Source: Clostridia bacterium (GTDB lineage: Bacteria > Bacillota > Clostridia > Oscillospirales > CAG-272). From it: 57,159 bases of DNA. The notes beneath the pieces are model-generated. The model worked only from the letters and a program-made list of their open reading frames with translations. It made no database searches and had not been told where the DNA came from. Within the stretch, counting starts at the first letter, position 1. Every line of letters begins with the position of its first letter. The DNA lies in the NCBI GenBank assembly GCA_017452895.1, contig JAFTLE010000071.1:1-57159 (forward strand). The letters run 5' to 3'. Below, one piece after another: positions 1 through 57,159 of this stretch. A program made the position numbers and the translations under genes.

Positions 1-149
1 ATAAAGCCGCCGTGGCGCACAGCACCGAGCAGCGAGCCCGAGGATAGCGAGTAGCGGAGCCCCATTGCGTCGCACGCCGAGGAAAATTTATCAAGCAGAT
101 CGAGGCCGACGGCGTGGATCGCTGCGGTCAGTTCTTCGGTTCTTTCCAA
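1..149 (-). CDS. LicD-family phosphotransferase, N-terminal fragment running off the window edge
   Basis: The minus-strand frame from TTG 147-149 (GGGGG about 7 nt upstream) reads ERTEELTAAIHAVGLDLLDKFSSACDAMGLRYSLSSGSLLGAVRHGGF. The SLLGAVRH block is the LicD N-terminal signature. It is truncated, so it is absent from the ORF track. Confidence 0.5.
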   Translation of the reverse strand, partial: MERTEELTAAIHAVGLDLLDKFSSACDAMGLRYSLSSGSLLGAVRHGGF

Positions 150-231
150 GATCAACCCCCCTTTTTCAATAATGCTATTATATACCAAACCTCGCAGTTT
201 GTCAAGCAGAGACGAAAAAGCGCGGGGGCGG

Positions 232-261
232 TTGACGCGCGCCCACCTTGTGTGCTATACT
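232..261 (+). promoter_or_regulatory. sigma-A-like promoter for the MFS-GH2 gene
   Basis: TTGACG (232-237), an 18-nt spacer, then TGcTATACT (-10 at 256-261), about 30 nt upstream of ATG 292. Confidence 0.4.
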
Positions 262-291
262 GAGGAAAACGAAGCCTTATCGGAGGAGCTT

Positions 292-3267
292 ATGAACGCT
301 ACGCGCCGTACCCGCTTTTACTCCGCGCTCGTCCTGTTCAGCCTGATCGGACAGATTGCGTGGGTGGTTGAGAATATGTATCTCAACGTCTTCCTTTATA
401 AAATGTTCGGGGCATCCGCCGCCGACATCTCCTATATGGTGATGGCGAGCGCGGTATCCGCCGCACTGACCACCTTTCTCGTCGGTGCGCTCTCAGACCG
501 ACTCGCGCGGCGGCGCATCTTCATCGCGGGGGGCTATATCCTCTGGGGGCTATCCATCCTCGCCTTTTCGCTTTTGCGCCTTGAACTGATCGCCGCCGTG
601 ATCCCCGCTACGGCATCTGCCGCGGCGGTCGGTGTTACACTCGTGATCGTCCTTGACTGCGTGATGACCTTCTTCGGTTCCTCTGCCAACGACGCTGCGT
701 TCAACGCCTGGCTGACTGAGGCGGTCGACAGCCGTCACCGCGGCAGGGCAGAGGGGATCAACGCAATGATGCCGTTGGTCGCAATCCTCGCCGTGTTCGG
801 CGGTTTTATGGCGTTCGACCTCGATCTGCCGCAAAGCTGGACCTATATCTTCTGCATCATCGGCGGGGTCGTGCTTGTCGTCGGTGTGCTGGGCTTCTTC
901 CTCATTGAGGATACGCCGCGAGCAGAGCGCGACGGCTATTTGCAAACCTTAGTTTACAGCTTCCGTCCCTCGACCGTCATGCGCGCACCCCGCCTCTACC
1001 TCTATCTTGCCGCCTTCGTCCTTTTCAACATTTCAATCCAGATTTTTATGCCCTACCTCATTCTTTACTATGAGGTCTCCCTCGGTATGGAGAATTACGT
1101 GCTGGTGATGGCACCCGCCATCCTTCTGGCGGCGGCGGTCACGGCGTTCTACGGCAGGGTCTACGACCGCCGCGGCTTCTCCTTCTCGATCGCCTTCTCT
1201 CTGCTTTGGCTGATGGCGGGCTATCTTTTGCTCTTTTTCACGCGCACGACGCTCCCCGTGTTTTTCGGCTCGCTTCTGATGATGTGCGGCTACCTCTCTG
1301 GCATGGCGGTCTTCGGCGCGAAAATCCGCGACCTGATTCCTGCGGGGATGGCGGGTCGTTTTCAGGGTGTGCGCATCGCGGCGCAGGTGCTTTTGCCCGG
1401 TGTAATCGGCCCCTTCATCGGTAAGACCGTTCTGCAAAACGCGAAAACGCTGCAAAACAGCGACGGCACGGTCTCCTTTATCCCGAACGCAAGCATTTTC
1501 CTCGCCGCGCTCTGTGCGGCGGCGGCACTGCTTTTATTCCTGCTTCTGATGCCGCGGCAAAAGCCGCGTACGGTCGACCTCACGACTCCCTTTGAGGGCG
1601 ATGCCGACGCATGGATGCGCGTCTATCCGCGTCCACAAATGCGGCGCGACTCCTTCGTTTCGCTCTGCGGCACGTGGCAGCTTTCGGTCAAGCGTGGGGA
1701 GCTATGCACGCCGCTCGGTGAAATCCGTGTCCCCTTCGCGCCGGAATCGCGGCTCTCCGGCATCCGGCGCACGCTGGCGCGTGGGGAGGAATGGGTCTAT
1801 GAGCGCAGCTTCACGCCCCCGCGTGAGAACGCACGCGTTCTGCTCCACTTCGGTGCCGTTGACCAGACCTGCGCGGTTTTTGTGAACCGCAAGTTAGCAG
1901 GAAAGCATGTCGGCGGCTATCTCCCCTTCTCGCTCGATATTACGCCCTACCTCACCGATGGGGAAAACCTGCTTACAGTCACGGTACGCGATCCGCTTGA
2001 TCGCAACCTTCCCTACGGCAAGCAGCGCAAAAAACGCGGCGGTATGTGGTACACGCCGATCAGCGGCATCTGGCAGCCCGTGTGGCTGGAGTCGGTGCCG
2101 CACTACCACTTCCGCTCGATGATGATCACGCCGAAGGAGGATACGATCCGCATATTCGTGAAGGGCGGCGGTGAGCAGAAGACCCTCACCCTCGGCGACG
2201 AGGTCTACACCTTTCTTGGCAATGTCGTCGAATTTACACCGCGCGTGCGCCACCTGTGGACGCCTGAGGATCCCTATCTTTACGAGTTCACCCTCACCGA
2301 CGGCACCGATACCGTGCATTCCTACTTCGCGTGGCGCACCGTCGGCACGCTAAAGTGCGGCGCACGGCAAGTGATGGCGCTCAACGGCAAGCCCTATTTC
2401 TTCCACGGTCTGCTCGATCAGGGCTACTTCCCCGACGGTATCTATACACCCGCATCCCCCGACGGCTATCTTGCCGATATCCGCCGCGCAAAGGAGCTTG
2501 GCTTCAATATGCTGCGCAAGCATATCAAGATCGAGCCCGAGCTATTTTACTACTACTGCGACAAATACGGCATCGCGCTCTTTCAGGATCTCGTCAACAG
2601 CGGCCGCTACAGCTTTCTGCTCGACACCGCCCTGCCGACCGTCGGCATCCGTCGCGGCATCCGCCATAAGGCGAGCAAGCGTCAATTCCGACAGTTCCGC
2701 ACCGACGCGCGCGCAACTCTCTACCACCTCTACAACCACCCCTCGGTCATCTCCTACACGATCTTCAACGAGGGCTGGGGTCAGCACGATGCCGACAGAT
2801 ATTACTGCGTACTCAAAAGGATTGAGAAGGTACGACCGCTTGACACCGCCTCGGGCTGGTTCAAACCAAAGCGGAGCGACTTTGAAAGCGAGCATATCTA
2901 CTTCAAAAGAATCGACCTGCGTCCGAAGACCGACCGTGCGCTTTTTCTCTCTGAGTTTGGCGGCTATTCGCTAAGGGTCGACGGACACGTCTTCAACATT
3001 GACAAGGCATACGGCTACCGCACCTACCGTGACCCCGCCGCGCTCACCGCGGGGCTTTCCTCCCTCTATCTTGACGAGGTGCTGCCACAAATTGAAAGAA
3101 ACGGTCTTTCCGCCGCGGTGCTGACCCAGCTATCCGACGTGGAGGACGAGATCAACGGCCTGCTCACCTACGACCGACAGATTGTGAAGGTCGACCGCGC
3201 AGAGCTGCAAAAGATCGCCGCCGCACTTTTCGCGGCGTTCGATGCCTACTGCAAAAAAAATATGTAA
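292..3267 (+). CDS. MFS-type permease fused to a glycoside hydrolase family 2 domain
   Basis: This is a single uninterrupted ORF. The preferred start is ATG 292 (GGAGGAG RBS) rather than the track start at 172. The N-terminal ~460 aa show a multi-TM MFS pattern. The C-terminal ~530 aa show GH2 hallmarks: LLHFGAVDQTCAVFVNRKLAGKHVGGYLPFSLDIT, NHPSVISYTIFNEGWG and LFLSEFGG. Confidence 0.8.
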   Translation: MNATRRTRFYSALVLFSLIGQIAWVVENMYLNVFLYKMFGASAADISYMVMASAVSAALTTFLVGALSDRLARRRIFIAGGYILWGLSILAFSLLRLELIAAVIPATASAAAVGVTLVIVLDCVMTFFGSSANDAAFNAWLTEAVDSRHRGRAEGINAMMPLVAILAVFGGFMAFDLDLPQSWTYIFCIIGGVVLVVGVLGFFLIEDTPRAERDGYLQTLVYSFRPSTVMRAPRLYLYLAAFVLFNISIQIFMPYLILYYEVSLGMENYVLVMAPAILLAAAVTAFYGRVYDRRGFSFSIAFSLLWLMAGYLLLFFTRTTLPVFFGSLLMMCGYLSGMAVFGAKIRDLIPAGMAGRFQGVRIAAQVLLPGVIGPFIGKTVLQNAKTLQNSDGTVSFIPNASIFLAALCAAAALLLFLLLMPRQKPRTVDLTTPFEGDADAWMRVYPRPQMRRDSFVSLCGTWQLSVKRGELCTPLGEIRVPFAPESRLSGIRRTLARGEEWVYERSFTPPRENARVLLHFGAVDQTCAVFVNRKLAGKHVGGYLPFSLDITPYLTDGENLLTVTVRDPLDRNLPYGKQRKKRGGMWYTPISGIWQPVWLESVPHYHFRSMMITPKEDTIRIFVKGGGEQKTLTLGDEVYTFLGNVVEFTPRVRHLWTPEDPYLYEFTLTDGTDTVHSYFAWRTVGTLKCGARQVMALNGKPYFFHGLLDQGYFPDGIYTPASPDGYLADIRRAKELGFNMLRKHIKIEPELFYYYCDKYGIALFQDLVNSGRYSFLLDTALPTVGIRRGIRHKASKRQFRQFRTDARATLYHLYNHPSVISYTIFNEGWGQHDADRYYCVLKRIEKVRPLDTASGWFKPKRSDFESEHIYFKRIDLRPKTDRALFLSEFGGYSLRVDGHVFNIDKAYGYRTYRDPAALTAGLSSLYLDEVLPQIERNGLSAAVLTQLSDVEDEINGLLTYDRQIVKVDRAELQKIAAALFAAFDAYCKKNM

Positions 3268-3468
3268 TCAATCATTTGCAAAAAAGAGCTGCCTTTGAAG
3301 TGAGTCAAAGGCTTCGACAAAAATCAAATATTAATTTGTTAATGAATGAGCCCGGTTCAGTACCGGGCTCATTCCTATTAATAATGGCGCTCTCTCATAT
3401 CCATTGTAACACCAATTCTTAATTCTGGCGAATAATTCTTATTTTTTCTTCCTGCTTTACCCATAAAA

Positions 3469-3508
3469 ATATGCACCTCCAAAAGTGTCAAACCTTTGGG
3501 GTGCATAT
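3469..3508 (-). terminator. intrinsic terminator after the PQ-loop protein gene
   Basis: Hairpin ATATGCACC(t)CCAAAG / CTTTGGGGTGCATAT. On the minus strand it is followed by ATTTTTA, directly after the stop at 3517. Confidence 0.55.
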
Positions 3509-3516
3509 CATTACCG

Positions 3517-3813
3517 TCAGCCCGCCTTTTTGTCAAGTGCGCGGTTGCGGAAGTAAAGAACAAGATCCGCCCCCACCATAATCAAATTCAGGAAATAAAA
3601 GACCAAAACGTACCATTTTTCGGCAAAGTTCGCCATATACGTCTCGTTTGAAAATTTGGACGCGATGCCCGCGATATACCCGAAGAAGATCAGGCAGAGA
3701 AAGAGCAAGCTCTTTCCCTTCGCAGAACGCGCGCGGTAGGATTTGACCACGTTAAACGGCCAGGATACGCCAAAGCTGACGACCATAACGATTTCAAGAA
3801 TTTCTGCTAGCAT
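3517..3813 (-). CDS. small 3-TM membrane protein, PQ-loop/SemiSWEET-like
   Basis: 98-aa ORF from ATG 3811-3813 with a GTGAGGA RBS. WPFNVVKSYRARSAKGKSLLFL resembles the PQ-loop signature. The 199-aa track ORF extends backwards across a promoter and a terminator and is not supported. Confidence 0.6.
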   Translation of the reverse strand: MLAEILEIVMVVSFGVSWPFNVVKSYRARSAKGKSLLFLCLIFFGYIAGIASKFSNETYMANFAEKWYVLVFYFLNLIMVGADLVLYFRNRALDKKAG

Positions 3814-3843
3814 TTCAATGTCCTCACTTTCTTTTTCGATATG

Positions 3844-3872
3844 ATTATAGCATCTTCCGCCACGCTTGTCAA
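3844..3872 (-). promoter_or_regulatory. consensus sigma-A promoter for the PQ-loop protein gene
   Basis: On the minus strand: TTGACA (3867-3872), a 17-nt spacer, then TATAAT (3844-3849). This lies about 30 nt upstream of the start codon. Confidence 0.55.
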
Positions 3873-3882
3873 GGAAAAACGC

Positions 3883-3916
3883 AAAAAAGAAAACCCCGAT
3901 GCGGCGTGCATCGGGG
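3883..3916 (-). terminator. intrinsic terminator ending the structured RNA
   Basis: Minus strand CCCCGATGC-ACGCC-GCATCGGGG (3894-3916) followed by TTTTCTTTTTT. Confidence 0.75.
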
Positions 3917-4060
3917 TCCCTTAAAGGGATGGAGAAAAAGGAGGTTTCACCGCCGTACCAGGCCGTGTATTGCGGAACACGGGGCGGCATTCGTCCTGCG
4001 GTGGGGGACCGTCGGGACAGGTACGCGAGGAGCGAGGCGTTTGCTCCTCTTGATACCATT
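3883..4060 (-). ncRNA. candidate structured RNA of unassigned class (riboswitch-like or stand-alone sRNA)
   Basis: There is no credible ORF here. Several perfect short helices form a three-way junction, followed by a terminator (see finding). A TATAAT sits at 4061-4066 on the minus strand without a good -35 element. Confidence 0.4.
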
Positions 4061-4223
4061 ATAGGTCGGTGACCTAAAATGAAATTTAAAGGAAAAATTT
4101 TTTCGAATTTTTTCAAACGAAAGGGGAAAAGGCTCCCTTTCCGATTCTGTCAACAAAAGCTTACATTCTACGCGCTCAAAGCGCGTTTTGAAGCCCAAAG
4201 AAACTCGCTCCCTTTTTTCTGCC

Positions 4224-5435
4224 TCAGAGAAGAACGCTGACGGTCAGACTCCTTCCGTCCTCGCTTCTCGCCGTAATTTTTCCCTTATGCGTGCGCACGA
4301 TCGCCGCCGCAACCGCAAGGCCGATGCCGTGGCCGCCCTGCTCCGAATTGCGCGAGGCATCCGCACGGTAAAAGCGCTCGAAGAGTTGATCGTGGTTGCC
4401 GACCTCGATCTCGCTCACCGTATTTTTCACCGTGATCCGTCGGGTCCGCCCCGACTCCGTGAGTGCGAGGCAGACCTCGCCGTCGGTATACTTGAACGCG
4501 TTGTCAAGCAAAAGAGCGATCAGGCGTGAGAGTGACGCGGCATCGCCAAGCATATGCACCTCGGGCGCGATCTCTGCGGTAAACGCGATCCCACGCGCGT
4601 TTGCGACGGGGTGAAAGGACTCCGCCGCCTCGGTAAGAAGCTCCGAAAGGCAGAGCTCCGCCATCGGCAGCTTGCCCTCCGACTCCTCCATACGCGACAA
4701 AAGCACGAGCTTTTCGGTCAGCTCGGTCAGCCGCTCGGTCTGCTTTTTGATGCTCTCGGTCCACTCGCTCTCGCCGTTTTCCATCTCAATGACCTCCGCG
4801 TCGGCGCGGATGATCGTCAGCGGTGTTTTCAGCTCGTGCCCCGCATCGGTGATGAAGCGGCGCTGCTTTCGGTAGGTCTCGGCAATCGGCGACATCACCA
4901 CGCGGGCGAAGAAGCAGACCAGCACGAAGACGAGCAGCAGCGAGATCATGCTGATGATAAAGCTGCTGGTGAGAAAGGTGTAAAAGCTGTTGAGCTCGCG
5001 GCTGCAATCGAGAAAGATATAAAGCTCGCCGCCGTCGCGCACGGTCACGGTATACTTGTAGCCCTCGTAAAAGTCGCTTTGCTCGCCGTCCTTAACCGCA
5101 AGTGCCATGGAGATCGCATCCTCCTCACGCACGGGGTCGTCACGCCCGAACTGCGCGTAGCTCTCCCCCTCGTCCTCCGAGAAAAAGACGGTGAAGTAGC
5201 GCATATCGAAGACCGACTCGGACGAAAGCTCGTGCTTTTTCAGAATGTCGATGACCTCAGGGCCCAGCTCCGCCTCCTTCCCACCGATGTCACAGAGGAA
5301 GGCGAGACGGTTGTCGATCTGCTCGTTGAGACTGCGAAAGGACGCAAGATTGATGGCGAACATCATCACGAACAGCACGATGAACACCGAGATCATCGTG
5401 ACCTCGATAAACTTACGGCGCAGCTTTTTGATCAT
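4224..5435 (-). CDS. sensor histidine kinase (two TM segments, HisKA, HATPase_c)
   Basis: Start MIKKLRRKFIEVTMISVFIVLFV at ATG 5433-5435. H-box GHELKTPLTIIRADAEV, plus N/G-box regions (LLDNAFKYT, GGHGIGLAV). It overlaps the end of the response-regulator gene by 23 nt. Confidence 0.9.
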   Translation of the reverse strand: MIKKLRRKFIEVTMISVFIVLFVMMFAINLASFRSLNEQIDNRLAFLCDIGGKEAELGPEVIDILKKHELSSESVFDMRYFTVFFSEDEGESYAQFGRDDPVREEDAISMALAVKDGEQSDFYEGYKYTVTVRDGGELYIFLDCSRELNSFYTFLTSSFIISMISLLLVFVLVCFFARVVMSPIAETYRKQRRFITDAGHELKTPLTIIRADAEVIEMENGESEWTESIKKQTERLTELTEKLVLLSRMEESEGKLPMAELCLSELLTEAAESFHPVANARGIAFTAEIAPEVHMLGDAASLSRLIALLLDNAFKYTDGEVCLALTESGRTRRITVKNTVSEIEVGNHDQLFERFYRADASRNSEQGGHGIGLAVAAAIVRTHKGKITARSEDGRSLTVSVLL

Positions 5436-6102
5436 CGGCGTCCTCCAGCGAATAGCCAAGATTGCGGTTTGAGCGAATCTGCACCCGACTTGAAAGCGAT
5501 GCGATCTTTTTCCGTAAATAGGAGATATAGACCCAGACCACATTCAGCTCCGCTTCACTGTCAAGCCCCCAGATCTTCTCCATAAACCGCTCGGTCGAGA
5601 TGACGTGGTGCGGATTCTGCATCAGAAGCTCCATCATCTGATATTCCTTGTTCGGGAGCCGCACGCTGCCGCTGCTACCCGACAGCTCAAAGGTCGCGCG
5701 GTTGAGCGAAAGATCGGCAAAGCAGAGGCTGGAGTCCTGCGCGTCGCGGCTACGCGTCATCGCGCGGATGCGCGCCAGAAGCTCCTTCGTGGCAAAGGGC
5801 TTCGTCAGATAATCGTTGGCGCCCGATTCAAGCCCCAGCACCTTATCGTCGACCTCCGCCTTCGCCGTGAGCATCAGGATCGGAATCCGCACACCCTTGG
5901 CACGCGCCCTTTTAAGGACGGTGATCCCGTCCATCTTCGGCATCATAATATCGAGGATCGCGGCATCGTAAAGTCCGCTTTCAAGATACGCCAGCGCATC
6001 CTCCCCGTCGAATACGGGATCCACCGTGTAGTGATTGTGCTGTAGGATCGTTACGAGGACGCGGGAAAGATCCTTTTCGTCCTCCGCAAGTAACAGTCGC
6101 AT
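5413..6102 (-). CDS. OmpR/PhoB-family response regulator
   Basis: Start MRLLLAEDEKDL at ATG 6100-6102 with an AAGGAGGAAG RBS. Receiver motifs (DIMMPKMDG, LTAK) and a winged-helix C-terminus (YISYLRKKI). Confidence 0.92.
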   Translation of the reverse strand: MRLLLAEDEKDLSRVLVTILQHNHYTVDPVFDGEDALAYLESGLYDAAILDIMMPKMDGITVLKRARAKGVRIPILMLTAKAEVDDKVLGLESGANDYLTKPFATKELLARIRAMTRSRDAQDSSLCFADLSLNRATFELSGSSGSVRLPNKEYQMMELLMQNPHHVISTERFMEKIWGLDSEAELNVVWVYISYLRKKIASLSSRVQIRSNRNLGYSLEDADDQKAAP

Positions 6103-6332
6103 ACGCTTCCTCCTTTTATTTGCTTTCTGAAAGATAGTATACACACCCGACTAAAATCAAATTAAAACATACTACTTTTAGTATATCGTCGAGCTTTCCT
6201 TTTTTCAAGTCCCCTCGTCTCTTTTTTTCTGCATTTTGTCAAAAATGATTGATTTTGGCGCCGCGCTGTGTTAAACTTGATTTTAAGGAGCCGATTTATA
6301 CTCTATACAACGAACGGCGAAAGGATATCCGT

Positions 6333-7574
6333 ATGAAGCTTTGTAAGCATATTTTGGCGACGGTCTCTCTTCTGCTTGCTCTCCTTATTCTCCCGGGCTG
6401 TGCCCTGACGATGCACTCGCGGGATATTGAGGACGCGCATTTTAACGAGAAGGGTGAGCTCGTCGTAACCTATAAGGACGGCTCGACCCAGACCCTCGGC
6501 GGCGCGGAGAGCGGCGAGGGCGCTGCCCCCAGCGTCAATCTGACGGTAAACGGCACGGAAAGCGACATCGCGAACGCCACCACGAAGGGGCTGCAGAGTG
6601 CGGTCACCGTGCTGGTGGGCGGCTCGATCTCTGGCTCCGGCGTGATCTACCTGATGGATAAGAGCGCGGGCGATGCCTTCATCATCACGAACTACCACGT
6701 CGTATACGATAGCTACCGCGGCCGCGTGAGCAACGAGCTTTCACTCTATCTTTACGGCGCGGAATACGAATCGCTTGAAATTCCCGCCACCTACGTCGGC
6801 GGCTCGATGTATTACGATATCGCCGTCCTTCGCATAGAAGACAGCGAGCGTCTGCGCAGCTCCACTGCCGTGGCGACGGTAGAGCTTGCAGACTCCGACC
6901 TGACCTCGGTCGGGACGGAGGCGATCGCCGTCGGCAATCCGCGCGGCCTCGGACTCTCCGCCACCTACGGCATCGTGAGCGTGGATTCCGAATCCATCAC
7001 GATGAAGGCGGCTGACGAATCGACGACGGTCTCACTGCGCGTTTTACGCATTGACACCGCGGTCAACAACGGCAACAGCGGCGGCGGCCTTTACGATGCG
7101 TGTGGCAAGCTGATCGGTATCGTGAATGCGAAGATCAGCTCCACCTCGGTTGAGAACATCGCCTACGCGATCCCCTCGAACGTCGTGCGCGCGGTCGCTG
7201 ACAACATCATCGATCACTGCTACGGCACGTCGCTTCAGACGGTCCAGCGCCCGACCCTCGGCATCTCGATCTCGCTCAAGGATTCCTCTGCCGTCATCAA
7301 TACCGAAACGGGCGGCCTTTCGATCGTTGAGACCGTCATCGTCTCCTCCGACGTCACCAGCGGCCCTGCCAAGGGTCAGCTGAAGCGCGGCGACGTCCTG
7401 CGATCGATCAAGATCGGCGACGGTGCGGCACGCAGCATCACGCGCTCCTACCACGCGGTCGACGCTATGCTTGACGCACGCGTCGGCGACACGGTCGAGA
7501 TCACCGTCCTGCGCGGCAACGATAGCGTTACGGCGAGCTTTACGGTGACCGAATCGATGCTTGTTTCGCGTTAA
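6333..7574 (+). CDS. HtrA/DegP-like trypsin-type serine protease lipoprotein with a C-terminal PDZ-like domain
   Basis: ATG 6333. Lipobox LLILPGC. Catalytic triad context TNYHVV, YDIAVLRI, GNSGGGL. The C-terminal GQLKRGDVLRSIKIGD is PDZ-like. Confidence 0.88.
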   Translation: MKLCKHILATVSLLLALLILPGCALTMHSRDIEDAHFNEKGELVVTYKDGSTQTLGGAESGEGAAPSVNLTVNGTESDIANATTKGLQSAVTVLVGGSISGSGVIYLMDKSAGDAFIITNYHVVYDSYRGRVSNELSLYLYGAEYESLEIPATYVGGSMYYDIAVLRIEDSERLRSSTAVATVELADSDLTSVGTEAIAVGNPRGLGLSATYGIVSVDSESITMKAADESTTVSLRVLRIDTAVNNGNSGGGLYDACGKLIGIVNAKISSTSVENIAYAIPSNVVRAVADNIIDHCYGTSLQTVQRPTLGISISLKDSSAVINTETGGLSIVETVIVSSDVTSGPAKGQLKRGDVLRSIKIGDGAARSITRSYHAVDAMLDARVGDTVEITVLRGNDSVTASFTVTESMLVSR

Positions 7575-7596
7575 CAATGCGTCTCTCTTTCTTTTC

Positions 7597-7627
7597 GGAC
7601 CGCCCCGCTCGGGGCGGTCCTTTTTTC
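7597..7627 (+). terminator. intrinsic terminator after the protease gene
   Basis: GGACCGCCCC-GCTC-GGGGCGGTCC followed by TTTTTT. Confidence 0.8.
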
Positions 7628-7633
7628 TGCTTT

Positions 7634-7658
7634 AAATTTGCGAATTTTTCGCAAATTT
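7634..7658. promoter_or_regulatory. 25-bp perfect palindrome, candidate Zur-type operator
   Basis: AAATTTGCGAA-TTT-TTCGCAAATTT abuts the -35 of the znuA promoter. Confidence 0.5.
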
Positions 7659-7659
7659 A

Positions 7660-7688
7660 TTGACAAGCGGCGCGCGGTATGGTATCAT
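7660..7688 (+). promoter_or_regulatory. sigma-A-like promoter of znuAC
   Basis: TTGACA (7660-7665), a 17-nt spacer, then TGgTATCAT (-10 at 7683-7688). Confidence 0.55.
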
Positions 7689-7720
7689 AGGTTCACCAAA
7701 AAACTAGAAAAGGCTTCCCA

Positions 7721-8665
7721 ATGAAAAAATTTCTATCGCTTTTCCTTGCCCTCCTTCTTCTGTTACCGCTTGCCGCCTGCGGCGGCGGGGAGAAGGACGG
7801 CAAAATACAGGTCGTTTGCACCTCCTTTGCCGCATACGATTGGGTACGCGTGCTGACGGCGGGGCGCGCCGACCGCTATGAAATCACCTATCTGCTCGAC
7901 AACGGCATTGATATCCACAGCTACGAGCCGTCGACCGCCGATGTTGCGCGGATCGCGGACTGCGATCTTTTCCTCTATGTTGGCGGCGCGGCGGAGGATG
8001 CGTGGGTGTCCGACGTGCTTGCCCTCTCGGGTGACGGTACGCGGCGCGCCCTCTCGCTGCTCTCGCTTCTTGGGGATGCGGTCATCTGTCTTGACGGCGA
8101 CGCGCACGACCACGCCGACCACGCACACGCATCGGACGAGCACGTCTGGCTCTCGCTGAAGAATGCGCAGGTGCTTTGCACGGCGATCGCCGACGCGCTC
8201 TCTTCGCTCGACCCCGACGGTGCCGCGGTATATGACGAAAGCCTTGACAGCTACCTCGACGCGCTCGGCGCGCTCGATCTTCGCTACGCTGAAGCGGTCG
8301 CGGCGGCAAAAACCGACACGCTCGTGCTTGCAGACCGTCACCCCTTCCGCTATCTTGCGCGCGATTATGGGCTTTCGGTCGTCGCCGCCTTCGACGGCTG
8401 TACGACCGACGCGACCGCAACCTTTGAAACGCCGATTCGTCTGGCGCAGGCGATCGATCAGGGCGACATTCACACCGTGCTGATCCTCGATCACGGCGAC
8501 GACGCGCTCGCGCGCACCGCAATCTCCCACACGGCGACGGGGGATCAGTCGATTTGCAGTCTTACCTCGCTGCAATCGGTAAAGAAAAGCGAGCTTGACG
8601 GAACGCTTACCTACCTTTCTGCAATGGAAGAAAATCTCGCGGTGCTGACTGCCGCGCTGAACTAA
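7721..8665 (+). CDS. znuA: metal (probably zinc) ABC transporter substrate-binding lipoprotein, TroA/ZnuA family
   Basis: Lipobox LPLAACGG. His/Asp-rich loop DGDAHDHADHAHASDEHVW, typical of Zn-specific ZnuA/AdcA. Cluster-9 SBP layout. Confidence 0.85.
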   Translation: MKKFLSLFLALLLLLPLAACGGGEKDGKIQVVCTSFAAYDWVRVLTAGRADRYEITYLLDNGIDIHSYEPSTADVARIADCDLFLYVGGAAEDAWVSDVLALSGDGTRRALSLLSLLGDAVICLDGDAHDHADHAHASDEHVWLSLKNAQVLCTAIADALSSLDPDGAAVYDESLDSYLDALGALDLRYAEAVAAAKTDTLVLADRHPFRYLARDYGLSVVAAFDGCTTDATATFETPIRLAQAIDQGDIHTVLILDHGDDALARTAISHTATGDQSICSLTSLQSVKKSELDGTLTYLSAMEENLAVLTAALN

Positions 8666-8675
8666 AGGAGCTTTT

Positions 8676-9365
8676 ATGGCACAGCTGATCTGCCGCGAGC
8701 TTGCCCTCGGCTACGACGGGCACGCGATCGTAGAGCATTTGAATTTTTCGGTAGAGCGCGGCGACTATCTCGTCGTCGTCGGCGAAAACGGCAGTGGAAA
8801 ATCCACGCTGATGAAGACGCTTTTACATCTGATCCCCCCGCTGTCGGGCGAGATCTCGCTCGGGGACGGCTTGACGAAAAACCGCATCGGCTACCTTCCC
8901 CAGCAAACGCCGATCCAGCGCGACTTTCCCGCATCGGTTGAGGAGATCGTGCGATCGGGCACCGTCGGCGGAAAATTCCGCCCCTTCCTTTCCGCCGCGG
9001 ATAAGGCACGCGCCGCGGAAAATATGGAGCGGATGGGCATCACCTCGCTTGCCAAGATGCCCTACCGCGACCTCTCGGGCGGTCAGCAGCAGCGCGTTTT
9101 ACTTGCGCGTGCGCTTTGCGCCGCCGACTCGATGCTTCTGCTTGACGAGCCGACCGCGGGGCTTGACCCGCTCGTGACTGAGCAGATGTACGAGCTGATC
9201 GCCGCCCTCCACCGTGAGGGGATGACGGTCATTATGATCTCGCACGATATCGCTGCCGCAATGCGTGACGCAACGCATATTCTGCACGTCGGGAAGACGC
9301 TTTTCTTCGGCACGCGGCAGGATTATCTTGAAAATGCGGGCGCGGGATTTTTTAAGTCCGAATAA
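8676..9365 (+). CDS. znuC: metal ABC transporter ATP-binding protein
   Basis: Walker A GENGSGKST, signature LSGGQQQR, Walker B LLLDEPTAGLD. It lies 10 nt after znuA. Confidence 0.85.
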   Translation: MAQLICRELALGYDGHAIVEHLNFSVERGDYLVVVGENGSGKSTLMKTLLHLIPPLSGEISLGDGLTKNRIGYLPQQTPIQRDFPASVEEIVRSGTVGGKFRPFLSAADKARAAENMERMGITSLAKMPYRDLSGGQQQRVLLARALCAADSMLLLDEPTAGLDPLVTEQMYELIAALHREGMTVIMISHDIAAAMRDATHILHVGKTLFFGTRQDYLENAGAGFFKSE

Positions 9366-9378
9366 GCGCATCTTTGTA

Positions 9379-9407
9379 TTGACTTTTTCCGCGCTTTGCG
9401 ATATACT
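9379..9407 (+). promoter_or_regulatory. sigma-A-like promoter of the pfl operon
   Basis: TTGACT (9379-9384), a 17-nt spacer, then TATACT (9402-9407). Confidence 0.5.
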
Positions 9408-9414
9408 TAAATTA

Positions 9415-9482
9415 ACAAATGACTGACGGATTTGCGGAGCACCGCGAGGGAATATTTGGAATCAAGCCGACCGTCTGGGCTG
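9415..9482 (+). promoter_or_regulatory. ZTP riboswitch (pfl motif)
   Basis: Core ATGACTGACGGA (9419-9430), P2-like hairpin GCGG-AGCA-CCGC, a linker, then GCCGACCGTCTGGGC (9466-9480). GACGG (9425-9429) is complementary to CCGTC (9471-9475), which is the class-defining pseudoknot. It lies in the 5' leader of pflB, the gene the motif was named for. Confidence 0.8.
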
Positions 9483-9510
9483 TTCTGTCTTGAGAAAGGG
9501 AGAATAGAAT

Positions 9511-11742
9511 ATGAAACACAAAAATTGGAACGGATTTAAGGAAGGAGTCTGGCAGGACACGATCAACGTCCGCGACTTCATTCAGCAAAACTACACGGCG
9601 TACGAGGGCGACAGCGCCTTTCTTGCGGGCGCGACCCCGCGCACCTCGGATATGATGAAGAAGGTGAACGCGCTTTTCGCGCTGGAGCGTCAGTTTGGCG
9701 GTGTCCTTGACATCGACACGGCGACCGTCTCCTCGCTCACGAGCTTCTCGCCCGGTTATATTGATAAGGAAAACGAGCTGATCGTGGGTCTTCAGACCAA
9801 TCGACCGCTCAAGCGCAGCGTCAACCCCTTCGGCGGTATGCGCATGGTGAAAAACGCCTGCGAGGCGTACGGCTACAAGCTCAGCCCGAAGGTGGAGGAG
9901 GAATTCCGCTTCCGCACCACGCACAACGACGGCGTTTTCCGCGCCTACACCGACGAGATGCGCGCGGCGCGTAAGTGCCACGTCATCACGGGTCTTCCCG
10001 ACGCCTACGGCCGCGGCCGCATCATCGGCGACTACCGCCGCGTGGCACTCTACGGCATCGACCGACTGATCGAGGAAAAGAAGAAGGACAAGGGGGCGCT
10101 CTGTGAGCTGCCCTTTGACTCCGAGCATATCCGCCGTAACGAGGAGCTGTTCCAGCAGATCACCTTCCTCGGATATATGAAGGAAATGGCGGCAATGTAC
10201 GGCTTCGATATCTCCGAGCCTGCCAAGAACGCAAAGGAAGCGATCCAGTGGACCTACTTCGGCTATCTTGCGGCGATCAAGGAGCAAAACGGCGCCGCAA
10301 TGTCGCTCGGACGCGTCAGCAGCTTCTTTGATATCTATATCGAGCGCGACCTTAAAAACGGCACGCTGACCGAGGATGCGGCGCAGGAGCTGATCGACGA
10401 CTTCGTCATCAAGCTCCGTATGGCACGCCACCTGCGCACCCCCGAATACAACGAGCTGTTCGGCGGTGACCCGATGTGGATCACCGAGGCGGTCGGCGGT
10501 ATGGGTGAGGACGGACGCACGCTCGTCACCAAAAGCAGCTTCCGCATTCTCAACACGCTCTACACGCTCGGCTCGTCGCCTGAGCCGAACCTGACGGTGC
10601 TGTGGTCGACCAGGCTCCCAGAGGGCTTCAAGCGCTTCTGCGCGCAGGTCTCTGCCGATACCGACTCGATCCAATACGAAAACGACGATCTGATGCGCCC
10701 GATCTACGGCGACGATTACGCGATTGCCTGCTGCGTTTCGGCGATGCAGGTCGGCCGACAAATGCAGTTCTTCGGCGCACGCTGCAACCTTGCGAAGCTT
10801 TTGCTCATCGCGATCAACGGCGGCTACGATACCACGAGCGGCATGCACATCGGTCCGCAGATGCCCGTTCTTTCGGGCGGCTCGCTCGACTATGACGAGG
10901 TCACAGCGCGCCTGGACATCTATATCGCTTGGCTCTCGCGCCTATACGTGAATACGATGAACGTCATTCACTATATGCACGATAAATACGCCTATGAAAA
11001 ATCGCAGATGGCACTGCACGATACCGAGGTCACGCGCTTTATGGCGTTCGGCATCGCGGGGCTTTCGGTCATCACCGACTCGCTTAGCGCCATCAAGCAC
11101 GCACGCGTCACGCCCGTGACGGACGAGCAGGGCTTCATCGTCCGCTTCGAGACCGAGGGCGACTTCCCGAAGTACGGCAACGACGATGACAGGGTCGACC
11201 TGATTGCCAAGGAGCTGACGCACAAGATGATCACCGAGCTGCGTAAAACGCCGACCTACCGCGGCGCGATCCATACGCTCTCGGTGCTGACCATCACCTC
11301 GAATGTTATGTACGGCAAGCACACGGGCGCAACGCCTGACGGCCGCGCCGCCGCACAGCCCTTCGCCCCGGGTGCGAACCCGATGCACAACCGTGAGGAA
11401 AACGGTGCGCTCGCCTCGCTCAACTCGGTGGCAAAGCTCAGCTACGACGATTGCCGCGACGGCATCTCGAACACCTTCTCGATCACGCCGGAGGCACTTG
11501 GGCGAAACGGGGAGGAGCGCGTGACGAACCTCGTCACGATCCTTGACGGCTACTTCGGCAAGGGCGCGCACCACATCAACGTCAACGTTCTGAACCGCGA
11601 AACGCTTCTGAAGGCGTACGAGGATCCCGAGGCGTATCCTAACCTGACCATCCGCGTTTCGGGCTACGCCGTGAACTTCCATAAGCTCTCGCGTGAGCAG
11701 CAGCGGGAGGTCATCAGCCGTACCTTCCACGAGGTGCTTTGA
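9511..11742 (+). CDS. pflB: pyruvate formate-lyase (formate C-acetyltransferase)
   Basis: 743 aa. Glycyl-radical motif RVSGYAVNF near the C-terminus, active-site CC (IACCVS), and full-length PFL-like sequence. Confidence 0.97.
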
Positions 11743-12467
11743 TGAACGGTAGAAAGGGACGCGTACATTCGATCCAGACGCTCGGCACGCTTGACGGGCC
11801 GGGCGTCCGTTTCGTTGTATTCTTACAGGGGTGTCCGCTTCGTTGCGGCGTTTGCCACAACCCCGACACGCACGATCCCACGGGCGGCAGAGAATACGCC
11901 GCCACCGCGCTTGCGGAGCGCGCCCTGCGCTACCGCGAATATTTCGGGCGTGAGGGGGGCGTGACCCTCTCGGGCGGTGAGCCGCTTTTGCAGGCAGACT
12001 TTGCCGCCGCGTTTTTCAAGGAGTGCCACGCGCGCGGGCTTCACACCTGCCTTGACACCTCGGGGTGTATTCTGAGCGGCGCTGTACGCACGCTGCTTTC
12101 GCACACCGACCGCGTACTGCTTGATATCAAGTATAAAAACGACGCACTCTACCGCACGCACGTCGGATGCGGCATTGACACGCCGCTGTCCTTCCTTGCG
12201 GAGCTGTCCGCGCGTAACATTCCGACCACGCTCCGTCAGGTTACGGTGCCAAGACTCAACGACGACGCGGAAAACGACGCGTTTTTAGCGGAGCTGATCC
12301 ACTCGCACCCGAATATCGACGCGATCGAGCTTTTGCCCTTTCGCAAGCTCTGCTCCGTCAAGTATGAAAACCTCGGTATCCCCTTCCCCCTCGCGCACTA
12401 TCCCGAGCCCGACGCTTCCGCGGTCGCCGCGCGTGAGCACGCGCTTTCCGCGTTTCTATGCAAATAA
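11742..12467 (+). CDS. pflA: pyruvate formate-lyase activating enzyme (radical SAM)
   Basis: ATG 11742 overlaps the pflB stop (TGATG) with a GAGGTG RBS. CPLRCGVCHNPD is a CxxxCxxC cluster motif. The track start at 11739 is a TTG one codon upstream. Confidence 0.93.
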   Translation: MNGRKGRVHSIQTLGTLDGPGVRFVVFLQGCPLRCGVCHNPDTHDPTGGREYAATALAERALRYREYFGREGGVTLSGGEPLLQADFAAAFFKECHARGLHTCLDTSGCILSGAVRTLLSHTDRVLLDIKYKNDALYRTHVGCGIDTPLSFLAELSARNIPTTLRQVTVPRLNDDAENDAFLAELIHSHPNIDAIELLPFRKLCSVKYENLGIPFPLAHYPEPDASAVAAREHALSAFLCK

Positions 12468-12500
12468 AAAAGAGACTGTCGCAAGACAGTCTCTTTTTTA
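12465..12500. terminator. bidirectional intrinsic terminator (pflA / permease)
   Basis: AAAAAAGAGACTGTC-GCAA-GACAGTCTCTTTTTT between convergent genes. Confidence 0.8.
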
Positions 12501-12512
12501 TTTGTCTTTTTA

Positions 12513-14027
12513 TCAGAGAACCGTAGGAACGAAGAAGTAGACCGCAAAGAGGATCGATACGATGATCGAAACCACGGAGATGCTCCACTTCGGACGCTCG
12601 GTCTTGGTGATCGCGCTCTTGATCAGCTCAACGAGGTAAGCAACGAGCGACATCAGCGTGTAGGAGAGCAGACCGACACCGATACCCTTAGTGATCGAGT
12701 AGGACAGAACCATTACGACGATCGTCAGGAATGCGGCGGTCGCGTTGATCGCGTTGCTGAAGTCAACGCTCTTGACGTTGTTCTTCATCATCAGAACGCC
12801 GACGTAGATCAGCGCCGATGCAGTTGCAGCCGACGGAATTGCGGCAAACAGAGGCAGCGCGAACATCGAGAGGAAGAACATAGTCGCGGTGGTGAGCGCG
12901 GTTAGACCGGTTCTACCGCCTGCGGATACGCCCGCACCCGACTCAACGAAGGTGGTGACCGTCGAGGTACCGAGCATTGCACCCGCACAGGTAGCAACTG
13001 CGTCGGAGAGCATGATTTTACCGTAGTTGTGGGGCTTATCGTTCTCGTCGGACAGGATTCTGTTACCGCCGCAGCAGCCAACGATCGTGCCCATCGTGTC
13101 GAACATATCGATCATGCACATCGTGATGATCAGCATGATAACGGTAAAGAGAGAGCCCTCGGGGAAGCCGGTCTTGAATACGTCGGTGAAGGAGCCGAAT
13201 ACCGAGCCCTCACCAACCGAGAAGAAGTTCTCAAAGTTTTCCCAGAACTTCCAGGAGATCGCGCCGTTGCCCTTGATGATCGAAAGATCGGTCACGCCGA
13301 AGGGGATACCGACGACGGTCGCGCCGATGATGCCGAGAATGACCGAGCCCTTCACTGCGAGCTTGTCGAGGATCGCAATGAGGAACAGACCGATCAGTGC
13401 AACGAGTGCGCTCTTCGATGCGATCGCAACACCCTTACCGACGTTGATGACCTGCTCACCCCAGTTGGTGAGGTCAACGAAGCCGACCTGCGTGTACTGG
13501 TTGTGAATGATCACGCCTGCATTCTGGAAGCCGATGTAAGCAATGAACAGACCAATACCGACCGAGATCGCGCTTCTGACAGCCACGGGCATACCGTCGA
13601 AGATCAGCTCGCGGAAGGTCTTACCCTTGATCTTAATCAGCGAGAGTGCAAGGAAGAGCACGCCCGAGATCAGGACCATCATAAAAGCCTGTCCGATGGT
13701 AAATGCAAACTTGTAGGAATAGAAGCCGATACCGCCGCCGATAACCGAGCCGACCAGCGAGTTCAGACCCATACCCGATGCCTGCGCCAGCGGCATCTTT
13801 GCGAGGAACGCCATGAGAAGCGTACCGATGATCGCACCCAGTGCGGTCGCGATGAAAAGAGACGACCACCTCGGATCCGCAACGCTCGCGTAAAGGATCG
13901 AGTTCGGGTTGACCGTCAGAATGTACGCCATTGCAAGGAAGGTAACGATACCTGCAATGATCTCGGTTCTGACGTTCGTCTTCTTTTCTACGGGATCATA
14001 CCCAAGAAGCTTTGAGAACTTGTTCAT
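12513..14027 (-). CDS. NCS2/AzgA-family purine (adenine/guanine/hypoxanthine) permease
   Basis: Start MNKFSKLLGYDPVEKKTNVRTEIIAGIVTFLAMAYI at ATG 14025-14027 with an AAAGGAGG RBS. Multi-TM protein with typical PbuG/AzgA N-terminal wording. Confidence 0.9.
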   Translation of the reverse strand: MNKFSKLLGYDPVEKKTNVRTEIIAGIVTFLAMAYILTVNPNSILYASVADPRWSSLFIATALGAIIGTLLMAFLAKMPLAQASGMGLNSLVGSVIGGGIGFYSYKFAFTIGQAFMMVLISGVLFLALSLIKIKGKTFRELIFDGMPVAVRSAISVGIGLFIAYIGFQNAGVIIHNQYTQVGFVDLTNWGEQVINVGKGVAIASKSALVALIGLFLIAILDKLAVKGSVILGIIGATVVGIPFGVTDLSIIKGNGAISWKFWENFENFFSVGEGSVFGSFTDVFKTGFPEGSLFTVIMLIITMCMIDMFDTMGTIVGCCGGNRILSDENDKPHNYGKIMLSDAVATCAGAMLGTSTVTTFVESGAGVSAGGRTGLTALTTATMFFLSMFALPLFAAIPSAATASALIYVGVLMMKNNVKSVDFSNAINATAAFLTIVVMVLSYSITKGIGVGLLSYTLMSLVAYLVELIKSAITKTERPKWSISVVSIIVSILFAVYFFVPTVL

Positions 14028-14067
14028 AAGAACCTCCTTTGTGTGCCTTTGGCACAAATTTAAGTAT

Positions 14068-14096
14068 ATTTTAACACAGTTTTGTGGAAAATGCAA
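14068..14096 (-). promoter_or_regulatory. sigma-A-like promoter of the purine permease gene
   Basis: On the minus strand: TTGCAT (14091-14096), a 17-nt spacer, then TAAAAT (14068-14073). This leaves a leader of only about 35 nt. Confidence 0.5.
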
Positions 14097-14347
14097 TATT
14101 TTTTGACATTTTTTTGATAAAAGAGGCCGTCTCCAATACAAGCGTTGAGAGAGCCCCCGTCATTCGGATGACCGCCGTAGATCGCTCTTTGCGGCATCTG
14201 CGGATCGGAAAGCAGCCTGCGGTTGTCAAAGCAACCGTCCGCCTGCGGTGCCGGCACACGCTCAATACAGTCGTTGACCGACTGCCGTTGTGTTTGAAGT
14301 GAAGAGCTTGAAAAATTCCATAAGCATCTCGAAATGTAAAGTTTTAT

Positions 14348-14836
14348 TTACAGAATCTGCATTAGCTTTTCAATATAATCGTAGCCGCAGAACTCGCCGC
14401 TTTTGCACAGCGACAGCACCTCGTCCTTGGTGCAAAGGCGCAAATCCGTGGTCTCCCCTTCCTGCAAGCGCACCTCGGCGGCGGTGAAATCCGCGTCAAA
14501 GAGCCAGATGTCGCCGTGCCAATCGCCCCGTGTGTAGGAGATCAGGCATTGGCGGCGCGACGCGGTGTGGTCGATGCCCGTTTCCTCGCGCGTTTCGCGC
14601 AGGGCCGCCATCTCGCTCGTCTCCCCCGCAAGGGCGGAGCCGCCCGTGCATTCCCAGCAATTGGGAAAGGGGTACTTGTCCGGAGCGCGGCGCGTCAGAA
14701 GAAGACGTCCCTGTTTATCGCGCACCCAGACGTGGATGACGAGGTGATACTCGCCCGCGGCAAGCGGCGTGCCGCGCAGATGCGTACGCCCCGTTTTGTT
14801 TCTATCCTTATCGTAAACGTCCCAAAGCTCTGCCAC
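14348..14836 (-). CDS. Nudix hydrolase
   Basis: Nudix box GGSALAGETSEMAALRETREETGI. The preferred start is GTG 14834-14836, 6 nt after GGAGGG. The track start at 14860 is an upstream GTG without an RBS. Confidence 0.8.
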   Translation of the reverse strand: MAELWDVYDKDRNKTGRTHLRGTPLAAGEYHLVIHVWVRDKQGRLLLTRRAPDKYPFPNCWECTGGSALAGETSEMAALRETREETGIDHTASRRQCLISYTRGDWHGDIWLFDADFTAAEVRLQEGETTDLRLCTKDEVLSLCKSGEFCGYDYIEKLMQIL

Positions 14837-14870
14837 GCTCTTCCCTCCTTCATTGAACACTTTTTTTACA

Positions 14871-14898
14871 TTCTATCACACAGCCTCCGAAAATGCAA
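14871..14898 (-). promoter_or_regulatory. sigma-A-like promoter of the Nudix gene
   Basis: On the minus strand: TTGCAT (14893-14898), a 16-nt spacer, then TAGAAT (14871-14876). Confidence 0.45.
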
Positions 14899-14899
14899 C

Positions 14900-14920
14900 A
14901 AAAAACGGGCTTTCGCCCGT
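14900..14920 (-). terminator. intrinsic terminator after the PRTase-like gene
   Basis: ACGGGC-TTTC-GCCCGT. On the minus strand it is followed by TTTTTTG. Confidence 0.7.
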
Positions 14921-14934
14921 TTTCAGATAATTTT

Positions 14935-15576
14935 TCAAAGCTTTGAGTAGCCGAAGCTGTTAACCAGCGCATCAATTTTTCTGCCCCGCTTGCACATCGG
15001 GCATTCGTGCGACGGATAGGTCGCATAGTCGTTCAGATCATTCGGGTCGAATGCGGCGTTGACGGTATAGCCCGCACACTTGTCCACCGTTGCGAATACG
15101 GCGCACACGCCCGCGATGACTCCGTTATAATACTTGATCGCCTCAATCGCAGCCTGCGCGGTGTAGCCCGTAGTGACCGATGCCGCAAGGATCAGAACGT
15201 TCTTTGCCTCAATCATCGGTACGATGTTATCACGGAAGATGATCTGGCTGCCCGTGGTATGCTCGGGCGTGACGACGTAGATCGTCTGATGCGCGTTGAG
15301 ATTCGTATAGTTTCCGCGCGTGAGCTGCTCTGCAAGGCAGGTACCGATGACCTCGGTTCCGTCAAGACAGAGGATCGTGTCGACGATGGTGTTTTGTCCG
15401 TAATAGGAGACCAGCTCCTCCGCAATCGCCGTCGCCTCGGAAAGACGCGTCTTTTGCGTGGTCACGTCGATATAATAGTTGATATGGCTATGGCTGGTCG
15501 CAAAATGTCCGGGCGTTACGCGCAAAAACAGATTGCGGCGCTTCGTGCGGATCTTGTAAGTGCTTTCGTTTGGCAT
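14935..15576 (-). CDS. type I phosphoribosyltransferase-fold protein (OPRT-like)
   Basis: 213 aa. PRPP-binding loop pattern VLILAASVTTGYT. C-terminal Cys pair HECPMCKRG. Confidence 0.75.
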   Translation of the reverse strand: MPNESTYKIRTKRRNLFLRVTPGHFATSHSHINYYIDVTTQKTRLSEATAIAEELVSYYGQNTIVDTILCLDGTEVIGTCLAEQLTRGNYTNLNAHQTIYVVTPEHTTGSQIIFRDNIVPMIEAKNVLILAASVTTGYTAQAAIEAIKYYNGVIAGVCAVFATVDKCAGYTVNAAFDPNDLNDYATYPSHECPMCKRGRKIDALVNSFGYSKL

Positions 15577-15648
15577 AAAATCACCCCTTTTTCTTTATTT
15601 TACCACAAAGCTCTTTTTCTTGTCAATCCTTTTTTGTCGACGGTGAGA

Positions 15649-15674
15649 AATGGAATCGGGGAATGGAATCGGGG
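15649..15674. repeat. tandem 13-bp direct repeat (2 copies)
   Basis: AATGGAATCGGGG occurs twice with no spacer, about 25 bp upstream of the -35 of the PRTase-like gene promoter on the minus strand. Confidence 0.6.
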
Positions 15675-15735
15675 GAGCTTTTGAAAAAGCTCCCCCGCAC
15701 CCCCGCAAAACCTTGCGGCGAGCAATGAAAAGATT

Positions 15736-16692
15736 TTATTGTTGCGCCTCTGCGTATTCCTTCTCCGTAATGGACAAAAGCATCTGCTTATCAACTTGTT
15801 TTTTCTTGGAGTCAATCACAACGTACACGACGACAAGCACCAAGACCAAAACGAACCAAAAGGAAACACCCGAAAAACAATCCATTTTACGAACGCCTCT
15901 CACGCCGCCTATTTCAAACAAACCTCCAAACAGTCTCGAAAAAACGACGTCAAAAAGCACGTACATAAAGAGTGCGTAAACCGTTTGCTGTCTGAAAGCA
16001 CTTCTTTTTTTCTTTTCGTCTCCGCTCTTTTTCAGCTGATTCACCATTAAAAGCGTTGTTTGATCAATTCCGCTCAATTCCTGTATTTCCGAGAATAGTT
16101 GCTTGCCCGCCATCACAGTAAGCATAACCATCGAAATAAGAATGAAATCAAGGAAAAGTCCCTCATAAAGAACCGAGACGAATACGATATCGCCTTTCCT
16201 TCCTTCTTCACCAAAAAGCATTTTTCCAAGCAGCTTCATGTCCTCAAAAAGCGAAAAGCGCTGTTCGATCTTCCCCTCAGTCCAAAACTTCTCTAGCGCT
16301 CCCTCGCTCTCCGGTATTTGCACCTGCAACAGCTCTTCAGCCGTGAGATCAGAGACGCTTCTCTCGCAGGTAAAGATCGGTGCAAATAAAACCGCAAGAA
16401 CGATTGCAATCGTAAGTGCGTTCTTCACAATTGAAAAGATCACGCTTCGCCGTACGGGCGCGCGGTATTCCTCACAGATCGCTTCCGTTGCGCTCTTTGC
16501 CGCGCTCGGTTCTTGCTTTTTCGCCTCGGGCTGATTCACGTAAAAGCCGCAGCTCATACAGATCGCCTGTCCTTCTGCGACCTCCTTGCCGCAGTGACCG
16601 CAAAATTTCGTGCCCGTGCCGTTGGCAAATCCGCATTTTACACAGATCGCGGCTTCCTCTTGGATTTCCTCTCCACAATTTTTACAGTACAT
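15736..16692 (-). CDS. double zinc-ribbon membrane protein
   Basis: Start MYCKNCGEEI at ATG 16690-16692 with a GGAGGAAAAC RBS. Two CxxC...CxxC ribbons (CKNCG..CVKCG, CGHCG..CMSCG) are followed by several TM helices. Confidence 0.75.
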   Translation of the reverse strand: MYCKNCGEEIQEEAAICVKCGFANGTGTKFCGHCGKEVAEGQAICMSCGFYVNQPEAKKQEPSAAKSATEAICEEYRAPVRRSVIFSIVKNALTIAIVLAVLFAPIFTCERSVSDLTAEELLQVQIPESEGALEKFWTEGKIEQRFSLFEDMKLLGKMLFGEEGRKGDIVFVSVLYEGLFLDFILISMVMLTVMAGKQLFSEIQELSGIDQTTLLMVNQLKKSGDEKKKRSAFRQQTVYALFMYVLFDVVFSRLFGGLFEIGGVRGVRKMDCFSGVSFWFVLVLVLVVVYVVIDSKKKQVDKQMLLSITEKEYAEAQQ

Positions 16693-16713
16693 TTGTTTTC
16701 CTCCGTTTTTCGA

Positions 16714-16733
16714 TTGCACCTATATAGGTGCAA
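16714..16733. promoter_or_regulatory. 20-bp perfect palindrome, candidate XRE operator
   Basis: TTGCACCTATATAGGTGCAA lies in the divergent intergenic region. A GTGCAA half-site recurs near 16785. Confidence 0.45.
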
Positions 16734-16803
16734 ACTAATCATAGCATACGATTATAATAAAGTCAAGCATTTGCTCCAAAATAAGTGCAAAAAATGAGGA
16801 AGT

Positions 16804-17037
16804 ATGAATAGCAAGGTCGAAAAACAGATCGGGAACAACATCCGTCGCCTTCGTGAGGCGGCGGGGATGACGCAGGAGATTCTGGCGGCGAGGCTGCAGC
16901 TTCGCGGCTGTGACGTTACGCGCAGTGCGCTTGCCAAGATCGAGGTCGGTCAACGCCACCTCTATCCCGACGAGATCCTGCTGATCAAGGAGATCTTAAA
17001 CGCGGAGTATGACGAGATCTTCGCCGTGCAAAAGTAA
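16804..17037 (+). CDS. XRE-family helix-turn-helix transcriptional regulator
   Basis: 77 aa. IGNNIRRLREAAGMTQEILAARLQL is a typical HTH_3 motif. Confidence 0.85.
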   Translation: MNSKVEKQIGNNIRRLREAAGMTQEILAARLQLRGCDVTRSALAKIEVGQRHLYPDEILLIKEILNAEYDEIFAVQK

Positions 17038-17066
17038 AAAGCCCCGGAAAATTCCGAGGCTTTTTT
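17036..17066. terminator. bidirectional terminator (XRE / gap)
   Basis: AAAAAGCCCCGGA-AAAT-TCCGAGGCTTTTTT between convergent genes, with one mismatch. Confidence 0.65.
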
Positions 17067-17079
17067 ATTGGCTTGCAGA

Positions 17080-18135
17080 TTAGATCTCAGCGAAATACTT
17101 AATCGTGCGAACCATCTGGCTGGTGTAGGAGTTCTCGTTGTCGTACCAGGAAACGACCTGAACCTGATAGGTGTCGTCGTCGATCTTTGCAACCATGGTC
17201 TGGGTAGCGTCGAACAGCGAGCCGTAACGCATACCGATGACGTCAGAGGAAACAATCTCGTCGGTGCTGTAGCCGAAGGACTCGTTTGCAGCTGCCTTCA
17301 TAGCGGCATTGATGCTCTCCTTGGTAACATCCTTGCCCTTAACGACTGCAACGAGCAGCGTGGTCGAGCCGGTGCAGGTGGGAACGCGCTGAGCCGAGCC
17401 GATGAGCTTGCCGTCGAGCTCGGGGATAACGAGACCGATTGCCTTTGCAGCGCCGGTGGAGTTCGGAACGATGTTCTGAGCACCTGCGCGAGCACGGCGG
17501 AGGTCACCCTTGCGGTGCGGGCCGTCAAGGATCATCTGGTCACCCGTGTAAGCGTGAACCGTGGTCATGATACCCGACTGGATCGGATATGCGTCATTCA
17601 GCGCCTTTGCCATAGGAGCGAGGCAGTTCGTGGTGCAGGATGCAGCCGAAATGATCTGGTCCTCCTTGGTCAGGATCTCGTTGTTTACGTTGAAAACGAT
17701 GGTCTTCAGGTCCTTACCTGCGGGAGCAGAAATAACGACCTTCTTTGCGCCTGCCTCGATGTGAGCCATGGACTTCTCCTTCGAGCAGTAGAAGCCGGTG
17801 CACTCGAGAACGACGTCAACGCCGATCTTACCCCAGGGCAGGTTTGCTGCCTTCGGCTCAGCGTAGATGGTGATCTCCTTACCGTCAACGGTGATGGAGC
17901 CGGGAGTGACAACGGTCTTGCCGTCCTCTGCATACTCTGCTTCCTTGTAGTCAACCGTGTGACCTGCGGCAACGTAGCTACCCTGAGCGGTATCGTACTT
18001 CAGAAGATGTGCCAGCATCTTGGGGCTGGTGAGGTCGTTGATCGCAACTACCTCGTAGCCGTCAGCACCGAACATTTGACGGAATGCAAGACGACCGATA
18101 CGGCCAAAGCCGTTAATCGCAACTTTAACAGACAT
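17080..18135 (-). CDS. gap: type I glyceraldehyde-3-phosphate dehydrogenase
   Basis: [12 protein letters not shown]-binding motif and active site SCTTNCLAP. Full-length, 351 aa. Confidence 0.97.
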
Positions 18136-18237
18136 TTTAGAATTCCTCCGATATAAAAATTATTTTCTTTCGTGGTCTACCAATTTACTATTTTAACACA
18201 CTTTTTCCCATTTTACAATAGGCTTGACGAAAATTTA

Positions 18238-19017
18238 TCAAATTTTGTGATTTTTAACAGAACTTTCCTTCGCTTTGCCGCGCGTGCGGTACACTTTCCA
18301 CCAAAAAACCGCCGCCGCGCGTACCGCGTAAAGGAGAAAGAGCGGCAGAGCCCACATCCGTCGAATCCGCCGCGGCTCACACAGCACGCGCCACAGCCAC
18401 TCGCACCCGCACGCGCGGAAAATGCGCGGCGCACGGCGCAGATCACCCGCGTACAGATCGAGACTGCCGCCGAGGGCGGCGATCGCCGTATGCGGCAGAT
18501 GCGTCTTGAATTCCGCCGCGACCGTCTCCTGCCGCGGCGAGCCGAGGCAGACGAAGAGCACCGCGGGCGGCTCTGTGCGAAGGCGATCGAGAAGCGCGCT
18601 CTCCGCCGCCGCGCCTCCGTAGCCGTGACAGCTCCCCGCGATCACGAGTCCCCTGTGACGTGCCGATAACCGCTCTGCCGCACGCGCGGCGACCCCCTCC
18701 CTTCCGCCGTATAGGAAAAGACTGCCGCCGTGCGCGGCGAGATGCGCGGCGACCTCCTCTCCGAATTCGACCCCCGCTGCACGCGGCAGTTGCTTTCCCT
18801 GCAGCGCCGCCGCCAGCGTCACGCCAACGCCGTCGGGCAGAAGCAGAGTCGCCCTCTCAAGCTGCCCGAAAAAGGCGGGTGTGCGCAGGGCACGGCAGAG
18901 CATTTCGGCGTTCGGCGTAAAAACGAGCGCGCGTTTTTGAATCGCCGCCTCTGCCGCCGCCGCGACCCCATCGGCAAAGAAGGAAAGCCCGAAAAGGGGC
19001 AGCTCTCTTTCAAGCAT
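18238..19017 (-). CDS. WecG/TagA/CpsF-family glycosyltransferase
   Basis: Start MLERELPLFG at ATG 19015-19017. LLLPDGVGV, LFLYGG and VCLGSPRQE are family motifs. The upstream 110 codons of the track ORF lie antisense to the pcrA upstream region. Confidence 0.8.
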   Translation of the reverse strand: MLERELPLFGLSFFADGVAAAAEAAIQKRALVFTPNAEMLCRALRTPAFFGQLERATLLLPDGVGVTLAAALQGKQLPRAAGVEFGEEVAAHLAAHGGSLFLYGGREGVAARAAERLSARHRGLVIAGSCHGYGGAAAESALLDRLRTEPPAVLFVCLGSPRQETVAAEFKTHLPHTAIAALGGSLDLYAGDLRRAPRIFRACGCEWLWRVLCEPRRIRRMWALPLFLLYAVRAAAVFWWKVYRTRGKAKESSVKNHKI

Positions 19018-19146
19018 TTTCACTTGACTTATCCATTCCTCTATGATAAAATATATAGGAAAAGTATTTCCCCAAAAAGCCGAAAGCATACGCGCGATCC
19101 GTTCCCCGTGGGCGGATCTCGTTTTCTCAGAGCAAAAGGAGCATTT

Positions 19147-21552
19147 ATGGAACTCAAGGAGCGATATCTCGCGGCAAAGCGCCGCTTGTTTGAGCTGTAT
19201 TACAGCGACTTTCTGAACGAAAAGCAGTGTGAGGCGGTCTTCGCCGTCAACGGTCCGCTCCTGATCCTCGCGGGGGCGGGCAGCGGAAAAACGACGGTGC
19301 TGGTGCGCCGCATCGCCTTCCAGATCCGCTACGGCAACGCCTACCACGATACGCGTGTGCCCGACGCGCTGACCGAGGCGCGCGTGCGCGCGCTTGAGGA
19401 TGCCGCGTCACTCCCACGCGCGGAGCTTGCGGAGGTCCTCGACGAATTTATCACGGAGCCATGCCCGCCGTGGTGTATGCTTGCCATCACCTTCACGAAC
19501 AAGGCGGCAAACGAGATCAAGGAGCGGCTTTCAAAGACCTTTGAGGACGAGGATGTCACAAACGAGATCTGGGCGGGCACCTTCCACTCGATCTGTATGC
19601 GTATTCTGCGCCGCCACACCGAAACGGCAGGGCTGTTGCCGGGCTTCTCGATCTACGACACTGACGACAAAAAGCGTCTCGTGATCAAGTGTATGAAGGA
19701 GCTGGATATCGACGAGAAGAATCTGCCCGTCCGAACGGTGATGAACGCCATCTCCTCGGCGAAGGATAACCTCGTTCCGCCCAAGGAAATGGACAGGGGG
19801 CGCGACCTGCGGCAAAAGCATATCTGCCAGATTTACGAGAAATATCAGGAGGAGCTTTCGGCGGCAAACGCGCTCGATTTCGACGATATCATTATGAAGA
19901 CCGTCGAGCTGCTCTCGGCTCACCCCGAGATCGCCGAGTACTATCAGAATAAATTCCGTTACATCTCGGTCGACGAGTATCAGGACACCAACCCCGCGCA
20001 GTTCTGCCTCACGAATCTGCTCGCGGCAAAGCACAGAAACCTGATGGTGGTCGGCGACGACGACCAATCGATCTACAAGTTCCGAGGCGCGACGGTTGAG
20101 AACATCCTGAGCTTCGACTCGACCTATCCCGACGCAATCGTTATCAAGCTCGAGCAGAACTACCGTAGCACGAAGACGATCCTTGCGGCTGCGAACGCCG
20201 TGATCGACAAAAACCGCAACCGCTACGGCAAAAGGCTTTGGTGCAACGCCGAGCAGGGCGAGAAGATTGTCCTTTGCCAGTGCCGTGACCAAAACGGTGA
20301 GGCGCGCTACATCACCGACCGCATTCTTGAGCTGGTCGTGAAGGAAAAATACCGCTACCGCGACTTCGCGGTGCTTTACCGACTCAACGAGCTTGCGCGT
20401 GCGCTGGAGAGCGGCTTTACCAAAAGCGGCATTCCCTACCGCGTGCTGGGCGGTCAGCGCTTCTACGACCGCAAGGAGATCAGGGATATCAAGGCGTACC
20501 TGCAGCTGATTCTAAACGACAGCGACACGATGGCGCTTTTTCGCATCATCAACGAGCCGAAGCGTAAGATCGGCGCGGCGACCCTTGCCGCCGTCTCCTC
20601 GATCGCCGAGGAGGAGGGTGTGTCGATGATGGAGATCATGCGGAACAGTCTGCGCTATCCCGCCCTCGCGCGGGTGGCGGACAAGCTGATCGCCTTCACC
20701 GATATGATCGCGCGTCTGCGCGCACTTTCGCTCCCGCCCTCGAAGCTGATGGAGGAGCTTTACGCCGCCACGGGCTATGAGATGATGCTGCGCGAATCCT
20801 CGGAGGACGAGATCGTGAAGCAGGGCAGGCTCGACAGCCTGCACGAGTTTATTTCCGCCGCCGCCGAGTATGAGGCGCGCGTGGAAACGCCGACCCTTGT
20901 CGGCTTTATGGAGGAGGTCAGCCTCGTCTCCGACACCGACAAATACGATGAAAACGCCGATGCCGTGGTGCTGATGACCATCCACAGCGCAAAGGGGCTG
21001 GAGTTCCCCGTCGTGTTCCTTTCGGGTATGGAGGACGGTGTTTTCCCGGGGCTTCAGAACATTGGCAACTCCGAGGAGATGAACGAGGAGCGCCGTCTGG
21101 CATACGTCGCCATTACGCGGGCGAAGCGCCGTCTCTTCCTCACCCATACCGAGGAGCGTATGCTCTACGGCAGAACAGGGCACAACCCCCTCTCCTGCTT
21201 CGTGCGGGAGGAGATGCCGAAGGAGCTGTTACAGCTCGACCGCGCCGCGCGCCCGCAATTCGGCATGGGCGGCACGCGCCCCTCATCCTCTCCCCCCCGC
21301 ACCGGGCATCGGAGCGAGCTCGTCTCGCGTGAGTTTTCGCGCCGCGCGATTCTCTCGCCGACCACGCCGCCATCCCCCGCCTTTAGCGTCAAGCGCCTCT
21401 CGGCAGGCACGCGGGTGCGCCATATCCGCTTCGGCACGGGCGTGATCCTTTCGGCAAAGGACTTCGGCGCCGACATCCTCTACGAGGTGCAGTTCGAGGG
21501 CGGCGACGTCAAAAAGCTGATGGCAACCTACGCCAAGCTCGAGGTGCTTTGA
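19147..21552 (+). CDS. pcrA: ATP-dependent DNA helicase PcrA/UvrD family
   Basis: ATG 19147 with an AAAGGAG RBS. GAGSGKT, DEYQDTN, VGDDDQSIYKFRGA, QNYRST, TIHSAKGLEF and VAITRAK motifs. Confidence 0.93.
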   Translation: MELKERYLAAKRRLFELYYSDFLNEKQCEAVFAVNGPLLILAGAGSGKTTVLVRRIAFQIRYGNAYHDTRVPDALTEARVRALEDAASLPRAELAEVLDEFITEPCPPWCMLAITFTNKAANEIKERLSKTFEDEDVTNEIWAGTFHSICMRILRRHTETAGLLPGFSIYDTDDKKRLVIKCMKELDIDEKNLPVRTVMNAISSAKDNLVPPKEMDRGRDLRQKHICQIYEKYQEELSAANALDFDDIIMKTVELLSAHPEIAEYYQNKFRYISVDEYQDTNPAQFCLTNLLAAKHRNLMVVGDDDQSIYKFRGATVENILSFDSTYPDAIVIKLEQNYRSTKTILAAANAVIDKNRNRYGKRLWCNAEQGEKIVLCQCRDQNGEARYITDRILELVVKEKYRYRDFAVLYRLNELARALESGFTKSGIPYRVLGGQRFYDRKEIRDIKAYLQLILNDSDTMALFRIINEPKRKIGAATLAAVSSIAEEEGVSMMEIMRNSLRYPALARVADKLIAFTDMIARLRALSLPPSKLMEELYAATGYEMMLRESSEDEIVKQGRLDSLHEFISAAAEYEARVETPTLVGFMEEVSLVSDTDKYDENADAVVLMTIHSAKGLEFPVVFLSGMEDGVFPGLQNIGNSEEMNEERRLAYVAITRAKRRLFLTHTEERMLYGRTGHNPLSCFVREEMPKELLQLDRAARPQFGMGGTRPSSSPPRTGHRSELVSREFSRRAILSPTTPPSPAFSVKRLSAGTRVRHIRFGTGVILSAKDFGADILYEVQFEGGDVKKLMATYAKLEVL

Positions 21553-21594
21553 GATTGCAAGACTAGGATTGCAAGTCGGGGATTGCGAGACGCT
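21553..21594. repeat. three tandem 14-bp repeats
   Basis: GATTGCAAGACTAG / GATTGCAAGTCGGG / GATTGCGAGACGCT, starting immediately after the pcrA stop codon. Confidence 0.7.
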
Positions 21595-21642
21595 TTTAAA
21601 AAAGCTTCTCGCGCTCTTCAAAATTTTATTCGGACAAAACAT

Positions 21643-21674
21643 AAAGGAAGCGGTTGCAAGCAACCGCTTCCTTT
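21643..21674. terminator. bidirectional terminator (pcrA / DUF3267 gene)
   Basis: AAAGGAAGCGGTTGC-AA-GCAACCGCTTCCTTT is a perfect 15-bp stem flanked by A and T runs. Confidence 0.75.
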
Positions 21675-22264
21675 TATTCTTCTTGTTTTCCGTATACGAT
21701 CATCGAAACGCCCGTGTCGCACACGAGGAGGTCGCGCGGCAGGCGCAAAAAGCGGAGCGTAACGTAGAAGTCGCCGACGGCACCCGAAACGTTGAAGATC
21801 TGAATCAGATAAACGACCCAGAACCATCCGTCAGGCACGAGCGGATTCAGCACGCCGAGGACGATACCCCACAGCACGACGGGCGCTAGCGCAATGACGA
21901 GATACGCACCCTTCGTGAAATAGGTCGCGGGGGCCCCCGCATAGGCGTAGAGCCCCGTGAAGCCGAAGCGAAGATGCCTTGCGCCGTACGCCTTCATAAA
22001 GACACCGTGCACCGCCTCGTGCAAAAGGACGTAAAGGAGCATTCCGAGCATCAACACCCCAAAGCGGAGCAAAAAGCTCAAAGGAAAATTCTCGGACACG
22101 TCGGCGAGCAGAGTCAGCGGCTTGAAAAAGCACATCGCCACGCCCATTGCAACCATAATGACGACGCCCGCCAAATTGACCCAAAGGGCAAGCCGCTTAT
22201 CCTTTTGCAGGTCGACCGACAGGATCTCTGCGTACCCCTCGGGCAGGTTCTCCCTCGCGTACAT
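21674..22264 (-). CDS. DUF3267-like membrane protein with an HExxH motif (putative zincin peptidase)
   Basis: Start MYARENLPEGY at ATG 22262-22264. LLHEAVHGVFMK inside a multi-TM protein. It lies 1 nt after the stop of the VOC gene. Confidence 0.7.
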   Translation of the reverse strand: MYARENLPEGYAEILSVDLQKDKRLALWVNLAGVVIMVAMGVAMCFFKPLTLLADVSENFPLSFLLRFGVLMLGMLLYVLLHEAVHGVFMKAYGARHLRFGFTGLYAYAGAPATYFTKGAYLVIALAPVVLWGIVLGVLNPLVPDGWFWVVYLIQIFNVSGAVGDFYVTLRFLRLPRDLLVCDTGVSMIVYGKQEE

Positions 22265-22265
22265 C

Positions 22266-22670
22266 TTACAGCTCCCTCGATTCGATAAATTCGAGCTGCT
22301 CGCCGTCAGGCCCCTTGACGAAGGCGAGGTGCAAGCGCAGCTTAACGGGCGAGGAGTCAAGATCGACCGTCTTCGGCGGTGTCAGCGGCGTGCCGCCTGC
22401 GGCAACGGCGCGGGCGTAGTAGCCCTCAACATCGTCCGACTTCATCGCAAAGTGGACGTACTTGCCCTCCTCGGGGAAGGCGTCGCCGCCGTCGGAGAAC
22501 AGCTCCATCATCCCGCCTGCGGGAAGCGACAGAAGCGCGATCTGTCGCGTGGGATCTGCCCGCCAGCGCGCGTAAAGCCTAAGGCCGATCGCCTGATAGA
22601 AGGCGATGCTCTTTTCAAAATCCGCGCACTTGAGCGCGATGTGGTGAAAGCCAAAGCTCGGTGTGCTCAT
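22266..22670 (-). CDS. VOC/glyoxalase-family protein
   Basis: Start MSTPSFGFHHIALKCADFEKSIAFY at ATG 22668-22670 with a GAGGAG RBS. Typical glyoxalase-fold N-terminus. Confidence 0.8.
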   Translation of the reverse strand: MSTPSFGFHHIALKCADFEKSIAFYQAIGLRLYARWRADPTRQIALLSLPAGGMMELFSDGGDAFPEEGKYVHFAMKSDDVEGYYARAVAAGGTPLTPPKTVDLDSSPVKLRLHLAFVKGPDGEQLEFIESREL

Positions 22671-22768
22671 AGAGATCTCCTCGGTTTTTTTCCTTATTGT
22701 AATACAAAAAGCGCGATCTGTCAACGCCCTTGTGCCCGATTTCGAAAAATCGCGTTTGATTCAAAGCA

Positions 22769-22782
22769 ATCCATATATGGAT
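22769..22782. promoter_or_regulatory. 14-bp palindrome upstream of the XRE promoter
   Basis: ATCCATATATGGAT lies 5 bp upstream of the -35 element. Confidence 0.35.
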
Positions 22783-22787
22783 CAAAG

Positions 22788-22816
22788 TTGACTTTTTAGT
22801 TCATTTGTGCTATAAT
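22788..22816 (+). promoter_or_regulatory. consensus-like sigma-A promoter of the XRE gene
   Basis: TTGACT (22788-22793), a 17-nt spacer, then TATAAT (22811-22816). Confidence 0.55.
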
Positions 22817-22840
22817 TTTTTCAAAAAAAAGGTGGCAAGA

Positions 22841-23059
22841 ATGAGCGTATACCAAAGATTGAAGGATCTTCGAGAGGATGCGGATCAAAGTCAGGAAGAA
22901 ATTGCGAAGATCATCGGCACCAGCCAATCCTATTACGCTCAGTATGAAAACGGAAAAAGAGCCATTCCGTTTGAGCGTATGGTCACGTTAGCAAAATACT
23001 ACAACGTTTCTCTCGACTATCTTGCGGGGCTGATCGACACCCCGAGAAGGTTGAAATAA
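22841..23059 (+). CDS. XRE-family helix-turn-helix transcriptional regulator
   Basis: ATG 22841. LKDLREDADQSQEEIAKIIGTSQSYYAQYENGKRAIP is an HTH_3 motif. The track start at 22805 is not supported. Confidence 0.85.
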   Translation: MSVYQRLKDLREDADQSQEEIAKIIGTSQSYYAQYENGKRAIPFERMVTLAKYYNVSLDYLAGLIDTPRRLK

Positions 23060-23080
23060 AGACACGTTTTAGAAAAGTAA

Positions 23081-23118
23081 AAGGGGAACCTTTTTAAAAG
23101 GTTCCCCTTGCTTTTTTT
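23081..23118 (+). terminator. intrinsic terminator after the XRE gene, overlapping the 3' end of nrdG
   Basis: AAGGGGAACCTTTT-T-AAAAGGTTCCCCTT followed by GCTTTTTTT. Confidence 0.75.
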
Positions 23119-23594
23119 AAGTCTATGATCCGCTGATTCCGCGATCCTCTGAACGCAAGGCTGATATCTTTCTCGCTCTCAATGAACTCACCGTCCACCA
23201 AAACGTCAACCAAGCTTAACATTTCGTCGGTCGCCTCACAGCGTGCGCGTGAGGGAGCGAGCAGGTCGCGCTCATAGGTATAGCCCGTATAGCACCAGAT
23301 GCTTTTCCGGGGATATGCGGCACGCACGCGGCGCAAAAAGGGCAAGAGAGCGCGCTGATTCTCGGGCTCCATCGGCTCGCCGCCAAGCAGGGTCAGCCCC
23401 TCGATATAGTCGGGCGCGAGCAGTGCGAGCAGCTCGTTTTCGGTTTCCTCGGTGAAGGGCTGTCCGTTTCTGAAATCCCAGGTCTCTGGATTAAAGCAGC
23501 CGCGACAGCGGTGGGTACAGCCCGAGACGAAGAGCGACACGCGTACGCCTGTGCCGTTGGCAATATCCCGACGGTGAATATCACTGTAATACAT
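23094..23594 (-). CDS. nrdG: anaerobic ribonucleoside-triphosphate reductase activating protein
   Basis: GTGVRVSLFVSGCTHRCRGCFNPETW is a radical-SAM CxxxCxxC motif. The start overlaps the nrdD stop (TAATG). Confidence 0.92.
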   Translation of the reverse strand: MYYSDIHRRDIANGTGVRVSLFVSGCTHRCRGCFNPETWDFRNGQPFTEETENELLALLAPDYIEGLTLLGGEPMEPENQRALLPFLRRVRAAYPRKSIWCYTGYTYERDLLAPSRARCEATDEMLSLVDVLVDGEFIESEKDISLAFRGSRNQRIIDLKKARGTF

Positions 23595-25756
23595 TATAGG
23601 TGCAGCACCCTCTCACGGATCTCCTGCGTGCGCCCCTGATTCCAGAACTGCGAGCCGATATAGCCGCAGGTGCGGCGCGCGACGTTCATCTTACTCTGAT
23701 CGCGATTCTTACAGTTGGGGCACTCCCAGACGAGCTTGCCGTCGGCATCGTCCACGATCAGGATCTCGCCGCCGTAGCCGCATTCGTGGCAGTAGTCGCT
23801 CTTGGTGTTCAGCTCGGCGTACATAATATGATCGTAGATAAAGCGAATGACGGACAGCACCGCCTCGATATTGTTCTGCATATTCGGCACCTCGATGTAG
23901 CTGATCGCACCGCCCGTGGAGAGTGCCTGGAACTGCGCCTCGAACGCGAGCTTCTCGAACGCGTCGATCTCCTCGGTCACGTGGACGTGGTAGCTGTTGG
24001 TGATATACGCCTTATCGGTCACACCCTCGATCACGCCGAAGCGCTTTTGCAGGCATTTCGCAAATCGATAGGTCGTAGACTCCAACGGCGTGCCGTAGAT
24101 GCCGAAGCCGATGGTCGTTTCCTTCTTCCACCTCTCGCACGCGGCGTTCATACGCCGCATCACGTCAAGGGCGAAGGGGGTCGCCTCGGGATCGGTATGC
24201 GATCTTCCCGTCATATAGCGCACGCACTCGCAAAGCCCCGCATACCCGAGCGAGATCGTCGAGTAGCCGCCGTAAAGCAGACTGTCGATCGGCTCACCCT
24301 TCGGCAGGCGCGCGATCGCGCCGTGCTGCCAGAGGATCGGCGCGGCGTCGGAGAGCGTACCCTTCAGTCGGTTGTGACGGCACATCAGCGCCTCGTAGCA
24401 GAGCGCAAGACGCTCGTCGAGGATCTGCCAGAAGCGTTCGGTATCGCCGCCCGAGGAGAGCGCGACGTCAGGCAGGTTGATCGTCACGACACCCTGATTG
24501 AAGCGGCCGTAGAACTGATACTCACCCTTTTCATTCTTCCACGGTGAGAGCGCACTGCGGCAGCCCATCACGGGGAAGCAGTTGCCCTCCTTCAGCTCCT
24601 TCATCTTCTTTTCGGAGATGTAATCGGGCACCAGCCGCTTCGCGGTGCAGGATGCGGCAAGTCGGGTCAGATAATAGTAGGGCGCGTCGGGGTTGATATT
24701 GTCCTCCTCCAGCACGTAGATCAGCTTCGGGAAGGCGGGCGTGACGTATACGCCCTTCTCGTTCTTCACGCCCTTGTAGCGCTGACGGAGCGTTTCCTCA
24801 ATCACGAGCGCAAGGTCGGCGCGCGCGCGCTCACCCTCCGCCTCGCCGAGATACATAAAGACGGTGATGAAGGGGGCTTGCCCGTTGGTGGTCATCAGCG
24901 TGACGACCTGATACTGCAGGGTCTGTACACCCTTTGCGATCTCGCGGCGCAGCTCGTGCTCGACAAGCGTTTCAACGAGCGCGGGATCGGCGTCCTTCCC
25001 TGCATCGTCAAAGCTCTGCAGAACGTCCTTACGGATCGCCTGACGCGACACGTCAACGAAGGGCGACAGGTGCGAGAGCGAGATGCTCTGTCCGCCGTAC
25101 TGATTCGACGCGACCTGCGCGATGATCTGGGTGGCGATGTTACACGCCGTTGAGAAGCTGTGCGGCTTTTCGATCAGCGTGCCGCTGATGACGGTACCGT
25201 TTTGCAGCATATCCGCGAGGTTGACAAGGTCGCAGTTGTGCATATGCTGGGCAAAATAGTCCATATCGTGGAAATGGATGATGCCCTCCTCGTGCGCCTT
25301 CACGATCTGCGCGGGTAGCAGAATGCGGCGCGCCAGATCCTTCGACACCTCGCCCGCCATATAGTCGCGCTGAACGCTGTTGACGGTCGGATTCTTATTC
25401 GAGTTTTCCTGCTTGACCTCCTCGTTGTTGCATTCGATTAAGGACAGAATGCTGTTGTCGGTCGTGTTTGCCACACGCGCAAGGCTACGGGTAAAGCGGT
25501 AGCGGATATACCGCTTCGCAGTCTCTGCCGCGCCACGCTTGACGATGGCGGTCTCCACCATCTCCTGCACCTCCTCGACCGTCATCGCACGGCCGAATCG
25601 CTCGCAGCTCCTTTCAATTTCAAGCGCGATCGCGGCGATCTCGTCCTGCGACAGCTCGGGCGTGCCCTCACCCGCAAGGTTTGCCTTCTCAATGGCGCGC
25701 TCTATCTTTTCACGGTCGAAGATGACCTCCGAGCCGTTTCTTTTGATAATCTTCAC
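23594..25756 (-). CDS. nrdD: anaerobic ribonucleoside-triphosphate reductase (class III)
   Basis: GTG start 25754-25756, 6 nt after AAAGGAGAA. N-terminal ATP-cone (KIIKRNGSEVIFDREKIERAIEKA), C-terminal Zn ribbon CHECG...CPNCK, and glycyl-radical RRTCGYIG. Confidence 0.95.
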   Translation of the reverse strand: MKIIKRNGSEVIFDREKIERAIEKANLAGEGTPELSQDEIAAIALEIERSCERFGRAMTVEEVQEMVETAIVKRGAAETAKRYIRYRFTRSLARVANTTDNSILSLIECNNEEVKQENSNKNPTVNSVQRDYMAGEVSKDLARRILLPAQIVKAHEEGIIHFHDMDYFAQHMHNCDLVNLADMLQNGTVISGTLIEKPHSFSTACNIATQIIAQVASNQYGGQSISLSHLSPFVDVSRQAIRKDVLQSFDDAGKDADPALVETLVEHELRREIAKGVQTLQYQVVTLMTTNGQAPFITVFMYLGEAEGERARADLALVIEETLRQRYKGVKNEKGVYVTPAFPKLIYVLEEDNINPDAPYYYLTRLAASCTAKRLVPDYISEKKMKELKEGNCFPVMGCRSALSPWKNEKGEYQFYGRFNQGVVTINLPDVALSSGGDTERFWQILDERLALCYEALMCRHNRLKGTLSDAAPILWQHGAIARLPKGEPIDSLLYGGYSTISLGYAGLCECVRYMTGRSHTDPEATPFALDVMRRMNAACERWKKETTIGFGIYGTPLESTTYRFAKCLQKRFGVIEGVTDKAYITNSYHVHVTEEIDAFEKLAFEAQFQALSTGGAISYIEVPNMQNNIEAVLSVIRFIYDHIMYAELNTKSDYCHECGYGGEILIVDDADGKLVWECPNCKNRDQSKMNVARRTCGYIGSQFWNQGRTQEIRERVLHL

Positions 25757-25777
25757 GGTTATTCTCCTTTCCTGGAA

Positions 25778-25824
25778 ACACCATATCTTGTTGTTTAGTA
25801 ACAGTATTATACCATATTTAGTAT
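25778..25824 (-). promoter_or_regulatory. tandem NrdR-box-like palindromes
   Basis: ACACCATATCTTGTTG (25778-25793) and ATACCATATTTAGTAT (25809-25824), with centres 31 bp apart, lie directly upstream of nrdD. Confidence 0.6.
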
Positions 25825-25904
25825 AAAACACAAGTAGGCAAGGCATACTTTTTTAAAATTAATAGTTTGTACACATCTGTGGCGCATGTAAACCGTTGTT
25901 TACA

Positions 25905-25939
25905 AAAAGAAAAGCCGCCGCAGACAAGCCTGCGGCGGC
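25905..25939 (-). terminator. intrinsic terminator after the GHL6-like gene
   Basis: GCCGCCGCAG-ACAAGC-CTGCGGCGGC. On the minus strand it is followed by TTTTCTTTTTG. Confidence 0.75.
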
Positions 25940-25951
25940 GATTTTATCATT

Positions 25952-27877
25952 TTATTTCAACTCAATGATCTGATGGCAGTGGAATCTATCGAGAACGAAA
26001 TTTACGCGTCCGTCTTCCGCCGTGAAGGGCAGCTCCTTGCCCTCGGGCTGTAAAACGACCCTCGTGATCTTCTCGGGCAGTGCCAGCGAAACCTTCACAT
26101 CAGCGAGCGTCACGATATCCTCGATGACCTCCATATTTTTGCCGCGCACGACCGTGTTGGCGTACAGAAGATGCAGGATATACGCGTCATCCTTTTTGTA
26201 AAGCGTTGCCTTACCCGAGGACGGGAGCGTGGTGCTGACCGTCTTCTTCCCGCCGAGCAATCGCTCGATCAGCGGCAGCACTGTCACCTTCGCGTTGAGC
26301 GAGCCGACATCACAATAATCGGTGAACAGATCGGCAGCGAGAAGAATACCGTCCTTGCCCGCGGTGACGGCGGCGCTGACCTTGCCGTAATCGCCGGGGG
26401 TATTGTTGTGCGAGCAGTAATGCATACCGCCGCGCTGAAAATAGGGCGTGATCTTGTCAACCAGCACCTCACCTGTCGGCTCGATATCGTAGACCTCGGC
26501 ATAGACCGCGAGGGCGGTATCCTCTGCCGCGGCGATCGGGTACTTCGGCTGAATATAGGTGGGGCTGTATGGGTCCTTGTCGAGAAGCTTCGCGCCGAGG
26601 TCGAAGATGCTCTCTCCCTTATAAAGCGCCGACCTGCCGACGGCAAGCAGCTTGCCGCCGTTTTTCACGTACTCGAGAAGGCGCGGATACTCCTCATCGT
26701 CAAGCTCAGTGTTGTCGGCAAGCACGATCAGGGGATACTTGTTCGAGATCTCCTTTGCCTCGATGATGTCAAAGAGGTACTTTGCCTCGAAGAACATACG
26801 CGCGGCACCCGTTCTGCCAGTGCCCGTGCGGTTGTTCGGGTGATCCGAGAGGATCGCGAACTCGGCTTGGAACGCACCGCCGCGCCACGCATCTCTTGCG
26901 GCGAGGTAGCGGTTGGCGTTGCCGACGTTTTTGTAGGTATACATATCCACGCGGCCCGAGGGATGGAGCTGATCGCCGACCGAAAGGCCTGCGTCAAACG
27001 CCAGACACTGTGCGCCCTCGTAAAGCAGGGCATCCATATACTTGAAGCCGCCGAACTCGCCCCATGTCTTGTGGAACTTGCCCGTCATACCGATGCAGTT
27101 CTTTCCCTTGCGGCGGATGTACGCCATACTCATCGGGAAGTGATCGTAGCCCCAGCCGCCCGTCGGCAGGGATTCCGCCTCAAGCTGGTCACAGCAGTCC
27201 ATTCTGTCGTCACGGCCGACGGGGAAATCACCCGCGTTGTAGAAGACCATCACGTCGGGCTTCACAGAGCGTGCCGCCTCGGTGATGCGCTTGGTAAACC
27301 TGTTAAATACGTCCTTCGCCTGCTGCTTGGAGTCCTCGTAGCTCGTGTAGTCAAGTCCCTTCCTCTTCATATCGCGCAGGCAGTGGATGCAGGAGCAGGG
27401 ATAGTCGCTAACGATGTCGAAGAAGAGTCCGTCGGGCATATAGCGCTCGGTGACCTCGATCGTCTGCTCCGCGAGGAAATCAAGGTAGGGGGAATTGAAG
27501 CAGAGACGCTTGAAGTGCGGCTTCAGAAGGTTCTTTGCCGTACCGTCGAAATCGACGTGCAGCCATTCGGGGTGCTCGTACGCCATCACATCGTCAAGAC
27601 CTGCGGAAATGTAAATCTTCGCCGACACGCCCGCGTCCTTGCACGCCGCGACCTGCAGATCAAGCAGAGGCTTTTCAAGGTGCGGATGCACCGAGCTCTT
27701 GAATTTCTCGGAAGGGTAATAAAGGTTTCCGTGGTGACACTTGGCAAAGACCGTGATCGAGTCAAGGCCTGCCTCCTTCAGCGCGGCAACGAATTCGTCG
27801 TGGTCGAAGTCGCGGCCGATGCCCTCGATCTCGCCCGAGGTGTGAAAATCCAGATGCACACAGCGTTTATCTTTCAT
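25952..27877 (-). CDS. GHL6-like glycoside hydrolase with a beta-galactosidase-trimerisation-like C-terminal region
   Basis: Start MKDKRCVHLDFHTSGEIEG at ATG 27875-27877 with an AAAAGGAGC RBS. The HLDFHTS opening and overall TIM-barrel-like layout match my recollection of the hypothetical glycosyl hydrolase 6 family. No search was done. Confidence 0.7.
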   Translation of the reverse strand: MKDKRCVHLDFHTSGEIEGIGRDFDHDEFVAALKEAGLDSITVFAKCHHGNLYYPSEKFKSSVHPHLEKPLLDLQVAACKDAGVSAKIYISAGLDDVMAYEHPEWLHVDFDGTAKNLLKPHFKRLCFNSPYLDFLAEQTIEVTERYMPDGLFFDIVSDYPCSCIHCLRDMKRKGLDYTSYEDSKQQAKDVFNRFTKRITEAARSVKPDVMVFYNAGDFPVGRDDRMDCCDQLEAESLPTGGWGYDHFPMSMAYIRRKGKNCIGMTGKFHKTWGEFGGFKYMDALLYEGAQCLAFDAGLSVGDQLHPSGRVDMYTYKNVGNANRYLAARDAWRGGAFQAEFAILSDHPNNRTGTGRTGAARMFFEAKYLFDIIEAKEISNKYPLIVLADNTELDDEEYPRLLEYVKNGGKLLAVGRSALYKGESIFDLGAKLLDKDPYSPTYIQPKYPIAAAEDTALAVYAEVYDIEPTGEVLVDKITPYFQRGGMHYCSHNNTPGDYGKVSAAVTAGKDGILLAADLFTDYCDVGSLNAKVTVLPLIERLLGGKKTVSTTLPSSGKATLYKKDDAYILHLLYANTVVRGKNMEVIEDIVTLADVKVSLALPEKITRVVLQPEGKELPFTAEDGRVNFVLDRFHCHQIIELK

Positions 27878-27993
27878 AAAATTGCTCCTTTTCACGGAAA
27901 TGCCGCATTCTTCCTTTATTATATCGGCAACCCGTGCAAATGTCAAGAAAAATCCCGCTTTTTCCGTTATATTCGACCGAAAAAGGGATGCCG

Positions 27994-28030
27994 AAAAAGA
28001 AAGAAGCAAGCGTTCTCGCTTACTTCTTTC
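27994..28030 (-). terminator. intrinsic terminator after the LRR surface protein gene
   Basis: AGAAGCAAGCG-TTCT-CGCTTACTTCT (one mismatch). On the minus strand it is followed by a T-run. Confidence 0.65.
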
Positions 28031-28040
28031 CTTTGGTCTC

Positions 28041-29921
28041 TCACCTTAGCTTTTTATACGACCAGACGCCTGCACCCGCAAGCGTTCCTACCGCAAGCGC
28101 GATCAGCAAAACGATCAGCCAGACGTGCGTCTTCGGCGGCTCGGGGATCTCTTCGGGCGGGGTGACTACGGTGTAGGTCACGACGCGGACGGTATCGCCC
28201 TCGTCCATCGTGCCCGAAAGCTCAAGCGTTTCGGTCTCGTAGCCCTCGAGCGTCGGCGGTGCGAAGGCAAAATTCTCACCGTAGCGCACGGGGTGGAAAT
28301 ACGGCTCTCTCAGCTGGTTGCCCTTCGCATCCTGCAGATACACGATGACGAAATAGGAGTTGAGCGTGTAAGTCACGGTCACGGTGCGGCTATGGGTCGC
28401 GCCCTCACTCTCGGTGATGCCGTCCATTTTGCCCGAAACTGTCAGCGCGTCGGGCGTATGGTGCAGGACCGCAGGCGACTGCACGCTGTAATCGGTTCCG
28501 TACGGATACTCGCCGACGACGGTTTCAAGCGGCACCCCATCACCATCGGTCATCGGCGTGCCGTTTTCATCCACGTAAACGACGGTCAGGGTAAAGGTCT
28601 GCGGCGTATACAAAACGGTATACATCTCGTTTTTCGCACCCATCACACCGCTCACCGCATCCTTCCCTGCCTCTCTGTCAAAGAAGGCGGGCGTGGGGGA
28701 GTCAACCGAATAGGGGTCGGTATAGTAGACCTCCGAAACGTGCGGGTCGGCGACCACGCGGCCGAGCGTGTCGATATAGTTGATCACCAGCGCATATTTC
28801 GGCGGCACACAACGGATTTGTTCGGTGTAGTCCCCCGTGATCGGCATTTCGTTGTACCCGCCGCGCTCGGGCGTGTAGAGCGACAGCCCGTTTTGTGCGA
28901 GCAATGCCGCAAGATCGAGACTGAAGCGGTCGCCGTAGGTCGTATCCGCGGTGTAGATCAGCGCCGCGCCGCCGCTTTGCAGGGGTGCGCCGTTGTGGTC
29001 GACGAAGCTGAGCGTGAGCCGATGCGGGTTTGGCGTATAGGTCACGGTCAGGTTGATCTCGTAATTGCTGTGACCGACGAAGCTGCCCGTCAGCACGCCG
29101 CCCGTGACGTTATGGGTATGACCCGTCACCTCGGGCACGGGGATCGCGTAGCGATCTATCCCGTCGGCGAAGCCGACGACGGTCGCAGGCGGCGTCGGTG
29201 CCTCGGCGCGTTCGCCATCCATCACGTAGGTGACGTTCACGCGCACGCCGTAGTAGATCTGTCCGAATTTCGTCGGGTCGAGCTTCCCTGCGGGGTGGTT
29301 GCCGTTATACAGCTCGATTGTCGAAAAGCTCGCGGGGGAATCCGCGTAATAGATGCGGATCGCCGCCGTCGAGGTGCGGTAGAAGGTGGTGGTATCCACG
29401 CGCATCAGCCCCGTCGGAAAATGAAGGGTTGCGAGCGCGTTGCAGTTCTGAAAGACCGATGCCGAAAGCGCAGTGATGCTGCCGAGCGAACCGACCGTCG
29501 TCAGCCGCTCGCAGTCCTGAAAGGCGGATACGCCGACCGAGAGCACGCCGTCGGGCAGGTCGATCTCAACGAGCGACTTGCACTCAACGAAGGCAAAGTT
29601 GCCGATCGAGCGCAGGGTCGCAGGGAGCGACACGGAGGAAAGATTCTGACAGTAGGCGAAGGCGAAGTCGCCGATCGAGGTCACGCCCTCCTCGACCACA
29701 AGGCGCGTGATCGCTGCACGCTTGTCCGCCCAGGGGGCCTTATTCCCCGCGTTGTCAAAATTCGTCATTGCGCCGCTGCCGCTGACCGTCAGCGTGCCGT
29801 TTTGGTAGGTATAGGTCAACCCGTCTCCGCAGGACTCGCTCGCGTCGGCAAAAACGGCAAACGCAAGGATAAGCAACGTACAAAGTGCGATAAAGATCCA
29901 GATCCTTCTGATTGTTTTCAT
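28041..29921 (-). CDS. cell-surface protein: signal peptide, BspA-type leucine-rich repeats, MucBP-like repeats, C-terminal TM anchor
   Basis: N-terminal MKTIRRIWIFIALCTLLILAFAVFA. LRR_5-type units (VTSIGDFAFAYCQNLSSVSLPATLRSIGNFAFVECKSLVEIDLP). About four units of ~75 aa ending in TVTY-like strands. The tail is HVWLIVLLIALAVGTLAGAGVWSYKKLR. Confidence 0.8.
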   Translation of the reverse strand: MKTIRRIWIFIALCTLLILAFAVFADASESCGDGLTYTYQNGTLTVSGSGAMTNFDNAGNKAPWADKRAAITRLVVEEGVTSIGDFAFAYCQNLSSVSLPATLRSIGNFAFVECKSLVEIDLPDGVLSVGVSAFQDCERLTTVGSLGSITALSASVFQNCNALATLHFPTGLMRVDTTTFYRTSTAAIRIYYADSPASFSTIELYNGNHPAGKLDPTKFGQIYYGVRVNVTYVMDGERAEAPTPPATVVGFADGIDRYAIPVPEVTGHTHNVTGGVLTGSFVGHSNYEINLTVTYTPNPHRLTLSFVDHNGAPLQSGGAALIYTADTTYGDRFSLDLAALLAQNGLSLYTPERGGYNEMPITGDYTEQIRCVPPKYALVINYIDTLGRVVADPHVSEVYYTDPYSVDSPTPAFFDREAGKDAVSGVMGAKNEMYTVLYTPQTFTLTVVYVDENGTPMTDGDGVPLETVVGEYPYGTDYSVQSPAVLHHTPDALTVSGKMDGITESEGATHSRTVTVTYTLNSYFVIVYLQDAKGNQLREPYFHPVRYGENFAFAPPTLEGYETETLELSGTMDEGDTVRVVTYTVVTPPEEIPEPPKTHVWLIVLLIALAVGTLAGAGVWSYKKLR

Positions 29922-30016
29922 TCTATTTCTCCTTCGGCTGACGCCGTACTATACTGTATTAACATAAGTATACCATATGGCATTTTTTCTGTCAACATAC
30001 AAAAACTGCTTTTTAT

Positions 30017-30051
30017 GAAAAAGGCGGCACGGAGATCCGTGCCGCCTTTTT
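30017..30051. terminator. bidirectional terminator
   Basis: GAAAAAGGCGGCACGG-AGAT-CCGTGCCGCCTTTTT. Confidence 0.75.
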
Positions 30052-30155
30052 CATCGGTTTTTGGGATGCATACGGAAAAGCATCCGCAGCATCGGGGAGA
30101 AAAAGCGCGGAGAGCGCAGAACAACGATCTTCAAGGGTGTTTCGCCTCTTTTCGT

Positions 30156-30311
30156 TTATTTTTGGAGGAAGTACAGAAGCCCCACCAGAACGATCACGAT
30201 AGCCTCGATCACGCACAGCACGGTCTCGGGCAGAAAGAAGGACAAAAGGATCCCCACTCCGAACGAGAGCAGGGAGACGCCAAGGATCCGACAGAGTGAT
30301 TTTGCTTTCAT
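30156..30311 (-). CDS. 51-aa two-TM membrane peptide (below the ORF-track length cutoff)
   Basis: ATG 30309-30311 lies 5 nt after AGAGGTG. Translation MKAKSLCRILGVSLLSFGVGILLSFFLPETVLCVIEAIVIVLVGLLYFLQK, stop TAA 30156-30158, with a terminator about 105 nt downstream. Confidence 0.5.
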   Translation of the reverse strand: MKAKSLCRILGVSLLSFGVGILLSFFLPETVLCVIEAIVIVLVGLLYFLQK

Positions 30312-30401
30312 ACGCACCTCTTTTGTAAAGTTTCATTTACATAGAGGCGCGTGACGGCGGCCTCTGTTATAAGATATGCGCGAGGGCGCAAAAAAGACAC
30401 G

Positions 30402-30452
30402 AAAAAAGAAAGGAAGCGTCTCAAATTACAAAATTTGAGACGCTTCCTTTTT
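30402..30452. terminator. bidirectional terminator with a 19-bp stem (after comM)
   Basis: AAAGGAAGCGTCTCAAATT-ACAA-AATTTGAGACGCTTCCTTT flanked by A and T runs. Confidence 0.8.
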
Positions 30453-30522
30453 ATTTGATATCGGGCGGGTCGGATTTGGAAGAAAATTTGTCGTTTTCGG
30501 TCCGGGGGTGGCGGCCCCTTTC

Positions 30523-32070
30523 TTATGCCTTCCAATATTTGCGGTCAAGGCTTCTGTACTGTATCGCCTCTGCAATATGCTCCGCGCGGATGACTTCGCT
30601 TTCCGCAAGATCGGCGACCGTTCGCGCCACGCGCAAGAGGCGGTCGTGACCGCGCGCCGACAGACCGAGGTCGTCGAAGGCACGGCGAAGGATCTCCTCC
30701 GCAAGCCCGTCCATCACGCAGTGACGGCGGATCTGCGCGGGTGTCATTTGCCCGTTGCAGAAGACCCCCGTGTCCCCCGCGGCGGCAAAGCGTGCCGCGG
30801 CAAAGGCGCGTGCGCGGTTGACGCGCGCGCGGATGGTGAGAGAGGACTCGCCGCCCATCTCCCCACCGCTCATCTGATCGTAGGTCACGCGCGGAAGCTC
30901 GACCTCGATATCCATACGGTCAAGCATCGGTCCGCTGATGCGTGAAAGATAGCGTTGTACGTCGCCGGGGCGGCAGGTGCAGGTGCCTGAATCGTCGCCG
31001 AAATATCCGCACCGACAGGGGTTCATCGCGGCGACCAGCATAAAGCGGGACGGGTAGTGCACGCGCCCCGCGGCACGGGTGACCGTCACGCCACCGTCCT
31101 CAAGCGGCTGACGGAGCGACTCGATCAGCGTTTTCGGAAATTCGGGAAATTCGTCAAGGAACAGCACGCCGTTGTGCGCCAGCGAGATCTCGCCCGGGCG
31201 CGGATTGGCAGAGCCGCCGATCATTCCGACAGCGCTAACCGTGTGGTGCGGTGAGCGGAAGGGTCGCTCGCGCACGAGCTCGCCGCCCGCAAGCATTCCC
31301 GCCACCGAATGGACCTTCGTGGTTTCAAGTGCCTCCTCAAAGGTGAAGTCGGGCAGGATCGTCGGCAGACGCTTGGCAAGCATACTCTTACCCGAGCCGG
31401 GCGGTCCGATCAGAAGAATGTTGTGTCCGCCTGCGGCGGCGATCTCCATCGCGCGCTTTGCGACGGTCTGTCCGCGCACGTCGGAAAAATCCACGCTCGG
31501 ATGCGCGTTCGCTCTTAAAAAATCGCTTTTATCGTAGGTCGCGGGAATAAGCGGCTCGCCGCCGCAAAGATGCTCACACAGCCGCCGCAGACTCGGCACG
31601 CCGTAAACCGTGATGCCGTCGACCACCGCCGCCTCCTTGACGTTTGCCATCGGCACGTAGATCTCGCTTCTGCCCGATGCACGCGCCGCAAGCGTATGAC
31701 AAAGCACGCCGTCCACCGCACGCACCTGACCCGAGAGCGAAAGCTCCCCGATAAAGACGCGATGCTCGAGGGCAAGGCTCTCGGGTAGAATCCCGCCCGC
31801 CTGCATAATCGAAAGGATGATGGCAAGGTCGTAGCCCGCCCCCTCCTTTTTCCGCGCCGCGGGCGCGAGGTTGACGAGTAGCTCCTTCTGCGGAAAATTG
31901 TAGCCGCTGTTGCGGCAGGCGGTCTCAACGCGCTCCTTCGCCTCCTTCACCGCCGTATCGGGCACGCCGACCAGCTCGAAGGACGGAATGGCGTTTCGCG
32001 CACTGCACTCGACTGTCACCTCGTAGCCGTCGATGCCGAGAAGACCTGCACTGTATACCTTTGAAAGCAT
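30523..32070 (-). CDS. comM: YifB/ComM-family Mg-chelatase-like AAA+ ATPase
   Basis: MLSKVYSAGLLGIDGY, Walker A GPPGSGKSM, Walker B VLFLDEFPEF, and a C-terminal HRLLRVARTVADL region. Confidence 0.9.
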   Translation of the reverse strand: MLSKVYSAGLLGIDGYEVTVECSARNAIPSFELVGVPDTAVKEAKERVETACRNSGYNFPQKELLVNLAPAARKKEGAGYDLAIILSIMQAGGILPESLALEHRVFIGELSLSGQVRAVDGVLCHTLAARASGRSEIYVPMANVKEAAVVDGITVYGVPSLRRLCEHLCGGEPLIPATYDKSDFLRANAHPSVDFSDVRGQTVAKRAMEIAAAGGHNILLIGPPGSGKSMLAKRLPTILPDFTFEEALETTKVHSVAGMLAGGELVRERPFRSPHHTVSAVGMIGGSANPRPGEISLAHNGVLFLDEFPEFPKTLIESLRQPLEDGGVTVTRAAGRVHYPSRFMLVAAMNPCRCGYFGDDSGTCTCRPGDVQRYLSRISGPMLDRMDIEVELPRVTYDQMSGGEMGGESSLTIRARVNRARAFAAARFAAAGDTGVFCNGQMTPAQIRRHCVMDGLAEEILRRAFDDLGLSARGHDRLLRVARTVADLAESEVIRAEHIAEAIQYRSLDRKYWKA

Positions 32071-32180
32071 TGCTCTCTCCTTTTTCTCTTTTTACTTTAT
32101 TAAGGATAGCATATTTCGTGGAAAAAGTAAAGAAGGCGTAAAAAAGTTTGAATATTTTTTCATTTTTTTTGCAAAACCCC

Positions 32181-32210
32181 TTTACAAATCGGATTTTTTT
32201 GTGCTATACT
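32181..32210 (+). promoter_or_regulatory. sigma-A-like promoter of the aro supraoperon
   Basis: TTTACA (32181-32186), an 18-nt spacer, then TGcTATACT (-10 at 32205-32210). Confidence 0.5.
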
Positions 32211-32241
32211 ACTTGCATCAAGTCAGAAAAGGGAACCCGTA

Positions 32242-32331
32242 ATGAAGCAGCTTGCATCCGTATTTGCATACTTTTTCAGCTTTACCTATTATTTTGGTAA
32301 GGCTTTTTCGGCGTTCACCTGCAAGGCGTAA
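32242..32331 (+). CDS. 29-codon Phe/Tyr-rich leader peptide (candidate attenuation leader)
   Basis: ATG 32242 lies 7 nt after AGGGA. Translation MKQLASVFAYFFSFTYYFGKAFSAFTCKA has 7 Phe and 3 Tyr. TAA at 32329-32331. It sits between the promoter and the terminator, upstream of aroF. Confidence 0.55.
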   Translation: MKQLASVFAYFFSFTYYFGKAFSAFTCKA

Positions 32332-32346
32332 ATCGGTTTTTGATCG

Positions 32347-32380
32347 AGAGCCCTGCGGCGAATGCCGCGGGGCTCTTTTT
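32347..32380 (+). terminator. intrinsic terminator inside the aro leader (attenuator)
   Basis: AGAGCCCTGCGGC-GAAT-GCCGCGGGGCTCT (13 bp, one G.U pair) followed by TTTTT, about 40 nt upstream of the aroF start. Confidence 0.8.
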
Positions 32381-32419
32381 ACGCCGCTCTGTCAATTTTT
32401 CAAAAAAGAGGAATCTGTT

Positions 32420-33430
32420 ATGGTTGTCGTACTCAAGGAAAATCCCGATCGCGAGCAATTATCAAACCTTGCCGAATGGCTGGAATCGCTCGGGCTGTCC
32501 ATTCATAAAAGCGAGGGTGCGCATCACACCCTGCTCGGTCTTGTCGGTGACACGTCGCAGGTCGATATGGAGCTTTTGCGCGCGCTCGATATCGTTGACG
32601 ACGTCAAGCGCATTCAGGAGCCGTACAAGAGCGCAAACCGCAAGTTTCACCCAGCCGACACCGTCGTTGAGATCGGCGGGATCAAGCTCGGCGGCGGCAA
32701 TTTTCAATACATCGCGGGTCCCTGCTCGGTCGAATCGAAGGAGCAGATCTGCGAGGTCGCACGCAGTGTAAAGGCGGCGGGTGCCGCACTTTTGCGCGGC
32801 GGCGCATTCAAGCCGCGCACCTCGCCCTACGCCTTTCAGGGTCTGCGCGGGGACGGTATCGAGCTTTTGCTTGAGGCAAAAAAGGAAACAGGGATGCCGA
32901 TCGTCAGCGAGGCGATGGATCCCTCGCAGCTTCCGCTTTTTGAGGACGTCGACGTCATTCAGATCGGCGCGCGCAATATGCAGAACTTCGAGCTCTTGAA
33001 GGAGGTCGGACACCTGCGCAAGCCCGTGCTTCTGAAGCGCGGTCTTGCCAACACCCTGCAGGAGCTTTTGATGAGTGCCGAATATATTATGGCGGGCGGC
33101 AACGAGCAGGTCATCCTCTGTGAGCGCGGCATCCGCACCTTTGAGACGGCAACGCGCAACACCCTCGACCTCTCCGCAATCCCGGTTTTGCGCAGTATGA
33201 CGCATCTGCCGATCGTCGTCGATCCCTCGCACGCCTGCGGCATTGCCCGAATGGTTTTACCGATGGCGATGGCGGCAGCGGCCTGCGGTGCCGACGGTCT
33301 GATGATCGAGGTGCACAACGATCCGAAGCGCGCGCTTTGCGACGGCGCGCAGTCTCTCACCCCCGACGCCTTTGCCGACGTAGTAAAGCACGTCGATGCG
33401 ATCCTTCCCCACGCGTATGGCAGAGCGTAA
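32420..33430 (+). CDS. aroF: 3-deoxy-7-phosphoheptulonate (DAHP) synthase, type I-beta with an N-terminal ferredoxin-like regulatory domain
   Basis: ATG 32420 with an AAAGAGGAA RBS. The MVVVLKENPDREQL...HTLLGLVGD FL-domain is followed by the KDO8PS-like core (IAGPCSVES, LLRGGAFKPRTSPY, VVDPSH). Confidence 0.92.
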   Translation: MVVVLKENPDREQLSNLAEWLESLGLSIHKSEGAHHTLLGLVGDTSQVDMELLRALDIVDDVKRIQEPYKSANRKFHPADTVVEIGGIKLGGGNFQYIAGPCSVESKEQICEVARSVKAAGAALLRGGAFKPRTSPYAFQGLRGDGIELLLEAKKETGMPIVSEAMDPSQLPLFEDVDVIQIGARNMQNFELLKEVGHLRKPVLLKRGLANTLQELLMSAEYIMAGGNEQVILCERGIRTFETATRNTLDLSAIPVLRSMTHLPIVVDPSHACGIARMVLPMAMAAAACGADGLMIEVHNDPKRALCDGAQSLTPDAFADVVKHVDAILPHAYGRA

Positions 33431-34289
33431 GCCCGTCGTCGGGATCATCGGAATGGGCCTGATCGGCGGCAGCCTTGCGAAGGCGATTCGCAAGAACACC
33501 GCGGGAAAATACCGCGTCCTCGGTGCCGATCTCGACCCCAAAACGATGGCGAAGGCGAGGGTCGCCGACGTCATTGAGGGGGACCTGACCCCCGACGCAT
33601 ACAAGGATTGTGACTATCTTCTGATCGCGCTCTACCCCTCTGCGGTCTTATCCTTCCTTGAAGAAAACGCAGGGCTTTTCAATCCGCGCGGCGTCGTCAT
33701 CGACTGTGCGGGCATCAAGCGTGAGATCTGCGCTCTCGGTGGCGCACTCGCCGATCGCTACGGCTTCACCTTCATCGGCGGCCACCCGATGGCAGGGCGT
33801 GAGGTCTGGGGCTTTTCCGCCGCAACGAACACGCTCTTCAACGGCGCGTCAATGATCCTTTGTCCGCGTGGCGATATCGACATCCGCATCCTCGCGCATG
33901 TTAAGAATTTTTTCCTCTCGATCGGCTTTGGAAGGATTACCGTCCGCACCCCCGCCGATCACGACCGCATCATCGCCTACACCTCACAGCTCGCCCACGT
34001 GCTGTCGAGCGCCTATATCGGCAGCGCGACGGCAGAGGAGCATCGCGGCCTTTCCGCGGGCTCATTCAAGGATATGACGCGCGTTGCCACGATCAACGGC
34101 GAGATGTGGAGCGAGATTTTTCTCGCCAATCGCGAGCCGTTGCTTTCCGAAATTGACGGATTGATTGACCGCCTCTCTGCCTTCCGCGCGGGGATTGCGG
34201 AAAACGATCGCGACCTTCTCCGTCAGCTAATGAAGGACGGAAACGACCGCAAAAAGGAATGCTTCAAAAAAATTGAGGAGGAGTCCTGA
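33417..34289 (+). CDS. tyrA: prephenate dehydrogenase
   Basis: ATG 33417 overlaps the aroF end by 14 nt. VVGIIGMGLIGGSLAKAI Rossmann motif and GGHPMAGRE catalytic region. Confidence 0.88.
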   Translation: MAERKPVVGIIGMGLIGGSLAKAIRKNTAGKYRVLGADLDPKTMAKARVADVIEGDLTPDAYKDCDYLLIALYPSAVLSFLEENAGLFNPRGVVIDCAGIKREICALGGALADRYGFTFIGGHPMAGREVWGFSAATNTLFNGASMILCPRGDIDIRILAHVKNFFLSIGFGRITVRTPADHDRIIAYTSQLAHVLSSAYIGSATAEEHRGLSAGSFKDMTRVATINGEMWSEIFLANREPLLSEIDGLIDRLSAFRAGIAENDRDLLRQLMKDGNDRKKECFKKIEEES

Positions 34290-35337
34290 TGCAGATCATC
34301 AACGTTCGCACCGGCAGACCCTACACCGTAAAAATTGAAAACGGCATTCTATCCCGCGCCGCCACGCTGATTGCGGCCGGCATGGAGGGACGCCATACCG
34401 TCATCGTCACCGACGACAACGTCGCACCGCTGTATGCCGAATCGCTTCGTGCAGATCTTCAGGCGGCGGGCATCCGCGCCGATCTTTTCGTTTTCCCGCA
34501 CGGTGAGGGGCATAAGACGGTCGATACCGTCACCGCGCTTTTGTCCTTCCTTGTGGAAAAGGAGATCACGCGGCGCGACTTTCTCGTCGCCCTCGGCGGC
34601 GGCATCGTCGGGGATCTTTGCGGCTTTGCCGCCGCGATCCATCTGCGCGGCATCCCCTTCGTCGGGATCCCGACCACGTTGCTTGCTGCGGTCGACTCCT
34701 CGGTCGGCGGCAAGACGGGCGTGAATCTCAACGGACTGAAAAATCAGGTCGGTGCCTTCTGGCAGCCCTCACTCGTTTTGTGCGACCCCGAGACCTTCCG
34801 TACCCTGCCCGCCGCCGACTACGCCGACGGAATGGCAGAGGTGATCAAATACGCCATCCTCTTTGACCCTGCGCTTTACAAATCGCTCCTTGGCGACTTC
34901 GATCTGTGCGAGGTGATTGCGAAATGCGTTGACCTCAAGCGCGCGGTCGTTGAGGAGGATGAGCGCGACACGGGCCGCCGTCAGCTTCTGAACCTTGGCC
35001 ACACGGTCGGCCACGCGATCGAAAAATGCTCGGGCGGCAGTATCTCGCACGGCAAGGCGGTCGCAATGGGTACGGTGCTGGTCACCCGCGCCGCCGTTGA
35101 GCGCGGAATTTGTAAAGAAAACTTTACAGCTTCTCTGCAAAAGCTTCTTCTTTCGCACGGGCTTCCCGACGAATGTCCCTATCCGTTGACCGCCCTTTTG
35201 ACTTATATGAAAAGCGACAAAAGCGCGGCGGGGATGAGATTACGCTGGTTTTACCGCGAAAGATCGGTGATTGCATTCTCCACACGCTCCCGCTTTCCGA
35301 GCTTCCCGCACTGCTTTCGGCGGAGGATCTGCTATGA
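34289..35337 (+). pseudogene. aroB: 3-dehydroquinate synthase with a 1-nt frameshift near codon 311 (true lesion or assembly error)
   Basis: The frame from ATG 34289 is canonical AroB (GGGIVGDLCGFAAA, NLGHTVGHAIE) up to ...TYMKSDK. The canonical C-terminus KRGGDEITLVLPRKIGDCILHTLPLSELPALLSAEDLL continues one frame over, from 35221 to TGA 35335-35337. That stop overlaps the aroA ATG. The break is at the AAAA run 35219-35222. Confidence 0.85.
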
Positions 35338-36602
35338 CTGTTACCGTTTCACCCGCGCGCCCGCTTCGGGGTGCGATCAGCGCACCCGCGTCGAAATCCG
35401 ACGCGCACCGCGCAATCATCGCGGCGGCACTCGCCGACCGTACCACAAGCATTGCATTATCCGAGCTTTGCTCCGACACGCGCGCAACGCTCGACTGCCT
35501 TTCGGCAATGGGCGCGTCCTTCACGCATGCGGAGGGCGTACTGACCGTCACACCGATCGCTAAGACGGCGAAGGCTCCTCTGCTCGACGCGAACGAGAGC
35601 GGCTCGACGCTTCGCTTCCTTCTCCCCGTTGCCGCCGCGCTCGGCATCGACGCCCACGTCACGGGTCGCGGCAGACTGCCCGAGCGGCCGATCGCGCCGC
35701 TGCTTTCGGAGCTCTGCTCACACGGCGTAACCTTTGACAGCGGCCGCCTGCCGCTTTCGATGAGGGGTCGACTCACGGGGGGCGACTTCACTCTGCCGGG
35801 CGATCTTTCCTCACAGTTTATTTCGGGACTGCTCTTTGCCCTGCCCCTGACGGGTGATGCCTGTCGCATCACGGTCACGGGTAGGCTTGAAAGCGAAAAA
35901 TACGTTGAAATGACGCGCGCGCTTCTTCACCGCTACGGCGTGCATTGGGAAAAGCGCGAAAACACCTACCTGCTCGCCGCGGGTGCCGCCTACCGCAGTC
36001 CCCTTTCTTACTCGGTTGAGGGCGACTATTCGGGTGCCGCCTTCTACCTCGTTGCGGGTGCGCTCGGTGGCGATACGGAAATTTCCATTTTAGGAAAAGA
36101 CAGCCTGCAAGCCGACCGTGCGGTGCTTGACGCGCTCGTACTCGCCGGCGCGGAGGTGACCGAAAACGAAGGACGCATCCGCGTGCACGCACAAAAGCTT
36201 CGCCCCTTCACCTTTGACGTTTCGGCTTGTCCCGATATTTTTCCAATTCTGGCAATTCTCGCCGCCGCGGCGGAGGGGGAAAGCCACCTTGTCGGCGCGG
36301 CACGCCTGCGGATCAAGGAGAGCGACCGCATCGCCGCGACCGCTTCCCTTCTGCGTTCGCTCGGAGGCTCGGTCACGGAGCACCCCGACTCGCTTTCCAT
36401 TTTTGGAAACGGCAGACTCTCGGGAGGTCGCGTTGACGGCGCAAACGATCACCGCATTGTGATGAGCGCGGCGGTCGCCGCAATCCTTGCCGACGCACCC
36501 GTCGTCATTACGGATGCGGAGGCGGTCAACAAATCCTATCCCGCATTCTTCGCAGACTATCAATTGCTTGGAGGAAAAGTCGATGGAATCGAGCTTCGGT
36601 AA
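35334..36602 (+). CDS. aroA: 3-phosphoshikimate 1-carboxyvinyltransferase (EPSP synthase)
   Basis: ATG 35334 (ATGA overlap with the restored aroB stop). MTVTVSPARPLRGAISAPASKSDAHRAI, LPGDLSSQF, ESDR and DHRIVMSAAV motifs. Confidence 0.93.
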   Translation: MTVTVSPARPLRGAISAPASKSDAHRAIIAAALADRTTSIALSELCSDTRATLDCLSAMGASFTHAEGVLTVTPIAKTAKAPLLDANESGSTLRFLLPVAAALGIDAHVTGRGRLPERPIAPLLSELCSHGVTFDSGRLPLSMRGRLTGGDFTLPGDLSSQFISGLLFALPLTGDACRITVTGRLESEKYVEMTRALLHRYGVHWEKRENTYLLAAGAAYRSPLSYSVEGDYSGAAFYLVAGALGGDTEISILGKDSLQADRAVLDALVLAGAEVTENEGRIRVHAQKLRPFTFDVSACPDIFPILAILAAAAEGESHLVGAARLRIKESDRIAATASLLRSLGGSVTEHPDSLSIFGNGRLSGGRVDGANDHRIVMSAAVAAILADAPVVITDAEAVNKSYPAFFADYQLLGGKVDGIELR

Positions 36603-37656
36603 GCATATCAGGGTCACCGTGTTTGGCGAATCGCACGGCGCATGCATCGGCGGCAGGGTCGAAAACCTACCCGCGGGCATTCCGCTTGATACCGATGCGC
36701 TGATGGCGTTTATGCGCCGCCGCCAGGGGGGCGGCAAAATGACCACCCCGAGAAAGGAAGCCGACCTTCCGATCTTCACCGCGGGCATCACCAACGGCGT
36801 GACCGACGGAAGTACACTTTGCTTTACAATTGAGAATCAGAACACGCGCTCGTCCGACTACGACCGCTTCCGCGATACGCCGCGCCCCTCGCACGCCGAC
36901 TACACCGCTCTTCTCCGGTTTGGCGATGAATGCGACATCCGCGGCGGCGGCCACTTTTCGGGTCGGCTGACCGCCCCCGTCTGTGTGGCGGGCTACTTTG
37001 CCCTCGCCGCACTTGCACAGCAGGGCATCTCGGTCGGCGCGCACCTTTATTCGGTTGGCGGCGCGGCGGATGCGCCCTACGACCCCGTTGCGGTGTGCCC
37101 TGCAGATTTCCGAAATCTTGAGCATTTCCCCGCGCGCGACGCGTGCGCGGCTGAAAAAATGATGGCGGAGATCGCCGCCGCCGCGGCGGAGGGCGACTCG
37201 GTCGGCGGCATCGTCGAATGCGCCGTCACGGGGCTCCCCGCAGGGCTTGGAGATCCGCTCTACGACGGTATTGAAAACCGTCTCGCGGCAACCCTCTTCG
37301 GGCTTGGCGGGGTGCGCGGCGTTGAGTTCGGGACGGGCTTTGCCGCCGCCACAATGCGCGGTCACCTCCACAACGACCCCTTCGTGAAAAAGGACGGAAA
37401 AATTCAAACCGTCACCAACCACCACGGCGGCGTGCTCGGTGGGATCAGCAGTGGAATGCCAATCCTCTTGCGCGTTGCGTTCAAGCCGACCGCCTCGATC
37501 TCGATGCCTCAGACCACCCTTTCGTTCAAAACGGGGGAGCAGGTGACACTCTCGGTCACTGGGCGGCACGATCCCTGCATCGCGGTACGCGCCGTCCCCT
37601 GCGTGGAGGCGCAGGCGGCACTCGTTTTACTCGATTTTCTGACCGAACAACGGTAA
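36583..37656 (+). CDS. aroC: chorismate synthase
   Basis: ATG 36583 with a GGAGGAAAAG RBS, overlapping the aroA end by 20 nt. FGESHG, RPSHADY and GGHFSGR motifs. Confidence 0.93.
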   Translation: MESSFGKHIRVTVFGESHGACIGGRVENLPAGIPLDTDALMAFMRRRQGGGKMTTPRKEADLPIFTAGITNGVTDGSTLCFTIENQNTRSSDYDRFRDTPRPSHADYTALLRFGDECDIRGGGHFSGRLTAPVCVAGYFALAALAQQGISVGAHLYSVGGAADAPYDPVAVCPADFRNLEHFPARDACAAEKMMAEIAAAAAEGDSVGGIVECAVTGLPAGLGDPLYDGIENRLAATLFGLGGVRGVEFGTGFAAATMRGHLHNDPFVKKDGKIQTVTNHHGGVLGGISSGMPILLRVAFKPTASISMPQTTLSFKTGEQVTLSVTGRHDPCIAVRAVPCVEAQAALVLLDFLTEQR

Positions 37657-37671
37657 AAAAGGATAAGAGCT

Positions 37672-38811
37672 ATGGATTTGAAGGAAGCAAGACAAGAGAT
37701 CGACGGCATCAATCAATCGATCCTCGATCTTTTCAAGAGACGGATGGAGGCAGTCCGCGCGGTCGCAGAGGAAAAAAAGAGGACAGGCACGCCGATCTTT
37801 AACGGGCAACGGGAGCGTGAGATCCTCGCCGATGTCGCAGAGGCGGCGGGTGAGGAGCTTGAGACCTACGCCAAGATCCTCTTTCAGACGCTGATGGATG
37901 TTTCGCGCTCCTATCAGACGCGTCTGCTTGACCGTCAGGGCAGTATTTCCCTGAAGATCAAGGAGGCGGTCGCCGCCACCCCCGCGATCTTCCCGAACAA
38001 GGGAACGGTTGCCTGCCAGGGGGTCGAGGGCGCGTATTCACAGATCGCCGCAGACCGACTCTTCGGATTGCAGAAGATCCTCTACTTCAAGGATTTTGAG
38101 GGCGTGTTTGCCGCTGTGCAGAGCGGACTTTGCAGCTACGGCGTTCTGCCGATCGAGAACAGCACCTACGGCACGGTCAACGAGGTCTACGATCTGATGC
38201 AAAAGCACCGCTTTAGCATCGTTCGCTCCCTAAAGCTACGCATCGACCACAAGCTCTTAACGAAGCCCGGCGTCAATCTGTCCGAGGTCACCGAGGTCTT
38301 CTCACACGCACAGGCGATCGGTCAGTGTGCGCGCTTCCTTGCGGAGCATCCGAGCATCAAGGTCACGGTTTGTGAGAACACCGCCGTCGCCGCGAAGCGA
38401 GTTGCCGACTCGGACCGCCGCGACGTCGCCGCGATCGCCTCGGCATCCTGCGCGCGCCTTTACGGGCTTTCGCCGCTGTCCGTCCACGTGGCGAACAACG
38501 ACGGAAATTACACGCGCTTCATCTGCATCTCGAAGGAGGGACAGATCTTCTCGGGCGCCGACCGCATCAGCCTGACCGTCACCGTACCGAACACCCCGGG
38601 CTCGCTCTACTACCTGCTCGCCAAGTTCTGTGCGGAGGGCTTCAACCTGACGAAGCTTGAAAACCGACCGATCGAGGGCAGTGACTTCGACGTGCGCTTC
38701 TACTTTGATTTCGAGGCGCCCGTACTGTCCGACCGCGCGCTGGCACTGCTTGACGATCTGGAAGCATCGTGTGAGACCTTCACCTTCCTCGGCGGATATA
38801 CGGAGGTATAA
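37672..38811 (+). CDS. pheA: bifunctional chorismate mutase / prephenate dehydratase with a C-terminal ACT domain
   Basis: N-terminal CM_2 wording (EIDGINQSILDLFKRRMEAVRAVAEEK), PDT core (VACQGVEGAYSQIAA, ENSTYGTV, TRF) and an ACT-like tail. Confidence 0.9.
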   Translation: MDLKEARQEIDGINQSILDLFKRRMEAVRAVAEEKKRTGTPIFNGQREREILADVAEAAGEELETYAKILFQTLMDVSRSYQTRLLDRQGSISLKIKEAVAATPAIFPNKGTVACQGVEGAYSQIAADRLFGLQKILYFKDFEGVFAAVQSGLCSYGVLPIENSTYGTVNEVYDLMQKHRFSIVRSLKLRIDHKLLTKPGVNLSEVTEVFSHAQAIGQCARFLAEHPSIKVTVCENTAVAAKRVADSDRRDVAAIASASCARLYGLSPLSVHVANNDGNYTRFICISKEGQIFSGADRISLTVTVPNTPGSLYYLLAKFCAEGFNLTKLENRPIEGSDFDVRFYFDFEAPVLSDRALALLDDLEASCETFTFLGGYTEV

Positions 38812-40053
38812 ATGTTCTATCTGATCGGAAAAAGCCTCGCGCACAGCTATTCGGCGGAGATCCACCGCGCCTTCGGCCGCTACGATTACGCCCTGCAAAA
38901 TCTGCCGCCGGAGGCGGTCGGTGACTTCCTTAAGCACGGCGAGTGGGAGGGACTCAATGTCACCATCCCCTACAAGCAGACCGTGCTCCCCTTCCTTGAC
39001 GAGATCAGCGAGGAGGCAAAAAGCATTGGCAGCGTTAACACGATCGTCCGTAGCGGCGACCGCCTTGTCGGTCACAACACCGACTATCTCGGCTTTTTCG
39101 CTATGGCGTACCGCGCGGGCATTCTCTTCGGCGGGCGAAAGGTCGTCATCCTCGGCAGCGGCGGCACCTGTCTGACCGCATCCGCCGTCGCACGCGACTG
39201 CGGTGCGCGTGAGATCGTCGTGATCTCGCGCACGGGGGAGAACACCTACGATACGCTCCCGCGGCATTACGATGCCGAGATCCTCATCAATACCACCCCC
39301 GTTGGGATGTACCCAAGCAACGGCGCGTCGGCTATATCGCTTACGCCCTTTCAAAGGCTCGTCGGCGTGATCGACGTGATCTACAATCCGCTGGAGACCC
39401 CGATCCTTCGGGAGGCGCGTCTGCGCGGGATCGCTTCGACGGGCGGTCTTTATATGCTCGTCGCACAGGCGGCGGTCGCTGCGGGTCATTTCTGCGGGGA
39501 CAAGCCCGAGAAGGCAGAGATCGACGCCGTCTACAAAAGCATCCTGCAGCAGAAGGCCAACATCGTCCTGCTCGGTATGCCCGGCGTCGGCAAAAGCACC
39601 GTCGCACGCGCGCTCGCGGCAAAAACGGGGCGCGAGATCCTCGACACCGACCAAATGATCGAGACACGCGCGGGGATGGCGATTCCCGAGATCTTCAAAA
39701 CGGTGGGGGAAGCGAAATTCCGCGACCTTGAATGCGAGGCGATCGCCGAGGCAGGCAAGCAAAGCGGAAAGATCATCGCCACGGGCGGCGGTGCCGTCCT
39801 GCGGGAGGAAAACCTTAACCCCCTGACGCAAAACGGGCGGCTCTACTTCCTTCTGCGCCCGCTTGACACGCTCGCGCGGGATAATCGACCGCTCTCGCAA
39901 AACGCAGACCTTGCCCAAATGTATCAGACGCGCTTGCCGCTTTACTTAAAATTCTCCGACGCAACGGTGGAAAACAAGGACCCCGACACCTGCGCCGACG
40001 AAATTTTGGAGGAATTCTGTGAAAATATTGGTTATAAACGGTCCAAACCTTAA
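38812..40053 (+). CDS. aroE: fused shikimate dehydrogenase / shikimate kinase
   Basis: The AroE part has NVTIPYKQ, NTDYLGF and GSGGT. The AroK part, from about residue 245, has IVLLGMPGVGKSTVARALA and ATGGGAV. The ATG immediately follows the pheA stop. Confidence 0.88.
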   Translation: MFYLIGKSLAHSYSAEIHRAFGRYDYALQNLPPEAVGDFLKHGEWEGLNVTIPYKQTVLPFLDEISEEAKSIGSVNTIVRSGDRLVGHNTDYLGFFAMAYRAGILFGGRKVVILGSGGTCLTASAVARDCGAREIVVISRTGENTYDTLPRHYDAEILINTTPVGMYPSNGASAISLTPFQRLVGVIDVIYNPLETPILREARLRGIASTGGLYMLVAQAAVAAGHFCGDKPEKAEIDAVYKSILQQKANIVLLGMPGVGKSTVARALAAKTGREILDTDQMIETRAGMAIPEIFKTVGEAKFRDLECEAIAEAGKQSGKIIATGGGAVLREENLNPLTQNGRLYFLLRPLDTLARDNRPLSQNADLAQMYQTRLPLYLKFSDATVENKDPDTCADEILEEFCENIGYKRSKP

Positions 40054-40453
40054 TCTGCTCGGTATTCGCGAGCCGAGCATCTACGGCAGCGCGACCTACG
40101 CCGACCTTTGCGCGCGCATAAAGGAAAAATGCGATGCGGAGGGCATCGCGGTCTCCTTCGTCCAGTCGAATCACGAGGGCGAGCTTGTCGACGCCATCCA
40201 GTCCACCTACGGAGCCTGCGACGGCATCGTGATCAACCCGGGTGCCTACACGCACACGAGCATCGCGCTGCTTGACGCGGTCAAGGCGGTCGGCACGCCG
40301 ACCGTTGAGGTCCATATCTCCGACCTCGCCGCGCGTGAGGCGTTCCGTCAGATCTCCTATGTCCGCGCCGCTTGTATCGGCACGATCGCAGGCCGCGGCT
40401 TTGACGGCTACCTCGATGCCATCGACCTTTTGAAGCTGCACCTGCAAAAATAA
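40019..40453 (+). CDS. aroQ: type II 3-dehydroquinate dehydratase
   Basis: GTG 40019 lies 7 nt after GGAGG and overlaps the aroE/K end by 35 nt. KILVINGPNLNLLGIREPSIYG, SNHEGEL and INPGAYTHTS motifs. Confidence 0.92.
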   Translation: MKILVINGPNLNLLGIREPSIYGSATYADLCARIKEKCDAEGIAVSFVQSNHEGELVDAIQSTYGACDGIVINPGAYTHTSIALLDAVKAVGTPTVEVHISDLAAREAFRQISYVRAACIGTIAGRGFDGYLDAIDLLKLHLQK

Positions 40454-40456
40454 CAA

Positions 40457-40483
40457 AAAAGCACCCTTCGGGGTGCTTTTTTC
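40457..40483 (+). terminator. intrinsic terminator of the aro supraoperon
   Basis: AAAAAAGCACCC-TTCG-GGGTGCTTTTTT. Confidence 0.8.
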
Positions 40484-40613
40484 TTTGGTGGGCTAACTCC
40501 AGAGCTATCCAAACCGATGTAGCTTTCACTTTTTAACTCTTCACTATTACCTATTACTTCAAAATTCTCGGGAGCAATTCCGTTGAAAAGTGAAGAGTGA
40601 AGAGGTAATAAGT

Positions 40614-40647
40614 AAAAATTCTCGGGATCTTTGCTCCCGAGAATTTT
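40614..40647 (-). terminator. 13-bp-stem hairpin directly 3' of the duplicated tRNA half (probable original tRNA terminator)
   Basis: AAAATTCTCGGGA-TCTTTGC-TCCCGAGAATTTT, perfect and flanked by A and T runs. Confidence 0.7.
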
Positions 40648-40690
40648 TGGTGGGCCATCAGGGACTCGAACCCCGGACCGACCGGTTATG
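40648..40690 (-). repeat. orphan copy of the tRNA(CAT) 3' half (anticodon to CCA)
   Basis: The 43 nt at 40648-40690 are identical to 40906-40948 of the intact tRNA. Identity stops exactly 5' of the anticodon CAT. Confidence 0.9.
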
Positions 40691-40866
40691 CTCCTTGCGA
40701 GCCCCGTCTGTGACGGCAGTGCTTTGCACCTTGCATCGCTTTGCGATGCGCTCACGGAGCAATCTGCACTCGCTCGCTTGAACGCGGGCATTCAGACTCG
40801 CTTCGTTTGATTATGTAGCCTCCGGCTCAAACCGATCGATCGGATCCCAGCTCAACTCGCGAAAAG

Positions 40867-40911
40867 CCACCAAAGAAAAAAGCACCCCGCGGGTGCTTTT
40901 TTCTTTGGTGG
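40867..40911. terminator. 45-bp palindrome/terminator immediately 3' of the intact tRNA
   Basis: CCACCAAAGAAAAAAGCACCC-CGC-GGGTGCTTTTTTCTTTGGTGG with 21-bp perfect arms. The right arm includes the tRNA CCACCA end. The core resembles the aroQ terminator. Confidence 0.8.
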
Positions 40912-40982
40912 GCCATCAGGGACTCGAACCCCGGACCGACCGGTTATGAGCCGGTTGCTCTAACCAGCTGAGCTAGTGGCCC
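40906..40982 (-). tRNA. tRNA with anticodon CAT (elongator Met, or Ile2 after lysidine modification), CCA encoded
   Basis: The minus strand GGGCCAC-TA-GCTC-AGCTGGTTA-GAGC-A-ACCGG-CTCATAA-CCGGT-CGGTC-CGGGG-TTCGAGT-CCCTG-ATGGCCC-ACCA folds as a 77-nt cloverleaf. It is not an initiator type (G1-C72 pair, no GGG/CCC anticodon stem). Confidence 0.93.
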
Positions 40983-41064
40983 GATACAAGATATTATTCT
41001 ATCAAACAAATGTGAACAAAAAGAAAACAAACGAGGCTTGATCAAAAAGTTTTTGAAAAAGCAT

Positions 41065-41100
41065 AAAAGGTGCTGTGGCAAATTTGCGACAGCACCTTTT
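41065..41100. terminator. 36-bp near-perfect palindrome / bidirectional terminator
   Basis: AAAAGGTGCTGTGGCAAA|TTTGCGACAGCACCTTTT with one mismatch, about 165 nt downstream of wecB. Confidence 0.6.
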
Positions 41101-41266
41101 CTAAGGCTTGAAGGGTTCAAATGATCAGCGCTGTTTCCTTGGTCAACGCGCTGGTATTATACCCGAATACAGAGAAGGCTAAAGGGGCTTCCATTTTTGG
41201 AAATCAAAAATCGATCTGTTTCCGTTCATGGAAATTTTTTGCCATCAAGCCCGTTGTTTCAGCTCT

Positions 41267-42352
41267 TTATGTAAGGTTTTCTTTACAAATTGCGTCTGCG
41301 ATCCGCTCGGATGCGTGCCCGTCGCCGTAGGGGCAGGGGGCGTTTTCCATTTTGCGGCGCGCCGCGGGGTCGCAAATCAGACGGTGCGCCGCCGCAAAGA
41401 CCGCGTCGCCATCGGTACCGACGGCAAGCGCCGCACCCACAGCGATCGCCTCGGTGCGTTCGGTCTGCGCGCGCAGGATCAGCGTCGGGATGTGCAAAAA
41501 GCTCGCCTCCTCACACACGCCGCCGCTATCGGTCAGCACCAGCGTCGCACGCGCCAAAAGATTTGCAAATACCGCGGGCGGCAGAGCCTCGCACGTCACC
41601 ACGCGCGGCAGGTCGGCAAGGGCGCGACGCGCCGCCTCGCCAACGGCGTTTTTGTGTAGCGGAAACACCAGCGTCACATCGGGGTGCGCCGCCACAATGC
41701 GCCGTACCGCTGAGAAGACCGCTTCCATCGGCGCACCGATGCTCTCGCGCCGATGGAGTGTGAGCAGCAGGAGCCGCCCTGCGGGGAGCAGGGCGTGGTG
41801 AAACTCGCGCCGCAGGGTGTAGCGGAGCGCGTCAAGCCCCGTGTTCCCCGTCACGAAGATGCGCTCGCTTGGAATTCCCTCTCGCAGAAGGTTCTCGCGC
41901 GCCGCCGCCGTCGGCGCGAAATGCAGACGCGCAAGCGGCGCGATCATCCTTCTGTGCGCCTCCTCGGGATAGGGCAGGTCGGCGTAGGTACGCAGTCCCG
42001 CCTCAACGTGGAAAACGGGCACGCCGCGGTAAAACGCCGCGAGTGCCGCGGCGGTGGCACTCAGCGTGTCGCCCTGCACAACGGCGGCATGCGGCATCTC
42101 ACGCCCGAGCGTCTCGCCACACGTGGCAAACACACGCGCAAAAAGCGCCGATAGAGGAAGGCCCGCGGGGAGACGGTACACCTCGTCGGGAAAGATTCCA
42201 AACGGATCGAACGCCCCCGCAAGCAGGTCGCGGTGCTGACCCGTCACGCACGTGCGGACGGCAACCCCCTCACGCTCCTTCAGCACGCGCACAAGCGGAC
42301 AGAGCTTGGTTGCTTCAGGCCGCGTGCCGATGAAAAATTGTATCTTTTTCAA
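41267..42352 (-). CDS. wecB: UDP-N-acetylglucosamine 2-epimerase (non-hydrolysing)
   Basis: TTG start 42350-42352, 4 nt after AGAGGTGA. KKIQFFIGTRPEATKL, VQGDTLS, HVEAGLRT and TDSGGVCEEA motifs. The track ORF start further upstream has no RBS. Confidence 0.88.
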   Translation of the reverse strand: MKKIQFFIGTRPEATKLCPLVRVLKEREGVAVRTCVTGQHRDLLAGAFDPFGIFPDEVYRLPAGLPLSALFARVFATCGETLGREMPHAAVVQGDTLSATAAALAAFYRGVPVFHVEAGLRTYADLPYPEEAHRRMIAPLARLHFAPTAAARENLLREGIPSERIFVTGNTGLDALRYTLRREFHHALLPAGRLLLLTLHRRESIGAPMEAVFSAVRRIVAAHPDVTLVFPLHKNAVGEAARRALADLPRVVTCEALPPAVFANLLARATLVLTDSGGVCEEASFLHIPTLILRAQTERTEAIAVGAALAVGTDGDAVFAAAHRLICDPAARRKMENAPCPYGDGHASERIADAICKENLT

Positions 42353-42402
42353 AAAATCACCTCTTTGCCGTATGTATACGGAAAAAGTAGGGTGAATATA
42401 CC

Positions 42403-42431
42403 TTGACAAACGCGCCGTACTTCGGTATAAT
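42403..42431 (+). promoter_or_regulatory. consensus sigma-A promoter of ileS
   Basis: TTGACA (42403-42408), a 17-nt spacer, then TATAAT (42426-42431). Confidence 0.55.
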
Positions 42432-42497
42432 ATTATGTATTCATAGATAATTAAGGTAAAAAACGCCCGGAAGGGCAATCGAATAGAAGGAGCCATT

Positions 42498-45644
<3,147 letters not shown>

Positions 45645-45652
45645 GAAAACAG

Positions 45653-45683
45653 CAAAAAAGGAGTGCAACGCACTCCTTTTTTT
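45653..45683. terminator. intrinsic terminator after ileS
   Basis: AAAAAAGGAGTGC-AAC-GCACTCCTTTTTTT. Confidence 0.8.
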
Positions 45684-45814
45684 GTCGTTTGAGAGAAACG
45701 GGACGCTTTTTTAGAAAAAAGCTTGGCAAAAAACCTGCTGTGGAAAATTCCCTTTCAACGTTTTTCGCGCGCCTTTTTTCAAAAAGTCGCATTCCCCCGC
45801 GCACTCTTATTTTT

Positions 45815-48211
45815 TCAGATCTGCCGCTTTTTGGGCGGGGTGATCCGCACGAGGCAGACGCTCATATCGTCGGAGGCGGAATTTTTTTGGCGCGCCTCGG
45901 TCAGCACGCGGTCGGCGACGGCGGCGAGGTCGTCTCCAAGCGGCTCGCCGAGCAAATCAAGCAGCCACGGCGTTTCCTCGGGCGACGCGCTGACGCCGTC
46001 CGACATCAGGATGACGGTATCGCCGACCTTCACCTCAAAATCGATGCGCTCGGCATCGAGCGACGGCAGAATGCCGACGGGCGAGGTGCCCGCACGGATG
46101 CGGAAAAGGTTGTCACCGCGCTTGACGTAAGAGGAGGCGGCGCCGCTTTTGATAAAGCATGCCTTACCCGTGAGCAGGTCGACCTCGAGCAGATCAACGG
46201 TGGCGAAGCATTCGCTCCCCTTTGAGCGCACCATCTGATTGAGCATTTTGAGTGTGGTGGTCTTACCGCACCCCGACTCGAGCATTTCCCTCAAAAATTC
46301 GCCGCAAAGTCCCGAGGTGACGGCGGCATCCCTGCCGCTACCCATTCCGTCGCTGATATACGCGTAAAAATATTCCTCCTCATTCTGAAAGGCACCCGCC
46401 TGATCGCCCGACACCTCACCGCTGTCGGACGGCATACTTGCCATTGCGACCTCGGCGCCGAGGCGCGTGCGGCTTTTCATTTCCATCGTCACCGAGCTGC
46501 CGTCGATATAGAATTCGGGGTCGGTGAGGGCGGTGCCGCAGATGCTTTCCGCGGTTTTTCGCAGGGTATCGGCGGACAGACTCTTGCCCTGCCAATTCTT
46601 GCCCCCCGCAACGATCCGTCGGTTTCGGTCTCCGTACACGGCGAGGGTCTCGGTCTGTACCCCAAGCTCGCGCAGGGCGGCGGAGAGGGCGAGAGTGCAT
46701 TTGACATCCTCGCTCGCCCTGGTGCGCTGATGTTTCGCCGCCTCCTCGAAAAGGCGGGAGACCATCGCGTAATCGGTCGCAAGATAGCCCGTGCGGTTGC
46801 CCCTATGGTGCTTTTCCCGCACGCCCGACGCCGCCTGCGTAAGTACCGTCAGGAGCTTGTCCACCGACTGACAGTGGCAGGTCAGCTCGGGCGGAAGGCA
46901 TCCGCCGTCAAGCGCGCCGCCGCGGTGCGACCCCTCGCAAAACGCGCGAACGCCTCGCTGTGCGGTGCCGCCCTCACTCCAACAGCTCCTCTGCTCGGCG
47001 CAGCCCGCGCAGTGCCGCCGCGCGGCCGCGGTGCAGGCATCGCAGTATTCTTCAAGAGAGGGATCGCGCATCTTATCCGACACCTGTGCGAAGGTGCGTG
47101 AGAGCCGCCCGAAGGCGGATGAGATACGAAGCAGCCTTGCATCCTCCTCTCCCGTACCCGACGGCAGACGCGGCGGCGGCTCAGATTTCGGAAGTGCCGC
47201 GGCGGCGGGCAGACGCACGGCTGCCTTTGGCGCGTATCCGAGCGCGATGCGCGTGTAGATCGGCCACGCCAAAAGCGCGGAGAGTGCAAGCTCGGGCATC
47301 AGCGAAACGAAGGTCGAGAGTCCGCCGACGTAGCCGCAATAGACCCCCGCCGCGGCGACCGACAGCGTCATCGCATAGATCCCGCCAAACCGCCAGAGCA
47401 GTCCCGAAACGGCACCGAGTAAAAGGAAGGCGGGCAGTGCCGTCCAGCCGAAGAGGAGCGAAAGCGCGGCACCCGCCGCCGCCCCCTTGATCGTGCCGAA
47501 GCGTTTTGAAAAGAAGAGCGTAAAAAAGGCGGCAAAAAAGATATCCGCCGAAATTCCAAACAGAGCAAAGCCTGCAAGCGCGCGCACCGTCACGAGCGAG
47601 AGCGCCAGCACCGAGCCCTGCCAAAGAAGGGGAGAGGCGCGTCCGTACCGCGTTTTTTCGGTCACGGGCGAAAACAGAAGCGAGAAGCCGTCTGCGCACT
47701 CGCAAAAGGGCAAAAAGCAGAGCGCGGCGACAGGGCCGAGCAGGATCATCGCAAGGCAGAAAAAGAAGACATAAAACGCCGCCGCGCCGTAGAAGATCTC
47801 ATACGCTGCCGCGCCAAAGCAAAAGAGGATACAAAGCGTCAGGCGGATCTGCGGCAGCTCGGAAAAGAACGCCTCCGAGCACGGAAGGAAGCGCCGCCTG
47901 ATCGGTGCGGAGAAAAGCATCCGCGCCGCGAATAAAAGCGCGTAGATCGCAAGATAGGCGGGCGCAACACTCCCGAGGCGCACCATGCCGAGCAGTACGC
48001 CGAGCAGTACGGCGACCGCGTGCCGCCGCACGACGGCAAGCAGGGCGATGCCGAAGGGGAACGCGCCGTAAAGCCCGTGCGCCCCCGAAAAGAGGAAGGC
48101 GAAGCAAAACGCCACGATATCGGCGAGCGCGTCCTCCTTTCCGTAGCTTGCGAATCGGCGAGCGAGCAGCTCGCGCAGGCTTTCCTTGAATCCGCTTTTT
48201 TTAACGTCCAT
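45815..48211 (-). CDS. spoIIE: stage II sporulation protein E (membrane PP2C phosphatase)
   Basis: Start MDVKKSGFKESL at ATG 48209-48211 with an AAAGGAG RBS. About 10 N-terminal TM helices. The C-terminal PP2C region has YISDGMGSG, TVDLLEVDLLTG and ILMSDGV. Confidence 0.9.
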   Translation of the reverse strand: MDVKKSGFKESLRELLARRFASYGKEDALADIVAFCFAFLFSGAHGLYGAFPFGIALLAVVRRHAVAVLLGVLLGMVRLGSVAPAYLAIYALLFAARMLFSAPIRRRFLPCSEAFFSELPQIRLTLCILFCFGAAAYEIFYGAAAFYVFFFCLAMILLGPVAALCFLPFCECADGFSLLFSPVTEKTRYGRASPLLWQGSVLALSLVTVRALAGFALFGISADIFFAAFFTLFFSKRFGTIKGAAAGAALSLLFGWTALPAFLLLGAVSGLLWRFGGIYAMTLSVAAAGVYCGYVGGLSTFVSLMPELALSALLAWPIYTRIALGYAPKAAVRLPAAAALPKSEPPPRLPSGTGEEDARLLRISSAFGRLSRTFAQVSDKMRDPSLEEYCDACTAAARRHCAGCAEQRSCWSEGGTAQRGVRAFCEGSHRGGALDGGCLPPELTCHCQSVDKLLTVLTQAASGVREKHHRGNRTGYLATDYAMVSRLFEEAAKHQRTRASEDVKCTLALSAALRELGVQTETLAVYGDRNRRIVAGGKNWQGKSLSADTLRKTAESICGTALTDPEFYIDGSSVTMEMKSRTRLGAEVAMASMPSDSGEVSGDQAGAFQNEEEYFYAYISDGMGSGRDAAVTSGLCGEFLREMLESGCGKTTTLKMLNQMVRSKGSECFATVDLLEVDLLTGKACFIKSGAASSYVKRGDNLFRIRAGTSPVGILPSLDAERIDFEVKVGDTVILMSDGVSASPEETPWLLDLLGEPLGDDLAAVADRVLTEARQKNSASDDMSVCLVRITPPKKRQI

Positions 48212-48321
48212 CTCAAAAGACTCCTTTGCATTTTTTTGCAGCTTGATTCTATCATAGCGGACGGTGCAAAGTCTGTCGGAGTCTTGGGGTCGCTTTGCTT
48301 CCCCTCGGGTCGGGAAATATG

Positions 48322-48369
48322 AAAAGCCCGCATTCCCCAACCGAAAAGCGGGGAAATGCGGGCTTTTTT
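48322..48369. terminator. terminator after the UPF0210 gene
   Basis: AAAAGCCCGCATTCCCC-loop-GGGGAAATGCGGGCTTTTTT. Confidence 0.75.
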
Positions 48370-48401
48370 CTTGTCGCCGACAGAATTCTGTCGTACGGTT
48401 T

Positions 48402-49760
48402 TTAGTTTCTGAGGCTGTGGATCGGTGCGGGAATGCGTCCGCCGCGCGCGATAAAGTCGGCGCTGGAATATTCGCTCAGCTTCATCACGGGTGCGTGACC
48501 GAGCAGACCGCCGAACTCCACGTTCTCGCCAACACCCTTACCGTATACGGGGATCAGGCGCACGGCGGTGGTCTTATTGTTGATCACGCCGATGGCGATC
48601 TCGTCCGCGATAATGGCGGAGAGCGTCGATGCGGGCGTGTCGCCCGGCACAGCGATCATATCGAGCCCGACCGAGCAAACAGCGGTCATCGCCTCCAGCT
48701 TCTCGATCGAAAGTGCGCCGCACTCAGCCGCCGCGATCATACCTGCATCCTCGGACACGGGAATGAACGCGCCCGAAAGGCCGCCAACGTGGGAGGATGC
48801 CATAACGCCGCCCTTTTTGACCGCGTCGTTGAGCATCGCGAGTGCCGCCGTCGTTCCGTGCGTGCCGCATTTTTCAAGACCCATTCCCTCAAGGATATAG
48901 GCGACCGAGTCGCCGACCGCGGGCGTGGGTGCGAGAGACAGATCAACGATGCCGTAGGGTGCGCCGAGCTTTTCAGCCGCGGCGGCGGCGATCAGCTGAC
49001 CGACGCGCGTGATCTTAAACGCCGTCTTTTTGATGGTGTCGGCGAGGCGGGAGAAATCGCAAGCACCCTCACGCCGAATGGCGGAGGCGACGACCCCGGG
49101 ACCCGAAACACCGACGTTGATGACGCAGTCGGGCTCGCCAATGCCGTGTACGGCACCCGCCATAAAGGGGTTATCCTCAGGCATATTGGCAAAGACGACG
49201 AGCTTCGCACAGCCGATTGAATCGTTCTCCCGCGTGAGGAATGCCGCACGCTTCATAACCTCTCCCATCTCGGCGACAGCATCCATATTGATGCCCGCCT
49301 TGGTCGAGGCAACGTTGACCGACGAGCAGATGTGCGCGGTCGTCGCAAGTGCCTCGGGGATCGCGGTGATGAGGTTGCGCGCGCCGACGGTCATTCCCTT
49401 TTGTACGAGTGCGGAAAAGCCGCCGATGAAATTGACGCCGAGATTCCCCGCCGCACGCTCCAGCACCTCGGCGATGCGGACGTAGCCCTCGGGCGACAGT
49501 GCGCCGCCAACGAGCGAGATCGGGGTGAGCGAGATGCGCTTATTGATGATCGGAATGCCGTAACGCGCCTCCAGCTCCTCTGCCACGGGAACAAGGTTTT
49601 TTGCCGTGCCCGTGATCTTGTCGTATATTTTCTGCTCCAGCCGCTTCGGATCGTCCGAAACGCAGTCGAACAGGGAGATACCCATCGTCACCGTACGGAT
49701 GTCGAGGTTCTCCTCACGGATCATATGAATGGTTTCAAGAATGTCGTTCGTATTCAGCAT
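48402..49760 (-). CDS. UPF0210/DUF711 (PFL-like fold) family protein
   Basis: 452 aa. [30 protein letters not shown] is the characteristic N-terminus. It is paired with the ACT protein as in other Firmicutes. Confidence 0.85.
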
Positions 49761-49769
49761 ATCGGCTCC

Positions 49770-50039
49770 TTAAATGCGGTGCATCGAGTTAAAAATATCC
49801 TCGTGCATCACGCGGATGTCAAGACCGCGGCCCTGTCCCTGCTCTGCGAGCGCCTTTGCAAAATCGGCAAAGGCGACCGAAAGTCCCTCGATCTCAACCA
49901 GCATGATCATTGCAAAGTATTCGCGCATAACGCTCTGACTGATGTCAACGATGTTGACGCCGTAGCGCGCGCACTCCTGACTGACCATTGCGATAATGCC
50001 GACGGTGTCCTTTCCCGTCACGGTGATAACTGCCTTCAT
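49770..50039 (-). CDS. ACT-domain protein (UPF0237 family)
   Basis: 89 aa. MKAVITVTGKDTVGIIAMVSQECARYGVNIVDISQ. Confidence 0.85.
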   Translation of the reverse strand: MKAVITVTGKDTVGIIAMVSQECARYGVNIVDISQSVMREYFAMIMLVEIEGLSVAFADFAKALAEQGQGRGLDIRVMHEDIFNSMHRI

Positions 50040-50160
50040 AAAATATCTCCTTTTTCATAAGGTGTCTTTCCTTATTATTTTACAACAAAAGCCGCCGCTT
50101 GGCAAGGGGTTTGTGAAATTTTTATTTTTCTCGCGTTTTGCCAAAAATACGTATTCGCAA

Positions 50161-50189
50161 TTGCATTTCACGTCCTTTTGTGGTACAAT
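50161..50189 (+). promoter_or_regulatory. sigma-A-like promoter of the lipoprotein-alr-truB-addA string
   Basis: TTGCAT (50161-50166), a 17-nt spacer, then TGgTACAAT (-10 at 50184-50189). Confidence 0.5.
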
Positions 50190-50252
50190 ATCAGTAAGAC
50201 AGGCAATGCCCTCGGAGCGCGCGCATATACATAATCTCCGAGGTGATGATTT

Positions 50253-50753
50253 TTGAAAAAGCTACTCCTTTTGCTTTTATGTACCGCATTCCTTCTCTGC
50301 GCCTGCTCCGATGAAAAGAAAAACGGCACGCTCGCCTATCAGGACGGCGATTTCTCCTTTGTCGGCAGCTTTCGGCTTGACGGAATGGAATATAAAGCAA
50401 GGTTTACACAAACCAAGACCGCAGACGGCATAGTCCGCACGTTGACCTATCTTGAGCCGACGGTGCTTTCGGGCTTCTCCTTCCGACAGGAGGGGGAGAA
50501 GGTCTACGCCTCCTACGCCGAGCATGAGGTGGAGCTGTCCGACGCGACAGCGGCACTGCAGATCTTTTCCCTGCTCGACATTCCGCAAACCGCGCAGATC
50601 GCGGGCACGGATCAGCGGGACGGCGTGACCGAAACCGTCCTTTCGACCGACGCGGGCACCTATACCCTGCGCTTTGCCGACGGCGACCCCATCCCCCTTT
50701 CCATTGTATTCACCGGGCATGATTTCGGGATGTCGCTTCGCATCGAAAAATGA
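50253..50753 (+). CDS. hypothetical lipoprotein
   Basis: TTG start 50253, 6 nt after GAGGTGA. KKLLLLLLCTAFLLCACS is a lipobox. No recognisable domain. Confidence 0.7.
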   Translation: MKKLLLLLLCTAFLLCACSDEKKNGTLAYQDGDFSFVGSFRLDGMEYKARFTQTKTADGIVRTLTYLEPTVLSGFSFRQEGEKVYASYAEHEVELSDATAALQIFSLLDIPQTAQIAGTDQRDGVTETVLSTDAGTYTLRFADGDPIPLSIVFTGHDFGMSLRIEK

Positions 50754-51754
50754 GTCCGCTCGCCCATCTTTCGGCGGCGGCACTGCTTCAGAACTACCGC
50801 TTTCTTTTGCGTCGGATCGCGCCCGCGCGCCCGATCGCGGTGGTGAAGGCAAACGCCTACGGCCACGGCATGCGCTTTGTTGCCACAACGCTTTTTTCCG
50901 CGGGCTGTTCCGACTTTGCCGTTGCCACGGCAGAGGAGGCGCTCGCCCTGCGTGCCCTGCTCCCGCGCGCTGAGATCCTCGTGCTTGGGCATACGCCGCA
51001 CACGCAGCTTTCCGCCCTCGTCGCGGCAGGAATCACCCCCACGGCACACGACCGGGAGAGTCTTGCGGCGATCACGGCACACACCGACCGCTACGCCTTG
51101 AAAATCGACACGGGAATGCACCGCTACGGCTTCCCGTATGACAACCTTCCTTTACATATTTCGCCGCGTTTCGTCTTTTCGCACCTTTATGCGGCGGACT
51201 CGGCAGAGATCGCCTCCGCACAGATCGCCCGCTTTTTTGCGGCAGCACGGCGTTACCCCTGTGCCGATACCCACCTGTGCGCGAGCGCGGGACTGCTCCG
51301 CTACGGCGCGGCGGGTGCCTCACACGCGCGTGCGGGTCTCTTTCTTTACGGCTACGGTCATCCCGAACTCACCCCCGTTTTAACGCTGTCAGCGCAGGTC
51401 ATACGCACCTTTACTCTCCGCGCGGGCGACAGTATCGGCTACGGCGGCGCACACCGTGCGGCAAGGAGCGAGCGTATCGCCCTCATCAATATCGGCTATG
51501 CCGACGGCATTCCGCAAAATGCGGCGGGCGGCTTTATGACGCTCCGCGGTCACCCCTGTGAGATCGTCGGGCGGGTCTCGATGGATTCCTGCTTTTTGCG
51601 CCTGCCGCGGGGACTTTTCCCCGCACGCGGCGACCGCGTGACCGTCTACGACAGGCAGGGGGAGAATATCAAAAGCATCGCCGCGGCATCGGGGCGCAGT
51701 ATTTACGAGCTGCTCGTCCATATTGGCACGCGCATCCCAAGGCAAAACGAATAA
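50750..51754 (+). CDS. alr: alanine racemase (short form)
   Basis: ATGA overlap with the lipoprotein stop. VVKANAYGHG (PLP Lys), DTGMHRYG and RVSMD motifs. Confidence 0.85.
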   Translation: MSPLAHLSAAALLQNYRFLLRRIAPARPIAVVKANAYGHGMRFVATTLFSAGCSDFAVATAEEALALRALLPRAEILVLGHTPHTQLSALVAAGITPTAHDRESLAAITAHTDRYALKIDTGMHRYGFPYDNLPLHISPRFVFSHLYAADSAEIASAQIARFFAAARRYPCADTHLCASAGLLRYGAAGASHARAGLFLYGYGHPELTPVLTLSAQVIRTFTLRAGDSIGYGGAHRAARSERIALINIGYADGIPQNAAGGFMTLRGHPCEIVGRVSMDSCFLRLPRGLFPARGDRVTVYDRQGENIKSIAAASGRSIYELLVHIGTRIPRQNE

Positions 51755-51770
51755 AAAAGGAAACGAAATT

Positions 51771-52670
51771 ATGTCTGAATCGGCAAACGGCATCCTCATT
51801 CTCTATAAGTCGGCGGGTATGACCTCGCAGAGCGCGGTCAGCCGCGTGCGCCGTCTTTTCGACGGCGTGAAGGCAGGGCACACGGGCACGCTCGACCCGA
51901 TGGCGACGGGCGTTTTGCCGATTTTGCTCGGCCGCGCCGTGAAGGCAAGCGAATATATGCTCGAGTCGGGCAAGCACTACCGCGCCACCCTGCGCCTCGG
52001 CATCACGACCGATACTGAGGATACCACGGGGAGCGTTCTTTCGACCTCGGACGCCATTCCTGACGAGGCGCGCGTGCGCTCAGCACTCGATGCCTTCCGC
52101 GGTGAGATCTTACATACGCCGCCGATGTACTCGGCGCTGAAGGTCGGCGGTCGCAAGCTCGTCGATCTGGCACGGGCGGGCGAGGTAATCGAGCGCACCC
52201 CGCGAAGGATCACGGTATACGCCCTTCGTGCAGAGCGCGTAAGCGACACCGACTACACGCTTGACGTTCACTGCTCGAAGGGGACCTATATCCGTACGCT
52301 TTGCGCCGATATCGGACAAGCCCTCGGCTGTGGCGGTGCGATGGCAAGCCTTGAACGCACGGAGGCGGCCGGCTTTCCGCTTTCCTCGGCACACACGCTG
52401 CAGGAGCTGGAGGCACTCGACCCCGCGGCGCGTGCCGCCCTGCTCTATCCGACGGAGCATATTTTCTGTGACCTTGAGCGCATCACGCTTCCCGCCTTTT
52501 TCGCGCATCTAGCGAGAAACGGTGTGGAGATCTATCTGCATAAGCTCGGTTGCTCGCTCCCTCTCGGCACGCGCGTGCGCCTGCACGATAACAACGGCTT
52601 CTTCGCCCTCGGCGAGGTGCGCGCCTTTGACGGCGGCAACGCGATCAAGCCGATCAAGCAATTCGGTTAA
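51771..52670 (+). CDS. truB: tRNA pseudouridine(55) synthase
   Basis: ATG 51771. GILILYKSAGMTSQ, GHTGTLDPMATGVLPILLG (catalytic Asp) and PPMYSALKVGG. Confidence 0.92.
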   Translation: MSESANGILILYKSAGMTSQSAVSRVRRLFDGVKAGHTGTLDPMATGVLPILLGRAVKASEYMLESGKHYRATLRLGITTDTEDTTGSVLSTSDAIPDEARVRSALDAFRGEILHTPPMYSALKVGGRKLVDLARAGEVIERTPRRITVYALRAERVSDTDYTLDVHCSKGTYIRTLCADIGQALGCGGAMASLERTEAAGFPLSSAHTLQELEALDPAARAALLYPTEHIFCDLERITLPAFFAHLARNGVEIYLHKLGCSLPLGTRVRLHDNNGFFALGEVRAFDGGNAIKPIKQFG

Positions 52671-52679
52671 GGAGGAGCT

Positions 52680-55600
52680 ATGGCTGAAAGGATCTGGACC
52701 CCCGCCCAACGCGCGGCAATTGATACGCGGGACCGCACCCTGCTCGTTTCCGCCGCCGCGGGGAGCGGTAAGACTGCAACGCTCACCGAGCGCATCATTT
52801 CCTCGCTGATCGACCCCGCGCATCCTGCCGATCTGTCGCGGATGCTGGTCGTCACCTTCACGAAGAAGGCGGCAGCGGAGCTGCGTGAGCGCATTGAGGC
52901 GGCACTCACCGACGCCCTGCGGCGCGACCCCGAGAATCAGCGCCTTGCGCGCCAGCTCGTCCTTTTACCCTCCGCACATGTCAGCACGATCGACAGCTAC
53001 TGTAATTTTATCGTCAAGCAAAACGCCGCCGCCCTCGGGATCTCGCCCACCTTCCGTGTGAGTGACGAGGCGGAGCGCGCCCTTCTGATGCACACCGTGA
53101 TGGACGAGCTGATCGATGCCCTCTTTGCGGGCGAATTGCCCTCCGTTGACGGCGACGCCTTCGCCGTCTTCGCCGCGGACCTCGTCTCGGCGCGCTCGGA
53201 AGCCGAGCTTGCCGATGTTCTGATCTCAACCTATGTTACCCTGCAGGGGCAGGAGGATCCGCTCGGCGTGCTTTCCAAAAACGCAAAGAGCTACGCAAGC
53301 GAAAAGGACGCACCGATCTTCTCGACCCGCGCGGGCGGGTTTATCAAGGATCGGACCGAGCAGCTGCTCGCGCACTACACCAAAGCGCTCCCCACGCTTC
53401 TTGACTGTATCCGCGACGAATGTAACGAACTGTTTACAAAATACATCCCGAAGATCGAGGAATATCTCCATGCTCTCTCGCTTCTTCAAGCCGCCCTCTC
53501 CGACGGCTACACCGCCGTGCGTGAGCAGTTAAGGGAACTGAAATTCCCAACCCTCCCGTCGGCAAAGCGAGGGTCGGAAAAGCCGCCGTCGGCGGTGGCG
53601 CTCGACGGCTTTTGCAAGAGTCTGCGCGACACGCTGAAAGCGCTGCTTTCGCGGCAGTACGCCTACACCGAGGAGCAGTGGCACGACTCCTACGCCGCGC
53701 TTGCGGACCGTATGGCGCTGCTCCTTGAGGTGCTGTCGCTCTTTGATGCCCGCTTCCTTGCGGAAAAGCAACGCCGCGGCGTACTTGACTTTTCGGATGT
53801 TGAGCGGCTGACCTATCGCCTCTTTTACGATGACGGAGAGCCGAGTTCCATCGCACGCGCCGTCGGCGAGGGGCTTGACGCGATCTACATCGACGAGTAT
53901 CAGGATGTCAACGTGATCCAGCATAAGATCTTTGAGGCGATCTCGAAGCCGCGTAACCGCTTTATGGTCGGCGACATCAAGCAAAGCATCTATTCCTTCC
54001 GCCACGCGGAGCCGTCGATCTTCGCCGATCTGCGTGCGAAATTTCCGCCGCTGTCGGAGGCGGGGGACGCCGCCTCGATCTTTATGTCGAACAACTTCCG
54101 ATGCGATCGGGTCGTCATCGACCTCGTCAACGATATCTTCACCCCGCTTTTCACCCTCGCGGGCGACAGCATCGGCTACACCGCGGACGATAATTTGATC
54201 TTTTCAAAAAAATATGAGCTTCCGCCGCAGGACACCCCCGTTACCACCGCGCTCTTCTTCCGCGACGATCAGCCGACGGAGAAGGATCCCGTCGCCGAGG
54301 TCAAGGAGATCAGTGCGGAGGCGGCGTGGGTTGCGGAGGAGATCTCGCGCCTCTTGGAAAGCGGTGCGCGGCTTCAAGACGGCAAGCAGATTGAGCCGTC
54401 GGATATCGCGATCCTTCTACGCACGGGCAAGGAAAAGACGGCGATCTACGCACGCGCCCTGCGCGCCCGCGGACTCGACTCGACGGCTGACGAGAACACC
54501 GAGTTCTTTATAAATCCCGAGATCCTGCTCGCCCTCTCGCTTCTCAACGCGATCGACAATCCGCACAGGGATATCTACCTCGCGGGGCTTCTGCACTCGC
54601 CGCTGTTCTCCTTCTCGATGGAGGAGATGATGGAGCTACGCCGCCTCGGTGACGCCGACCGCTCGCGCTCGCTCTACGACACGCTTCTTTCCTATCACGC
54701 GGAAAAGCCGAACGAAAAGTGCGAAAAGCTGATCCGCTTTCTTGAAAAATGGCGTGCCCGCGCCGAGGGAATGCCCGTCGACCGCCTTTTGCGGGAGCTT
54801 TACAGCGAAACGGGTCTGCTCTCGATGCACGCCGACGGATCGGGGCGGCGGCAGAATCTTCTGCTTCTTTACAACTACGCGCGCCGCTTTGAGGCGGGGA
54901 GCTACAAGGGACTTTACAACTTCATCGCCTATATCAACGAGATCGTTGCCGCAGGTAAGCGATTCGCCGATATCAAATCGCCCTCCGAGAGCAGTCGCGC
55001 GATCAGCATCCTGACGATGCATAAATCAAAGGGGCTTGAGTTCCCCGTCGTATTCGTCTGCGATTGCGGCACGCGCTTCAACCGACCGCATCAGAAGCAA
55101 AATCTCGTCTATCATCCCGCCCTCGGGCTTGCGATGCGGATGAACGACGAGAGCGGGGTCGTCTCGATCGAGCATCCCGCCCGCTTCGCCGTCCTTGATG
55201 CCATCGATATCTCGCAAAACGAGGAGGAGCTGCGCGTGCTTTATGTCGCGCTCACCCGTGCGCGTGAGCGGCTTTACATCACGGGTAGCGTAAACAAGCG
55301 CCCCGAGGAATATAGGGCGGAGATCGCGCAGGCGGCACGCACCCTCTCGCGTGAGACGGTCCTGCACGGCGCGAACAGCCTTTTCTGGATGCTCGCCGCA
55401 ACGGGCGGTATGCCTGGCGGCAGAGCGCCGCTCTGCCTTTCGGGTAACGGCCCCGCCGAAAAGAAGACGGCGGTAGCGGCAGAAGGAACGCCGACTGTGG
55501 CAGAGGATCCCGCACTCACAACGCTGCTTTCCGAGCGGTTTGCCTATCGTTACCCCTACGCGCATATGCTCGGCGTGCCGCGCAAGATCTCGGTCTCGCA

Positions 55601-56258
55601 CCTTTACCCCTCCGTGCTTGACGAGATGGAGGAGGATGCTCCGCCGCCCGCTGAGAGCGATGCCCCCTTCGTACCGACCCGCCCCGCCTTCCTTGGCGGT
55701 GACGACGGCAAGGAGAGCGCGCGCCGCGGTACGGCGACCCACCTTTATCTGCAATTCTGCGACCTTTCAAGCCTTCAGCGCACGGGTGCGGCGGCGGAGC
55801 TTTCCCGCCTCACCGAGAAGGGCTTCCTGACGCGGGAGGATGCCGCGCGCGTCCGTCTGGATGAGATCGAGGCGTTTTGTGCCTCGCGCACCTTCGCCGA
55901 GCTTCTCGCGGCCACAGAGCTTCACCGTGAGACGCGCTTCCATATCACGCTCCCCGCGTCGGAATTCACCGCCGTCGGTGAAAAGCGCGCGCTCCTTGCT
56001 GGCGAAACGCTGACGGTACAGGGCGTTATGGACTGCGTTTACCGCCGCGCCGACGGCGGTCTCGTCCTGCTCGATTACAAGACCGACCGCTTGACGCGGG
56101 AGGAGCTGAATGACCGTGCCCTCGCAAGGGAGCGGCTGGTCTCGCGCCACGGCGGGCAGCTCTCCTATTATGTAAAGGCGTGCGTCTCCCTGTTCGGGCA
56201 GGCACCCGACGAGGTCCTTATTTATTCTTTGCCGCTGGGCGACAGCATAAAATTGTAA
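52680..56258 (+). CDS. addA: helicase-exonuclease AddAB, subunit A
   Basis: 1192 aa. UvrD-type motifs (AAAGSGKT, DEYQDVN, MVGDIKQSIYSFRHA, TMHKSKGLEF, VALTRARERL) plus a C-terminal RecB-type nuclease (GVMDCVY...LLDYKTD). Confidence 0.92.
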   Translation: MAERIWTPAQRAAIDTRDRTLLVSAAAGSGKTATLTERIISSLIDPAHPADLSRMLVVTFTKKAAAELRERIEAALTDALRRDPENQRLARQLVLLPSAHVSTIDSYCNFIVKQNAAALGISPTFRVSDEAERALLMHTVMDELIDALFAGELPSVDGDAFAVFAADLVSARSEAELADVLISTYVTLQGQEDPLGVLSKNAKSYASEKDAPIFSTRAGGFIKDRTEQLLAHYTKALPTLLDCIRDECNELFTKYIPKIEEYLHALSLLQAALSDGYTAVREQLRELKFPTLPSAKRGSEKPPSAVALDGFCKSLRDTLKALLSRQYAYTEEQWHDSYAALADRMALLLEVLSLFDARFLAEKQRRGVLDFSDVERLTYRLFYDDGEPSSIARAVGEGLDAIYIDEYQDVNVIQHKIFEAISKPRNRFMVGDIKQSIYSFRHAEPSIFADLRAKFPPLSEAGDAASIFMSNNFRCDRVVIDLVNDIFTPLFTLAGDSIGYTADDNLIFSKKYELPPQDTPVTTALFFRDDQPTEKDPVAEVKEISAEAAWVAEEISRLLESGARLQDGKQIEPSDIAILLRTGKEKTAIYARALRARGLDSTADENTEFFINPEILLALSLLNAIDNPHRDIYLAGLLHSPLFSFSMEEMMELRRLGDADRSRSLYDTLLSYHAEKPNEKCEKLIRFLEKWRARAEGMPVDRLLRELYSETGLLSMHADGSGRRQNLLLLYNYARRFEAGSYKGLYNFIAYINEIVAAGKRFADIKSPSESSRAISILTMHKSKGLEFPVVFVCDCGTRFNRPHQKQNLVYHPALGLAMRMNDESGVVSIEHPARFAVLDAIDISQNEEELRVLYVALTRARERLYITGSVNKRPEEYRAEIAQAARTLSRETVLHGANSLFWMLAATGGMPGGRAPLCLSGNGPAEKKTAVAAEGTPTVAEDPALTTLLSERFAYRYPYAHMLGVPRKISVSHLYPSVLDEMEEDAPPPAESDAPFVPTRPAFLGGDDGKESARRGTATHLYLQFCDLSSLQRTGAAAELSRLTEKGFLTREDAARVRLDEIEAFCASRTFAELLAATELHRETRFHITLPASEFTAVGEKRALLAGETLTVQGVMDCVYRRADGGLVLLDYKTDRLTREELNDRALARERLVSRHGGQLSYYVKACVSLFGQAPDEVLIYSLPLGDSIKL

Positions 56259-56472
56259 AGCAAGGTTTGCAAAATTGATTTTTGAGGAATGGGTCAAAGG
56301 CAAAAAGAGCGTAAAAATCGGCTAGCTTGGCGGCTCAATCACCGCGGGTGCAGGCTCGAAGCTCGGCATTTTCCGATTTGAGAGCGACCTGCCAGTGAAG
56401 ATTCCCGCCTCCGGAGGTACCTATATCCGCCCCGGCGCCTTCCTCGTCGGCTGACCCTCAACACGAAAAACG

Positions 56473-56497
56473 GGCTGTCTTACGACAGCCTTTTTTT
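56473..56497 (+). terminator. intrinsic terminator about 215 nt after addA
   Basis: GGCTGTC-TTAC-GACAGCC followed by TTTTTTT. Confidence 0.8.
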
Positions 56498-56507
56498 CAC
56501 CCTTCTA

Positions 56508-56535
56508 TTGACTTTTTCCGCATATGGTGTATAAT
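56508..56535 (+). promoter_or_regulatory. sigma-A-like promoter of alaS
   Basis: TTGACT (56508-56513), a 16-nt spacer, then TATAAT (56530-56535). Confidence 0.5.
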
Positions 56536-56545
56536 ATAATGGTAA

Positions 56546-57159
<614 letters not shown>

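Follow-up and report, generated by a model that had tools for sequence, protein, structure and literature searches.

T-box leaders are the usual aromatic and aminoacyl-tRNA sensors of Firmicutes, whose attenuators are often protein- or RNA-sensed rather than ribosome-sensed; TRAP, for instance, acts on (G/U)AG repeats. Ribosome-sensed attenuation is nonetheless possible in the phylum, since His leader-peptide attenuators have been predicted or shown in the B. cereus group, Peptostreptococcaceae and Erysipelotrichales, and S. aureus possesses a Leu-rich ilv-leu attenuator peptide. Outside the Firmicutes, the aroR leader of C. glutamicum (Phe-Tyr-Phe) controls the aroF operon (Neshat et al. 2014, per PMC11802643); ribosome stalling, experimentally tested under Phe limitation, is described as raising read-through, and Tyr supply is reported to be without effect. 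A further motif, uORFC-13-1, was found only upstream of aroF, in 24 sequences from Acholeplasma and unassigned environmental DNA (Brewer et al. 2021, PMC8632094). It comprises promoter elements, a ribosome-binding site, a start codon, a Phe-coding U-run with “at least one” Phe codon and an adjoining intrinsic terminator, and was proposed to attenuate via the speed of Phe incorporation (PMC8632094). In C. difficile, RNA-seq revealed premature termination upstream of aroF (PMC8237595), an indirect point in favour of attenuation at this position. B. subtilis is reported to uncouple transcription from translation, which, if true of the organism considered here, would disfavour a leader-peptide mechanism, but the C. 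difficile study argues against such uncoupling in that species (PMC8237595).

The window, i.e. the whole 57-kb stretch (57,159 nucleotides) of Clostridia DNA that was analysed, contains upstream of its aroF gene an element that, on computational evidence, is very probably a classical leader-peptide transcription attenuator that adjusts the aroF-to-aroQ operon to the availability of charged tRNA-Phe and tRNA-Tyr. Roughly a hundred other Clostridia show this arrangement, which makes a real ribosome-sensed switch very likely. The element and the operon consist of the following features:

32181–32210, + strand: sigma-70-type promoter-like site, with −35 TTTACA, an 18-nt spacer and a TG-extended −10 TATACT
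32229–32239, + strand: Shine-Dalgarno region AAGGGAACCCG, as read from the sequence
32242–32331, + strand: leader ORF of 29 codons plus stop, encoding MKQLASVFAYFFSFTYYFGKAFSAFTCKA
32263–32295, + strand: regulatory run of 11 codons, FAYFFSFTYYF (codons 8–18), the proposed ribosome stalling zone
32278–32304, + strand: hairpin P1, in which AGCUUUACC (32278–32286) pairs with GGUAAGGCU (32296–32304) around a 9-nt loop
32346–32380, + strand: intrinsic terminator (attenuator), with a 14-bp stem (32346–32359/32364–32377) and a U-tract (32376–32380)
32420–33430, + strand: aroF, assigned by Pfam
32420–40453, + strand: the operon presumed to be controlled, from Pfam and the ORF list

The promoter-like site shows 10 of 12 matches and ranks second in 12 kb, placing the presumed transcription start near 32217; no such site was found between the terminator and aroF (32381–32419). 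Within the Shine-Dalgarno region, AGGGA (32230–32234) is situated 7 nt 5′ of the leader ATG (32242), and the reading frame closes with TAA at 32329–32331. The encoded peptide contains seven Phe, three Tyr and no Trp residues, eight of the 11 codons of the run being F/Y codons (UUU, UAC, UUU, UUC, UUU, UAU, UAU and UUU), and it is the sole short ORF with at least 6 F/Y codons out of 11 on either strand of the whole window. An exact-protein look-up yielded three contigs with a leader identical to that of the window, and three independent metagenome assemblies match the intergenic sequence before aroF at 100% identity; identical leaders are uninformative for covariation. In the three contigs the leader ORF is uncalled as a gene, having been missed by gene callers.

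According to Pfam, the gene order of the operon is aroF, tyrA, aroB, aroA, aroC, pheA (CM+PDT), an aroE-aroK fusion and aroQ. With pheA and tyrA, and with trp genes absent from 32420–40453, the operon makes Phe and Tyr, not Trp. A 392-aa ORF (32252–33430) overlapping the leader shares its frame with aroF rather than with the leader and is aroF plus an upstream extension, the DAHP_snth_FXD profile beginning at residue 1 of the 32420 start and homologues likewise aligning from residue 1. The aroB gene has an apparent frameshift (at 35213–35235), which could reflect either a decaying pathway or an assembly error, and a bidirectional terminator-like hairpin is found at the operon end (40452–40485). 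The gene upstream of the leader encodes a YifB/Mg-chelatase-like ATPase on the other strand; since it is divergent, the terminator hairpin ends no other gene.

The terminator hairpin (32346–32377) is formed by 14 pairs, including one G-U, closed by a GAAU loop and followed by T5 (32376–32380), a short U-tract of 5 U. Its predicted folding energy is −29.9 kcal/mol (z = −6.3; none of 200 shuffles equal), and of all hairpin-plus-T-run sites on the window's + strand it is one of the three strongest, the T-tail being absent on the reverse strand. It was found by a separate hairpin-plus-T-run scan; the built-in terminator scanner missed it, in our reading because the stem extended into the T-run, leaving 4 T in the tail. 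Hairpin P1 (−11.7 kcal/mol in the window, and also present in the RNAalifold consensus) takes its 5′ arm and loop from the codons of the F/Y run, with U5 at 32304–32308 directly 3′ of it, and may serve as a pause or synchronising hairpin. The promoter, the aromatic leader, the GC-rich hairpin with its T-run, the Phe and Tyr operon without trp genes and the spurious nature of the 392-aa ORF upstream of 32420 had all been described in a previous sequence-only reading of this DNA and are borne out here; only the GGCTTTT motif, which had been placed at 32302–32308, had to be moved to 32301–32307.

Comparison of the window with Rfam at the gathering score returned solely a tRNA and a ZTP riboswitch, both elsewhere. 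Extending the search of 32050–32480 to E values up to 10 produced hairpin-only look-alikes far under their gathering scores, such as a minus-strand match to BSnc120 (29 of 114 bits), all of which were rejected. The T-box (RF00230) was absent from 32050–32480 at the gathering score as well as at E up to 10, from the leaders of 20 relatives and from the region upstream of aroF in loci without a leader ORF; the window and its 20 relatives thus agree with the earlier statement that neither a T-box core nor another known leader is present. Rfam 15 is without a family for the Phe/Tyr leader element and does not contain uORFC-13-1. The Phe_leader family (RF01859) has no match on the element, its sole match (20.3 bits at 32064–32163, gathering score 55) lying upstream of the promoter and outside the transcript. 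No account of a Phe/Tyr leader in Clostridia was found in the literature searched, absence there being no proof. The novelty attributed to the leader beforehand was somewhat overstated, as leader-peptide attenuators are known from Firmicutes and a Phe-codon uORF before aroF has been published for Acholeplasma; what stands is that the switch is very likely one of a known kind, uncatalogued for Clostridia.

Three segments of the leader transcript may enter into alternative pairings:

32251–32256, + strand: candidate segment 1 (A), CUUGCA, complementary to UGCAAG at 32320–32325
32313–32327, + strand: segment 2 (B), GUUCACCUGCAAGGC, the last five sense codons and the 5′ strand of the antiterminator
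32346–32363, + strand: segment 3, the terminator left arm plus GAAU loop, able to pair with B or with segment 4

Among 77 genome loci, 62 have a sense-strand short ORF with at least 6 F/Y codons out of 11 no more than 300 nt upstream of aroF, compared with 1 of 77 on the antisense strand and 0 of 77 in shuffled sequence. The metagenome replication gave an F/Y-rich leader ORF upstream of aroF in 53 of 73 loci (antisense 0 of 73). In 59 of 64 F/Y-rich leaders, the stretch from the leader stop to aroF contains a hairpin of −9 kcal/mol or stronger together with a T-run. A covariance model, R1, matched 51 genome and 48 metagenome loci once each, in sense orientation and upstream of aroF; the window scores 101 bits, a match that holds by construction because the window is among the 20 sequences from which R1 was built. 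Relatives reached at most 77% aroF identity in the genome scan and 75% in the metagenome scan. The parts conserved in the R1 family are the start codon, the in-frame F/Y run, hairpin P1, segment B (in the window homologous to family B, UUUGCUGCAAA, and ending 1 nt before the leader stop codon) and the terminator. Orthologous leaders thus keep the aromatic-run ORF, which lends comparative support to the ribosome-mediated Phe/Tyr attenuator that had been suggested from the window.

The start codon is aligned in all 51 leaders (ATG in 47), and in every one of the 51 the distance from start to run is divisible by 3, with 10 different lengths represented. Together the leaders contain 248 F, 208 Y and 3 W, with both F and Y in every one of them. 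These regularities bear on the idea that the run is a UAY/UUY triplet-repeat RNA site for a trans-acting, aromatic-sensing factor, TRAP-like and without need of translation, an idea favoured by the periodicity of the U-rich triplets, which adjoin conserved alternative helices, and by the frequency of protein- or RNA-sensed attenuators in Firmicutes. A protein site, however, needs neither an aligned start codon nor an open frame with a multiple-of-3 offset over ten lengths; furthermore, F and Y codons swap freely while the frame is kept, and the neighbour of the operon is the ATPase gene on the other strand. We consider such a site very improbable.

Protein-level conservation across the leaders is limited to the F/Y run, the peptides ranging from 14 to 41 residues. 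Of the 51 leaders, 16 have their stop codon upstream of B, 10 within it and 25 downstream of it, and the nucleotide sequences of the P1 3′ arm and of B are conserved whether or not they are translated. This pattern is not what would be expected if the ORF encoded a hydrophobic micro-protein that had a function and a terminator of its own, with aromatic residues for membrane insertion and an aro operon expressed by leaky constitutive read-through. The hydrophobic and aromatic character of the peptide, the very strong terminator and the precedent of leader peptides that work in trans, such as peTrpL, would fit a micro-protein, but the ORF is invariably found immediately before aroF and the conserved alternative pairing of the terminator has no role in that explanation, to which a very low probability is given.

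P1 is paired in 95% of cells with compensatory changes in 7 of 8 pairs (51 sequences), and the terminator likewise in 95% of cells with compensatory changes in 12 of 12 pairs (51 relatives), a comparison that had been named beforehand as a test. Taken together, the two are 95.4% paired with 223 double-change cells, a result that 0 of 500 shuffles match. The antiterminator pairing B:3, which is not part of R1, was formed in 75.1% of cells in a first set versus 31–50% in slid controls; shuffles reach 72.8% (10/500), and its support comes partly from conserved complementary sequence, not covariation. In an independent set, B:3 was formed in 76.5% of cells versus 26–47% in slid controls (0/500 shuffles). 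The A:B pairing, with segment A just 5′ of the F/Y run, amounts to 63.1% across the family versus 33–47% in slid controls (0/500 shuffles). Alignment-free duplex z-scores averaged −1.77 (B:3) and −1.62 (A:B) over 59 loci, in 57 of which both pairings use one and the same B segment. A strict fixed-diagonal scan of the MAFFT alignment detected neither helix at the level of at least 70%, because of gaps and register shifts; the pairing appears in per-sequence duplexes and in the model-guided alignment. The layout of the family appears to be the classical 1:2/2:3/3:4, and its parts, their conservation and their complementarities are established.

In the window itself, the antiterminator hairpin (32313–32363) has 12 pairs in a shifted register and a folding energy of −18.3 kcal/mol; in the family consensus columns 5 of 9 antiterminator pairs are formed (UUC:GAA and CC:GG), the rest being found in the shifted register. 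Folding with a ribosome masked at the run codons made 32313–32327 pair with 32350–32363, and this B:3 pairing formed only with the mask at the run. With the mask at the stop codon the terminator left arm stayed free. The sequence-only reading had proposed that the last sense codons, ACCUGCAAGGC, compete for the terminator right arm, a pairing feasible in the window (−13.3 kcal/mol) but unconserved, being formed in 38% of cells across 51 relatives, equal to controls; the conserved pairing is instead that of 32313–32327 with the terminator left arm and loop. Two other pairings may be mentioned, as predicted for the window. GGCUUUU:AGAGCC, likewise put forward in the sequence-only reading, is feasible there (−12.4 kcal/mol), and in untranslated RNA the Shine-Dalgarno region (32229–32239) can pair with 32310–32321 (−12.7 kcal/mol by RNAduplex, and also in the MFE fold), which would be particular to the window.

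The A:B pairing of the window, CUUGCA:UGCAAG, is a 6-bp, weak remnant of the family helix, and in the window alone neither pairing surpasses shuffles (B:3, z = +0.2; A:B, z = −1.1). P1 and the terminator are the strongest parts of the window's copy, whose antiterminator and 1:2 pairing have diverged and are weaker. The non-significant z-scores, the 5/9 consensus pairs, the shortened A:B helix, the unusually strong terminator and the frameshift in aroB of the same operon, be it decay or assembly error, could be taken to mean that the window carries a decayed relic of a real attenuator family, i.e. a fixed partial terminator acting as a constitutive damper with no response to Phe or Tyr. We regard this as decidedly improbable, since the start codon, the Shine-Dalgarno sequence, the 8/11 run, P1 and the terminator are all intact, the 12-pair antiterminator occupies exactly the place that a ribosome halted at the stop codon would obstruct, and the region is identical in the three metagenomes.

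For the working of the leader-peptide attenuator the following course of events may be proposed, the stalling, the pausing, the kinetics and the response to Phe and Tyr being what we infer from the arrangement described. Transcription would start near 32217 and reach aroF solely through the terminator at 32346–32380, while a ribosome translates the 29-codon leader. P1 and its U-tract probably pause the polymerase until the ribosome melts P1. When Phe-tRNA or Tyr-tRNA is scarce, the ribosome would stall in the run 32263–32295; its footprint would end before 32310 and B (32313–32327) would thus stay free to pair with the emerging left arm and loop (32346–32363), so that no terminator forms and the polymerase enters aroF. 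When both tRNAs are charged, the ribosome would reach the stop codon (32329–32331) and cover B, and the terminator would form, with termination near 32380 and a leader RNA of approximately 165 nt. Without translation, B would be held by segment A, or in the window by the Shine-Dalgarno region, again resulting in termination. A ribosome stalled at the Phe codons F22 and F25 would cover B and thereby favour termination. The antiterminator (−18.3 kcal/mol) is far less stable than the terminator (−29.9 kcal/mol), the right arm of which is located directly 3′ of segment 3, so that read-through would depend on kinetics.

A wider reading may be offered tentatively, as one that has something less than an even chance of being right: the leaders would form one ancient, sequence-conserved RNA family controlling the aromatic supraoperon in most Clostridia orders, in which P1 and the U-tract act as a ribosome-released pause that keeps transcription and translation in step and Phe and Tyr are integrated in one run. 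Such a family would span many gut Oscillospiraceae, Lachnospiraceae and Christensenellales, and these Firmicutes would rely on coupling for their amino-acid control, unlike the “runaway transcription” model of B. subtilis. The aromatic amino-acid pathway feeds host-relevant aromatic metabolites. If the attenuator is confirmed, approximately 100 Clostridia, many of them gut commensals and none with a catalogued regulator of this kind, would gain a defined, testable regulator of aromatic amino-acid synthesis, and a widespread amino-acid-sensing leader peptide would exist in the phylum of B. subtilis, the model Firmicute reported to be uncoupled. The coupling of transcription and translation in Clostridia would thereby become directly testable at one small locus. 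For annotation, a ready covariance model is now at hand for a leader overlooked by gene callers; for metabolic engineering, removal of 32242–32380 should de-attenuate the shikimate, Phe and Tyr operon.

Among the known systems, C. glutamicum aroR-aroF, E. coli pheL and the Acholeplasma uORFC-13-1 candidate come closest. The T-box is similar in the question asked, i.e. whether a tRNA is charged or not, and in the output, a terminator/antiterminator choice in the 5′ leader, but it senses uncharged tRNA directly and without translation. The His and Leu leaders of Firmicutes share the mechanism class and the phylum with the window element, and differ from it in their amino acids and operons, their narrow taxonomic spread and their unrelated sequences. 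As far as its published description goes, the position and parts of uORFC-13-1 are also found in the window. The enterobacterial pheL-pheA and pheM-pheST leaders, with a short aromatic-codon ORF, alternative 1:2/2:3/3:4 pairings and an intrinsic terminator before the biosynthetic gene, follow the same logic; they use Phe codons only and control a single gene, whereas the Clostridia family draws on Phe and Tyr in roughly equal measure and carries within its run a further conserved hairpin, P1. The C. glutamicum aroR leader, similar to that of the window, is a Phe and Tyr codon leader directly upstream of a DAHP-synthase operon; it belongs to the Actinobacteria and has three regulatory codons as against the run of 8–11 in Clostridia, and in contrast to the aroR-aroF operon, that of the window is a complete shikimate supraoperon with pheA and tyrA.

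Between a divergent neighbour gene and aroF (start at 32420), the elements that the sequence-only reading had taken for a ribosome-mediated Phe/Tyr attenuator, namely a leader ORF, an AGGGA motif, a promoter and a hairpin with five T residues, are all present in the sequence. The features are arranged as follows:

32181-32210 (+), promoter-like site, TTTACA, 18 nt, TG-extended TATACT
32242 (ATG) to 32329-32331 (TAA) (+), leader ORF of 29 codons, read from the sequence
32278-32286 and 32296-32304 (+), hairpin P1 inside the F/Y run, AGCUUUACC with GGUAAGGCU, -11.7 kcal/mol, then U5
32313-32327 (+), segment B, GUUCACCUGCAAGGC, the final five sense codons
32346-32377 (+), terminator hairpin, 14 pairs with a GAAU loop, then five T

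The leader peptide, MKQLASVFAYFFSFTYYFGKAFSAFTCKA, contains seven Phe, three Tyr and no Trp; 8 of the 11 residues in codons 8-18 (32263-32295, the run) are aromatic, and AGGGA lies 7 nt 5' of the ATG. With both strands of the 57-kb window considered, no other short ORF reaches 6/11 F/Y, and the whole intergenic region is identical across three independent metagenome assemblies. The promoter-like site ranks second among such matches in a scan of 12 kb, and the terminator hairpin (-29.9 kcal/mol, z = -6.3 against shuffles) places in the top three for strength among hairpin-plus-T-run sites on the forward strand of the whole window. Since the upstream neighbour (30523-32070) is on the opposite strand to aroF, the hairpin terminates no other gene, and because it precedes aroF and the scan found no promoter-like site between the two, aroF transcription must cross it. 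A second promoter-like match (TTTGCA, 18 nt, TATTAT; 9/12) falls within the run at 32263-32292 (+); the T/A-rich Phe and Tyr codons most likely account for it, and any transcript from it would still meet the terminator.

The operon, by Pfam, runs aroF, tyrA, aroB, aroA, aroC, pheA (chorismate mutase plus prephenate dehydratase), an aroE-aroK fusion and aroQ, and contains no trp genes, in agreement with the earlier description of an operon with pheA and tyrA. A 392-aa ORF from 32252 was rejected as a separate gene: the DAHP-synthase N-terminal domain profile begins with the first residue encoded from 32420, so this ORF is merely an in-frame upstream extension of aroF, spurious upstream of 32420 as had been supposed. 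Just past the operon end lies a tRNA-Met (CAT) gene (40906-40982, -) with very strong hairpins on its flanks, one of -36.0 kcal/mol (40865-40914, -). Elsewhere, a ZMP/ZTP riboswitch aptamer occupies 9409-9487 (+), scoring 47.9 bits against an Rfam gathering score of 39.

The occurrence of such leaders was examined in two sets of aroF loci, counting short ORFs with at least 6/11 F/Y no more than 300 nt upstream of aroF. The first set comprised 80 loci on contigs drawn from one genome per species, with 65-77% identity at the protein level, from Oscillospiraceae, Acutalibacteraceae, Lachnospiraceae, Christensenellales, Anaerovoracaceae and other Clostridia; the second comprised a further 80 loci from metagenomes. 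The aromatic run, which had been predicted to recur in relatives, was found on the sense strand in 62/77 genome loci (antisense 1/77, shuffled 0/77) and 53/73 metagenome loci (antisense 0/73). Of 64 leaders, these being the window's and those of 63 genome loci with adequate upstream length and at least 6/11 F/Y, 59 carried a T-run with a hairpin folding at -9 kcal/mol or below between leader stop and aroF. About a fifth of the aroF loci lack the leader (e.g. L012, L022, L034, L035, L039, L046, L069, L077), and in such leaderless loci the region ahead of aroF (at about 2700-3000) gave no Rfam match to a T-box or another known leader; the T-box of L077 sits 2.3 kb downstream of its aroF start. 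Genes 68-72% identical to the window's aroF also occur in bins assigned to phyla other than Firmicutes, namely MAGs labelled Victivallales/Thermoguttaceae (L044, L049, L053, L079) and Spirochaetia (L012, L039), with an F/Y-rich leader ORF in L044 and weaker ones (5/11) in L049 and L053, a distribution that points to mis-binning or to horizontal transfer of operon and leader together.

Rfam 15 gave no T-box, Phe_leader or other real leader match on the window leader, consistent with the absence of a T-box core noted earlier, and no family in the leaders of 20 related loci. A covariance model was built on 20 long-form leaders, its structure restricted to P1 and the terminator; in 51 genome and 48 metagenome loci it matched once, on the sense strand ahead of aroF. 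From 5' to 3' the family comprises an SD and start codon; segment A, consensus UUUGCAGCUGAAU, finishing at the first run codon; the F/Y run; P1 (ACUUUAYC...GRUAAGGY), whose 5' arm consists of run codons; segment B, UUUGCUGCAAA; a variable spacer; and the terminator, with left arm and loop (segment 3) CCGCAGUGAAA. P1 and the terminator were paired in 95.4% of cells, with 223 double-change cells bearing out the anticipated terminator compensation (slid controls 36-49%, shuffles 0/500), in an alignment biased to these two helices because the model was fitted to both. Outside the model, B with the left arm and loop was paired in 75.1% of cells in the genome set (slid 31-50%, 10/500 shuffles reaching this value) and 76.5% in the metagenome set (slid 26-47%, 0/500), and A with B in 63.1% (slid 33-47%, 0/500). 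Alignment-free RNAduplex energies, compared with dinucleotide shuffles of the middle segment in 59 loci, gave mean z of -1.77 for B:3 and -1.62 for A:B, and one stretch of B was common to both pairings in 57/59. Clear compensation is seen in individual loci, where GGGUUUUGCUGC pairs with GCAGUGAAACUC (L023), GGGUUUCACCG with CGGUGAAAUCUC (L003), GUAUUUUGCU with AGGCAAAAUAC (L018) and CCGGCUG with CAGCCGG (L013). The pairing of B with the terminator right arm, as originally proposed, was not conserved (38.2% of cells; slid controls 28-63%, 128/500 shuffles reaching it). The identification as an attenuator stood, apart from the details of its competing helices.

A second leader sub-type, whose ORF is short (MKSIFVFAYYYYFTMDS, for example), is located at about 500-660 in each of loci L110, L111, L114, L115, L117, L122, L123, L127, L132, L134 and L143. 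Its B is UUUGUGAUGC and its terminator GAUGCGGCACAGG...CCUGUGCCGCAU; this B seems to have the 5' half of the left arm as its partner, not the loop side.

Among 51 leaders the aligned start codon was ATG in 47, and the distance from start codon to the longest U[AU]Y triplet run was a multiple of three in all 51, over ten distances from 15 to 51 nt. This frame evidence contradicts a trans-acting factor reading the triplet repeat, a very improbable explanation, as a protein-binding repeat would need no such offset. Both F and Y were present in 51/51 (totals 248 F, 208 Y, 3 W). Peptide length varied from 14 to 41 residues and the stop codon lay before B in 16, inside it in 10 and after it in 25, which contradicts a functional micro-protein, a very improbable reading. 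The nucleotide sequence of the P1 3' arm and B is kept whether translated or untranslated, so the 'SFT...GKA' and 'FAAE/FAAK' peptide motifs are shadows of RNA helices. These comparisons indicate that the leaders are translated, yet that the peptide itself is not functional.

With a ribosome mask on the run codons and the right arm unmade, RNAfold pairs the window's B with GCCCUGCGGCGAAU (32350-32363) through GUUC:GAAU, CC:GG, GCA:UGC and GGC:GCC (-18.3 kcal/mol as a hairpin); with the mask on the stop codon, the terminator left arm stays free. In family consensus columns the window makes 5/9 antiterminator pairs, the remainder being in a shifted register, and its A:B helix is down to CUUGCA:UGCAAG, with an alternative of B with the SD region (-12.7 kcal/mol). 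The nearest leader by sequence, that of L085 (...FGKAFSAFTANKK), forms the antiterminator cleanly over 9 bp, GUUCACUGC with GCAGUGAGU. Considered in isolation, the alternative pairings of the window do not outperform shuffles, and they are credible because they are homologous with the family's. Their weakness, together with a frameshifted aroB, would fit a decayed copy that is non-responsive in its genome, which we nevertheless consider quite improbable. The apparent frameshift in aroB (34289-35563) lies near 35213-35235: the Pfam C-terminal domain stops at residue 311, followed by 113 odd Arg/Cys-rich residues into aroA, and the normal C-terminus (...GDEITLVLPRKIGDCILHTLPLSELPALLSAEDLL*) is in another frame, its TGA overlapping the aroA ATG at 35331. 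It is either an assembly error or a true pseudogene. In addition, GGCGUAAA (32325-32332, across the leader stop codon) is complementary to UUUACGCC (32378-32385, U-tract and terminator 3' flank), and the pairing closes around the terminator hairpin in the full-length MFE fold; it could stabilise the terminated leader RNA and cannot act ahead of the termination decision.

From the parts and complementarities present in the sequences we infer the dynamics of a responsive attenuator, using general ribosome footprint sizes. Once the leader is transcribed, P1 and its U-tract would probably pause RNA polymerase, and a ribosome translating the run would melt P1 and release it. A shortage of Phe-tRNA or Tyr-tRNA would stall the ribosome within 32263-32295, its footprint stopping short of 32310, and the free B would capture the emerging left arm and loop, preventing the terminator from forming. 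With both tRNAs charged, a ribosome at the stop codon, 1 nt past B, would cover B and allow the terminator to form; with no translation, B would be held by upstream sequence, again giving termination.

The window element is genuine and conserved, with a function predicted from sequence; it belongs to the classical leader-peptide attenuators, among which it is uncatalogued, and its mechanism is not of a new kind. It is of interest for its breadth across Clostridia, for the mixed Phe/Tyr sensing it is likely to perform and for the implications for transcription-translation coupling in Firmicutes. The literature searched contained no description of a Phe/Tyr leader in Clostridia. RNA-seq of C. 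difficile detected premature termination upstream of aroF, with no mechanism named (PMC8237595). Among Firmicutes, published accounts describe His leader peptides predicted in a few members and, in S. aureus, a Leu-rich attenuator peptide repressing branched-chain amino-acid synthesis. Brewer et al. 2021 (PMC8632094) describe uORFC-13-1, a Phe-codon uORF adjoining a terminator, which occurs upstream of aroF alone and was reported from Acholeplasma and unassigned environmental DNA; it may form one family with the clostridial leader. The E. coli leaders pheL and pheM have their logic in common with the window leader, but not their sequence. The closest experimentally tested analogue is aroR of C. 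glutamicum, whose Phe-Tyr-Phe leader upstream of aroF responds to Phe limitation (PMC11802643).
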